Shown here: positions 1-64,000 of the stretch, one piece after another
Layout of the letters: the number at the start of each line of letters is the position of its first letter
Numbering within the stretch: position 1 is the stretch's first letter
Assembly: GCF_964213995.1 (NCBI RefSeq)
Contig: NC_135827.1
Location: 20,336,001-20,400,000 of the forward strand
DNA from: Mustelus asterias
Lineage: Eukaryota
Direction: 5' to 3'
Length of the DNA stretch: 64,000 nt
Notes under the pieces: model-generated
The model's input: only the letters and a program-made list of their open reading frames with translations
Told to the model about the DNA's origin: nothing
Database searches by the model: none
Made by a program: the position numbers and the translations under genes

Positions 1-124
1 GATATGGGAAGATGGGGGGATCAGGATATTGAAATCAATGATCAGCCATGATCAAAATGAATGGCGGAGCAGGTGCGAAGGGCCAAATGGCCTACTCCTG
101 CTTCTATTTTCTATGTTTCTATGT
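1..124 (+). mobile_element. CR1/HER1 LINE 3' end
   Basis: gatcagccatgat...gaatggcggagcagg...ggccaaatggcctactcctgcttcta followed by a (TTTCTATG)n tail; same 3' end as 24165-24319 and 54277-54450. Confidence 0.85.
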
Positions 125-344
125 CTCCACCAATATCACATACACCTATGTATAGGCTTCGTTGTTTAAGATTACATATGAGAAATGGCTAACAGAATGA
201 AGTGGCTGAGGTTGTTAATACCTTTTAAACCCAATTTAAGGATGATGAGTAAATGGGGAACAAAACAAGAAAGAGAAATAAGAGTTCCAGAAATTGAAGC
301 TGAGAAATCCATTACAATCGTCCCTCGCTCAGGACTTTTCCACT

Positions 345-533
345 TCTAAGCCCTTGCCACCCTTGGTGCTTCCTCCAAGTGGTGTTCAACAAAGAGGATT
401 ACTGTTCTATCAGTTAATGGTGGGTAGTAGGTGGTAACTCAGGGGATTTCTTGTCCACGTATACTCTGACGTATGAGACCTCATGGGGTCCAGAGTCAAT
501 AATGAGGATTCCCAAGGTACACTCCCTTCAATT
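345..533 (-). mobile_element. Old LINE APE-endonuclease fragment, inverted relative to 1867-2055
   Basis: Reverse complement aligns with 1867-2055 and with the endonuclease segment at 28560-28830 (EGVxLGVLNIDS...EHHLEEALRVAR-like). Confidence 0.75.
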
Positions 534-650
534 CCCAAGGATTACCTATTTTGCTGCAAATAGTCCAGACCAAAAATCCTTGCTCGATGTATTTCTTTGT
601 TAGGAAATAATTTAATTAGTTCAACTTTATATTTCTTAAATGTGACAAAT

Positions 651-1074
651 GAATCCCTACAATGCAGAAGGAGGCCAATCGGCCCATCGGGCCTGCGCTG
701 TCAACAATCCCATCCAGTGCCTATCCACGCAACCCCATGTATTTGCCCTGCTAATCCTTCTGACATTAAGGGTGGGATTTTACGACCTCGCTCGGGTGGG
801 GCCAACAGAGATTTCTGTTCTGGGAACTTTGCCCACCCCGATTCCGGGGCAGGTAAGGCACTACAGTTTCAGCCGAAGGGTCAATTTAGCATGGCCAATC
901 CACCCAACCTGCACATCTTTGGACTGTGGGAGGAAACAGGAGCACCTGGAGGAAACCCCCACTGACATGGGAGAATGTGCAAACTCCACACACAGTTGCC
1001 TGAGACCGGAATTGAACCCAAATCCCTGGCGCTGTGAGGCAGCAGTGCTGACCGCTGTGCCACTGTGTCACCCA
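651..1074 (-). mobile_element. V-SINE (HE1-like, tRNA head, CR1-type tail) interrupted by a MITE
   Basis: Reverse complement has the ggcacagcggtcagcactgctgcctcacag head, gtggagtttgcac...ggtttcctcc V-domain and gtagggattc tail. Confidence 0.9.
771..875. mobile_element. Short Harbinger-like MITE inside the SINE
   Basis: ggtgggattttac...tttcagccg interrupts the SINE motif gacactaagggtcaattt; 3-bp duplication aag at 768-770 and 876-878. Confidence 0.65.
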
Positions 1075-1825
1075 GAATCATAAAGATCCTGAAGTAAAAA
1101 CTTGTACAAATGTGCTTGTAAAATATCAATGTGCATGAGCAATATACAATAGAAGTATTGGGATTACAGCTTTGACATATCGCGGAGAATGCTTGCTAAC
1201 ATGACAAAGTAGAACAAACCAGGCCTCAGTGCAATGTTTTATTGCTTACATATAGCTGATGAGAAAGGATATTGCCAGGGATTTAATACTGTAGGCATCT
1301 GGAAAATTCCCAGTGGGAGTTTAAGCTGTACCTGAACTGAATAACTGATAATGTAGAATTCAGCCCAATCCCACGTTGGAACAAAGAACACTTCAAATTG
1401 CAGAATTCATTCTACGGGCAGAATTTCAAGTGACTGGAAAGAGCAGAAAGCTCACAGACTGACAGACTGATGTTGTGGCAAATTTTGTAAGAGAGACTGT
1501 GACAGCACCTAAGGATTCTTTTATTTTTAGTTTCTCTGGCTACAGAAATGAAACAAAAAATAAATTGCCTTCTCTCTGCCCTTGGGCACACCGACATTAA
1601 TTCACTGCTTTACCATCACTTTTGCAAATTCTGTTCCAAAATGTTTGTACATCAAAAGCGAAGAATGTTTATGTGAAACATCCATTTAAGACCCAGATTT
1701 CCACTATTTAGCAGTAGTTTACATACAACAGTGGTGTTTTAAAACTTTGCATGATGCCATACTCTTTGCTATGAAGGTGATAGCAGTCAGTGGAATCCTG
1801 CTAATCCACTAAATAGTGATGGAAC

Positions 1826-2070
1826 AGCAGGACAGAACCAGCAGAGGTGGCGGCGCAGTGGTACATAATTGGAGGGAGTTGCTTTGGGAGTCCTCATTGT
1901 TGATTCTGGACCCCATGAGGTATCATACGTCAGGGTATACGCAGACAAGGAACCCCCTGGGTTACCACCTACTGCCTACCCTTAACTGATAGATCAGTAA
2001 TCTTCTATGTTGAACACCACTTGGAGGAAGCACCAAGGGTGGCAAGGGCACAGAATGTATTCCGGGTGGG
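1826..2070 (+). mobile_element. Old LINE APE-endonuclease fragment
   Basis: Frameshifted QDRxSRGGGxVV...GVALGVLxVDSGPHEVS...EHHLEEA homology to 28560-28870. Confidence 0.7.
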
Positions 2071-3623
2071 GCCAGGGAGAGACATTGTGGGTCTTAATGC
2101 TTCTCCTCTTTCCGAACCCCTTATTCACCACAAACCCCCCCTCCCCCTCCCCCCCCCCCCCCCCCGCCACCCCCTTCAAATCAAGCACGCATGATATATT
2201 TCGCCCCTTCATGAATCACCAATCAATTCACCAAACAATCATAGAAAGATCTTAGTAAACTGATGTCGCCTATTTTTTGGCTCTTTGTCACAAATATTGT
2301 TCGATCTATACATAGCATGCGTCATTAATATTAAGAGCAGCAATGATATAATGCAGTGTTAGTTCATGTGTATCCTTTAAGTGATCCCACTGTGACTATT
2401 AAACAAACCAGAGAGTACAATTTTTACTTTATCAGCATTATGCAATATTGTTAATATGACAGGAGAATAATCCATTAGTTAATTATGACACTGTGCAGAC
2501 AATAGCACTGCTTTCAGTGACTGCCTCAGCCTTCATTAATATGTTCTGCATATTGCACCATATGGACACGTTGACAGCAAATTCATGTTTAGGGGAAAGA
2601 TTCAATCCTTGCAACCCCGATAAACAGTACAAGATCTTCTCCGTTCTGTAGAAGAATTAGAAAATGTCTTTCTCCTGCCTGAGTGCATATTATTCAACAT
2701 AATCATTTCATAGTAGGGGTTTCATTGGATTCTATTTTATCAGTAATAGCTCACAGGGTAAAAAGATCAAATGACCCTTGGGCAACAAAGTGGAATGATT
2801 GAACAACATAGATCTTCACTGTCAGTGAGAAGCATTGGCGTCCTCAGGTGTCTCTGTACAATAGAACTTTGAAGAGGCCAGAAGACAAGGGCTGAATGGT
2901 TTACAGTTGTATCTGTGTTTCCTTTATCAGCAAGTCTGAAACTTCTGCTGATTGCTGCTTCCCACTACAATATAGTTTCAAAATCAATGCAACATAACAT
3001 TATCATGATATTTTAATCTCATTAAAGTGCCAAGATAGAGTCAGATAATATGTAAATAGACAAAAGGCCAAGATCGAAGTCAATGGAAAAGACTCTTGAG
3101 AATCACATGCAGTGTAAAATATGACCCCATTCTTGTCCTGGCATTTTCAATTCACAAAGGCTGCTCATAGAAAACTCCCATTTGCAGCAAAACAAACAGA
3201 ACTCCACCCATGACTCTACCCTCTGTTTACAAGATAATTATGGATGACAAAGACCTTCTAACCCAGCTCACCTCATCCATCTGGAATGACATACGAACAT
3301 ATGTATTAGGAGCAGAAATAAGCCATTCGGCCCATCGAACCTGCTCTGCCATTTGAAAACATCACCTGTTTATGTCAAATAAAAAGTATCCAATTGGCTG
3401 GAAAGCAATTTAGAACATTGTGAAAGGTGCTAAATAAATGTAGGTTATGTTTTTCTTTTATTACACCTGCAGTAGGAAGAGTGACTGTAGCAATGGTGAA
3501 ATTAAAGGTCCAATACCAATAATTAATCACAAAGCTGATGTTAGGAAAGTAGCTACAAAGGAATCACTAATTTACAAAACAATGCAACTCTGTAGCTAAT
3601 ACAATCTTACCACTCTGACTTTG

Positions 3624-3958
3624 AATCGTAGAATCCCCAGTGCAGAAAGTGGCCATTAAGCCCATTGAGTCTGCACCAACATCATAACCAGGTCCACCCC
3701 ACACCCTATTCCTTTAACCCCATACATTTTACCCCGTTAATCCCCTAATCTACACACTAAGGGGCAATTGAGCATGGCCTATCCACCTAAGCTGCACATT
3801 TTTGGACAGTGGGAGGAAACCGGAACACCCGGAAGTAATCCATGCAGGCATGGGGATAATCTACAAACTCCGCACAGAGAGTCACCCAAGGCTGGATTGG
3901 ACCGGGTTCCCGATGCTGTGAGGCAGCAGTGCTAACCACTGTGCCATCGTGCTGCCCA
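3624..3958 (-). mobile_element. V-SINE (HE1-like)
   Basis: Full head, V-domain and CR1-type tail on the minus strand. Confidence 0.9.
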
Positions 3959-3980
3959 CTTCCCTGGAGCTAACCCATAA

Positions 3981-4997
3981 TAAGAACATAAGAACATAAG
4001 AAATAGGAGCAGGAGTAGGCCATCTAGCCCGTCGAGCCTGCCCCGCCATTCAATAAGATCATGGCTGATCTGAAGTGGATCAGTCCTAAGATGTCCTAAA
4101 ATGTGCGGGTTAGGTTGATTGGCCAGGTTAAAAAATTGCCCCTTAGAGTCCTGGGATGTGTAGGTTAGAGGGATTAGCGGGTAAAATATGTGGGGGTAGG
4201 GCCTGGGTGGGATTGTGGTCGGTGCAGACTCGATGGGCCGAATGGCCTCCTTCTGCACTGTAGGGTTTCTATGATTCTATGATCAGTTCCACTTACCCGC
4301 CTGATCCCTATAACCCCTAATTCCCTTACCGATCAGGAATCCATCTATCCGTGATTTAAACATATTCAACGAGGTAGCCTCCACCACTTCAGTGGGCAGA
4401 GAATTCCAGAGATTCACCATCCTCTGAGAGAAGAAGTTCCTCCTCAACTCTGTCCTAAACTGACCCCCCTTTATTTTGAGGCTGTGCCCTCTAGTTCTAG
4501 TTTCCTTTCTAAGTGGAAAGAATCTCTCCATCTCTACCCTATCCAGCCCCTTCATTGTCTTATAGGTCTCTATAAGATCCCCCCTCAGCCTTCTAAATTC
4601 CAACGAATACAAACCCAATCTGCTCAGTCTCTCCTCATAATCAACACCCCTCATCTCTGGTATCAACCTGGTGAACCTTCTCTGCACTCCCTCCAAGGCC
4701 AATATATCCTTCCGCAAATAAGGGGACCAATATTGCACACAGTATTCCAGCTGCGGCCTCACCAATGCCCTGTACAGATGCAGCAAGACATCTCTGCTTT
4801 TATATTCCATCCCCCTTGCGATATAGGCCAACATCCCATTTGCCTTCTTGATCACCTGTTGCACCTGCAGACTGGGCTTTTGCATCTCATGCACAAGGAC
4901 CCCCAGGTCCCTCTGCACAGCAGCATGTTGTAATTTCTTTCCATTTAGATAATAATCCAATTTGCTATTATTTCTTCCAAAGTGAATAACCTCGCAT
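3981..4997 (-). mobile_element. 5'-truncated young CR1 LINE (ORF2 C-terminus open, 4283-4960)
   Basis: RDLGVLVH...KKANGML...YRALVRPQLEYCVQYWSP...LEGVQRRFTR...RRLRGDLIE; (TAAGAACA)n tail at 3981-4000; 3'UTR split by a SINE. Confidence 0.95.
4086..4280 (+). mobile_element. 5'-truncated V-SINE inserted in the CR1 3'UTR
   Basis: atgtgcgggttagg...gggtttctatgattctat; gatcagt duplicated at 4078-4084 and 4281-4287. Confidence 0.85.
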
Positions 4998-5335
4998 TAT
5001 AGATTATAGATGGCATCTGCTCCTTTGACACTAATGACACTACCCCCAGGACTTGCCAACTAGACTTCTGCCAGCATCTTAGGGGAAATGTACAATAGAT
5101 TGAATTGTTGATCTGAATTTTTCAGAGAAGAATGATATAAGGTAGATAAATTCAGTATGACCTGGACTGAAGAACCTCTTCCCCAGAAACTGTCATACAA
5201 ATTGTATTGTACACTGTGAATTTACAGATAAAATAGGAAAATGTGATTAATAGATAAATTTCAATAGCAAGAAAAAGTGATGCCACTGCCACACCATCTC
5301 TGCCACCCACCACACCGACAGCCTCCAATCAGAAA

Positions 5336-5483
5336 AACGCGCTGGTTAGATACATTGGCCATGCTAAATTCTCCCTCAGTGTACCCAAACAGGTGCCGGA
5401 GTGTGGCAACTAGGGGATTGTCACAGTAACTTCATTGCAGTGTTAATGTAAGCCTACTTGTGACACCAATAAATAAACTTTAA
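5336..5483 (+). mobile_element. V-SINE family B, 3' half
   Basis: ggccatgctaaattctccctcagtgtaccc...gtaagcctacttgtgacaccaataaataaactt tail. Confidence 0.85.
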
Positions 5484-6031
5484 ACAATCTCTCCCCCACC
5501 CCTTCAATGAACCTAACCAAACCCCAACCTGTCCAACAGCCACCAACCTGCTGCCCATCCCTCAACATCCCCCAAAGCATCTCCGCCTTCCACCCCCACT
5601 CCTCCCACTCCATATCCAATTGGTTCTAAAATGGAGATTTACCTTATCATTTTTCAACCAAGAACACTCTCAGTTGCTATGTTGCTTCTGTTGATCTTCG
5701 GGCAGCTTTGTGGTTTTTCTGTTGGCTTTTAAAAAGAAGATTGGAATCATGAAGCTGCCCAAAGTTCGGAAGCAACAGCAGCAGCTCAGTGAATTTGACC
5801 TGGCACCGACAGACCGGCTTTTTAAAAACGGAACTCAGTCTGAAGGATCCAATTTTATTTCAGAAAAGTCACTTTTTCAGGTTTGCAGCTCTGTCTCTGG
5901 CTGTTCAGACTGGGAGATTACAAGAAACTCTGTTTAGAGCAAGACCAAAAATCCTTCCTCTTTGTGTTTCTTTGTTAATTAAGGAGATACCTTAATTACT
6001 TCAACTACATATTCCTTAAATATGTACAAAT

Positions 6032-6637
6032 GAATCATAGAATTCCTATAGTGCAGAAGGAGGCCATTAGCCCCATCGAGCCTGCACCGACAACAATCCC
6101 ACCCAGACTCTGTCCCTAGAACCCCACACATTTACCCTGGTAATCCCCCAACACAAAGGGTCAATTTAGCACCAGGGCAGCATGGTGGCGCAGTGGTTAG
6201 CACTTCTGCCTCACAGCGCCAGGGACCTAGGTTCGATTCCGGCCTTGATCACTGTCTGTGTGGAGTTTGCACATTCTCCGTGTGTCTGCGCGGGTTTCCT
6301 CCCACAGTCCAAAGATGTGCGGGTTAGGTTGATTGGCCATGCTAAAATTGACCCTAGTGTCAGGAGGATTAGCAGGGTAAAGGTGTTGGGTTACGGGAAT
6401 AGGGCCTGGGTGGGATTGTGGTTGCTACAGACTCGATGGGCCGAATGGCCTCCTTCTGTGCTGTGGGGATTCTATGATTCTAATCCACCCAAACTGTCGA
6501 TCTTTGTAGTGTGGAAGGAAACCGGAACACCCAGAGGAGAATGTACAAACCCCACACAGTCACCCGAGTCCAGAATGGAACCCACGTCCCTGGTGTTGTG
6601 AGGCAGCAGTGTTAACCACTGTGCTACTGTGCCGCCA
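6032..6637 (-). mobile_element. V-SINE with an opposite-strand V-SINE nested at 6176-6481
   Basis: Minus-strand tail 6032-6172 and head 6482-6637 flank a complete plus-strand copy. Confidence 0.85.
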
Positions 6638-6651
6638 CTTGCGACTCCTTA

Positions 6652-6920
6652 AATGCTGAAGCGGTCTTTGTCCATGTGGAGCAAGATCTGAAAAACATTC
6701 AGTCTTTGGCTGTTAAGTGGCAAATAACATGTGTGCCACACAAGTGTCAGACAACGACCATCTCTAAAAAGACAGAATCCAGCCATCTGCCCTTGACATT
6801 TCATGGCATTACTGTCACTGAATGCAAACTATCACTAACCTACGTGTTACCATAGCCCAGGAACTGAAAAGGCTCAGCCATATAAATATAGCAAGCACAA
6901 CAACAGGCCAGAGGTTGGGA
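6652..6920 (+). mobile_element. Old CR1/L2-group LINE fragment downstream of RT
   Basis: Degenerate QDLxNIQxxAxKWQITxxPHKCQ...HLPLTF homology. Confidence 0.65.
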
Positions 6921-6921
6921 C

Positions 6922-8765
6922 AGTGACGGGTGTGGAATATGTAAGTGTGGTACAGGGAGGGATGCACAGTATGTCAGTGAGATACGGTGAGGGGTGTGGA
7001 GTATATCAGTGTGGTACAGTGAGGGGTGCGGAGTATATCAGTGTGGTACAGTGAGGGGTGCGGAGTATATCAGTGTGGCACAGTGAGGGGTGCAGAGTAT
7101 ATCAGTGTGGTACAGTGAGGGGTGCGGAGTATATCAGTGTGGCACAGTGAGGGGTGCGGAATGTATCAGTGTGGTACAGTGAGGGGTGCGGAGTATATCA
7201 GTGTGGCACAGTGAGGGGTGTGGAGTATATCAGTGTGGCACAGTGAGGGGTGTGGAGTATATCAGTGTGGTACAGTGAGGGGTGCGGAGTATATCAGTGT
7301 GGCACAGTGAGGGGTGCGGAGTATATCAGTGTGGTACAGTGAGGGGTGCGGAGTATATCAGTGTGGTACAGTGAGGGGTGTGGAGTATATCAGTGTGGCA
7401 CAGTGAGGGGTGCGGAGTATATCAGTGTGGTACAGTGAGGGGTGTGGAGTATATCAGTGTGGTACAGTGAGGGGTGCGGAGTATATCAGTGTGGTACAGT
7501 GAGGGGTGTGGAGTATATCAGTGTGGCACAGTGAGGGGTGTGGAGTATATCAGTGTGGTACAGTGAGGGGTGCGGAGTATATCAGTGTGGTACAGTGAGG
7601 GGTGTGGAGTATATCAGTGTGGCACAGTGAGAGGTGCGGAGTATATCAGTGTGGCACAGTGAGGGGTGCGGAGTATATCAGTGTGGTACAGTGAGGGGTG
7701 TGGAGTATATCAGTGTGGTATAGTGAGGAGTGAGGAGTATATCAGTTTTTATAAGGGGTGTTGGGTATATCAGTGTGGTATGGTGAGAGGTGCAGAGTAT
7801 ATCAGTGTGGAGTATATCAGTGTGATACAGGGAGGGGTGCGGAGTATATCAGTGTGATACAGGGAGGGGTGCGGAGTATGTCAGTGTGATACAGGGAGGG
7901 GTGCGGAGTATATCAGTGTGGTACAGTGAGGCGTGCAGAGTATATCATTGTGGAACAGGGAGGGCGTGCAGAGTATATCAGTGTGGTACAGTGAGGGGTG
8001 CAGTGTATATCATTGTGATACAGTGAGGGGTGCAGAGTATGTCAGTGTGGAATAGGGAGGGATGCAGAGTCTATCAGTGTGGTACAGTGAAGCGTGCAGA
8101 GTATATCATTGTGGTACAGTGAGGGGTGTGGAGTATATCAGTGTGGTACAGTGAGGGGTGCAAAGTGTATCAGTGTGGTATGGGGGGATGCAGAGTATGT
8201 CAGTGTGGTACAGTGAGGGGTGCGGAGTATATCAGTGTGGCACAGTGAGGGGTGCGGAGTATATCAGTGTGGTACAGTGAGGGGTGCAAAGTGTATCAGT
8301 GTGATACAGGGAGGGGTGTGGAGTATATCAGTGTGGTACAGTGAGGGGTGTGGAGTATATCAGTGTGGTATAGTGAGGAGTGAGGAGTATATCAGTTTTT
8401 ATAAGGGGTGTTGGGTATATCAGTGTGGTATGGTGAGAGGTGCAGAGTATATCAGTGTGATACAGGGAGGAGTGCGGAGTATATCAGTGTGGTACAGTGA
8501 GGGGTGTGGAGTATGTCAGTGTGATACAGGGAGGAGTGCGGAGTATATCAGTGTGGTGCAGTGAGGGGTGTGGAGTATGTCAGTGTGGTATAGGGAGGGA
8601 TGCAGAGTATATCAGTGTGGTACAGTGAGGGGTGCGGAGTATATCAGTGTGGTACAGTGAGGGGTGCGGAGTATATCAGTGTGGTACAGTGAGGGGTGCG
8701 GAGTATATCAGTGTGGTAGAGTAAGGGGTGCGGAGTATATCAGTGTGGTACAGTCAGGTGTGTGG
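6922..8765. repeat. 32-bp minisatellite, about 57 units
   Basis: Unit cagtgaggggtgcggagtatatcagtgtggta; periodicity 32 (e.g. 7021, 7053); no spacers. Confidence 0.95.
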
Positions 8766-8842
8766 AATTTAGCTGAGTACTTGTCAGCAGTATGAGGAAT
8801 ACGTCACAATTACAATGCGGGGGTGTAAAGGGTTTTAGTGTA

Positions 8843-9163
8843 GAATCATAAAATCCCTACAGTGCAGAAGGAGGCCATTCAGCCTATTGAGTCTTCACCA
8901 ACTCTCTGACAGAGCATCTGACCCATGTCCTATCCCCATGTATTTAACCCACCAATCCACCTAACCTACACATCTTTGGACACAAAGAGGCAATGTAGCA
9001 TGGCCAATCCATCTAACCAGCACGTCTTTCAGAATGTGGGAGGAAACCCATGCAGACATGGGGAGAACGTGCAATCCCCACACAGACAGTCACCCAAGGC
9101 CAGAATTGAACCTGGGTCCCTGGCGCTGTGAGGCAGCAGTGCTAACCACTGTGCACCCTGCCA
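8843..9163 (-). mobile_element. V-SINE (HE1-like)
   Basis: agaatcataaaatccctacagtgcagaag tail to gcagcagtgctaaccactgtg head. Confidence 0.9.
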
Positions 9164-9230
9164 TCCAATGTGTTACAATGCGGAGTGTAAAGGGTTTTAG
9201 TGTGTTACAATGTGGGGTGTAGAAGGTTTT

Positions 9231-9898
9231 GATTTGATTTAATCTATTATTGTCAAATGTATTAGTATATATTGAAAAATGTTGTTTCTTGCATGCTATA
9301 CAGACAAAACATATTGTTCATAGAGTACATAGGGGAGAAGGAAAGGAGAGGGTGCACAATATAGTGTTACAGCCATAGCTAGGGTGTAGAGAAAGATTGA
9401 TTTAATATAAGCTACATCCTTTAAAATGCTGTTGGCAGCAGGGAAGAAGCTGTTCTTGAGTCGATGGATACGTGATCTAAGACTTTTGTATCTTTTTCCC
9501 AATGGAAGAGGGTGGAAGAGAATATGTCCGGGTGTGTGGGATCCTTGATTATGCTGGTTCCTTTTCCGAGGCAGTGGGAAGTGTAGACGGAGTCAATGGA
9601 TGGGAGGCTGGTTTGCATGATCAACTGGGCTACGTTCACAACCTTTTGTAGTTTCTTACAGTCTTGGTCACAGCAGGAGCCATACCAAGCTGTGGTACAC
9701 CCGGAAAGTATGGTGCATCTGTAAAAATTGGTGAGAGTCATAGTGGACATGCCAAATTTCCTTAGCCTCCTGAGAAAGTAGAGGTTTTGGTGGGCTTTCC
9801 TAACTATAGCATGGGTGTGGAGGAACCAGGGCAGATTGTTGGCGATCTGGACACCTAGAAACTTGAAGCTCTCGACCATTTCCACTTCATCCCCATTG
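9231..9898 (-). mobile_element. Rex1/Babar-type LINE 3' portion
   Basis: VESFKFLGVQI...KAHQNLYFLRRLRKFGMS...FYRC...WYGSC...LKNSFFP; (ATCAA)n-type tail at 9231. Confidence 0.85.
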
Positions 9899-10687
9899 TT
9901 GGAGGCACTGAAGTTGATAGTGTGTTACAATGGAGGGTGCAAAGTGTTTAGCAGGTTAAAATGAGGGCATGTGATATATCATTTTTGTACAGTTGGGATA
10001 TGAGGCAGACAGTATCATTTCATCTTTAGCAGGAAAGAGAAAGGTTCAAAATCCCAGGCAACGGAAAACTCTGGAAACTATGATTTAAATAATATTGATT
10101 GCAATTCCTATTGGTAAAAAAATGCACATTGGGGAGTAATGAAAAATCACTGGCTTCAGCTAACTGAAGCTTAATTTGACAATTTTTGACCATTTGGATT
10201 AAATTGTTGATTTAATGGCTATTTTCAATTACCTCTGACATTAAATGCAGTAATTAACTATTTTTTCCAAACTGGATTCTAATAATTAATAAGCACTTTT
10301 TAAGGATCGCTGTTAGAATCGGCTGCTGAATAAAATCTGACTCCAGTTGCACATTCTTGAAATTATGTAAAATGAGTGCAGCATTAATTGAAAGATTGGA
10401 ACAGAAGACACTCATGGCTCAGTGCAGATTTCAGCAGGTGTAAATGCCGTTGGTTTCGTTAATCGGCTTCAGTTTAAATGGTAATCTGATGAAAAGCTAG
10501 TCTGTCTTTCTTCAGATACAACAGAACTGCTGACAGACAAAGGGCAGCTCTGTCCTCCTTTTCCATTGTTCCTGATCACTTAACAGACGTTTTGCTGAGT
10601 GGGCTTTCGTCCAAACGGCGTTAGGCTCCTTCCGTCTCAACCATCCCACCCCACCACCAAGCCGGCTACCGCTACAACCCCTACCTA

Positions 10688-11335
10688 GACACACACACAT
10701 ACACCCACAAACACATCCACACATACATTACCACTTACGCACCCACACACACGTGCACCACACCCACACACCACTTACACACACACATCAGACCACTTAC
10801 GAACACACATCAGACCACTTACACACACACACATGCATCACACCCATACACCACATACACACATGCACACAAACACAAACATCACACACACGCACACACA
10901 CCACACACCCAAAACACTCATACCCACAAATAAGTTTATTTATTTGTGTCACACATAGGCTTATATTAACATTGCAATGAAGTTACTGTGAAAATTCCCT
11001 AGCCTCCACACTCTGGCGCCTGTTCGGGTACACTGAGGGAGAATTTAGCGTGGCCAAAGCACCTAACCAGCACGTCTTTTGGACTGTGGGAGGAAACCGG
11101 AGCACCTGGAGGAAACCCACGCAGATATGGGGAGAACGTGCAGACTCCACACAGACAGTGACCCAAGTTGGGAATCGAACCCGGGTCCCTGGTGCTGTGA
11201 GACAGCAAACATACCGCACACTCACACATCACACCACTTACACACATCCACACACACACACACACAGACGGGCGCACATATACACATGCACACTCTCACA
11301 CACACACACAAGGCACACACACACACACTCACATA
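10688..11335. repeat. Imperfect CA-rich microsatellite split by a SINE
   Basis: (CA)n-like tracts at 10688-10925 and 11210-11335. Confidence 0.85.
10931..11207 (-). mobile_element. V-SINE family B
   Basis: aagtttatttatt...gtcac...ggcttat tail and V-domain on the minus strand. Confidence 0.9.
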
Positions 11336-12656
11336 TTTCTGCAGTTGCAGGAATTATTGTCACTGAGATCCTTGTAAGCTGACAACAGATATGACTTTTC
11401 AGTCTTAAAATTGTGATTATTCTTTGCAGATACCAAAACAAGCTTGTAGTGAAAAGCATTACAGTCTTAATACTGTGAAACTCACATTGCCATTGCTAGA
11501 TCCAATATATGAAGTGCTTCTTAATATTATCATGGGATAGTTATGTCTTTATGTAGTTCATTCATGAGTGCCCAAATTACAAAGACAAGAATAACACAGT
11601 CATGAATGAGCGATTCATTTCCTCCCAATTAAGGAACGAGCTTCAAATTTCAAATGGTTTATACATGTGAACATACTTACAAAATTGACAAGCGGGAAAC
11701 AATTCACTGGCCCATCGAGCCTGCCCTCGAATAGGGTGGCAGGACCTTCATGGCGGAACTCCTCTTCCCTCCCCCATACTCCCCAAGCGCCACTACAGCA
11801 AGGCTGAGGCAAAGAAATAGAGCCAGCAAAATCCTAGGGCCAATAAGGGCCAAAATGCTCTGAGAAATTCCTTTCCTACACCCTCAGTTACCGTAGAAAG
11901 GTCTTTTTGATCCTTTGCGCTCCTCGCATTCATGGTTATGCAGTGTCCTTCCATCCCCTGCTGAAACACTGGCAAAAGAAAGTAAGTCTATGAATGGGTG
12001 ATAAGCATGGAATTGGCAGTGTCACCCAGTTCCTGAAATTAAATAGAAAATGCAGCAAAATCCAGTCTGCTTTTTTCAGCAAAATACATCTCTTCTTGAA
12101 TGTAGCCTGAGAACTCAGCTGTCTGAATGCATATCTTCATCGAAAGTGTCAAATGTTTCATAATCCCTCAATTTGCTGCAGTTGAAAGCAACATAAGCTA
12201 GTTAACTAAAATTGACACTTCAATCCTTTCCCCCTAAATGTACCAAAACATACGCAAAAGATTTCTTCCGGCAACCTTTTAGTTTCTTCAATACCCCTGT
12301 AGTTATGTAAGACCCCTGTAGAGATGAAAGGAGACATTAAGATAAGTAAGTTGCATTGAATTTTTTGAAAGAATTCCAATGGTTTTAGCTTTCCAATCAG
12401 TTCTGGTAGTTTATCAATTGATTCTGGAGATGTGGACGAACCCAAGAAAGGTCAGTATAGATTGGCCATCCCTTGTTGCCCTTGAGAAGTTGGTGGTGAA
12501 CTTTTTGTTAAACCTCTATGGTCCACTTGCTGAAGTTCCCCCTAATTGCTTTGTTTTGATTGTTTATGGGATGTGCCAGCATTGGAAGAAGCATTGGCAA
12601 ATTGCTGTCATGCATCACACAGATAATGTACGTTGCAGTTGCATTATTTGGCATTT

Positions 12657-13025
12657 GGGCGAGGCAACGTCCTAGTGGTATTATCGCTAGAGTGTTAGTC
12701 CAGAAACTCAGCTAATGTTCTGGGGACCCGGGTTTGAATCCCACCATGGCAGATGGTGGAATTTGAATTCAATAATAAAAACAATCTGGCATTAAGAATC
12801 TACTGATGATCACAAAACAATTGTCAATTGTCAGAAAAACTCATCTGCTTCATTAATGTCCTTTAGGGAAGGAAATCTGCCATCCTTACCTGGTCTGGTC
12901 TACATGTCTGGTCTCCAGAGCCACAGCAATGTGGTTAACTCTCAACTGCCCTCGGGCAACTAGGGATGGGCAATAAATGCTGGCCAGCCAGCAATGCCCA
13001 TGTCCCATGAATGAACAAAAAAAAA
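12657..13025 (+). mobile_element. tRNA-derived SINE family C
   Basis: cctagtggtattatcgctag...gggtttgaatccc (A/B boxes), gggcaataaatgctggcc...atgaatgaac-polyA; related copies elsewhere in window. Confidence 0.85.
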
Positions 13026-13070
13026 TTGTATGTAATAATAAACATTAGAGAGATCTTGAGATACAATGGA

Positions 13071-13230
13071 TAGAAACATAGAAACACTACAGTGCAGAAG
13101 GAGACCATTTGGCCCATCGAGGTTTCACTGACAACAATCCTGACCAGGCCCTATCCCCGTAACCCCACATATTTACCCCACTAATCTCTTTAACCTGCAC
13201 ATCCCAGGACACTAAGGGGCAATTTAGCAT
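13071..13230 (-). mobile_element. V-SINE 3' half
   Basis: tagaaacatagaaacactacagtgcagaaggag...ggggcaatttagcat. Confidence 0.85.
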
Positions 13231-13276
13231 GTGTTGATAGCATCCCTTACTCTGAGCAAGAAGCTTGGGGTACATT

Positions 13277-13628
13277 TGTTTTTATATTCATTCATGGGAC
13301 GTGGGTGTCGCTGGCTGGGCCAGCATTTATTGCCCATCCATAGTTGCCCTTGGAAGGCAGTTGAGAGTCAACCACATTGCTGTGGCTCTGGCGTCACATG
13401 TAGGCCAGACCAGGTAACGACTGCAAATTTCTTTCGCTTAAGGACATTAGTGAATCAGATGGGTTTTTCCGACAATCGACAATGGTTTCATGGTCATCAG
13501 TGGATTCTCAATTCCAGGTTTTTTTATTGAATTCAAATCCCACCATCTGCCGTGACAGGATTTGAACCTGGATATTAGCTGAGCTTCTGGATTAATAGTC
13601 TGGCAATAATACCACTAGGCCATCACTT
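13277..13628 (-). mobile_element. SINE family C
   Basis: Reverse complement of 12657-13025. Confidence 0.85.
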
Positions 13629-13987
13629 TCACAAATCCCATGAATCCCACTCCAGGACTTGATGGCCAAGGGATGTGTGTTCATAACAAGGCCAAGCAGG
13701 TTGAATATTAACTTGTCAATCCTTCCAACATGCACCCATGGAAGGTGCTAAGAGTGGGAGGGACTCCTGGTCAGCCATGTGATGGAAAGAAAGCTGGAGC
13801 CCCCACCATCATTATACATAGCTCTGAACTACAATGATTATGTTAAAGTGCATGTTGCCATGGCAACTCAGACTCCCTGCAGGGGCTGGTTGGCTGGTGT
13901 GGATAGGATTGGTGCCAGATAGGGAGAACACTGATGAAATTCTAGACTACCATGTTTTGGGCAGGTAAAATATTTTTACTATAGCAA

Positions 13988-14100
13988 TAAAACCAAAATA
14001 CTGTGTGGATGCTGGAAATCTGAAATAAAAACAGAAAGTGTTGGATAAACTCAGCTGCATCTGTGGAGAGAGACAGAGTTAATGTTCCGGGTATAAACTA
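13988..14100. mobile_element. Penelope-like LTR remnant (older family)
   Basis: aaatactg...ggatgctggaaatctgaaataaaaacagaaag...gcatctgtggagagagacagagttaatgtt, recognised as a common shark PLE-derived motif. Confidence 0.55.
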
Positions 14101-14146
14101 TTCTTCTACAGAACAGATATATATTTATTGACTCCCTCACCCTTCA

Positions 14147-14440
14147 GGGCAGGGTGGCACGGTGGCACAGTGGTTAGCACTGCTGCCTCACGGTCTGGGT
14201 TTGATTCCTAACTTGGGTCACTGTCTGTGTGGAATCTGCATGTTCTCCCCATGTCTGTGTGGGTTTCCTCCAGGTGCTTCAGTTTCCTCCTACAGTCAGA
14301 AAGACATGCTGGTTAAGTGCATTGGCCATATTAAATTCTCCCTCAGTGTACCCGAACAGGCACTGGAGTGTGGCAACTAGGGGATTTTCACAGTAACTTT
14401 GCTGCAATGTTAATGTAAGCCTACATGTGACACTAATACA
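14147..14440 (+). mobile_element. V-SINE family B
   Basis: ggcacggtggcacagtggttagc head through gtgacactaata tail. Confidence 0.9.
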
Positions 14441-15140
14441 TACACTTCAACTTCTATATGTCCCCCTGGGCCACATACTATTCCCAGGCCAAGAGTGTCG
14501 GCAGACAACCACTTTCAATGTGCCATGAGCACCCCTGGGCTGCCCACTAAGAGGAGAAGGCAGCAGCCTGGAGTGGTACATTGAGGGTGACCACAGAAGA
14601 AGGGTCAGAGTTGAAGTGAAGTGTTGATGTCTGTCAGCAAACATTGACTCTGGGGCCCAATCTTACTAAACCTGATAGTTTGAAGTCCTGTGTCCTCACA
14701 ACCCTAGTAGAATATTTTCATTGCATACTCCAGCTTTTTGTACACTTGTTTCTTTTCCTCCAGGTTGTATTGATTTTAGGACAGTACTGTATAGTGTTAA
14801 AACAGCCACTGGGAGATAGATTCATGATCAATATGCGTCTCGAAAGCATTTGATTCCAATTTTTACCTCATCTACATTAAGTCGCATTGTAGCTTTCATA
14901 CCACCATCAGTGAAAATGGCAAACTTCTTCCAATTTCACTTTAAACTCCTCAAAAGAAGTATAATAACTCCAGGAGTCGGCTGTAAAGAAATGGTGTTTA
15001 TTGCACAATATAAAGCAAAGCAAAACCATAAGTCTGATGAACACAAAGAGGTCCCAACTGGAACAATACAATAATGGACCCACTCAGGGGCCTGCTTTAT
15101 ACATGGCTCGGTATACAAGTTCCACCTGGTAAGGTAATTC

Positions 15141-15478
15141 ATAGAATCAGAGAATTATAGAATCCCTACAGTGCAGAAGGAGGTCATTTGGTCCATTGAG
15201 TCTGCACCAACAACAATCCCACCCAGGCCCTATCCCCGCAACCCCACTAATCCCTCTAACCTATGCATCCCAGGACACTAAGGGGCAATTTATCATGTTC
15301 AATCATACCCGCACATCTTTGGACTGTGGGAGGAAACCGCAGCACCCGGAGGAAACCCACGTAGACACGGGGAGAACGTGCAAACTCCACACAGACAGTG
15401 ACCCAAGCCGGGGAATCGAACCTGGGTCCCTGGCGTTGTGAGGCAGCAGTGCTAACCACTGTGCCACCGCGCCGCCCC
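15141..15478 (-). mobile_element. V-SINE (HE1-like)
   Basis: Complete copy on the minus strand. Confidence 0.9.
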
Positions 15479-16263
15479 ACAGGCAATGATTGCCAATCAT
15501 CAGGGAGCTCATATTCTATGAGTCCTACAGGGAGATCAATCAGCGATTCTCCATGCAAGTCCTGGGGATTACCAGAAGAAGTTAGATGACTCACTCTCCT
15601 GGAAACATTTGCTCCCGTTGCTCAGATTCCCCATCACGTGATTCCTCTGAAACTGGGAACAAACTATATAGGGCGAGGACTGGAGGTCAGTAACCTGTGA
15701 TTCTGCGATGCAGTGTGCCAGTACATTAATGATAATGTCCTATAATTACCAATACTTATAAATTGAAGAACAATTTCTTTTCATATTCATTTTTTATATT
15801 TTTAGCCAAGGTAAAATGATGCACATGGCAAACTGATAGAACAAAATGTTACAGCGGTAAACTACATAACACACTCAAGGCAGGTGTGACATTTTGTCTG
15901 GCACATCTATTCTCAATAACGATACTACGAGTATTGTATGCGCTGATGAACAGCTGGATGTCAAGTTTGAAATTCTTCAGCCATTTGGCATCCTCCTCAT
16001 CAGCCTGGTGTAGGGGTAGTGAGATCATCACTGAAGCGCAGGTCAGGGCGCTTGTTGGTTATACGCACCATGGTTTGCACTTTGCCACAGTTGCACGGGA
16101 GTGTGCCACGGTGTCTCCAGCAGAAGAGATTGTTGGGGCAAAGCCCAACTCCAATGTGAAACCTGTTCAGTTTGACCCATTCGCCACGCAGGAGGTCCAT
16201 TGGCCTTTCCAATGTGGGATCAGCAACCAGGTGTTGACTCTGGGCTGCGTTGTTGGTGTTGTG

Positions 16264-16697
16264 ATGTGGAGATGCCGGCGTTGGACTGGGGTAAACACAG
16301 TAAGAAGTCTCACAACACCAGGTTAAAGTCAAACAGGTTTATTTGGTAGCAAATACCATAAGCTTTCGGAGCACTGCTCCTTCGTCAGATGAAGTGGAAA
16401 TGTGCTCTCAAACAGTGCATTTATATAAATGCCATATAAATGCCAGTTTGCCATATAAAAATATAAATGCAAACTGTTCTGTCTGGAGACAATACACAGC
16501 TCTTTAGCCTGTGTTGAATGCTCCCTCTACCCACTTTGTCTGTACCTTTAAGACCTGGCTGGCTGTAGAGATTCGCATTCTAATTAGTTTTCTGTAACTT
16601 GATTTCTGTGTCTGTGCACTGTTTGAGAGCACATTTCCACTTCATCTGACGAAGGAGCAGTGCTCCGAAAGCTTATGGTATTTGCTACCAAATAAAC
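16264..16697. mobile_element. Penelope-like element: inverted LTR pair
   Basis: atgtggagatgccggcgttggactgg start; arms about 16330-16419 and 16615-16704; ttgttggtgttgtg duplicated at 16250-16263 and 16698-16711. Confidence 0.85.
16640..16680 (+). ncRNA. Minimal type-I hammerhead ribozyme motif in PLE LTR (mirror copy on minus strand about 16355-16395)
   Basis: CTGACGA-a-GGAGC agt GCTCC-GAAA-gctt, with short stem I cat/atg. Confidence 0.7.
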
Positions 16698-19050
16698 TTG
16701 TTGGTGTTGTGCCAGAGATCTTCCACAGGTCCGCAGTGGAACTGCCCGGCTCGAACAGGTTGGTCCAGACTGGCCACCTTGAGATGAGGCTTTTGCTGGG
16801 TGGATGGATGATGTCTTTTCCCAGTAGCAGGCCCAGATCTTTGTGCACTCTTTCTGGCAATCGTGCTGTGCTAGCTACACACTGGATGTGTGGTGACGCA
16901 ACGTTGCAGAGCACAGGCAGCCAATTTGTGTTTGTTGACCGAATTGCTCCTGAGATGTTCCTCATGGTCTCATTCAGCTGGACAGCTACCAGTTTGAAGT
17001 CGGTTATTGGGTTAACGCTAACCCATTGTAGAGGGGACAAAACACGTGGTCCAGAAACCATTAACCACAACAGCAGTCTCAATGAGATAACTTCATCCAC
17101 TTTCCCTGCAGAGGAGACAGGCCAGGCCAGGAATACAGCAGAGGTGTTTCACTTTATGTAATTAGGAAGAGGAATGATGAGCCTGTGGCCCTTGTACAGT
17201 TTAAGGAGATCGTCGATCAATCTTTTGCATAAAGGTTAAACGGTCGGGGATAAATTTCACCAGCAGTCCTCTCAGTCCTCCGCTTTTACATCGTTCACAC
17301 TGTTTTTCTGGGGAGCTAGCATGGCTGATTTTATCAACGTTACAATGAATGAGCAATGTCCTTCTGCTCATTTGCCCATACGGCTAAACAAATACTTTAC
17401 ATGATGCAGAGCTGAAACCCCAGAAGGTTAGAGATAGCCTGACTTTCTGATATCTGCACGTGATTTCAGTTAAAGCATCTATTATAAAATTTAATGTTAT
17501 TAACATTTTAATAGACACAATAAGATGACTGACCAAGTAAAGTCTGCCATGTTAACCTACCATGTCCTATGTACCCTCTGCAGCATTCAGTACAGACATG
17601 TTATCTGTCTACAAACATCTGTACAAGATAATTTCTATGTATTCCTAATCCTCAATATAACATGGAAGTAGAGCTACACAGCAGGTCTTCATTGACACTG
17701 ACTGTAATCTTCTTACATATAGTATTTCAATCTGGTGAAAGAATATTGTCAGAGCCTCGAAAGGTCAGTATTGTTCAATGATGTAAGCTTTACAGATAAC
17801 ACTAGGCTGCTATGCTGCAAAACCACAACCAAAATCCCATACTCCAAGGACTCCTCTGACTATATTGAGTTGCTTCCCATTGAATACTGCAGGTTCGAGT
17901 TGTCATTCCACCTGCTGAATCATTAAACAGCAGAGAGAGTCTCAGGCGCGGCAAGCTAACAGAATGCGAGGCTTGCGAACGTTACAAATTGTCCTAATCT
18001 TTGACAAGTCCCATCTGTGGGTTTAAAATCCTTGAGCAGATGCTGGATAAATGACACTGTCATCTGGCTGGAAGCCTGAGAGTATACCAAAGAGTGAGCA
18101 GCTTACCCAGGACGCAAGCCACGACTCGAGGCCGCTGACATAAAGCTGTACTTTGGAACAGCTTTACGGAGTCAGTGGCAGGATGGTTACCTCCTTAGGG
18201 ACGCACTTAACCCTAACGCCATGCCTACTGTCGTGGAACAAAGACTTCGTCTCTTGACTGCGAAGGCAGCCATTTAGCGTCTGGGTGTGTGTGGAGAGGC
18301 TTGGGTGGGGGAGGGGGGAGTCATTTTATTTTACTAAAACCAAGTCTGGTAATGACCAGGGACTGTGCAAATGTTGTCAACCTCTGGAGAACGCAAAAGC
18401 TCGGCTGTACCAATTAATGAAGAAAATAAATTGAATCATTCGATTTTTCTCTGTAAAAAAAATAAATAATATTCCAGGCCTTCTGTCAACACTTCGATGA
18501 CTTTCCAAGCAGGCCAAATTCCTGGAAGAGCTAAATTAGCAGCTGCATTGAAAATATTATGGGCCATCCATGGCCTACTGTGGTACATTAATGTGATTTA
18601 AATGTTTAGAATGCATTTATCATTCTTAACGTTATTATTTATAGCTTAATTTCAAGTTGCAATGGTTGGATGAGCAAAGACAATTGGAGATGCAAAGATG
18701 TTATTACAGCATTGATCAACCAACGCACACTATTGTTTTCAGACAGGCCAACTTCCTTGCAAGGTACTGGGTCGAATAATACTGTCCTCCCGGTTTAGTC
18801 TGATTTATAATTTGTTGGAATTGGACAATATTCTAAACCTCAATCCAATCTGAACTCACCCAACCATCGCCAACAGTAAACAACACTGTCTGTTTTTCAT
18901 CTTGTCACCTAATCATTGTGAGAATTTGTTGAGGTGGATTTAAAACCAATTCATGGATCACAAACTACAGGAGAAAAGTGTAATAATCTCATTTTTTAAA
19001 AAATCGATCTGTTTTCCCTTTTTTTCATATCGAGCGGTATTCTTTTAATC

Positions 19051-19357
19051 TGGCAGCATGGTGGCACAGTGGTTAGCATTGCTGCCCCACAGCGCAGGGA
19101 ACCTGAGTTCAATTCCAGACTTGGGTCACTGTCTGTGTGGAGTCTGCACATTCTCCCCGTGTCTGCGTGGGTTTCCTTTTCTCCCATACTCCAAAGATAT
19201 GCGGGTTAGGTGGATTGGCTGTGCACAATTGCTCCTTAGTGTCGGGGGACTAGCTAAGGTAAATGCATGGGGTTACTGGGATAGGGCCTGGGTGGGATTG
19301 TGGTCGGTGCTGACGCAATGGGCCGCATGGTCTCCTTCCGCACTGTAGTAATCTATG
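19051..19357 (+). mobile_element. V-SINE (HE1-like)
   Basis: Head, V-domain and tail present. Confidence 0.9.
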
Positions 19358-20444
19358 AAAATATCACACTAATTTTTAATACAAAGAACAAAAAACAAAG
19401 AACAGTACAGCACAGGAAACAGGCCCTTCGGCCCTCCAAGCCTGTGCCGCTCAATGGTCCAACTAGACCATTCGTTTGTATCCCTCCATTCCCAGAATGC
19501 TCATGTGACTATCGAGGTAAGTCTTAAACGATGCCAGCGTGTCTGCCTCCACCACCCTACTTGGCAGCGCATTCCAGGCCCCACCACTCTCTGTATAAAA
19601 AACGTCCCTCTGATATCTGAGTTATACCTCGCCCCTCTCACCTTGAGCCCATGACCCCTCGTGATTGTCACCTCCGACCTGGGAAAAAGCTTCCCACTGT
19701 TCACCCTATCTATACCCTTCATAATTTTGTACACCTCTATTGGGTCTCCCCTCATTCTCCGTCTTTCCAGGGAGAACAAGCCCAGTTTACCCAATCTCTC
19801 CTCATAGCTAAGACCCTCCATACCAGGCAACATCCTGGTAAACCTTCTCTGCACTCTCTCTAAAGCCTCCATGTCCTTCTGGTAGTGCGGCAACCAGAAC
19901 TGGATGCAGTACTCCAAATGTGGCCTAACCAGCGTTCTATACAGCTGCAACATCAGACTCCAGCTTTTATACTCTATACCCCGTCCTATAAAGGCAAACA
20001 TACCATATGCCTTCTTCACCACCTTCTCCACCTGTGCTGCCACCTTCAAGGATTTGTGGACTTGCACACCTAGGTCCCTCTGTGTTTCTATACTCTTGAT
20101 GGCTCTGCCATTTATTGTATAACTCTCCCCTACATTAGTTCTTCCAAAATGCATCACTTCGCATTTATCTGGATTAAATTCCATCTGCCATTTCTCCGCC
20201 CAATTTTCCAGCCTATCTATATCCTGCTGTATTGTCCGACAATGTTCATCGCTATCCGCAAGTCCAGCCATCTTCGTGTCATCCGCAAACTTGCTGATAA
20301 CACCAGTTACACCTTCTTCCAAATCATTTATATATATCACAAATAGCAGAGGTCCAGTACAGAGCCTTGCGGAACACCACTGGGCACAGACCTCCAGCCA
20401 GAAAAAGACCCTTCGATTGCTACTCTCTGTCTCCTGTGGCCAAG

Positions 20445-20679
20445 ATGTGGAGATGCCGGCGTTGGACTGGGGTGAACATAGTAAGACATCTCACAACACC
20501 AGGTTAAAGTCCAACAGGTTTATTTGGTAGCAAATACCATAAGCTTTCGGAGCACTGCTCCTTCGTCAGATGGAGTGGAAATTTCCACTCCATCTGACGA
20601 AGGAGCAGTGCTCCGAAAGCTTATGGTATTTGCTACCAAATAAACCTGCTGGACTTTAACCTGGTGTTGTGAGACTTCT
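20445..20679. mobile_element. Penelope-like fold-back insertion in CR1 RT
   Basis: Loopless palindrome centred at 20581/20582; tcctgtggccaag duplicated at 20432-20444 and 20680-20692. Confidence 0.9.
20588..20630 (+). ncRNA. Minimal hammerhead ribozyme motif (mirror copy on minus strand about 20533-20575)
   Basis: ccat-CTGACGA-a-GGAGC agt GCTCC-GAAA-gctt-atgg. Confidence 0.72.
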
Positions 20680-21288
20680 TCCTGTGGCCAAGCCAGTTCT
20701 CTATCCATCTAGCCACCTCTCCTTGTATCCCATGAGCCTTAACCTTCTTAACCAACTTGCCATGAGGGACTTTGTCAAATGCCTTACTGAAATCCATATA
20801 GACGACATCCACGGCCCTTCCTTTGTCAACCGTTTTTGTCACTTCCTCAAAAAACTCCACCAAATTTGTAAGGCACGACTTCCCTCTTACAAAACCATGC
20901 TGTCTGTCACTAATGAGATTGTTCCTAATGTGCCTAATCATTTGTTATTGTTTATATAATGCTATATTTTGGAATGGTTTTGGGGGGAGTTGCAGACACA
21001 GGACATTTTAAATAGAGGGGTGCATTACAGTAGGCTCTCACTGGCCAAACCCTTATCCTTTGTAGATTAATTGGACCTCTCCACTCTCCCACCATACATC
21101 TCTCAGGAAAAAACATTTGATTGCTTTTTCAACCTATTGATATGATGTTGTGCAATGGTAACTTGATGATTTGCTCTACAATCCCACTACTCTTTGTGTG
21201 AGGTTACCTGACCTTCTCTTTCATTCCTAACTTTTGAATTTGAATCCACAGCAGGAGCTTTTTCCCTGTGTACCTTGGGTCCTTTCAC

Positions 21289-21643
21289 CGAGTGGCACAG
21301 TGGTTAGCACTGCTGCCCCTCAGTGCCAGGGACCCGGATTCAATTCCCACCTTGGGTAACTGTGTGGAGCTTGTACATTCTACCTGTGTCTGCATGGGTT
21401 TCCTCCGGGTGCTCCAGCTTCCTCCTACAAAGATGTAGTCCAAAGATGTGCAGTTAGGTGGATTGGTCACGTTAAATTGTCCTTTCGTGTCCTAAACTGT
21501 GCAGGTTAGGTGGATTAGCCATGGAGAATGCATGGGGCTTATGGGAATAGGGCAGGGTGGACCTGGCGTAAGATGCTCCTTCTGAGAGTCATTTCAGACT
21601 CGATGGCCTGATTGGCCTTGTTCTGCACTGTAGGAATCCTATG
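21289..21643 (+). mobile_element. V-SINE (HE1-like)
   Basis: gtggcacagtggttagcactgctg...ctgcactgtaggaatcctatga. Confidence 0.85.
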
Positions 21644-21685
21644 AAATGCAGCTCCCAAGTCCACGTGAGTGAACAATGAGACTGA

Positions 21686-22210
21686 GGGCGGGATTTTACC
21701 AGCTGAAGAGACCACTGCCAACAGGACTGGTGTCCATTTGATGTCAGCAGCCTATTTCTCAGAGTCTATTCAGAGAGCCAGCAGCTCAAAAACCTCAGTA
21801 GCACAACCAATTGAGGGAAGGAGGGTGTGCCTCACCATTAAAGCATCTTTAATGTGCTGGGTCAATGCTTTTTAAATGTACTAGGGCTAGGCAAACAAGC
21901 CTGGGAGGTGTGAATCCTTCAGTGGTGGCATCAGAAGCGCTGGGAGGCCATCTCAATCTACCTGGTCGTCCTCCCATGCAATGAGGAGTCATCCCAACAA
22001 CGGTGAGATGGAGCAGGAGATAGCAAATGGCTGCTGAAAGGCCTGTTCATTGGTTACCTGTTTTCAGTCAGCAGGCAGCCAAGCAGCTGCCATTCCTGCC
22101 TCTCACAGTATGATGTGGCAACAGAAAGAAAATCAGGCTTGCCTCTCAATGCCTTTTTAGCAGCCTCCTGCTTCCCAGCCCATATCACAGGCCTGGTAAA
22201 ATCACGACTC
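21686..22210. mobile_element. Old Harbinger-like MITE
   Basis: gggcgggattttacc ... ggtaaaatcacgact imperfect terminal inverted repeats. Confidence 0.5.
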
Positions 22211-22214
22211 ATGT

Positions 22215-22403
22215 AGAATCAGAGAATAGAATCATAGGATCCCTACAGTGCAGAAGGAGGCCATTCGACCCATTGAGTTTTCACTGACAACAATCCCACC
22301 CAGGCCCTATCACTGTAACCCCACATATTCACCCAGCTAATCCCACTGACACTAAAGGGAAATTTAGCTTGGCCAATCAACCAAACCTGCAATCTTTGGG
22401 ACA
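22215..22403 (-). mobile_element. V-SINE 3' half
   Basis: agaatcataggatccctacagtgcagaaggagg... Confidence 0.85.
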
Positions 22404-22574
22404 CATTACTTAAAATCATTGGTTTAACCATTTGAAAAATTGAATCTCTTTCATAATCTTGAAAACTTCAAATCTTACCTCAAAGCCTCCTTCTCCCGAA
22501 AATAATGAGATAGGAATTTTTATTGGGCAATATAACTGAATATGTGATATATATATATATATATATATTTGGAT

Positions 22575-23232
22575 GAAATGTATACTTGGATGAAAACGTA
22601 GATGGGTGGGTTAGTAAGTTTGCCAATGACACAAAGATAGGTGGAGATGTGGATAGTGTTGAAGGTTGTCAAAGGATACAGCAGGGTATAGATCAATTGC
22701 AGATATGGGTGGAGACGTGGCAGATGGAGTTTAATCCGGGCAAGTGTGAGGTGCTGCACTTCGGGAGATCAAATACTAAGAGTAAGTATACAATTAATGG
22801 CAGGACACCGAACAGCATTAATGCACAGATGGATCTTGGGGTTTAAGTCAATAGCTCCTTGAAAGTGGTCACACAAGTAGACAGGGTGGTAAAGAAGGCG
22901 TATGGCATGCTTGCCTTTATTGGTCGGGGCAATAGATACAATGTTATGTTGCAGCTTTGGTTAGGCCGCACTTAAGAGAATTGTGTTCAGTTCTGGTTGC
23001 CACATTACAGGAAGGATGTGGAGGCTTTGGAGAGGGTGCAGAAGAGGTTTACCAGGATGCTGCTTGGATTTGAGGGCAGGAACTATAAGGAAAGGTTGGA
23101 CAACCTAAGGTTGTTTTTTCTGGAGCAGTGGAGGCTGAGGGGAGACCTGATAGAAGACTGTAAAATAATGAGAAGCATAGATAGGGTTGACCAGTCAGAA
23201 TCTTTTTCCCAGAGTTGAAATGTCTAATACTG
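22575..23232 (+). mobile_element. Degraded CR1 RT/C-terminal fragment
   Basis: SKFANDTKIGG...WQMEFNPGKC...PHYRKDVEALERVQKRFTR; preceded by (TA)n at 22547-22568. Confidence 0.9.
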
Positions 23233-23262
23233 GGATTTGAGTATAGGAATAGGGATGTTTTA

Positions 23263-24164
23263 CTGTCAGAGCCAAGATTGGCGCAGTCGCTGTGGCCCCT
23301 GTCTCCTGGCCTCCCAGTTGCTGGCCAGTCCCATGACCGCCGCAACACTGACCGTGCGATCTTCCTCCCCCACCCCATGGTCTAATTGCGGGCCCCCTGA
23401 ACATTCCCAGGCCAGCCCTGATCAACCCTCTCCCCGGCCCACCCAATCTCCACCCCCCCCCACCCCCCCCGCCGATCCCTCTCCCCCCCCCCCAAAAGTG
23501 TCAACTGCTCCCCTCCAACCCGCCCCCCCCTCCCCCGCAACCCCGACTCCCCCCTCCCACCCAAGCAGCCTGACCCCCCTCCCCGATGACCAGCCCCAAT
23601 CGCTGACCTCCCTCTCTACCCACCGATCCTGACTACAGAGAGGCAGTGCCCCTTTGCCACTGCCTCATGCCCGATGGGCAGTGCCAGTGGACCCAGGGTG
23701 GAACTGCCAGAGCATCAATGCCAAGGGGGCACCCCTTACTATGCCGAACCCTCTGGGGGTGGGGGGGGCCCAATTAATCCCCTTCACTCTCGCAGGGTCA
23801 GGCCACCAGCACCCTGAATGCGGGGAGCTACTGTAAACTCCGCTGGAGTGAAATACTCCTGGGGGGGGGTGGGGGTGGGGTGGGCTGGGGGGGTGCGGTG
23901 GCGGAGGGGGACGTGGAAAGGCTAGCAGGCCCAGAGATTTCAGTCCAGGGCCTGCTAAGTGTATTTAAATTACATTAAAATTCTTACTTAAATAATTCAT
24001 GAAGGTCCACATTTATTTTGGGCGTGGAGCGGACGGTGCCGGAAGTCTGGCGTTGGGAATCGTGCTTGGGGCCGGATGCCCAGCACGGATTGCACTAATG
24101 CGGCCCCATTGAAACCTCCCACCCCACTGCGCTAAGAAATCAGCGGGATGGGAGAATCGCCCCC
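23263..24164. mobile_element. GC-rich Harbinger-like non-autonomous element missing one end
   Basis: Ends cagcgggatgggagaatcgccccc, the reverse complement of the 48471 start; interior matches the reverse complement of 48700-49410. Confidence 0.8.
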
Positions 24165-24319
24165 TATATATAGCTCTTGAGGCTAAAGGAATCAAGGAAT
24201 ATGGGGGAAAGGGGGGAACCAGGATATTGAATTTGATGATCAGCCATGATCATAATGAATGGCAGAACAGGCTCGAAGGGCTGAATGGCCAACTCCTGAT
24301 TCTAGTTTCTATGTTTCTA
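24165..24319 (+). mobile_element. CR1 3' end
   Basis: gctcttgaggctaaagg...gatcagccatgat...tttctatgtttct. Confidence 0.85.
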
Positions 24320-24574
24320 AGCCACAATTACCAAAGTGATCTGAAACTTTCTGAATCTGGTTGTGACGCTCTTTACACTGCTTCCACTTTCACTATTGGC
24401 TGCAGGTTTAATCAATGATATTTTCATCAACTGTTCCAAAGTCAAGAAAAAGCAAAGAGGGTCCCAAGGCCTCAAATAAGCTTTCCAGTCTTAATCTTTC
24501 TCAATCTTAAAGGATTCCTTTTCTAGCAATCATTTCTTGTTTTCCAAATAACATCTGTCCAGTAGAAGTTTTTT

Positions 24575-25250
24575 AAATGTATTCTCTCAAGGAATGTGGG
24601 CATCATGGCAAGGCCAGCATTTGTTGCCATTCCTTGAACTGAGCGGCTTGTTAGGCCATTTCAGAGGGCAGCTAAGAGTCAACCACATTGCTGTGGGTCT
24701 GGAGTCACCTGGTAAGGGGCGGCAGATTTCCTTCCCTAAAAGGGCATTAGTGAACTGGATGAGTTTTAATGGTAACTGATGATAGTTTCATTGTCACCAT
24801 TATAGAATCCCTACAGTGCAGAAGCATGCCATTCAGCCTACCAATCCCACCCAGGCCCTATCCCCATAACCCCATGTAGTTATCCTGCTAATCCCCCTGA
24901 CACTAACGGACAATTTAGCATAGCCAAACCACCTAACCCGTACATCTTTGGAGTGTGGGAGGAAACCGGAGCACCCGGAGGAAACCCACGCAGACACAGG
25001 GAAAACGTGCAAACTCCACACAGACAACGAGCAGCGGCTGGAATTGAACCTGGGTCCCTGGTGCTGTGAGACAGCAGTGCTAACCACTGTGCCACTGTGC
25101 CACCCCTTTCAACTCCAGACTTAATCAATTGAATTTAAAGTCTACCAGCTGCCATGGTGCGATTTGAACCCACGTACCCCAAGATAATTAACCATGGGCC
25201 TCTGCGTTATCAGCCCAATGACATTACAACTACACCAACATCTCCCCATC
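24575..25250 (-). mobile_element. Family C-related SINE with nested V-SINE (24803-25105, minus)
   Basis: ggccagcattt...gagtcaaccacattgctgtgggtctggagtcac...gatttgaaccc; V-SINE inserted after ccatta. Confidence 0.75.
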
Positions 25251-26274
25251 ATTAGAGTGTTTTACTTGATAATCTATGGCTCCTTATCTGAGGCGAATAT
25301 ATGGAACTCTTAATAGCATCTGAAAATACAATAACATCAACTACAGTACCTCTGACCAGCTAGTCAGTAATGGTTTCAGAAAAGCTCCAACTTGTCAGTT
25401 GACTACATGTCCAGTTCTTGAATCAATGACTCTTAAACCTTTGATCAACCACAGTAGATGGGCCCTCAAACCTGGGTATCCAATGACATGGTGATTTAGC
25501 CATGTTTGAGCTCCAAATTAATTTTTTGTTCAGTATGAATTTTCAGAGCTTGTTTAAGGTCTCAGCTCCTCTAGTCCAACCCGCACCTAATTAATTTCAC
25601 TAAATTACTGACACTAATTGAAGTAGGTGGGGCTGGGATTGTTAATTTTATGTTTTGACAGGTATTATTGCTTGTTTTGATATGATATGGATATTGCTCA
25701 TTAATTCATAACAAGTCATCAATTAATATTAAAAGCACCCTCATCATCATTTCTCGCATCAAAACTTTCCATTAACCAATTAATTATGTTTGCATCTTTA
25801 ATTCCTTTAATGGTGAGGAGTGAACGGATTCTTGATGCTTGTCGTCTTTCGCTGCAGTCATCAGTTTTAGAAGGGAGAGAGATCCTTATTTAAATAACTA
25901 TTTGTTAACTGATGGCCCTCACTGTTACCTGCTTGGTTGAGTTGCTAGAATGCATTGCCCATTGTAGTGCTGAGCATTACAAGCCAACAAGGGTTCAAGT
26001 TCCATCCCTATCCAATGCTGAGTCTCAGCTGGACAACAGTATGCACCAGTTACAATTCGTCTCTGAGCTAACATGTGAGACAGATAGTTTCCCATTTTTC
26101 ACTATTATCTGATGTGTCTGTTATCTGTATGCAAAGCATTGGGCTCAGATGTGGTGTCACCCATGGTCAGGTGCTTTGTCCATTCTCCCAAATAATAAAT
26201 AGCCTCTTGGGTGAAGTACAGGAAAGCCAATGCTGCCCAAGAACCAAATGAAAGAAGAAGACCAGCAAGATTTG

Positions 26275-26712
26275 CAATCACATAGAGTCATACAGTGCAG
26301 CAAAGGCCTTTCGGCCCATCAACTCTGCACCAACAATAGCTACCACTAAAGGCACGCTAATCCCAATTTACCTGCACCTATCCCATATCCTTAAATGTTA
26401 TGGTATTTCAAGTGCTCATCCAAATACTTTTTAAAGGCCTCCACTACCTTCCCAGGCAGTGCGTTCCAGTTCTCATCACCCTCTGAGTGATTTTTTTTCT
26501 CAAATCCCCTCTGAATCTCTTATCCCTTACCCTAAAACTGTGCCCCCGCGTGATTGACCCCTCAACCAAGAGGAACAGCTGCTCTCTACTCACCCTTCCA
26601 TATCCCTCATAATCTTATATTCCTCAATTATGTCCCCCTCAGCCTTCTCTGCTTGAAAGAAAGCAATCCACGCCTATCCAGTCTCTCCTTATAGCTCAAA
26701 TGCTCCATCCCA
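26275..26712 (-). mobile_element. Degraded CR1 3' end
   Basis: catagagtcatacagtgcag...ggcctttcggcccatc...cgttccag...ccctcataatcttat...ccagtctctcctta. Confidence 0.75.
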
Positions 26713-26799
26713 TTTCATATAGTGCCTTTCATGACCTTAGGACACAATTTCTATCTGTGGAGTCACAAATGAACATCTGCAAACATTCCTACTTCTGAC

Positions 26800-29025
26800 A
26801 TTATAATGATAGGAAGGTCATTGCTGAAGAAGTTGAAGATGGTTAAAGATGGGTCCGCTTCGGACACTAATCTGAGGAACTCCCACAACAATGTTCCAGT
26901 GCTGAGATGATTGACCTCCAACAATCACAATTACTTTCCTTTGTGCTAGCAATGATTCCAACCAGTGGAGAGTTTTCCCCCTGATTCCCAATGACTCCAG
27001 TTGTTCTTGTACCCTTGATGTCAAGGGCAGTCACTCTCGAGTTCAGCTCTTTTGTCCATGTTTGAATCAAGGTCAGGAGTTTGGTGGCCCTAGCAGAATT
27101 CAAACTGAACATCCGTGAGCAGGTTATTACTGTGTAAGTGCCACCTAATAGCACTGTCAATGCCACCTACCATCTCTTGGCTGATGATCAAGGGTAGACT
27201 GATAGGGCAGTCATTGGCCGAGTTGTATTTAGCTTGCTTTTTGTGGACAGGCCATACCTGGGCACGTTACCACATTGCCGGGTAGATGCCAGTGTTGTAA
27301 CTGTACTGGAACAGCTTGGCTAGGGCTGCTGCTAGTTCTGGAGCACATGTCTTCAGTACAATTTCCAGATGTTGTCAAGGCAATAGCCATTACAGTATCT
27401 CGTGCTTTCAGCCATTTCATGAAATCACACTGTGTGAATTGAATGGTTAAAGACTGACATCTTTGATGCTGGCGACCTCAGGAGGAGGCTGAGATGGATT
27501 ACCCACCTGTACTTCTGGCTGAAGATGTCTGTAAATGTTTCAGCATTGTATTTTGCACTGATGCGCTTGGTAACCCCATCATTGAGGATGGGGATATTCA
27601 TGGAGCCTTTTCCTCCTGTTAGCTGTTTAATTGTCCACCACCATTCATGACTGGATGTGGCAGCTCTGCGCATCTTAGATCTGATCCATAGGTTGTGGGA
27701 TTGCTTAGCTCTATCTTATCACATGCTGCCTCTGTTGTTTGGCTTGGAAGTATTCTGTGTTTTAGCTTCACCAGATTGAAATCTTATTTTTAGGTATGTG
27801 TGGCCCTGTTCCTAGCATGTCCTCATGTACTCCTCATTGAAGCAGTCTTGAGCCCCTGGTTTGTTGGTAACAGTAGAGTGGGGGATGCACGAGGCCATCA
27901 GGTTACGGACTGTGATCGAACACCGTTATGTTGCTGCTGACAGCGCTTCATGAATACACAGTTTTGAGCTCCCAGATCTATTCAGATTCCAGCCAATCCA
28001 GCACGGTGGTAGTGCCACACGGGTATCCTCAATGGCATCTACTAACAATTTGAAAAAATGTCCAGATGTATACTGTCCACAAAAAACCGGGCAAATCCAA
28101 CCAATACCCTTTGAATAATCTATTCTCAATCATCAGCAAAATGATGAAAAGTGTTGCCGACAGTTCTATCACGTGGCACTTACACAGTAAATAATCTGCT
28201 CATTGACATTCCGTTCCGGCTCATGGGACTTCACATCCACAAGGATTGTGCAGTGGTCAGTCCAACCAACACTATCATTGACAGATACGTATACGACAGA
28301 CAGATTGGTGAGGATGAGGTCAAGTAGATGTTTCTCTCTTTTTGGTTGCCTCACCCGCTGCCCTAGACCCAGTCTAACTGTATGTCCTGCTGCTCTGGAC
28401 CCAGTCTAGCTGTATGTCCCGCTGCTGTAGATCAGTCTAGCCATGTACCCCACTGCTCTAGACCAGTCGAGCCATATGTCCTGCTGCTCTAGACCCAGTC
28501 TAGCCATATGTCCTGCTGCCCTAGACCCAGTCTAGCCATATGTCCTTTAGGACTCGCCCAGCTCAGTCTGTGTAGATGCTACTGATCCACTCTTGGAGAT
28601 GGACATTGAAGTCTCCCACCCAGACTACCTTCTGTGTCCTTGCCATCCTCAGTACACCTCCCAATTGGTGGTCAACATGGAAGAGTACTGATTCATCAGC
28701 CAAAGGGGAATGGTACATGGTAATTAACAGGAAATTTTCTTGCCCATGTTTGACCTGATAGAATGAATCCACATGGGATTCAGAGTCAATGTTGAGGACA
28801 CCCAGTTCAACTCCCTCCTGACAGTACACTACTGTACTGCCGCTTCTAGTGAGCCTGTCTTGCCGGTGGGACAGAACATACCCAAGGATGGTGCCTGGGG
28901 CATTGGCTATAAGGTATGATTCAATGATTATGACTATGTCAGGCTGTTACTTGAATATTCTGTAGGACCGCTGTCCCAGTTTTGACACAAGCCCCCAGAC
29001 TTTATTAAGGAGGACTTTGCAAGAT
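26800..29025 (-). mobile_element. Old degraded LINE ORF2 (APE endonuclease to RT), fragmented
   Basis: GVLNIDS...WVGDFNVH (endonuclease), LDLILTN...DHCTI, WWWTIKQLTG, ALDIK...GKTLHWLES...GVPQ (RT). Confidence 0.8.
28354..28546. repeat. About 31-32-bp tandem repeat x6 inside the LINE endonuclease region
   Basis: Unit cctgctgctctagacccagtctagccatatgt. Confidence 0.85.
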
Positions 29026-29124
29026 TGACGGGTAGATTCGCTGTAGCAATTCCATTGCCAAGGTCCAGTCAGTTTAATTCCTTTTATACTGTGTCGCAGT
29101 TTGATACAACTGAGTGCCTCATTC

Positions 29125-29365
29125 AGCCATTTAAGAATCAACCACATTGCTGTGGGTCTGGAGTCACATGTAGGCCAGACGAAATATCCTTCCAGTTTTT
29201 AATGACATTTGTTTCATGATCACTATGACTAGGACGAGCTTTTAGTTCCAGATTTATAAATTAAATTTAAATTCCACCAGCTGCTGCCATCATGGGATTC
29301 GATCCCATGTTCCTATAACTTTAGCCTAGGTCTCTTGATTACTAGTCCAGTGATACTACCACTAA
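29125..29365 (-). mobile_element. Family C-related SINE
   Basis: tcaaccacattgctgtgggtctggagtcacatgtaggccagac...gggattcgatccc...actagtccagtga. Confidence 0.7.
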
Positions 29366-29395
29366 CCCACCAGCTTCCCTAATAATTCCCTGATT

Positions 29396-29737
29396 GGGGT
29401 GGCACGGTAGCACAGTGGTTAGCACTGCTGCTTCACAGCTCCAGGGTCCTGGGTTCGATTCCCGGCTCGGGTCACAGTCTGTGTGGAGTTTGCACATTCT
29501 CCTCGTGTCTGCGTGGGTTTCCTCCGGGTGCTCCGGTTTCCTCCCACAGTCCAAAGATGTGCGGGTTAAGTTGATTGGCCAGGTTAAAAATTGCCCCTTA
29601 GAGTCCTAGGATGCGTAGGTTAGAGGGATTAGCGGGTAAAATATGTGGGGGTAGGGCCTGGGTGGGATTGTGGTCGGTGCAGCCTCGATGGGCCGAATGG
29701 CCTCCTTCTGCACTGTAGGGTTTCTATTCTATTCTAT
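29396..29737 (+). mobile_element. Young V-SINE (HE1-like)
   Basis: Complete copy; 3' half nearly identical to 4100-4280. Confidence 0.92.
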
Positions 29738-30487
29738 AATGATCATATAACCTATTTTTGGGATAAAAGCAAAACACTGTGAATGCTGGAAACGCCAATA
29801 TAAATCTTGTCTTATTTTCTTTTGGGGTGATCTAACAGAAAAAATTTTAACTGTCCAACGAGTGTGTAAACGGGAGAGAATTGCACCCATTTTTTGGGTG
29901 AACTCCCTGATGCAATCGTACAGCACTTGGAAAAAAAATGAGGCCAAATGTGATTCTCGCCAGTAGGGAGAGTGAGTGGAGCCTATTCAGAAAACCTATT
30001 TGGGAAGCCGGCTTCTGAGCTGCAGGAGTGCCATTGCGCAGGTGCCCTGACCTTCCAGTGCACTGTATACAAGTGTACATAGTGCACAGGAAGACACGTC
30101 ACTCCTCCCCACCTACCCAGACACTTTTCTTCAGATAATTCAGTTGGATCTTAGACCCGCTTAAGAGGGGAAGTTCAACCCCTCAAATAAATGACAGCAC
30201 CTCCAGCAGAACTCCTTCAATACTGCATGGCAGTGTCAGGCTAGATTTAGAATTGGGCCAATTCCAAGCTCCTGGCAGGGACTGAGTCTCACTAAGAGTG
30301 CCTTGTGGATTCAGATTCTCTGATTTCTCACCCATTCAGATCATTGGGCAGGAAGTTCCAGGCTGAGCAGCTAAGCAGCAACAACATACTCCCAATGAGC
30401 ACTGCCTGTGGCGGGAGCACAAAAGCCCTGAGTTTGTGGTCAGGACACACAGAAAAACAATGAAGCCAAAAGATGTCTTAATAATTA

Positions 30488-30795
30488 GGGAGGCACGGTG
30501 GCACAGTGGTTAGCACTGCTGCCTCACAGCGCCAGGGACCTGTATTCAATTCTAGCCTTGGGTGACTGCCTGTGTGGAGTTTGTACATTCTCCCCGTGTC
30601 TGTGTGGCTTTCCTCCGGTTTCCTCCCACACTCCAAAGATGTGCGGGTTAGGCTGATGGGCCATGCTAAATTGCCCCTTAGTGTCAGGGAGAGCAGCAGG
30701 GTAAATATGTGGGGGTGGGGCCAGGATGGAATTGTTGTCAGTGCAGGCTCGATGGGCTGAATGGCCTCTTCCTGCACATGGGGATTCCATGATTC
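30488..30795 (+). mobile_element. V-SINE (HE1-like)
   Basis: Complete copy. Confidence 0.9.
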
Positions 30796-32349
30796 CCTGG
30801 TCCCGTTGCTGTGAATGAAGTTTTGGCCAAATTCTCCATTCTCACTGGTAGTGGTGGCGGGGCGTATGACATCAGAGAATTCCAGCCCTTATTTTTGAAC
30901 ACAACAGTGGATAATACCATATTATCCCAATCCTCCACTAGCTCTGTATGTGGATTGATGAATTGAACTATACATTTGTAGTTCTGTATTTTATACACTA
31001 AAACACAATTGACATATTCAGCAGTGATTACTCCCAGCCATTCTTGCACATGCAAAATTCTCCAGCCTCCTTCACTGAAAGCCAGTGTATCCTCATGTTC
31101 ATTTTTAACAGTCGTATTGTGTACAAGAGGAAGTACGTTTTAATATGGAGATGAAAGACCACAATGCTGGCCATGAGATCATTTCTTGTTATTTATATTG
31201 TCTTCTCATATCAGGCTTTACCAAATCAAGTGCTGTATGGCTCAGACAAATCATTACTTATGGCCCCTCAACCACAGGAGAACTCTGTTTCCACTCTACT
31301 TTTCACTTCATCAATGTGCTATTGTTCATTGCCCCTTGTCCCAAATGTAATAATAAAAGACAGGGAATAGGAGAAGCTTAGAAGATTGGAGTAACTCCAA
31401 ATGGATCAGGGATTGAGTTCAGCTGATATGAAATGATGACCAGGAATAGGAGCTGGCCCTGGTATGATGAATTAAAAGTTAGAGCTCATTCTTTCGTCTA
31501 GTGTCAGCTAAATGCCTCATTATGCTAGATGAACAATGATCTGGTTTTGCTTTTCAGTTCAGTGAGTTTTTTTGAAATAGTTGAAACTAGACGTCAGTAA
31601 GCTGATTAACACCGAGTGTACATTACAGGGATAATCTGTCAGTAAAAAGGTGAGAACTACCGGTACTTTTAATTATTACATTATTACTGTTCTCTTGCTT
31701 CTTAATTAAAGACTCAAATTCCCAAATTGTATGTTAGTGATAACATTCAGGCTAAAAGAAGTCACTGTGATTTTGGAGTATATTGGACAGTAACCATTGC
31801 CTGGGCATTTAAACAGAGAACTTCAGAAGTCGCAGTCGGAGATATGCTGCACCTCCATAGGGTGCATCCTATCGATTACCCATAAACCCAGCACTGAAAG
31901 ACATTTACTGGTATGAACATGGGACTCCACTAGTTCCACAGTAAAGATGTCATAAATAGTCATGCAGGAGTAAGTGATTTTTTAATTTTGTCATTATTGA
32001 TTAAAACTATTAAATAATACACGCCAACCCTGAAAATTTAATTTTACAAGTGTGGTGTCTCATTCCTTCAGAAATTGATCTGTGTCGAAGATTTCAGAAA
32101 AGGAATTTGAAGAATTTGGTTGTATTTTTTTCTGTCTGTCTCTGTCATCTCTCTCTTAATCACACTGTTAAAACACACAGTGGAATCTTGCTTACAGTTA
32201 TTCCTTAAAACAAATTATAAAGAGCCAATCTATTCGGCCCTGCTGTAGCAATACATGTGTTTCTGCTCGTGATTCTCAATACTACCAATCTCTGGCAATC
32301 TTTGTTCAATCAGCAGGAGGTTAAAAAAAAAAGGACAATCATTTTGATT

Positions 32350-32672
32350 GGGGCGGCACGGTGGCACAGCGGTTAGCACTGCTGCCTCACAGCGCCAGGG
32401 ACCTGGATTCAATTCCGGCCTTGGGTGACTGTGTGGAGTTTGCACATTGTCCTCGCATCTGCGTTGGTTTCCTCTGGGTGCTCCGGTTTTCTCCCACAGT
32501 CCAAGGATGTGCGGGTTAGGTGGATTTGCCATGCTAAATTGCTCCTCAGTGTCAGGGAGATTAGCAGGGTAAATATGTGGGGTTACAGGGATAGGGCCTA
32601 GGTTGGATTGTTGTCAGTGCAGGCTCGATGGACTGAATAGCCTCCTTCTGCAATGTAGGGATTCTATGATTC
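32350..32672 (+). mobile_element. V-SINE (HE1-like)
   Basis: Complete copy. Confidence 0.9.
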
Positions 32673-33670
32673 ATTTATTTGGAGAACATCTTAATTATCT
32701 GCTGAGGAGACACAAAGCCTGCAGAGTTCCAGAGTGAAGTTACGTGCCTAGCTTTTCAGTGTAGACCAGGGGGAATTTCAGCAGAATAAAAACAAAAAAA
32801 TTAAAAGGCAAAATTAAAATGAAAAATGAAGGAACACGGCAATTTAGAAAAATAAATTGCTCAAGAAGTGATATTATGCACCGCGGGCCATAGAAACGGG
32901 ATGTTTTCGACCTGAGAGTTGCAAGCAGGTCACATGCCAAGGAAAATGTCTTACAACACCATAAACTATGTACCAACAACCCAGAATGCCAGAACAAGTT
33001 GTAAAGGTTACGTTAATACTGTTCAACCCTGAAGAGTGAAGCTAAACAATTACCACAATGATAGAATATAGAAAAATAAATTACCTTCCACGCTTTCATT
33101 TCTTATCTAATATAATTCATCGAACACTGGGTTGATTCAATAAAAGTTATAATGTTGAACCGCATACTAAATATTTTTAAAGAGTAGTGACAAATATGAA
33201 ATCTGCCTGATCCAATTTCATGAGCTACTGTTTTGATTGATTAATGGCCATGCCTCACATTCACCATTGGAGATTAAATTGAGTAATAAACTAAAGGTAT
33301 GAGAGCTTCAGAACATCTTGAAGTGCTCTTCATCGACTGCACAGTTTAAAAGCGTAAAACAAAGTAAAATACATTAATTGTCACCTACAATGAAACGTTG
33401 AGTGTATAGTCTCCATATGCAATGCACGGCTTCCCATTGCTTCCCTGTACAGGTTAACTTCCAATATCGGCAAAAGTCCATCACCATTATATTGTTCCTT
33501 TGCTATGTAGATGTTGCTCAATTGCTGAGTCTGCCTTTACCAAAGGAACCAGCATTTTATGGAACCACTTTCATTGGAAACCACTAGTACTGTAAAGAAG
33601 GCATTAATGAATTGACTACCTAGAAGAAAATCCTTAACGTATGTCACTTCCCACCAACACAGATCTATTA

Positions 33671-33975
33671 GGGCAGCATGGTGGCACAGTGGTTAGCACT
33701 GCTGCCTCACAGCGCTGGGGGCCTGGGTTTGATTCCCGGCTTGGGTCACTCTCCGTGCAGAGTCTGCACGTTCTCCCCGTGTCTGTGTGGGTTTCCTCCG
33801 GGTGCTCCGGTTTCCTCCCACAGTCTAAAAGACGTGCTGGTTAGGTGCATTGACTATGCTAAATTCTCCTTCAGTGTACCCAAATAGGTGCTGGAGTGTG
33901 GCGACTAGGGGGTTTTCATCGAAACTTCATTGCAGCGTTACTGTAAGCCAATTATGACACTAGTAAATAAACTTA
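33671..33975 (+). mobile_element. V-SINE family B
   Basis: Head plus gacactagtaaataaactt tail. Confidence 0.9.
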
Positions 33976-34044
33976 AACTGTCTCTGACTCTACTGATCAA
34001 TTATTTTACTGCCTTGCATTCCTTAGCTTTAATAAATAAACTAT

Positions 34045-34357
34045 GGTGGCACAGTGGCACAGTGGTTAGCACTGCTGCAGTGCCAGGGACCCGGGTTCAA
34101 TTCTGGCCTCGGGTCACTGTGTGAAATTTGCATGTTCTCCCCATGTCTGCGTGGGTTTCCTCCGGGTGCTCCAGTTTCCTCTCACACTCCAAAGATGTGC
34201 GGATTACGTTGATTGGCCCTGCTAAATTGACCCTTAGTGTCAGGGGGATTAGCAGGGTAAATGCGTGGGGTTACGGGAATAGGGCCCGGCTGGGATTGTG
34301 GTTGGTACAGACTTGATGGGCCAAATGGCCTTCTTCTGCACTGTAGGGTTTGTATGG
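34045..34357 (+). mobile_element. V-SINE (HE1-like)
   Basis: Complete copy. Confidence 0.88.
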
Positions 34358-36379
34358 AAATTAGGATAGTAATTAATTGGGTTGTAATGTGTTTCCTCGA
34401 TTGCGATAGTAGCATTAGAGCAAAGTTTTAACAAAAATAAATTATGGATTTTTACTAACCCGCGGCAATTTTATATTATGTTTAATAGAAATGAAATCCC
34501 ACTTCAACTTTGCTTTGGAAAAACAAATAATTCTTTTACTGCTTCCTCTTGTAAATCGTATAACAGGAGCCTTCAGCATTGATGACATCCCAACAACATC
34601 TTTCTGCACCTTCAATCAATGGCCCAGAAATTGCTGGAGCAGGGAATCTCGCTCAGCCTTCAGATCATATTATCCTTGCCCCGCAAATTGCTGGAAATGC
34701 AAGTTGACAAGGGCACGGTGAGGTGATCGGGGCATTTGGGAGTTTGTGAACGTCAGCTACAATGGTCTATCTGCTTAACCAGTGAAACTTCAAGACAGGG
34801 AAAGGAAGAGAACAAATGATTCAGAAGCAGATATGAATCAGAGCCAAATGCATAAAGGGAAGGAAAGTAAAAGTAAATTAAGGGGGAGATAAAAAAGAGA
34901 TTACGGAAAAGATAAGAAATTAAAATTGACAATTAAAGAATGCTTCTAGGAAGAATTTACTATCTGCAGGAGTGAGAATCCAGAGGTTCATTTGTTTTCT
35001 ATTTTTGACTCTGTCAGCATCATAATCATGTCATTAACTTACAACATGAATTAGCAATGCTTGGCAAAATTCATTCACATTTAAATGCAAGTACAGCACA
35101 GCACACTCATGGGGTGGATGATGGTGCCCTCCCTATTTTACAAAGCTAATGCAGGAGTGTTGAAAAATTTCCAATAATTCATGACAATTCGCAACTTAAC
35201 TCTTACTTGCCAGATGTTGCTGGATTTTTTTATGCATTAATAATGGCATGCAGTGAACTCCCCATTATTTTCCCGGTAATCTTGTGCCATTATTATTTCA
35301 ACTCTTATTATCATTGAATTCACTCTACTGAAACCTGGGTACGTTCTTGAAAGAAAAAAGTCATAGATGCTAAAAATCGAGTTAAAACCTATCATTTTGT
35401 CGCAGCGTTGGAATTGTTTATGATGTCTCCTGAATACTAATTCAATGACAACCCTATTATTCACTCATAACCATCCATAGTTCCTTACAATATGTACAAT
35501 GGTCCCAGTGACATGAAAAGTATTAAAGTGGAGCTGACTTGACATTGACAGAAGACACTGAGAGAATACTGTGCTGAATAATGTCACTGGGGGATTCAAC
35601 ATTCAGACTAATGTATGGTTGAGAGTGAGTAACAGGGTCATAATTTAATCGAGAGCTTCACGAGACATCATGAAAGAGTTTGAGCTGTATGTGTTTGTTA
35701 CCGAATCCAGGACTATATTATAACGAGCCCTGAGTGTGTTACTTCCTTATAATTTACTGTCGATGTAATTTCAATAATCTCAATGAATCTGTAGTGATCT
35801 TATTACTACAGATTCATTGAGGATGGACTTTGTCATACATCAACAGCATAGAAGTCACTGGCTTTTGGCATTCATCTTAGTACTTGGAGTCTGACTAACA
35901 TGAGGGAGAGTAAACTCGAATAAATTAGCTCCAACCCTAGCTGAGTATATTCTACAGAATGACTAGGTCAGTGGGACTGACTTGCATGAAGTAATCTCGC
36001 CTTGAGCTTCATGCATATTGAAGACAAAAAAGTAAGCGTTGCATTTGTGCTGCACTGTGTCTCTCAAAAACACCTCGAACTCTATCACATATTGGGATAG
36101 AGTTTCTGAGTTAATGCTTCCAATGCAGAGCTTTGTGCAAGATGAACGAATAATGAGGATTTAGGTACAGAGGTTTATAACTAAATTCCTGATGGAAGCT
36201 CCCATCACACAAAGTTCTGAGCCAACCACGCTACTTTATAAAATCTACCCTATTGACAATTAATTTGAGATGTAATAACTGGCGGCCATGTTTCACATAG
36301 TCAGATCCCACAAAGATAATTGACCAGTTTTCTTCTAAGGACTGAGTTGTAAATTATGAGTGAGGTTCAGTGAGCTTGA

Positions 36380-36770
36380 TATGTATTCATTCCCGTGCAC
36401 GGAGAGTGAGGGATCGTCTAGTTGAGGTACTTAAAATGTTACACGCATTTGAAAGGATAGAAATGGAGGCAACATTTCCTCTCTTGGGGAAATCAAGAGC
36501 AAGGGAATGTAATTTTGCAATCAAAAGCAAAATCAGAAAACATTTTCTCCAACACAAAGGGTAGTTGAAATCTGGAGTTCTCTCCCGCAGGGGAAGGGCT
36601 GAGGCTGATGGGTGAGTTGGAGCTATCAAGATTAAGATAGATAGATTTGTGTAGTGGTAACGTTGTCAAAGATATGGCCAAAGGCTGGAAAATGGAGTTG
36701 AGATGGAGTCAGTCAAAGCTAATTGAATGGTGGAACAGGGACTGAATGGCCTAATCCTGCTTTTACTGTG
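36380..36770 (+). mobile_element. Highly degraded CR1 3' end
   Basis: RVRDRLVEVLKML...FPL.G.SR.R; gaatggtggaacagg...gaatggcctaatcctgc. Confidence 0.7.
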
Positions 36771-37000
36771 AGTAATACTCTTAGGAAAGAAAAAAAGTGT
36801 TAGTGGGTCACGGGAAGAACTCTTCACTTTACTTGGCTTAAACCCAAGCTTTATTCGTGCAATTTATGCTCTCTGAATCCTTCATGAGATTGCTGCTTGA
36901 CCTTGGTTCCTTAATATCCATCCCATCTATATAGTTGTAGTCATATTTTTTTTTGCACAATATACATTCTAAACTGGATTCTCCCATTCCTGTTTCATAT

Positions 37001-37302
37001 GGGGCAACATGGTGCCACAAGTGGTTAGCACTGCTACCTCACAGTGCCAGGGACCCGAGTTCGATTCCCGCTTTGGGTCACTGTCTGTGCGGAGTCTGCA
37101 CACTCTTCCTGTGTCTGCGTGGGGTTTCTCCGGGTGCTCTGGTTTCCTCCCACAGTCCAAAATATGTGCTGGTTAGGTGCATTGGCCATGTTAAATTCTC
37201 CCCAGTGTACCCGAACAGGCAGCTGAGTGTGGCGACTAGGGGATTTTCACAGTAACTTCATTGCGGTGTTCATGTAAGCTAATGACACTAATAAATAAAC
37301 TT
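37001..37302 (+). mobile_element. V-SINE family B
   Basis: Head plus gacactaataaataaactt tail. Confidence 0.9.
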
Positions 37303-38356
37303 ATAGTATCAAAGATAGATTCCAAAAGGTACATTGTGGATTTGCAGTAAAATTGAATCATTCAATTGACAGTTGGTTACATTAGCGCAGGCATTCTATT
37401 GATTAAATAGTCCGACTGGCTGTCAAAGCATAATGAAGTTATTATTTTTGCAGCTGTAAAGCAGAATTATGAGCAATTTAGGAAATCCAGTATGTATCAC
37501 ATATCTTAGGTGGCGCAGCTTTGAAAACCACAGTGATGCAATATGCTAAAACCATCCGCTTCCATTTACACTGCGCCCACATTAAGAGTTGCCAGTGCGC
37601 TGAATGTGAAATGTGAGTGCTTGACTCTAACTAGACACAGGGGTTCTCATTAACTTTTTACTGAGGGCCATATTCATATGTGGTAACTTAATCAAGCTAC
37701 ACAAGCAAATCCACAAGAAAGATTTAATTCTTTTAATTCGGGTTTCCCACCAACACAAGCCTCTGTGGTAACACTTAAGCCTATCCTTGGAGACAGAGGC
37801 GAGCTTCACTTTTCTCAGCTGATAGAATGTTGAAAGTTGGTGACCTGGTGGGGTTCTCATGCTGTTCCTTTGCCCGAGGGAAGTAGATTTGTGTATAGGT
37901 CAAGCAGCTGAAATGAAATGTTCCAGTTCATGTGAGGGTCCTTCATGAAACCAATAGTTTGGATAGTGTTGACTTGTGGGCACTAGTCTGCAACATAACA
38001 TTGCCTGCAGCTTAGTACAAATTGCCACTAAATAGGCAAATTCACTCAAAGTTAAGCTTAATTCCTGTGAGAAGTAAAACTGGCCCAGTGTTTGCGAGTG
38101 GAGTATTTTCTGAAATTAAGGTTAAGACATATTACTGGGGAAGAGTATGACAGCTGTGTGTGTGATGTCTGTGCTATAGCAGATGTGAGTGCTTAATTCT
38201 GAGAAGGCGTGTTCTTGGCCCTTCTTCCCAGCGGCTGTCAATAATAGGGAAATATGACTGTCTCCTTGAGTATTTTTAAAAATAATCCTCTTCTTTTTCT
38301 TTCTCTTTTTATATTTACCATATCAAATAGTATAACAGCCCACTTGATGTTTGTAA

Positions 38357-38707
38357 GGGTGCTGGCCTAGTGGTATTATTGCTGGACTATTAATCCAGAA
38401 ACTCAGCTAATGTTCTGGGGACCCAGGTTTGAATCCCGTCACGGCAGATGGTGGAATTTGAATTCAATAAAAAATATGTGTACTGATGACCATGATGATG
38501 GAACCATTGTCAATTGTTGGAAAAACCCACCTGGTTCACTAATATCCTTTAGGGAAGGAGATCTTCTGTCTTTACCTGGGTCTGGCCTACGTGTGACTCC
38601 AGAGCCACAGCAATGTGCCTGACTCTCAGCTTCCCTCAGGCAACTAGGGATGGACAATAAATGCTGGCCAACCAGTGACACTCATGTCCCATGAATGAAT
38701 AAAAAAT
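38357..38707 (+). mobile_element. SINE family C
   Basis: Matches 12657-13025. Confidence 0.88.
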
Positions 38708-39097
38708 ACTAAAAGTAATGAAAGACCATTTCATGGGGAGAATTGAGTGAGTTTAGCAGCAACTGCATTGATTTTTATCCATGATTAAACTCTGGCGATT
38801 AGATTGATCTCTACCCATTTGCTAATATGCATAAAACATGATGTGGATTGAAGGAAACTTTTAATTTATTTTGACTTTTGTGTTGATTGTCCCTTTAAGG
38901 ACAATGGACCAGAAAATGGTCACCTGACTCGGGTGACCAATTGGAACTCAGAGTGGGTGATCGCACCAGAGGATGGAGCACTCTTGGGAAAAGGGACATG
39001 TCGGGAGCTACTGAACAATTCTTTTTAATAAATACCCTTTGAGTTCACTCTGAAAGTGCATTGTTACAACTTTGTTTTGTGGATTTCTATGGTGGAA

Positions 39098-41055
39098 TTT
39101 ACAAAAGCAATTTTGAGAGCAATGGGAGGACATGAGAAAGCTCTGGCTGATACATGTAGGGAAAAATCACAAGATATTCTATAAATATATCAATGGAAAG
39201 AGGATAATCAGGGAAAGAGACTAAGAGAAAGAGACCATTCGGGACCAAGGGGGCAATTTGTGGGTGGAGCCAGAGGACATTGGTAGAGTGTTGAACGAAT
39301 TCTTCACATCCATCTTCACCCAAGAGGATGATGATATGGAACTCAGGGAGAGAGACTGTGATGTTTTTGAGCAAGTCGACATAGGGAGTGACAAGATATT
39401 GGAGCTATTAGAGTTGTTGGCAGGCTTAAAAGTGGACAAATTTCCAGTTCTGGATAAATTATGCCCCAGGCTGCTGTGGCAGGCAAGGGAGGAGATTGCA
39501 GGGGCTCTGACACATTTTTAATTCCTCTCTGGCCATGGAGGACTGGACTAGAGGCAGCTGATGTGGTTCCGCTATCTAAGAGGGGTTGTAAAGATAAGCC
39601 AGGGAACTGCAGACCAGTGAGCTTCACATAAGTGGTAGGGAAACAATTGGAGAAAATTTTGAAGGAGAGAATCTACCTCCATTTAGAGAGGCAAGATTTG
39701 ATCAGGGATAATCAGCATGGCTTTGTCAGAGGGAGGTTATGCCTAACAAATTTGATTGAATTTTTTGAGGAGGTGACCAGGTGTGTAGACGGGATTAGTG
39801 CAGTTGATGTAGTTTGTATAGATTTCAGCAAAGCCTTTGACAAGTTTCCACATGGGAAACCTATAAAGAACGCAAATGCACATGGGATACAGGGTAACTT
39901 GATTAGGTGGATTCAAAATTGGCTTAGTTGTCGGAGAAAGAGAATGATGACAGAAGGCTGCTTTAGTGACTAGAAACCAGTGTCCAGTGGTGTACCACAG
40001 TGATCTGTACTAGGTCCCTTATTATTCATAATTTATATAAATGACTTTCAACCTCACCGTTAACAACCCAGCCAATTTTTCTGTCATCTGCAAACTTACT
40101 AATCCTACCCCCCACATAGCAAATTTGCAGATGATAAAAAAATTGGTCAGGTGGTACAACAGTGAAGCAGAGTATCATCGCCTACAGGAAGATATCGATG
40201 AAATGGTCAAATAGGCAGTTTATCAGCAGATGGAATTTAACCCTGGAAAGCGTGAGCAGGTACACTTTGTAAGGAGTAATTTGACAAGGAAGTATTCAGT
40301 CAATGGCATGACACTAGGAAGTTCTGAGGAACAAAGGCACCTTGGTGTGTTTGTCCATCGATCTCTGAAGGTGGAAGGGCATGTTAGTGGGGTGGTGAAA
40401 AAGGCAAATGGAATACATGCCTTTATCAATCGAGGCATAGATTACAAAAGCAGGGAGGTCATGCTGGAGTTGCATAGAACTTTGGTGAGGCCATAACTGG
40501 AGTACTGTATAATCGGAGTAATGTGGTTGCCACATTATAGGAAGGATGTGATTGCCCTGGATAGGGTGCAGAGAAGATTCACCAGAATTCTGCCTGGGAT
40601 GGAATATTTAAGTTATGAAAAGAGGTTCGATAGGCTTGGGTTGTTTTCATGAGAGCAGAGAAGGTTGAGGGGCGACCTGATCGAGGTGTACATGATTATG
40701 AGGGATATGGACAGAATGGATAAGGAGCAGCTGTTCCCTTTAATTGAAGGATCAGTCACGAAGGGGATGTAGGTTCAAGGTGAGGGGGCAGGAGGTTTAG
40801 AGGGGATGTGAGGAAAAACCATTTTACCCAGAGGGTGGTGACAGTCTGGAATGCGCTGCCAGAGAGGGTAGTAGAGGCGGGTTCCCTATAATCTTTTTAA
40901 AAGTACCTGGATGATCACTTGGCACGTCATAAGATTCAGAGCTATGGGCCAAGTGCTGCTAAATTGGATTAGGTAGGTGGGTCAGGTGTTTTTCACGTAT
41001 TGGTGCAGATTCCCTGGGCTGATGGGACCTCTTCTGCACAGTGTGATTCTGTGAT
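39098..41055 (+). mobile_element. Degraded CR1 ORF2 (RT) through 3' end
   Basis: LNEFFTSIFT...QHGFVRGRLCLTNLIEFF...DFSKAFDK...MEFNPGK...; ctgtgattctgtgat-type tail. Confidence 0.92.
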
Positions 41056-41279
41056 CATGGACCACTTGCACCATTGTGCCGCTGCTGAAACTTTGAGTAG
41101 GTGAAATCTCAGGAAGCAGAAGACCGCACCAATTTAACATGCAAGCTGCAGCATAATGAACTGATGTATGTTCATCACAGACTGTGATCCCTATGCCCAT
41201 TTTAAGGAACTTAGGCAATTCAATTCACTGTATAGGAACTGACCCAATTCCAGCAATAAGTTAAATGTTAAAGGTAACG

Positions 41280-41533
41280 ATTATTTATTAGTCACAAGTA
41301 AGGCTTACATTAACACTGCAATGAAGTTACTGTGAAATTCCCCTGGTCGTCACACTCTGGAGCCTGCACCTAACCAGCACGTCTTCCAGACTGTGGAAGG
41401 AAACCAGAGTACCCGGAGGAAACCCACGCAGACACGGAGAGAACGTGCAGACTCCACACGGACAGTGACCCGAGTCGGGAATCAAACCCGGGTCCCTGGC
41501 GCTGTGAGGCAGCAGTGCTAACCACCGTGCCAC
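41280..41533 (-). mobile_element. V-SINE family B (internal deletion)
   Basis: ttatttattagtcacaagt...gcagtgctaaccaccgtgcc. Confidence 0.88.
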
Positions 41534-41704
41534 TGGGTGGAAAACTGAACACGAACCTTTGCAGCACTCTACCTGATTTTTTAATTCACAGCACCGAGAG
41601 GATTGTGTTTTCGGGACACAAGAAAAATCTCACTTGAAAGGACCTCAATTGTTTTCTCAGCTGTTTCCCAGAGCTTAACCTTCTCCGTTTTCTTCTCACA
41701 CACT

Positions 41705-41821
41705 GGGCGGCCTCGCTCGTCCCGAAACCGTAAAATCCCGCCCAAGGTCAACGGACCTTCTCATGGTGCGCCCCCTCGCCCGCTCCATTCCCCTGGCGGG
41801 TGGGACGGTAAAATTCCGACC
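41705..41821. mobile_element. Short Harbinger-like MITE
   Basis: gggcggcctcgctcgtcccgaaaccgtaaaatcccgccc...ggtaaaattccgac; reverse-complement relative at 45857-45983. Confidence 0.7.
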
Positions 41822-42472
41822 ACCATCTGCTTTCCATTTTCTCTGATCGCTGTGGATTTTTTTTTTCACTTTCGTTTCTTCCCAGTCTGGAGTTGCCATC
41901 TGTCTGGTTTTGATGACGGTCTGTTATTTGAATTGGCTAGCTCAAAGTCTGCTGCATGTAAACCAGACACCGGCTCTCTGATTCTTCAATAAAATCGCTT
42001 TTCCGACTCTTACCGTTGTAAGAGGCTTGAATTATTCAGTGTTTTGTTTATATTATTAATTTTTAGCAGCAGGAAACCAAACTTCAGAGAGTAGATTTTT
42101 TTGATCAGCTACTGGAGAATGATTGGAAAACTGGCTGAGCAGACTTTAGACTTTCATCAATTACTTTGCACATAATTTTTCCATATATCTTTATTGTTGT
42201 GTCTGGGTCCAATTGCATGTTGGTAATCTCATTAAGATCACAACACGAATGGAATAAATGGTGCAGTTTTCCTGCCTTTGCATCAGGATTGTGCCTTTAG
42301 CTTTCAAAGCTAATTTTGAATGGTACAAAGGGGAAGGTTTGGTGATGGGCCTGGGGTGGTGGGGGAAACCATGTGTGTTAGAGCTCCGATAGGGAAGATA
42401 ACTTTATAAAGTTTATTTCTGTTTGCAATACCTAGCGTACCTGTTTGGCATCATTTGTATTGATCAGATTTT

Positions 42473-42650
42473 GGAGGGCATTTTCCAGCCCTTATTGCCA
42501 GCGGGATCGTCCAGCCCTTCCAGAGATTACCTCTCCCCCCAACCTTCCCCCACATCAGAACTGTAAGATCCTACTGGCGGCCGATGGCGAGCCACCTCCA
42601 TCGCCAGTGAACATGCCACAGGGGGAGGACGGGGACAGAAAATCCCATCC
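42473..42650. mobile_element. Short Harbinger-like MITE
   Basis: ggagggcattttcc...agaaaatcccatcc; related to 57974-58184. Confidence 0.55.
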
Positions 42651-43216
42651 TCTGTCAATAGGCCTGCAATAATTATTAAGAATATTATTATTTTTGGATG
42701 GACAATTTTTATGTATTATTATTTTATTTATTATTTATATATTAATTAAATTTGTTTGTATATGTTGCTGGAAAAAAGAGTCAGTTGTTGCGCACTAATT
42801 CACAAGGAATGGGGAAATAAGTGAAGCATTTACAAGACCTCAGAACAACAGGAACAGATGAAAACATCTCTCCCAGCCTTCACTCACTTGGTAGTTGGAA
42901 GAATCACGAGACATCCAGCTCTGAGTTGCAGAGTTTATTTAGGGACAAGCAACTCTGTTCAGTTCTTCTTGGTTCTCCCATCAAACTGCTAAGTATCATT
43001 GCCCAAATATAAAGCGCGTGATCGATAATTTTGAAAGCTGATTGTGGATCTGCTTTGTTCCAGCAGTTTCTCACCGGCATTGGAGATAAACAATGACATG
43101 AAAACCAGAACACTTGAAACTAACGCTTGAGGTGAACTCTCTGGCCTCAACCGGTGATTGCCCTTTGAACCATGCCATATGAAGGGTTATCTTCTAAACC
43201 TGTGCCATGTTCAATA

Positions 43217-43345
43217 GATGTGCTGGTTAGGTGCATTGACTGTGCTAAATTCTCCCTCAGTGTACCTGAACACTGGCGCCAGTGTGTGACAACTAGAGGA
43301 TTTTCACAGTAACTTCATTGCAGTGTTAATATAAGCCTACTTGTG
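43217..43345 (+). mobile_element. V-SINE family B 3' half
   Basis: gatgtgctggttaggtgcatt...gtaacttcattgcagtgttaat...gcctacttgtg, followed by acactaataaataaactt. Confidence 0.88.
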
Positions 43346-43494
43346 ACACTAATAAATAAACTTAAAAAACAGTAGTAGGGAACCTTGTGCCTCATGCATG
43401 CACACTTGCAAATTACAAGTTCAATGTTTCGATACTTATTGGTATTGGGCACGTTTTAGATGATGCTACCACAGGCACAGATAATTACTGCCAG

Positions 43495-43671
43495 NNNNNN
43501 NNNNNNNNNNNNNNNNNNNNNNNNNNNNNNNNNNNNNNNNNNNNNNNNNNNNNNNNNNNNNNNNNNNNNNNNNNNNNNNNNNNNNNNNNNNNNNNNNNNN
43601 NNNNNNNNNNNNNNNNNNNNNNNNNNNNNNNNNNNNNNNNNNNNNNNNNNNNNNNNNNNNNNNNNNNNNNN
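43495..43671. other. Assembly gap (177 N)
   Basis: Run of n. Confidence 1.
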
Positions 43672-44063
43672 NTTTTTTTTCAATTTGTTTTATTCATTCA
43701 TTGGATGTGAGCATCGCTGGATGGGCCAGCATCTTTTGCCCATTCCTAATTGCCCTGCTGGGCCATTTTCAGATGGCATTTAAGAGTCAACCACATGGCT
43801 GTGGATCTGGAGTCACACGTAAGCCAGACTGGGTAAAGATGGCAGGTTTCCTTCCTTGAAGGACATTCGTGAACCAAATGGGTTTTTAGGACAACTGACA
43901 ATAGCTTTGTGGTCATCCTTAGGCTTTTAATTCCAGATTTTTACTCAATTCAAATTTCACCATCGGCAGTGGTGGGATTTGAAGCCGGGGTCCCCCAGAA
44001 CATTACCCTGAGTTTCTGGATTACTAGTCCAGTGATGATACCAGTACACCACTGCCTCTCCAC
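43672..44063 (-). mobile_element. SINE family C
   Basis: ttttattcattc...ggccagcat...gagtcaaccac...ctggattactagtccag. Confidence 0.82.
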
Positions 44064-44249
44064 ACTGTGTTAATCACTGCACTTACTTCAAGCATAAAAT
44101 TATCTCCAAATTTTCCACTATGCTTTTTTATTCTCAAACCTGTCAGTAGATTCTGGGATTGGTAAAATAGGCCTATGAGGACTTCAAACATTACAGAAAA
44201 TGTAGAGGTTTCAAAAGGCTAAACGTTAAATGCCAGCGAATCGTATGAA

Positions 44250-44770
44250 TTAGAGCATAGATGGAGACCATTCAGCCCATCATATCTGCTCCACAGTTAG
44301 CTGCTCTTAAGGATCTATCTACTGCATCTAATTTTCCTGCCTTCTATCATTTTCTGTTGTTCTTTTAAAATTACTAATCCATTCAAAGGAAACGATATTC
44401 CAACTTTTGCCGAAATGGCCACTTGCATCAAAGAATTCATTATTCTAATAACCATTTGTGATAAATTTCTTCTTGTTGCCTTTTTTATCTAACGTTCCTT
44501 CAGGATCGATGCTACTCCAACCTGATTATCACTTTTCCAGCTGTTGGAAGCAATCTTTCACAATTTTCCCTCTCAGAACCTTTCAGAAATTTGAAAATCT
44601 CCATCACAGACTTGCTTAATCTTTTCCATTTCAGTGAAAGAAGTGTTTTTTTTCCCCCTCATAACTATAACTTCTCATTTCTGCTCTAACGGTGCTGCAT
44701 TTTTAGCTGTCCCCTTTCTATATCTTTAATATCCATCCTATAATGGGGTCACTCAATGTTAATCAATAAT
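44250..44770 (-). mobile_element. Very old CR1 3' fragment
   Basis: ccattcagcccatc..., gaattcat...accatttgtg..., ccctctcagaacctttcag-like landmarks. Confidence 0.5.
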
Positions 44771-45572
44771 TGCAGCGTTAGTCGAGGCAGACATTTCTAG
44801 CTCCTGCTGTCCTACTTTTTGACCTAATTTCCAGGTTCCTTCGCTCCCTTTCCAGCTATTGTGTTTTGCGTACCTATTCTCACCCTTCTGACCACAATCA
44901 ATTGAATTTCAATGGTATTCCAAACTCCAAGCATCAGCATCAATGGTGCATTTGTGCCTCACATATCTAACTTCAACAGTCTGGTATTCTTCAGTGGGAG
45001 CTATCTGCATCTTCCTTTCTTCATGATTAAAATCTTTCATTCATGAAGGAACCCACAAAAAAAGTCACCAAAGACAAGCTTGATGTAAGCGATGGTAACG
45101 TGGAAAAGATATCATCGAACTTCAGTTTGTGAAATAAAGTCGGCACTGATTGAACTGAAGCCAAGAGGCTAAGTATAACATGTCTCTTGTGTCTTCTCAG
45201 TTACATACGTTTTTGGTTGGAGGATCACTTTGCACTAGTCAGACAATGTTGTGTCTGTTTTTCTGATTGTCAGGGTGCTTAGTGTTATTCGAGGAGAGCA
45301 GCTCCAATTTCACGACACAACTCTTAGGGAAGTTCAATTTTTTTTTTAAATCAGGTCTCCTTTCTTGAATTCCCTTTGGGTCTTCTTAAGGTTGATTTTA
45401 GGCTTCTCAAATGTTGTAACTCCAATGTTTAAGTTTTGTCTGAATTGACGCACGGCACACATTATCCACAAATAAACTTTGCAAGGTGGCTCAGTTGAAA
45501 AATCCAGTGTGTTGTACTGAGCCAGTCAAACAAAGATGCCATATCAACCATGGCTGAGTTGTTTGCTCTCTT

Positions 45573-46150
45573 GTGGGTTCAAGTCTCAATCCAGAGACCC
45601 ACGCACTTAATCTAGGCTCACATGCTAGCGCTGTACCAACAGAACAATGGGCTGTGGGAGATGTTGCCTTTCGGATAAAATATTAAACTGTGGTCCTTTC
45701 TGCCCTTCAGGTGGATGCAAGAGATCCCACGATTGGAGAAGAGTAGGAGGTTTGAGAAAAATAGGGGTCTTGCAGAAGAGTAGGGGGTTCACTTTGGTCT
45801 CCTAGCCAAAATGTATCCCTCAGCTAACATCAGTAAAATCAGATTATCCAGTCATTCGCCAGAATTCTACTGCTCCGCCCGCCATGGGAATCGAAGCGGG
45901 CGAGGGGTGGAAAGTGGGAAAGTCCGTTGACCTCGGGCAGTAATTTCCTGTCTCGGGTGAAGCGAGGCCATAAAACCACACCCATTATCTCAGTGCTGTC
46001 TGTGGGATCTTGCTGCACACAATTGAGCTGCCTGCAATTGTTTCCTAAATTACAAGAGTCATTACTCTTCCAGAAGTACTTTATTGGCAGCAACACAATT
46101 CGCACACCCTGAAGTTGTGAAATGCACTATGTAAAGGCAAGTTTCTTTTT
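45573..46150 (+). mobile_element. Deu-domain SINE (SacSINE1/AmnSINE1-like)
   Basis: gtgggttcaagtc B-box; gcctttcggat...ttaaac...caggtggatgcaagagatccc...tatccctca...gtgggatcttgctg...gtgaaa..actat..aa.gcaagtttctttt. Confidence 0.75.
45857..45983. mobile_element. Short Harbinger-like MITE inside the Deu-SINE
   Basis: Interrupts gtcatt|atc; att duplicated at 45854-45856 and 45984-45986. Confidence 0.75.
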
Positions 46151-46502
46151 TTTCGCTTTGTTAGTTAAGCTTAACCTGATCATTGCTTTTATCATCCCAG
46201 GAGTCAGGAGGATAACAATTAGTCAAAGCCCTGATTCCTGATCATTAGCCATTGACCCTGTGTTGACAGGTACAACATTGAGTGACAAGAAGATTCAGCA
46301 TGGCTGCAATTTAATTAATTGTAAAATGTCTGCCTTGCTGTCACACATGGAGGGTGGCAACTTAGCTAGGGCAGCTAGCATCCATGGTAACATATCCCAG
46401 AATGAGACTGGACCTCCCGGAGAGAGGGTGAGAGAATTCTATCAGCACGGATCAGTGAAGGGAAAAATTAAGTGTCCGTCACCTGGGGTCACTTGAACAT
46501 TT

Positions 46503-47110
46503 GGTGGCACGGTGGCACCCAAGTGGTTAGCACTGCTGCTTCACAGCGCCTGGGACCTGGGTTCAATTCCCACCTTGGGTCATTGTTTGTGCGGAGTCTG
46601 CATGTTCTCCCCGTGTCTGTGTGGTTTCTTCTGGGTGCTTCAGTTTCCTCACGTAGTCCAAAAGATGTGCAGGTTAGGTGCATTGGCCATGCTAAATTCT
46701 CCCTCAGTGTATCTGAACAGGCGCTGGGGTGTGGTGACTAGGGGATTTAAAAAAGATTCATTCATGGGCATGGATGTCGTTGGCTGGCCAGCATTTATTG
46801 CCCATCCCTAGTTGCCCTTGGAGGGCAGTTAAGAGTCAGCCACATTGCTGTGGCTCTGGAATCACATGCAGGCCAAACCAGATAAGGACAGCAGATTTCC
46901 TTCGCTAAAGGACATTAGTGAACCAGATGGGTTTTTCTGACAATCGACAATGGTTTCATGGTAATCAATAGATTCTTAATTACAGATATTTTTTATTGAA
47001 TTCAAATTCCACCATCTGCCGAGGATTTGAACTCGGGCTGAACCCAGGATTTTCACAGTAACTTCATTGCTATGTTAACATAAGCCTACTTTGAATAATA
47101 AATAAACTTT
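46503..47110 (+). mobile_element. V-SINE family B with nested family C SINE (46749-47046, minus)
   Basis: Host tail ggggattttcacag is split; ggattt present at both junctions. Confidence 0.85.
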
Positions 47111-47364
47111 ATTTAATCCCGGTTAGAGGTTGAAGTGTCCCAATGGAGGGCTTGTATACAGTACAGCCTCTATAATTCAGGAGGTGAATCGTACTGAGAC
47201 CCGGGCAGGGGGGGTGATGGAGAGAAGTTTTTGCATGGTAGTATTGTTCTCCAAACAAATAAATGAATTGGGTTTTGGAATACAGAGTAAAATTTCAAAT
47301 TTTTCCAATGACCCCAAACAGTGAAATGTAGTAAACTGCAACAAGGCATAGATAGGCAAGCAAA

Positions 47365-47517
47365 AAACACCCTAGCTATGACTGTAACACTACACTCTGC
47401 AACCTCTCTCCTTTCCTTCTCTATGAACGTAATGCTTTGTCTATACAGCACGCAAGAAACAATACTTTCCATTGTATATTAATACATGTGATAATAATAA
47501 ATCAAATCAAATCAAAA
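47365..47517 (+). mobile_element. Rex/Babar LINE 3' end
   Basis: Reverse complement of 9231-9390; (ATCAA)n tail. Confidence 0.8.
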
Positions 47518-47622
47518 TAGTCAGGCATGGAACCGAATGTAGCAATTGGAATTTGCTGGAGAGTGGCGTGAAGAAATGCGTTTTGACAGGAGGGATTAGG
47601 GAGAGCAAAATATAGATTTAAT

Positions 47623-48021
47623 GGCCTGGATTTTCACTGAAGTGGGCTGATTCAGGAGCCTTTTTAAAATGGTGGGCTCTGGGCTGTCAGGAATGCCTTT
47701 AAAGGGTGCTTCCTGCCTCCCATTGTGGCGATAAGTATCTCCTACTGCTCCAGAATGGGGCCAGGCTTTTAGGGAGTCCTACTTCACAGCCCCTTCATGG
47801 TTTTGTGAACCTTAATGCTTAATAAGGGACTTATTAAAAAGGTAAGTTCAACGGTCACTGTTGCTATCTCCACACTCCTTCTCGGATCAGCTGGCTCAAC
47901 TCCAGCTCGCACTCGGTCCCCGGCAATGAAGGTCCCGCCTTTCCGAGCACTTTGTGCCCGGTGGGCTAAGCTAGGATCTTTCCCAATTTCCCCTCCCTAT
48001 ATGGATGATGAAAATCCAAGT
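47623..48021. mobile_element. Old Harbinger-like MITE
   Basis: ggcctggattttca ... tgaaaatccaag inverted ends. Confidence 0.45.
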
Positions 48022-48029
48022 TAATGCAC

Positions 48030-49895
48030 ACTTCCAAAAGAGTGGGCAAGGACAGAGGGTCCTGAGAGTTCGTGTGCACTCATCTGTAAAGACCGCAGCA
48101 CATACTGAGAGCATAGTTAGCACAGCAAGTGGGACCTTCAGATTCATAAATACAAGTATTGAGTATTAAGACAGAGAAGTTATACTGAACCTTTATAAAG
48201 TTCTGATTAGGTCACAACTGGAGAATAATGTCCAGTTCTAGTCACTACAGTTTAGGGAGGATCTGAAGATCCTTCAAATATTGTAAAGGAGAATTACCAG
48301 CATGATTCTGGGGTTGAGAAATTTTTAAGATTAGATTGGAAAACTGGGCTAATTCTCCTCAGAACAAAAAGGGTTGAGGGGAGGATCACGAGAGGTCCAC
48401 AAGGTCATGATAGGTGGAGTAAAGGTTGACAAAGAAAAGATGCTCCATTAGTTGACGATACAAAGACTAGGGGGGACGATTCTCCCATCCCGCTGCTTTT
48501 GTAGCACAGTGGGCCGGGAGACTCCAGCGGAGGCTGTTTCGTGAGCTCTCCACTCGGTGCCACGGCCTCCATGAACCTCTGCCAGCCGGATTTCCGGTGC
48601 CGTCAACTTCGTGCTAGAAATCGGAGCAGAGCTGCTTCATTTATTTAAATTGGCATCTCCAGACAATTTTAATATCATTTGCCTCTACCCTACCACCCCC
48701 CCGCCCCCCAAGCCAGGGGTATTTCACTCCAGAGGGGTTTAGTATATCTCCCCGCCGGTGGGGTGGTCCAACATCGCTGGATTGAAGGGGAGGGGGCCAT
48801 CAAGGCCCAACAGAGTGTGGGGTGCCGGGGGAAGGGGGAGGTGCCATCTGGCATTGCCACCCTGGCAGTGCCAGCCTTGGCTCCCTGGCACTGCCCAAGA
48901 GGCAAAGTGCAAATGGCCAGTGGGCATTTTGGCACCGCCCATCGAACATTGGGCAGTACCAAGGAGGTGGGGCCTGTTGGGGTGTGGGGCCTCTGGGGGG
49001 TGATCGCTGGGGGCAGAGGGTCGACTGTAACTCTGCATTTGAGCTGAGTGACAGAGGGAGGGAGGCCAGCGATTGGGGCTGGCCATCGAGGTAGGGGAGC
49101 GTGCTTGGGGGAGGGGAGCCGAGGCTGCAGGGGTGTGTCGGGGCTGCTGGTGGGGAGGAGGGCCGGGGAGATAGGGGGATTGGGTAATTGGGAGATTGGG
49201 GCTGCGGGTTAGGGGGAAACATCAAGACGGGTGGGGGGGGGTGTGTCGAAGCTGGGCCTGGGCATGTTCGGGCGGCCAGCAATTGGGCTGTGGGTGGGGC
49301 GAGGGTGTGTTGCATGGCCAGCGATGTAGGGGCCGTGGGGCTGGCCAGCAATCGGGAGGCCAGCAGACAGGGGCCACTGCGCATGCACTGATCTTGGCAC
49401 TTCTGACAGAGTGGCGCATGCGCAGTGGCCCGCTCAGTGCTATGCTGCCAGCCTCTCCAGCGCTGTGATTTTTGGACTGATTCCCCCTCGTGCACTCTGC
49501 AGTGCATAGAGTGTGAGAGATTCATTTTGAAACTCCCGCTGAAAAAAACAGCGTGATTTCTTCCAGTTTTTACACAAATTTGACACTTAGAATTTATTTG
49601 GGAGAATTGCCCCCTAGGAGACAAAGATTGATGGTTTTGGGTCAGAAATGCAATGGAAATGTCAACGTAAGAATCTGTGAGGAAGAACTTTTTTCACTTT
49701 GCGTGATCATCACCTAAAATTCATTGCCAATGAGGATGGGAGAAGCAGAGATGACCAATGAGTTCAAAAGGAAATTCGATGAGTACTTGGGGGAAATGGG
49801 CTATCAGGGTGATTGGGTATGGCAGGGAATGGATGAGATTGCTCTTTAGAGGGCAGGCGTGGACAGGATGGGTCAAATTGCCTCCTTCTGTATCA
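48030..49895 (+). mobile_element. Degraded CR1 3' portion split by a MITE
   Basis: ggtcacaactggag...ccagttctagtcac...gactag | taggagac...aactttttcac...gggtcaaattgcctccttctgt. Confidence 0.75.
48471..49614. mobile_element. Complete GC-rich non-autonomous Harbinger-like element
   Basis: TIRs ggggg(a)cgattctccca / tgggagaattgccccc; tag duplicated at 48468-48470 and 49615-49617. Confidence 0.85.
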
Positions 49896-50577
49896 TAGTG
49901 TCTCTACAGGTGGTACTTAATGGCTTACCAATAAACTCAGGCATAAGTGAGTGGAGGGTCATGGGATGGGAAGAGGTCATCAGCAAGGGAATGGGGATGG
50001 CTCTCAATAGGCCCTTCCTTCCTAATGTTGTACCCATCAATCACGCACTGAGTGCCTTTGAATGGGGCACCCTCCTGGAATCCTGCAAACAATACTGACG
50101 GGGCTATTTTTCAAGCTTCCCACATGTCAAACACCTCCACCCAACATTGGATAAATACCAGTGGCAGTGAGATGAGGCGTTAATCGCCCACTTAAGGGTT
50201 GGTGGTGGGGTTGGAAGGTTATCCATAGGCCTTCCTATCCTCTGGACCCTCCCCCCAGGTTAATTGTCACCAAAATCACCAGAGGGAGGGGAATACAATT
50301 CTACCCTCGAAAATCTTGTTTCACAGTTTCAAAGCAAAGAAATCTCATTAGAATTCAAACTAGTTGTGAGACTCTAGCCAGTAGAAATTCACATAAAGCA
50401 AACCACCTAGAGCATATCCTTCACATGTTTGGTGTTAAGGTGACACTTTAGTTATTGAATGTATCCAACTCTTATCCATCACGACTCAAAAAAAGCATTA
50501 TAACTATAGATCATGTTGGGTTTTGAGTTTCTGTGGGAGATCAACTGCTCATTATGTAATTCCATTTCGGAAATACA

Positions 50578-51701
50578 GGGGGCGATTCTCCCAAAGGTGC
50601 TGAATTGGTGGGAAAACTGTTCTAGATCACGACTGTTTTTTCAGTGCAACTTCAGACCTGAATCTCCGCACTCTGTGCAATGCAGAGGTCACAATCGTGA
50701 ATATCATTAAAAACCCAGGGCGCGGGGCCTATTCACGCTGGAGTCTGACAGTTCTGGAACTCTGCGCATGCGCAGTGGCCCCAATCTGGCAGTTGCCCTG
50801 TTTGCTGGCCAGCTCGGTCCCTGGCCAGCCCGGGACCACCGCAGTGCTGCCCCTCCAACAACCCCACCAACAGCCTGATCGCGGCCCCCACAACAATTCC
50901 CAGGCCAGCCCTGACACCCCCCACCCCCCGCCCTGGAGGGCCCCGATGTCCACCCAACCCCATTCAGCAGTGGCGATCCCCCTCACCCCGGCAGACCCTC
51001 CCCCCGCTGACACTTCCAGGGGTCAGCCCCCCCCCGCCCCCCCCAGAAGGCAGGCCCCCCCAGGCAGACCACCCCCCGCCCCCCCAGCCCACCCCCATCG
51101 CTGGCCTCCCTCCAGCCCAGACCGATCCCAATGCAGAATGGCAGCGGGACCCCCCAACCCCACCAATCAACCCTTGGCCCCGCCCATGATAGGTCCCACC
51201 CCTTTGGCACTGCCCGGTGCCCAGTGGGCAGTGCCAAGGTGCCCCCTGGACATGGGCACTTTGCCCCTTGGGCTGTGCCAGGGAGCACAGCCTGGCACTG
51301 CCAGGGTGCCCATGTCCAGGGGGCATCACCCCGCACCACCCGACCCCCTGGGGGGGCCCAATTGCCCCCCCTTCACTCCGGTGGGATCTCCCGCTAGTTC
51401 CCCAAACATGGGGAGCTAGTCTGAACCCTGCCGGAATGAAGTACTCCTGGCGGGATGGGAGATGCTATCGGGCCCGACAATCGCATTTAAAATACATTAA
51501 AAATATATGTAAAACATATTTAAATGACTTACCTCACTTCCTACTGGACATCTGTGCATTCCCGCCGGCGCCATTTTCTTCTGGTTGGGAGATGCGCGCG
51601 GGTCACAAAAGCTTGCAGGGAACCCGCAAAATGGCCGACATGCACATCTCCCGACTCGACCCGCCAGAAAAGTTGCGGGTCCCAGTGGGAGAATCGAGCC
51701 C
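50578..51701. mobile_element. Complete GC-rich non-autonomous Harbinger-like element
   Basis: TIRs gggggcgattctccca / tgggagaatcgagccc; flanks aca/ata; interior related to 23263-24164. Confidence 0.85.
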
Positions 51702-53150
51702 ATAATATTTTAATGCTTTTGTTCTCTTTGGGAGAAATTTATTCTGTGCCATCAATTGCGATTGAGATGTCATGTTTTAAATGTCTGCTCCTCATTCCTA
51801 ACGTTTTGTTCAGCAACTCCGGCTTCTGACAATGTTATTAACACAAAGAATTTGGTGAAAAATATCTGTGTGGTCCTTTTTCCTATAAGATTTTGACATA
51901 CAAAATATTTCTTTAACTTTCATCTGCCCTCTGGGTGTCTGGTGAAACATCGATCCTCTCAGGAAACATTTCATCTGTTGACAGCTGTATGGCAGCTTTG
52001 GCCTCAGTTCAAATCAAAAGAAGCAACTGCGGTCCATGATTACTGAATTTCTCTCATTTCTTGGGAATTTCACGCTCACTGGGGTGATATTAGTCTTGGA
52101 AAATGCACCAAGTGTCAAAATCAAATAACACAGGGCTGGTTTAGAATGGTTTGATGTGATTTGCTCTACCCTGACCCATCAATGTACTTCAGCCCCATAT
52201 TCAAAGATCACCCACTTCACCAGTACGCTGTTTTACCATTAATCAGATCAACAACCCTCTTGTTTCTTCCTGAGATTCCCAGAGTGCACCACCAGGAATT
52301 GGGACGATTGGCTAGGTGAGATTTGTCTGAAACAGATTTGAAATGAGATTCTTGAGGTCGAAGACCAGAGGCCAACACAGAATGCCCAACACCCTGCTGA
52401 GATTCTACCTAACTTAGGTGGAGTATGGCCATATTACCTTAGACAAAATATATTCCAGCATGAGGGAACATTTGGACAGGCTGAGTGTGTGGGCATCTGC
52501 ATGGCAGATGCAATATAATTTGGATAAATGTGAGGTTATCCACTTGGGTAGCAAAAATGGGAAGGTAGATTATTACTTGCATGAGTGTAAATTGAGAGAT
52601 ACTCAATGAAATTTTGGTGTCCTCGTGCATCAATCGCTGAAAGTAAGCATTCAGGTACAACAGACAATAAAGAAGGCAAATGGTATGTTGGCCTTCATAG
52701 TAAGAGGATTTGAGGATAGGAATAGGGATCTTTTGCTGCAATTGTACGGGGCATTTATGAGTCCACACCTGGAGTATTGTGTGCAGTTTTGGTGTCCTTA
52801 TCTGAGGAAGGATGTCCTTGCTATAGAGGGAGTACAGCGAAGGTTTACCAAGCAGATTCCTGGGATGGTAGGTCTGTCATATGAGGAGAGACTATGTTGG
52901 TTAGGATTGTATTCATTGGAGTTTAGAAGAGTGAGAGGAGATCTCATAGAAACTTATGAAAGACTAACAGGATTAGACAGGGTAGATTCAGAAAGAATGT
53001 TCCTAATGGTGGCAGATTCCAGAATTAGGAGTCATAGTTTGAGGATAAGGGGTAAACCTTTTTGGACTGAGGTGAGGAGAAATTTCTTCACCATTCAGTG
53101 GTGAATGTGTGGAATTCACTACCACAGAAAATAGTTGAGGCCAAAACATT

Positions 53151-54276
53151 GGGGGGAATTTTACCATTTTGAGTCTAAGTGCCGAATCTGGGCGTCAAAT
53201 ACATCTGCGCTTGGAATCCTCTTTTCAGCGCGCCCATACGCGTTTTGCCGGCTCCAGCCCGATCCGCGCCGTGCCCGGTGCTTAGCACTGGCGGACCAAT
53301 CGGAGCTCTGAACTGCGCATGCGCAGTTCAAAAAAAATCTGACAGAGCGCGCCCGGGCTTGAAAAAAAAAGCGGAGAGAGCGGCTCTCTGACGTTCATCC
53401 TCTGGTCGGGGCGGGAGGGGTGGGGGGGGGGGGCGGAGGTGATGGTGGGTGGGTGTGGCGGGGGATGGTGGGAGGGGGTGTGTGACCGATCATCCCCTGG
53501 GGGCGGGGGGGGGTGGGGAGAGGGGGTGTGACGTATCATCCCCTGGCGGGGGGGGGGGGGGCAGGGGGGGTGGGGGGGGAGAAGTCAACTGCTAGTCTGC
53601 GGCCGATCCCTCCTGCCGGAGTGGACGTGCGGCCATGCCATCCCACGAAACCTTCAGGATGAAGCGATTCCTCGCTAAGAAGATGAAGCAGAACAGGCCG
53701 ACTCCACAGTGGCCGATTCCACATTGTAAAGGGATACACCATTACTGGTACACTACCAGCCACAGCCACCTCTCCCGCTCTCTTGCACGTGCAGGGAAGA
53801 GTAATCTGTGGCTGGTAGTGTACCAGTGATGGTGCCAGGAGGCATCGGCCGCAGACTGGCAGCCGACCCCCCCCCCCCACCCCCCTCCTCGACCAGAGGA
53901 TGAGACGTCACACCCCCTCTCTTCCCCCCCCAGGGGATGAGACATCACACCCCCTCCTCTCTCACCCCCCCTAGCCCCCCTGCCGCCTCCCCCCCCCCCC
54001 CCCCCCCCAGGGGATGATACGTCACACCCCCTCTCCTCCTCCCACCCCCCTCCCGCCCCGACCAGAGGATGACCTGGGTCAGAGAGCCGTTGCAGTCTCT
54101 GACCCCGCTCTTCGGAGGCTGCAGCGGCGACTTCAGACTTTTATTTTGCAGGTCGGTAACAGCGCGGACGCAGATTGGGCAGAAGACGGCAAAGTGGGAT
54201 TTGGCGGTAGAGTTGGGAGCGCGGTTCATTAAGTCGATTTAAATGCATGCAAATTGCGCCCGTTAAAATCAGGCCC
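53151..54276. mobile_element. Palindromic non-autonomous Harbinger-like element carrying an RPL39 fragment
   Basis: Interrupts CR1 ccaaaacatt|gtgtgatttc; att duplicated at 53148-53150 and 54277-54279; imperfect TIRs ggggggaattttac / gttaaaatcaggccc; internal inverted arms about 53380-54090. Confidence 0.85.
53616..53726 (+). pseudogene. RPL39: Captured fragment of 60S ribosomal protein L39 (putative 5'UTR plus codons 1-26)
   Basis: 53635-53712 encodes [26 protein letters not shown], 21/26 identical to vertebrate [26 protein letters not shown] as I recall it; truncated, followed by a 15-bp-period duplication. Confidence 0.9.
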
Positions 54277-55171
54277 ATTGTGTGATTTCAAGAAGAAATT
54301 AGATATAGCTCTTGGGGCTAAAGGGATCCGGGATATAGGGGGACGGCAGGATCAGGATATTGAATTTGATGATCAGCCATGGTCAAGATGAATGGTGGAG
54401 CAGGCTCAAAGGGTCAAATGGCCTATCCCTGCTTCTATTTTCTATGTTTCTGAGTTTCTGTGAACATTCAGCAATCCCATCCTTCCAATGTGGAGTTTTG
54501 CTTGTCCAAGGTGTGAAAGTTTTAGATTCACTGTTAAGTTGTGTAGCCCTACCTGTGGTGTGTTCTTCCATTGAGCAGTCTTCAGCTGGCAGTGCGAAAT
54601 TGGTGAATTGTATCTGTGTGGTGATTAGGAATTCTGTAAAACATGGTGAGACAAATGTGGAAAATATAGAAAATACAAAAAATATATTGCTTTTTTAATG
54701 AGGTAATCAAAATTCAGACCTGAGCAAAAATGTATCTAAATTCATTTAAAGGTCAGCCAATTCCATTCAATTTGTCACACAATCTACAATGCATGAGTGA
54801 GAGCAGAAATATTTCATATTATCTCTAAAACTGTATTTTAATTATAGTTTTCATCTTGAGTGCATTGTGAAAAAAATTATTTTGTATCTTCAGTACTTCG
54901 GTCTCACTCTGTTCCCTTAATAGTCAGTCGACATTTTTTAATCATTTGTCAGGGTTGGAAAATCACTGAGGAAACCACGATGTTACCTGCTGTATATCAC
55001 GTTTGAGTGTTGGATACTTGACGAGCGAATTCCAGGTCTGAGTCTCAATCTCAACTGGCATTAAGCAAGCGTAGGAAACCATCTTGTGGAAAGCTTGGCC
55101 AGATCTCTAAGCTTGAAGCTTCCTGATCCACATAAGAACAATGGTACTTGTTAGATAATAATTGCAGCATA

Positions 55172-55476
55172 TCATAGAATTATAGAACCCCTACAGTGCA
55201 GAAGAGGCCATTCGTCCCATCGAGTCTGCACCGACTCTCTGTCAGAGCATCTCTCCCTCAGCCCTTTCTCCGTGACCCCACACATTTCCCATGGCCAATC
55301 AACCTAACTTACACATCTTTGGAGTGTGGAAGGAAACCGGAGCACCCGGAGGAAGCCCACGCAGACATGGGGAGAATGTGCAAACCCCACACAGAGAGTC
55401 ACCCAAGGCTGGAATCGAAACCGGGTCTCTGGAGCTGTGAGGCAGCAGTGCTAACCACTGTGCTACTTAGCCACCC
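55172..55476 (-). mobile_element. V-SINE (HE1-like)
   Basis: Tail, V-domain and head on the minus strand. Confidence 0.88.
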
Positions 55477-56956
55477 TTTCTCATGAGTAAAAAAAACAGT
55501 CCCTATGCTTCCAATTCCTACTGAGAGTAGATTTTCTTTTCCTCTAATTTCTACTGCTTTCCCACATTACCACTTCCTAAATCTAAGAATGAAGGGATCA
55601 ATGAATTACCTAAGAAGCTTTTCAAATAATAGAAACATACCATTGACTGAGACAGATGACCCATGAAAGCTGATGAGCATGGATTCTAAGATGGGTCTAA
55701 TAGATGGGTTAAATGGTCATGAAAGATATACATATTGTCAGGGGCTAAGACCTCTCGCAAACATATTGCTATTTCTGAAACTTTCAAACAGGATAAAGAT
55801 CTAAAACGACCGAATCAATGTCTGTCTGTGACCCTGAACAAAAGAAGGTACCTAACAGTATCGGGGAAACTCATATCATTATCCCTGTAGGGTCACTAAT
55901 GATCCCCTGTGGACTGCACGGGGTAAATTCAATCTGTATTTCGTAATCCAGGCTGGTTAACCGAAGTCTGCTTGGCTGCTCAGAGAAGGGGCCCCACAAC
56001 CTTCCTTTCAATTCTTAACGGTTGAGACATTGGTTAACAACCTCGGGAACCCAGATGAGGGATACACATCCTTTGTCAAAGACAGCGTAGAGAGGCGGGA
56101 GTCAAGTAACATGGGTTTCTGGCTTGTGGAACCAGGAATGTTGCCTTGCTGAATTGCCCTGTCTCAGTCTGCTCTTGTACTATCTGACTAGCAGCATCAC
56201 AGACTAGTGGCTCTGCTCCTGGTTGGACAGCTGGCCCATTCTACATGTTTTCTACTGGAAATTCTGTACCGTAAGAGTGACTCATCCCCGCATGCCAAGC
56301 TCATTGTGTGAAGTCAATGCCAATGGAAAAGAAATTATCCAGCACCAGTTTTCAATCCACCAACCTCCATGAAAAGATACCCCATTGGACATTGATTCTC
56401 GGCTCTAGAACCACGTGAATCAATATTTATTTTTTCTGTGGTCTCTGCACTGTAAATCTTTTGTTTCTCAATCTCTCTTCAACTGTATGAATGCAAAGGA
56501 AGCAACATTGCAAACCTGCTCTTGCACATAGAATCTGTGCAAATAAACTAACCCTTCGAGTTCAGCCTACCAAACAAGTTTGCCGTGAGTTGATGAATAG
56601 AAAATCGAATCACGCGAAGACCGGGAGCAATGTGCCACCACTTGTAAAAGGGAGGAAGGAAGCAAATCAAAAACTCCTTTCTGTTCATGGATGGGTGGCA
56701 AGAGGGAAATTAGTGCTATTAATCAATTGCCCTCCTGTCCATGACAGTACGGTGGGCTGAATAATATGTGTTGGTATGTGGACCATGCATCTGGAAACAA
56801 CTGGCATTTAGACTTCCAGGCCCACCATCCAGGCACTGAATAAATTGTCAATTGGGTTAATTAAGAGTCTGGATGGGCTTTGGTCTGAAGACTGCCCAAT
56901 CAGAGCAGTAGGGTGGGATGTCCGGCATTGGAGCTCGTCAGACATGATCTAAATTT

Positions 56957-57287
56957 AGGGGTGGCACGGTGGCATAGTAGTTAGCACTGTTGGCTCACAG
57001 TGCCAGGGACCCGGGTTCGATTCCCGGCTCGGGTGACTGTCTGTGTGTAGTTTGCACGTTCTCCCTGTGTCTGTGTGGGTTTCTTCCGGGTGCTCCGGTT
57101 TCCTCTCACAATCCAAAGATGGGCGGGTTAGGTGGATTGGCCATGATAAATTGCCTCTTAGCATCAGGGGGACTAGCTAAGGTAAATGCATGGTGTTATG
57201 GGGATAGGGCCTGGGTGGATTGTGGTCGGTGCAGACTCGATGAGCCAAATGGCCTCCTTCTGCATTGTAGGGATTCTATGATTCTAT
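56957..57287 (+). mobile_element. V-SINE (HE1-like)
   Basis: Complete copy. Confidence 0.9.
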
Positions 57288-57973
57288 AAATCAAGGTTAC
57301 GGTTACGGTGTGTGATTTGAAAGGGTCAATTTGGCAGAAATGGGCCACTCTACATGAGATCCCAGGTTCCTAAACCCTGAATTGAAGTCAGCGTACATCT
57401 ACTTCCTCCACTAAGTACTTCCTCCAGCCAAAAAACACTGCACAACCGAGGTTCAACTCTGCCCTCAGAAAAATCACTATTACAGCCTGCCAGAGAAAAG
57501 AAATGGGAAACAGGGGCTGGTGTCAATCTGATAGCATTTTATTCCATTCTGCACATGTTATGGCAGTCAATTTCCTTTTTAATGAGCAAAATGAGCCAAT
57601 TACTTCCAATTTGCATAGTGCAGCCAGTGCTCCGATTCCCAGAGCCCCCCCCTGTTAACCGTATTATCCCAGATAGGTGGAATGATGCCAGGATTCCAAC
57701 CTGGGGTCCTTGCGCCTGATAACATGTTGTTGGGTGTGCATTTTGCTCCCTTTTTTGGAACAAATTATTCAGGCCTGTCAAATGAATTTGACAATATTTG
57801 ACAGGTTATTAAAGAGAGTGCAGGTAACTGCTGTTTGTCTCTTTTTCCATATCCAACAACCTTCCTTTATTTCCATGCCAGTCTCTATCCGCTATATAAT
57901 TGCCTGATGGACATAGTTCATGAACGTCTAAGAACAATTAAATGTTCACATATATTACTGCGTGCATGGTGAA

Positions 57974-58184
57974 TGGCCAAAGTTTTCCAGCTGTTCCCGC
58001 CAGAGGGTTCTTCCAGTCCCGCCAATGGCGAACCCCCGCCATGGGTTTTTCTGGCAATGCAGGGGGTGCATAAAATGGGAAACCCTGTTGACAGTGGTGG
58101 GACCAATAAATCCTGCCGCTGGCCAATGGCAGGCCACCTCCACTGCCACAAAACACATGGAGAGAGGCGTGTAAAATCCCGCCC
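57974..58184. mobile_element. Short Harbinger-like MITE
   Basis: ggccaaagttttcc...gtaaaatcccgccc. Confidence 0.6.
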
Positions 58185-58216
58185 CGTGTCTCTGAGCTCA
58201 GTCATATATGTAAGAT

Positions 58217-58589
58217 CTTTCTTTTTATACATTCGTGTTGACATGGGAGTCGCTGGCTGGCCAGCATTTATTGCCCCTCCCTAGTTGTCCAAGGGCAGTT
58301 GAGAGTCAACCACATTGCCGTGGCTCTGGAGTCACATCACATGTAGGCCAGAGCAGGTAAGGACGGCAGATTTATTTCCTTAAAGGATATTACTGAACTA
58401 ACTGGGTTTTTAGGACAATCAACAATGGTTTCATGGTCATCAGTAGATTCTTAATTCCAGATTTCTTTCTTAATTGAATTCAAATTCCACCATCTGCCGT
58501 GACAGGATTCAAACCCAGGTCCCCAGAACTTTAGCCGAGTTTCTAAATTAGTAGTTTAGCAATAATATCACTAGGCCATCGCCTCCCCA
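58217..58589 (-). mobile_element. SINE family C
   Basis: Reverse complement of 38357-38707. Confidence 0.88.
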
Positions 58590-58673
58590 CAACCTAAGCT
58601 TCAGGTTGAGCATGCATTTTGGTCACCATAGCTGAGGAAACTTGAAAAGAGGACAAACTATGGTGGTCACGGA

Positions 58674-59004
58674 GAATCATAGAAACCCTACAGTGCAGAA
58701 AGAGGCCATCTGGCCCATCGAGTCTGCACCGACCACAATCCCACCCAGGCCCTACCCCTACACATTTACCCACTAATCCCTCTAACCTATGCATCTCAGG
58801 ACACTAAGGGGCAATTTTTTTTAGCATGGCCAATCAACCTAACTGTGGGACTGTGGGAGGAAACCGGAGCACCCGGAGGAAACCCACACAAACACAAGGA
58901 GAACGTGCAAACTCCACAGAGACAGTGACCCATGCCGCGAATCGAACCCAGGTCCCTGGGGCTGTGAAGCAGCAGTGCTAACCACTGTGCTATCGTGCCG
59001 CCCA
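58674..59004 (-). mobile_element. V-SINE (HE1-like)
   Basis: Complete copy. Confidence 0.9.
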
Positions 59005-59214
59005 AGAAGTTGGAGGTGAAGAATTTCAGGCTGCTTTTATTCTGTAAGATGGCTTAAAAATGAGAACAAAGAAATAAATTGCAGTGCATAGTCCCAGAAG
59101 ATGCTGATGATGTGTTGTATCCAGCAAGATTCAGCCCAAGTGGCATTTGTTTGAAAATAGCGGCCTGAGGGATAATCTTTTCGAGGTCCTCATGAGTGTG
59201 AACACAGAACCAAT

Positions 59215-59530
59215 GTTTCCTCTTGTGGACAAGAGCATAATTGGAGGCCGTCAATATAAGATAGTCACCAAAAGGTCCAATAGGAATTCAGAATAAACTT
59301 TTTCACTCAAAGAGTGGGGAGAGTGTGGAACTCGCTGCCACAGGGAGTGAATAGTATGGGTGCATTTAAGGGTAGGTTAGACAAAAATAGGAGACAAGGG
59401 AATCACTAGTTCCATTGATGGATTTAGATAAAGGGAATTGGGAGGAGGCTCAAGTGGAACATAAACACCTGCATGGAGTGGTTGGGCCGAATGGCCTGTT
59501 TCTGTGCCCTGTCTCTTGTGTAATTCTATA
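59215..59530 (+). mobile_element. CR1 3' end
   Basis: tttcctcttgtgg...aactttttcactcaaagagtg...gtggaactcgctgcca...gggccgaatggcctgtttctgtg. Confidence 0.8.
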
Positions 59531-59795
59531 TAATTGTGATGTTATAAAATCTATCTCAATGCAACACCCTCATAATCCAATATGGCGCTGCGATTGGCTT
59601 TGAATTTAATCAATGTCCAAACTTCTGGCACAAATCTGAGGCCTGGGTTAGCAGTTGGTCCTCAGTAAAATGTTAATAAATGCAAATACTTGACATGCTA
59701 TATCACAGCACCACTGCAGACAAAAATGTGCTTCCTCATACAGTCTGAACATTCCTCGTCAGGCATAGTGAGTCTCTGCCTTTCAGAGAAACCTG

Positions 59796-60241
59796 GGGTG
59801 GAATTTTACTGGCTCATCCCGCCCATCGATGTGCCGGTAGAATCGTGCGAGAGCCGAAAAATCCGGATCGCACCCGATTTCTCGGAGAGCCAGGTATCCA
59901 GCGAGGTCAGCCTCACGCCGGAAATGGGCGAGAGGCTGAATAAATTATGTTAATTCATTTTAATATTGACTTGCATGTCTTTAGTCAGCCCGGAGCTCAA
60001 TCGTCTGAGCTCGCTTGCCTTTATGGCTCACCGGGAGAGGTTTTTTCTGGCAAGGAAAACACCTGTTTACCATGAACGGGGAACAGTCGCGTTGGCTGCG
60101 CTGGTGGAACCGGAGGCCAATGAGCACGCGAGGGAAGCCAAGGGCAAGGGGGGTTGCCCCTGCGGCAGTGCCAGTCTGACAGTGCCACCTGGCAGCTTGG
60201 GCTAGCTGGGCATTTAGAATCATTCTCATAAAATTCTGCCC
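59796..60241. mobile_element. Harbinger-like MITE
   Basis: gggtggaattttac / ataaaattctgccc; flanks ctg/cag. Confidence 0.6.
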
Positions 60242-61459
60242 CAGAATGGAGAAATTATCTCGCAGAAGAAATGTTACTTGATGTCCTTCCCTTGCTCCAC
60301 TGGGTTATCTATGAAAAAGACACAAATGTTTGGGGTTAAATTGGACCATACAGTGTCTCTCTTTCACACATTTCACAGCCTCCTGAGACCCCAAAGTGAC
60401 ATCAAAGTCCCATCATATCAGGAAAGGACAAACAAGAGACATTCATCACCTACACCTGCAGCAGGAATTATACCATTTGTTGCTGCAACTTTGATTTGCC
60501 CTGGGAAATAAAATCACCTAAATAAAAGAAAGAATTCACCATAATCACTGAATCCAACATCTATCGCCTCTAACAACTAGAAACTCTAAATCACTGGAGG
60601 CTCTGGTATATCTTCGAATGAAGATCCTTAGGCCCCCAGTTCACTTACCAAACCAGGTGACCAAAGCCAGACCTGATGCTGCCGCCTCCTACAGGGTCAT
60701 CTTCATTATGATGAGCTCAGAGGTTGAAGATTTGGGGCTCCTTTGATGTCACTGTATGTGTTTGGGGATTAAGTCTGAGCTTGGGGAGATGAGGTATTGG
60801 TTCAAAACTGGGCACTCCCAATTTAACCTTGAATGTATACCTCACATGATGGATACCTGTATGGTGTATAACTCTCAAATATGTAGTACCCATGCTCTGT
60901 AACTGTATATGTAGTGCTTCCTGCCTTTTGCATTCTAACCATGTTTCGCATTGAATTCTTGTCGCAATATATATAAGAAACATTAGCCTTTTATTCATCG
61001 TGTTCTTATTCTATTTCAATTAATTTTGTTTTTGTTGAACAGAAAGTAATCTTCAATGCTGAAGAAGAAACTTTCTGAAGCTATGTCATGATGTTTAGTT
61101 TTGCCTGGTTCCTGCTAGGTTCTGCAGTATTAAAGATGTGTTGTATGATTGTTATATATTTAAAAGGGTTGCAGGTTGCTTTAAGAGCTGATCATGTGAT
61201 TTAATGGCGATGCCATTAGGGTGCTTGCAGATGCTGCTGCCTTACGTTCAGTTTGTACTCCAGACAGGCAAGGCATCCTGGAATAAATCTGTTTGTTTGA
61301 ATTTACATTTACAAACCAGCATTGCTTTTTTTTTCTTAAAACCCACAACCCCCAATAAGGATGTATATTTAGGGCACACAGTTTATTAATAAAATAGATG
61401 ATTGCATTTCCAAGTCTTGTGATGTGTGCAGCCTAATTGGTGCCCATTAGAGTGTTATG

Positions 61460-62358
61460 GCGACACCAAGGTAGGTGGTGTTGTGGATAGTTTGGAGGGA
61501 TGTCAGAAGTTGCAGCGAGACATAGATAGAATGCAAGACTGGGCGGAGAAGTGGCAGATGGACTTCAACCCGGATAAGTGTGTAGTGATCCATTTTGGCA
61601 GATCCAATGGGATGGAGCAGCAGTATAAAATGAAGGGTACCATTCTTAGCAGTGTAGAGGATCAGAAGGACCTTGGGGTCCGGGTCCATAGGACTCTTAA
61701 ATCGGCCTCGCAGGTGGAGGATGCGGTCAAGAAGGCGTATGGCGTACTAGCCTTCATTAATCGAGGGATTGAGTTTAGGAGTCGGGAGATAATGCTGCAG
61801 CTTTATAGGACCCTGGTTAGACCCCACTTGGAGTACTGCGCGCAGTTCTGGTCACCTCATTACAGGAAAGATGTTGAAGCCATTGAAAGGGTGCAGAGGA
61901 GATTTACAAGGATGTTGCCTGGATTGGGGGGCATGCCTTATGAGGATAGGTTGAGGGAGCTTGGTCTCTTCTCCCTGGAGAGACGAAGGATGAGAGGTGA
62001 CCTGATAGAGGTTTACAAGATGTTGAGGGGTCTGGATAGGGTGGACTCTCAGAGGCTATTTCCAAGGGCTGAAATGGTTGCTACGAGAGGACACAGGTTT
62101 AAGGTGCTGGGGGGTAGGTACAGGGGGGATGTCAGGGGTAAGTTTTTCACTCAGAGGGTGGTGGGTGAGTGGAATCGGCTGACGTCGGTGGTGGTGGAGG
62201 CAAACTCGTTGGGGTCTTTTAAGAGACTTCTGGATGAGTACATGGGATTTAATGGGATTGAGGGCTATAGATAGGCCTAGAGGTGGGGATGTGATCGGCG
62301 CAACTTGTGGGCCGAAGGGCCTGTTTGTGCTGTGACTTTCTATGTTCTATGTTCTATG
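61460..62358 (+). mobile_element. Young 5'-truncated CR1 (ORF2 C-terminus open to the stop at 62274)
   Basis: DTKVGGVVDS...WQMDFNPDKC...LEYCAQFWSP...RRMRGDLIE; CpG-rich; (TTCTATG)n tail; tgttat at both flanks. Confidence 0.95.
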
Positions 62359-62894
62359 TTATTCTTAGATTGAATAGTTTAAATTGATTCAAACTGATTT
62401 GGATTTCAAATTCTTCAACAATTACTATCTCATAAAGTCATGAATGATCTTTTAATTAGAATTAACTGATTTGGCTCAGGACTCGCACTGTGCTTGCAAT
62501 AAATTGGAAATAACTTTCCATTTGTGTGAAATCATTCGCTCAATGTTGGGTCTCCAATTTTGTCGTCTGACCTTCACTGTGATATTATGGCCCAAAATCT
62601 TCCGATTAGCATCGGAACAGTTCCGACTGCTCTTAATCACAGAAAACATACACACTTACCACCCCCACCTTTCCAATGTTGGCTGTTCTCTGGAGCTCTC
62701 AATGCAGAAAGTCAGACAGGCTTCGCCTCAGTGCAGAAGACATCAAGACACACCCCCTTTTTAATGTATTCTCGTAAATAATAGTTTAAATGCCCCAAAG
62801 CTTGTGTTATTGTGTTATTTCCAGCCCTGTTTCGCTGTAGAAAATGTGATTTTCAGTATCTGTAATTAGTAAATACCCTGTGACTAGTATTTCT

Positions 62895-63270
62895 AATTTT
62901 CTTTTTATTCATTCGTGGGATGTGGATGTCATAAGCAGGACCAGCATTCATTGCCCACAGCTGATTGCTCTTGAGAAGGTGGTGGTGAGCTTGTACCGCT
63001 GCAGTTTATGTCCATGTACATCCACAGGGCTGTTAAGGAGGGAGTTCAAGGATTTTGATCCAATGATAGTGAAGGAACGGCAATATATTTCCAAGTCAGG
63101 ACAGTGAACACCTTGGAGAAGAACTTCTAGGAGGCCATGTTCCCATGTATCTGTTGTCCTGATCATTCTAGATAGCAGCTTTCATAGGTTTCAAAGATGC
63201 TTTCTCAGGAGCCTTGGTGAGTTTGTACAGTACATCTTGTAGGTAGCACATATTGCTGCCACTGTGTGGG
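62895..63270 (-). mobile_element. Old LINE 3' end or LINE-tailed SINE
   Basis: ttattcattcgtgggatgtg...ccagcatt..ttgccca...cttgagaaggtggtggtgagc...agggagttcaaggattttga; shares its tail with SINE family C. Confidence 0.6.
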
Positions 63271-63391
63271 AGGGGGTGTGACGTTAATGTACCTTAATGA
63301 GATGTTTCTTTTTAAATCATGATCTCTGCAGCTCTCACAATCAATGTTTCTCAGCTCACAGCCTTATCTAATGTAATTATTATTATTATGA

Positions 63392-63450
63392 TCAGGGGTT
63401 ATGGGGAAAAGGCAGGAGAATGGGATTGAGAAAAATATCAGTAATGATTG
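63392..63450 (+). mobile_element. CR1 3' end (tail extends to about 63509)
   Basis: atcaggggttatggggaaaaggcaggagaatggg, continuing to ggcggagcaggctcgatgggcc...tatgtcttatggtctta. Confidence 0.75.
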
Positions 63451-64000
63451 GCGGAGCAGGCTCGATGGGCCAAGTGGCCTAATTTTGCTCCTATGTCTTA
63501 TGGTCTTATTACGTTGCTGGGGTGACTACGATGAGTCCTTTATTGATACTTAAGTGGTTTAAATGGGGTTGTTTGTGTTTACTCTGGGGTTAGTTTTACG
63601 ATCCTGCATTGTTAGTAGAATGGTCATGTATTTTTGGACAGGGTTTTTCCCAGTGTGTTTAAGGTTTCATTTTAGTTCTGAGTGGCAGTCTTGATACTCT
63701 CAGCACAGTTGGGTTTTAACAGGGATAGCAAGCTGAACAGAAGTCTCTCTTTCCCTGTTTTATTTGGAAGTTCTGCTGGTGATCTTAAAGCAAGATTGTT
63801 GCCTTCCTGAAAGAAGAAAATCTGCTATTAGTAGTTTGCCTAAAGTCCCTGATATTCTGGGAAGCTGTTCTGAGTATATTAAGTCTGAGAGTTTTCAATT
63901 CTCTAACCAAAGGACCCGATTTCCAGTATCATTTGAGTATTAGTCTGTGCTGGGTTAAACCTGTGAAAAAGGTCTTTTGTCAATGGGATTGGTTTGATTG

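Follow-up and report, generated by a model that had tools for sequence, protein, structure and literature searches.

The window that we analysed, a stretch of 64,000 nucleotides from Mustelus asterias, contains a transposable element of 1126 bp (53151-54276) whose centre is occupied by pieces of a ribosomal protein mRNA. The element is flanked on both sides by ATT, a 3-bp target-site duplication (53148-53150 on the left, 54277-54279 on the right), and lies within a CR1-like LINE; its left part (52480-53147, plus strand) translates into a decayed reverse-transcriptase C-terminus, and the LINE resumes at 54280. This arrangement, already proposed in the first-pass annotation, was corroborated by 17 alignments to uninterrupted LINE copies that cross the empty site, where a single ATT is found. 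The left end of the element (53151-53380, plus strand) comprises a subfamily variant of the terminal inverted repeat (TIR) and Harbinger subterminal sequence, and is 86.5% identical (200 nt) to the left end of a 5.9-kb Harbinger (L267) and ~79% identical to those of L160 and L164. Next to it is the G-rich repeat arm of the backbone palindrome, closed by a short filler at the cargo junction (53381-53612, plus strand). The right side (53835-54276, plus strand) consists of a C-rich arm, subterminal sequence, and the right TIR. The element holds seven G-quadruplex-type motifs, compared with 0.4 per kb across the remaining window. Weak TIR-like motifs were also seen at two other positions of the window, 14653 and 21686.

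The RPL39-derived stretch spans 53613-53805, with an inverted 3'UTR copy following at 53806-53834. A frame starting at 53635 encodes the N-terminus of eL39/RPL39 (PF00832, E = 3.8e-7). The leader-ATG-codon run reported earlier is thus real, although its 26 codons include the ATG and exon 3 material follows them. We located the parent gene (G000:C14) using a pattern for the splice acceptor before codon 2, which has two matches, the other being an element copy with a damaged ATG. Exon 1 of the parent ends in the ATG at 8582829; next come a GT-AG intron of 1737 nt, exon 2 with 104 nt, a second and last GT-AG intron of 5322 nt, and exon 3, which comprises the stop codon and 3'UTR. The acceptor of exon 3 is not pyrimidine-rich, and a pattern for it gave no match; this exon was located by alignment. 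In the element, all on the plus strand, the 5'UTR and ATG of exon 1 (53613-53637; 24/25 nt identical to C14:8582805-8582829) are fused to codons 2-26 of exon 2 (53638-53712; 72/76 against C14:8584566-8584641) without the 1737-nt intron. A 12-nt filler, a local duplication, then marks the deletion of 73 nt (CDS 79-151; 53713-53724), a subfamily-wide break identical in all of L001-L030, and is followed by the stop codon and the initial 76 nt of the 3'UTR (53725-53805; 75/81 against C14:8590037-8590117). Since the exons are joined without introns, the template of this cargo was a spliced mRNA. Two suppositions of the first-pass annotation, that the leader is the RPL39 5'UTR and that an intron directly follows the ATG in the parent, are thereby borne out. 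No ends of the transposon family were found inside 60 kb around the parent gene.

The nested inverted arms described earlier are present, at 53566-53615/53836-53885 and 53737-53776/53795-53834, but they call for a different interpretation. They had been read as an otherwise empty hairpin with an insert of ~121 bp (53616-53736) in one arm, the right arm representing the uninterrupted original state. The loop (53766-53805) lies within the exon 3 part, and 53806-53834 (minus strand, 28/29 identical to the parent) contains RPL39 3'UTR a second time in inverted orientation, as the remnant of a second full arm that was deleted. RPL39 3'UTR thus makes up the inner hairpin, and the right arm, which had looked like the pre-capture state, results from a deletion; fuller relatives bear RPL39 in both arms. 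The cacgtg at the centre, though present in the window, arose by two substitutions confined to this copy: CCCCTG stands in the parent, and C is found at 53787 and 53789 in independent runs.

The window element is a non-autonomous PIF/Harbinger transposon. Among 78 RPL39 elements, 48 have a target duplication of 3 bp (4.0 with shuffled flanks), and none has one of 4-8 bp; the right end was mis-called in five of the 78, which were scored as misses. Similarly, 3-bp duplications flank 10/16 OPA1-type elements and 11/20 elements of a third type, both described below. The TIRs are ~14-16 bp long, start with G, and read GGGCC(C/T)GATTTTAC at both ends, the left one being altered in the window subfamily. 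Six fetched elements of 2.9-5.8 kb match both ends of the cargo elements, reaching 84-93% for a smaller RPL39 family. The frame of L159 encodes a Harbinger DDE transposase (PF13359, E = 1.7e-39), and L267, which has the window-type left end, was assigned by the 85-90% identity of its interior to L164 rather than by Pfam. A genome-wide PF13359 search returned 10,689 candidates, of which the best 150 were scored. The Harbinger load of this genome is very large (L129-L164, L267), with near-identical open transposase frames on the small contigs C96, C140, and C471. Autonomous Harbinger partners typically encode a second, Myb/SANT-like ORF; no Myb/SANT match was found in eight other frames, all of them decayed. 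Plant PIF/Tourist elements target TWA, whereas the duplications here are A/T-rich but varied (ATA 6, TAA 6, and ATT 4 of 48) and lie in a palindromic ACAC-NNN-GTGT context, which separates the family from plant PIF but not from the Harbinger superfamily. The earlier designation as a Harbinger-like MITE thus holds for the superfamily, given the 3-bp duplications and the ends shared with transposase-bearing elements. Classical MITEs measure a few hundred bp; most copies here are 1.0-2.4 kb long and are better called non-autonomous derivatives.

A pattern spanning the exon1-exon2 junction had 1265 exact matches genome-wide, while a control had none. About 20 of the first 100 listed matches pair within one element, which brings the number of loci to ~1,000 (hand count). 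Since sampled copies retain the intact pattern at 58 of 90 junction sites, the true RPL39 number is higher. The duplications differ among these loci, confirming the earlier proposal of a mobilised cargo. A search with the insert yielded 1106 candidates (best 40 scored), and all 30 fetched loci hold element sequence outside the insert; a search with the RPL39 Pfam model yielded 3700 candidates (best 150 scored). Out of 179 loci, some of them overlapping, 138 hold RPL39, 134 span junction 1, and 103 span junction 2. RPL39 intron flanks were found in none of the 179, contrary to the suggestion of a Pack-TIR-like DNA-level capture from the gene. Similarly, none of the 138 RPL39-bearing loci extends beyond position 233 of the mRNA, whose poly(A) signal lies at 300, in agreement with the tail-less fragment noted at first, and searches for copies with a longer 5'UTR gave none. 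Among the best 40 of 566 candidates, matches to the distal 3'UTR were limited to the parent and an old retrocopy. The latter (L070, G000:C9:30873680-30873898) is a free copy, 81% identical to the gene and 5'-truncated, with an A-rich end; the cargo is 93-98% identical to the gene.

In its fuller form, present in 7 of the 28 fetched element loci (L072-74, L079, L082, L085, and L088), the RPL39 cargo is a tail-to-tail palindrome with positions -21..232 (counted from the ATG) in one arm and 192..-21 in the other. Relative to this form, the window subfamily has lost 79-151 from the left arm and 163..-21 from the right arm. The arms are equally alike within elements (0.950) and between elements (0.945), and the palindrome was therefore made once; copies of the element differ from the column majority by ~2% at non-CpG sites. 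The smaller RPL39 family has one whole CDS adjoining a decayed 27-nt repeat, and the intact exon2-exon3 junction has 28 exact matches. In one of its members (L034:860-1440), the decayed repeat is a tandem array with a 9-codon period. A single capture is indicated by the filler at the 5' junction, which is the same in both families. The left ends of the two families form two clades (support 100/100) of an otherwise star-like and rough tree, suggesting that after the capture cargo and ends were reassorted or diverged. Cargo-free relatives have a central palindrome of ~300 bp with a long perfect inner stem; RPL39 elements retain its outer arms, and the inner ~120 bp of the core are gone.

Other copies bear other gene pieces, as the first-pass annotation had envisaged. 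Among the first 30 of 648 elements with the window-type left end, 27 carry foreign cargo: 16 RPL39, 10 OPA1, and 1 a third cargo, the remainder being 1 autonomous-type and 2 deleted elements. Of the 395 elements with the other left end, the first 30 comprise 14 that look empty, 2 of autonomous type, 3 with RPL39, 2 with MRPL55, 5 with a further fold-back insert, and 4 in which RPL39-type junction stubs alone remain, 3 of the latter bearing another insert of ~390 nt (L322 was classed from alignment scores and an unlabelled block). In L326 and L331, and probably L322, the double RPL39 is reduced to 5'UTR stubs, and the ~390-nt insert, which has no Rfam match, lies in the left arm. In L309, L312, L316, L317, and L336, a fold-back insert of ~600 nt, part of which is presumably SINE-like, sits between RPL39-type junctions, as if the cargo had been swapped.

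The OPA1 cargo matches human OPA1 and a parent at G000:C3:37261211-37325353. Its long forms (L248, L340, and L187; G000:C1, C5) join 17 exons, which occupy 64 kb in the gene, and run through the stop codon. The cargo is a head-to-head fold-back, cut at both ends and tail-less, stopping ~20 nt past the stop codon. A junction pattern gave 524 matches (control 0), corresponding to ~420 loci by hand count. An apparent template jump within this cargo is instead a later deletion, because the long forms exist. One short OPA1-bearing copy (L231, G000:C3:37294840-37296010), missing its right TIR, resides in an OPA1 intron. We rejected it as a sign of capture in cis: it is a short deleted form, not clearly basal, and a chance of ~2% (hand estimate) attaches to such a location, so that its presence inside the gene is probably coincidental.

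The MRPL55 cargo was identified at E = 2.7e-26, with at least 146 matches among the best 150 and ~70 near full length. Its parent (L356, G000:C8:96301905-96308574) has a 5.95-kb intron that is absent from the cargo. Judging from alignments, in which the junctions were read, the cargo (L330, L334, and L341-L352) includes the whole 3'UTR, ends ~14 nt past ATTAAA at the 3' end of the gene, and merges there into an A-run of the backbone with no visible duplication. Ten loci had appeared to be split MRPL55 copies; nine proved to be copies of the element interrupted by nested insertions or breaks, the tenth being the parent. Nesting is frequent, with other Harbingers lying within MRPL55-bearing copies (L353, L355, and L359), and many MRPL55 copies keep a long open frame. 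The third cargo (L194, L268-L307) is a near-perfect long palindrome of up to ~575 nt per arm with hundreds of copies; two genome searches gave 930 and 784 candidates, and neither these nor Pfam, PDB, protein, Atlas, and Rfam searches gave anything usable on its source. Overall, at least three housekeeping genes (RPL39, OPA1, and MRPL55) are represented in the family as intron-free copies, each at dozens to about a thousand sites.

Spliced templates, a transposon vehicle, amplification, and repeated uptake are thus established for the family. As to how the mRNA sequence entered, we infer RNA-templated repair at the hairpin: with a probability of roughly 0.5, a break at the central hairpin was mended with cDNA, and Harbinger transposase acting in trans then spread the RPL39 element. 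The cDNA may have been produced by a LINE reverse transcriptase, and the break may have resulted from the hairpin, from G-rich fragility, or from gap repair following excision. A single round of fold-back synthesis in the founder would have duplicated the cargo arm, later deletions would have produced the lopsided window form, and transposase supplied in trans would have amplified the cargo element. Uptake would have recurred in one lineage, involving OPA1, MRPL55, and other sequences. For RPL39, this course of events accords with a cargo that sits at the hairpin core, with missing backbone, with the junction filler, and with the absence of a tail or distal UTR. The OPA1 cargo, likewise truncated on both sides, without a tail, and folded back, lends further support. 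On the other side, the putative junction microhomologies amount to only 1-4 nt. Two candidate cues were discarded: a natural 3'UTR stem as fold-back primer was not significant (-9.9 kcal/mol, z = -1.14), and homology between 5'UTR and backbone was matched in score by 403 of 1000 shuffles.

A close rival, and a possible one if not our first choice, is that a non-autonomous Harbinger received its RPL39 from a LINE as a poly(A)-primed retrocopy, a later fold-back duplication erased the tail end, and transposase amplified the product. It comes close because the MRPL55 cargo looks poly(A)-primed and a fold-back could erase a tail. The RPL39 fold-back lies exactly where the tail would be lost, and the missing poly(A) therefore does not decide the route; no intermediate preceding the fold-back was found. 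The MRPL55 cargo, which belongs to the same lineage and ends in an A-run at its parent's 3' end, shows that tail-primed retroposition into the family also happened. The old RPL39 retrocopy with its A-rich end (C9:30.87 Mb), the frequent LINE copies in fetched loci, and the precedent of bat Helitron retrogenes (PMC4224331) also agree with this rival. It is harder to reconcile, however, with the lack of any extension past position 233 among the 138 RPL39 loci and the confinement of the distal 3'UTR, among the scored candidates, to the parent and the old retrocopy, with a cargo that takes the place of backbone at the hairpin centre, and with the tail-less end of OPA1.

We regard it as rather improbable that the element copied processed-pseudogene DNA by gap filling or template switching, with no RNA step at the element. 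Microhomology-guided gap filling at the DNA level is indeed the route documented for animal Pack-TIRs (PMC8277862), and Thomas 2014 placed tail-less Helitron retrogenes in this class (PMC4224331). However, the sole free RPL39 retrocopy found lacks the 5' half and is far less similar to the gene than the cargo is, and three separate spliced mRNAs in one lineage would hardly be drawn from genomic DNA, of which retrocopies are a small fraction. A single-locus accident or chimeric assembly, which nothing except the repeat-rich context favours, has a negligible chance and is refuted by the ~1,000 loci with different duplications and by contigs from three other public runs (one study, one run possibly the assembly's own sample) that run across both the backbone-RPL39 junction and the internal deletion.

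The usual view is that cut-and-paste transposons acquire host DNA. The family follows the Pack-TIR/Pack-TYPE pattern in holding host non-TE sequence between TIRs with parents elsewhere (RPL39 on C14, OPA1 on C3, and MRPL55 on C8), but it departs from the DNA-level pattern, in which introns are kept: intron flanks are absent at all 179 RPL39 loci, and 17 OPA1 exons are joined. From the processed-pseudogene pattern, RPL39 has the intron loss but not the poly(A) at the native 3' end, which MRPL55 does have; truncation and the absence of a tail in RPL39 and OPA1 are traits of break repair. The nearest precedent is the set of bat Helitron retrogenes, for which Thomas et al. 2014 (PMC4224331) describe four events and 118 copies in total, with poly(A) and target duplications. 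Those elements too contain spliced host mRNA, including RPLP0, spread by a DNA transposon. They are, however, rolling-circle elements with poly(A)-bearing cargo, whereas here a cut-and-paste TIR element occupies ~1,000 loci for RPL39 alone, and RPL39 and OPA1 are tail-less and doubled as long inverted repeats. With animal Pack-TIRs, as portrayed in Tan et al. 2021 (PMC8277862), the family shares host sequence between TIRs, internal breakpoints, short microhomology, and later spread. That survey models capture at the DNA level, dropped intronless captures of multi-exon genes by design, and lists 370 cases, most of them as single copies; multicopy families in reference genomes number four, and one ARF6 retrogene in MER20 is mentioned. 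In short, the family works like the bat Helitron retrogenes and looks like a Pack-TIR, but fails the DNA-level definition of the latter. Plant Pack-TYPE and GingerRoot elements are likewise non-autonomous TIR elements with gene pieces, and the plant surveys took in Harbinger-PIF elements (PMC8903248, PMC6839031). GingerRoot captures retain introns and are interpreted as DNA-level (PMC6839031), whereas the cargo here is intron-free; the main text of the Pack-TYPE paper (PMC8903248) contains none of the words intron, mRNA, and cDNA. Tail-less spliced cDNA patches at breaks were described in mouse zygotes (Ono et al. 2015, PMC4516963); as there, the RPL39 and OPA1 pieces here skip introns, are truncated on both sides, and lack poly(A), with short putative microhomologies. 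Those were single events at Cas9 breaks, whereas here a transposon amplifies the cargo. In a search of largely open-access literature, we found no report of a vertebrate Harbinger or other cut-and-paste family amplifying spliced mRNAs.

Repeated uptake and amplification of spliced mRNAs on this scale go far beyond the bat Helitron case (PMC4224331). The family offers a natural test bed for cDNA entry into breaks, for a possible advantage of internal palindromes or host cargo in transposition, and for a possible contribution of long hairpin copies of essential genes to small-RNA pathways. A more far-reaching and doubtful idea is that the family acts as a repeat mRNA sampler, in which breaks at the G-rich centre would take up folded-back cDNA and cargo palindromes would out-replicate empty elements through hairpin-aided transposition or through a likeness to essential genes that would protect them from silencing. 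If so, thousands of dispersed hairpin templates would be able to yield small RNAs against RPL39 and OPA1. The double arms are predicted to fold into long hairpins if transcribed; one sequencing run, X1, is possibly of RNA. On the practical side, such copies will inflate the gene counts of RPL39, OPA1, and MRPL55, interfere with read mapping, and lead repeat libraries to mask real exons.

The RPL39 cargo itself looks neutral in its sequence, and we saw no selection on its coding frame. In copies not picked by protein score, pN/pS is 0.74, and none of the 46 full RPL39 arms in this unbiased set is intact; a 1-nt deletion at CDS 107/108 is common to nearly all of them. Among the 30 top HMM-ranked copies, a biased set, 22 are intact.
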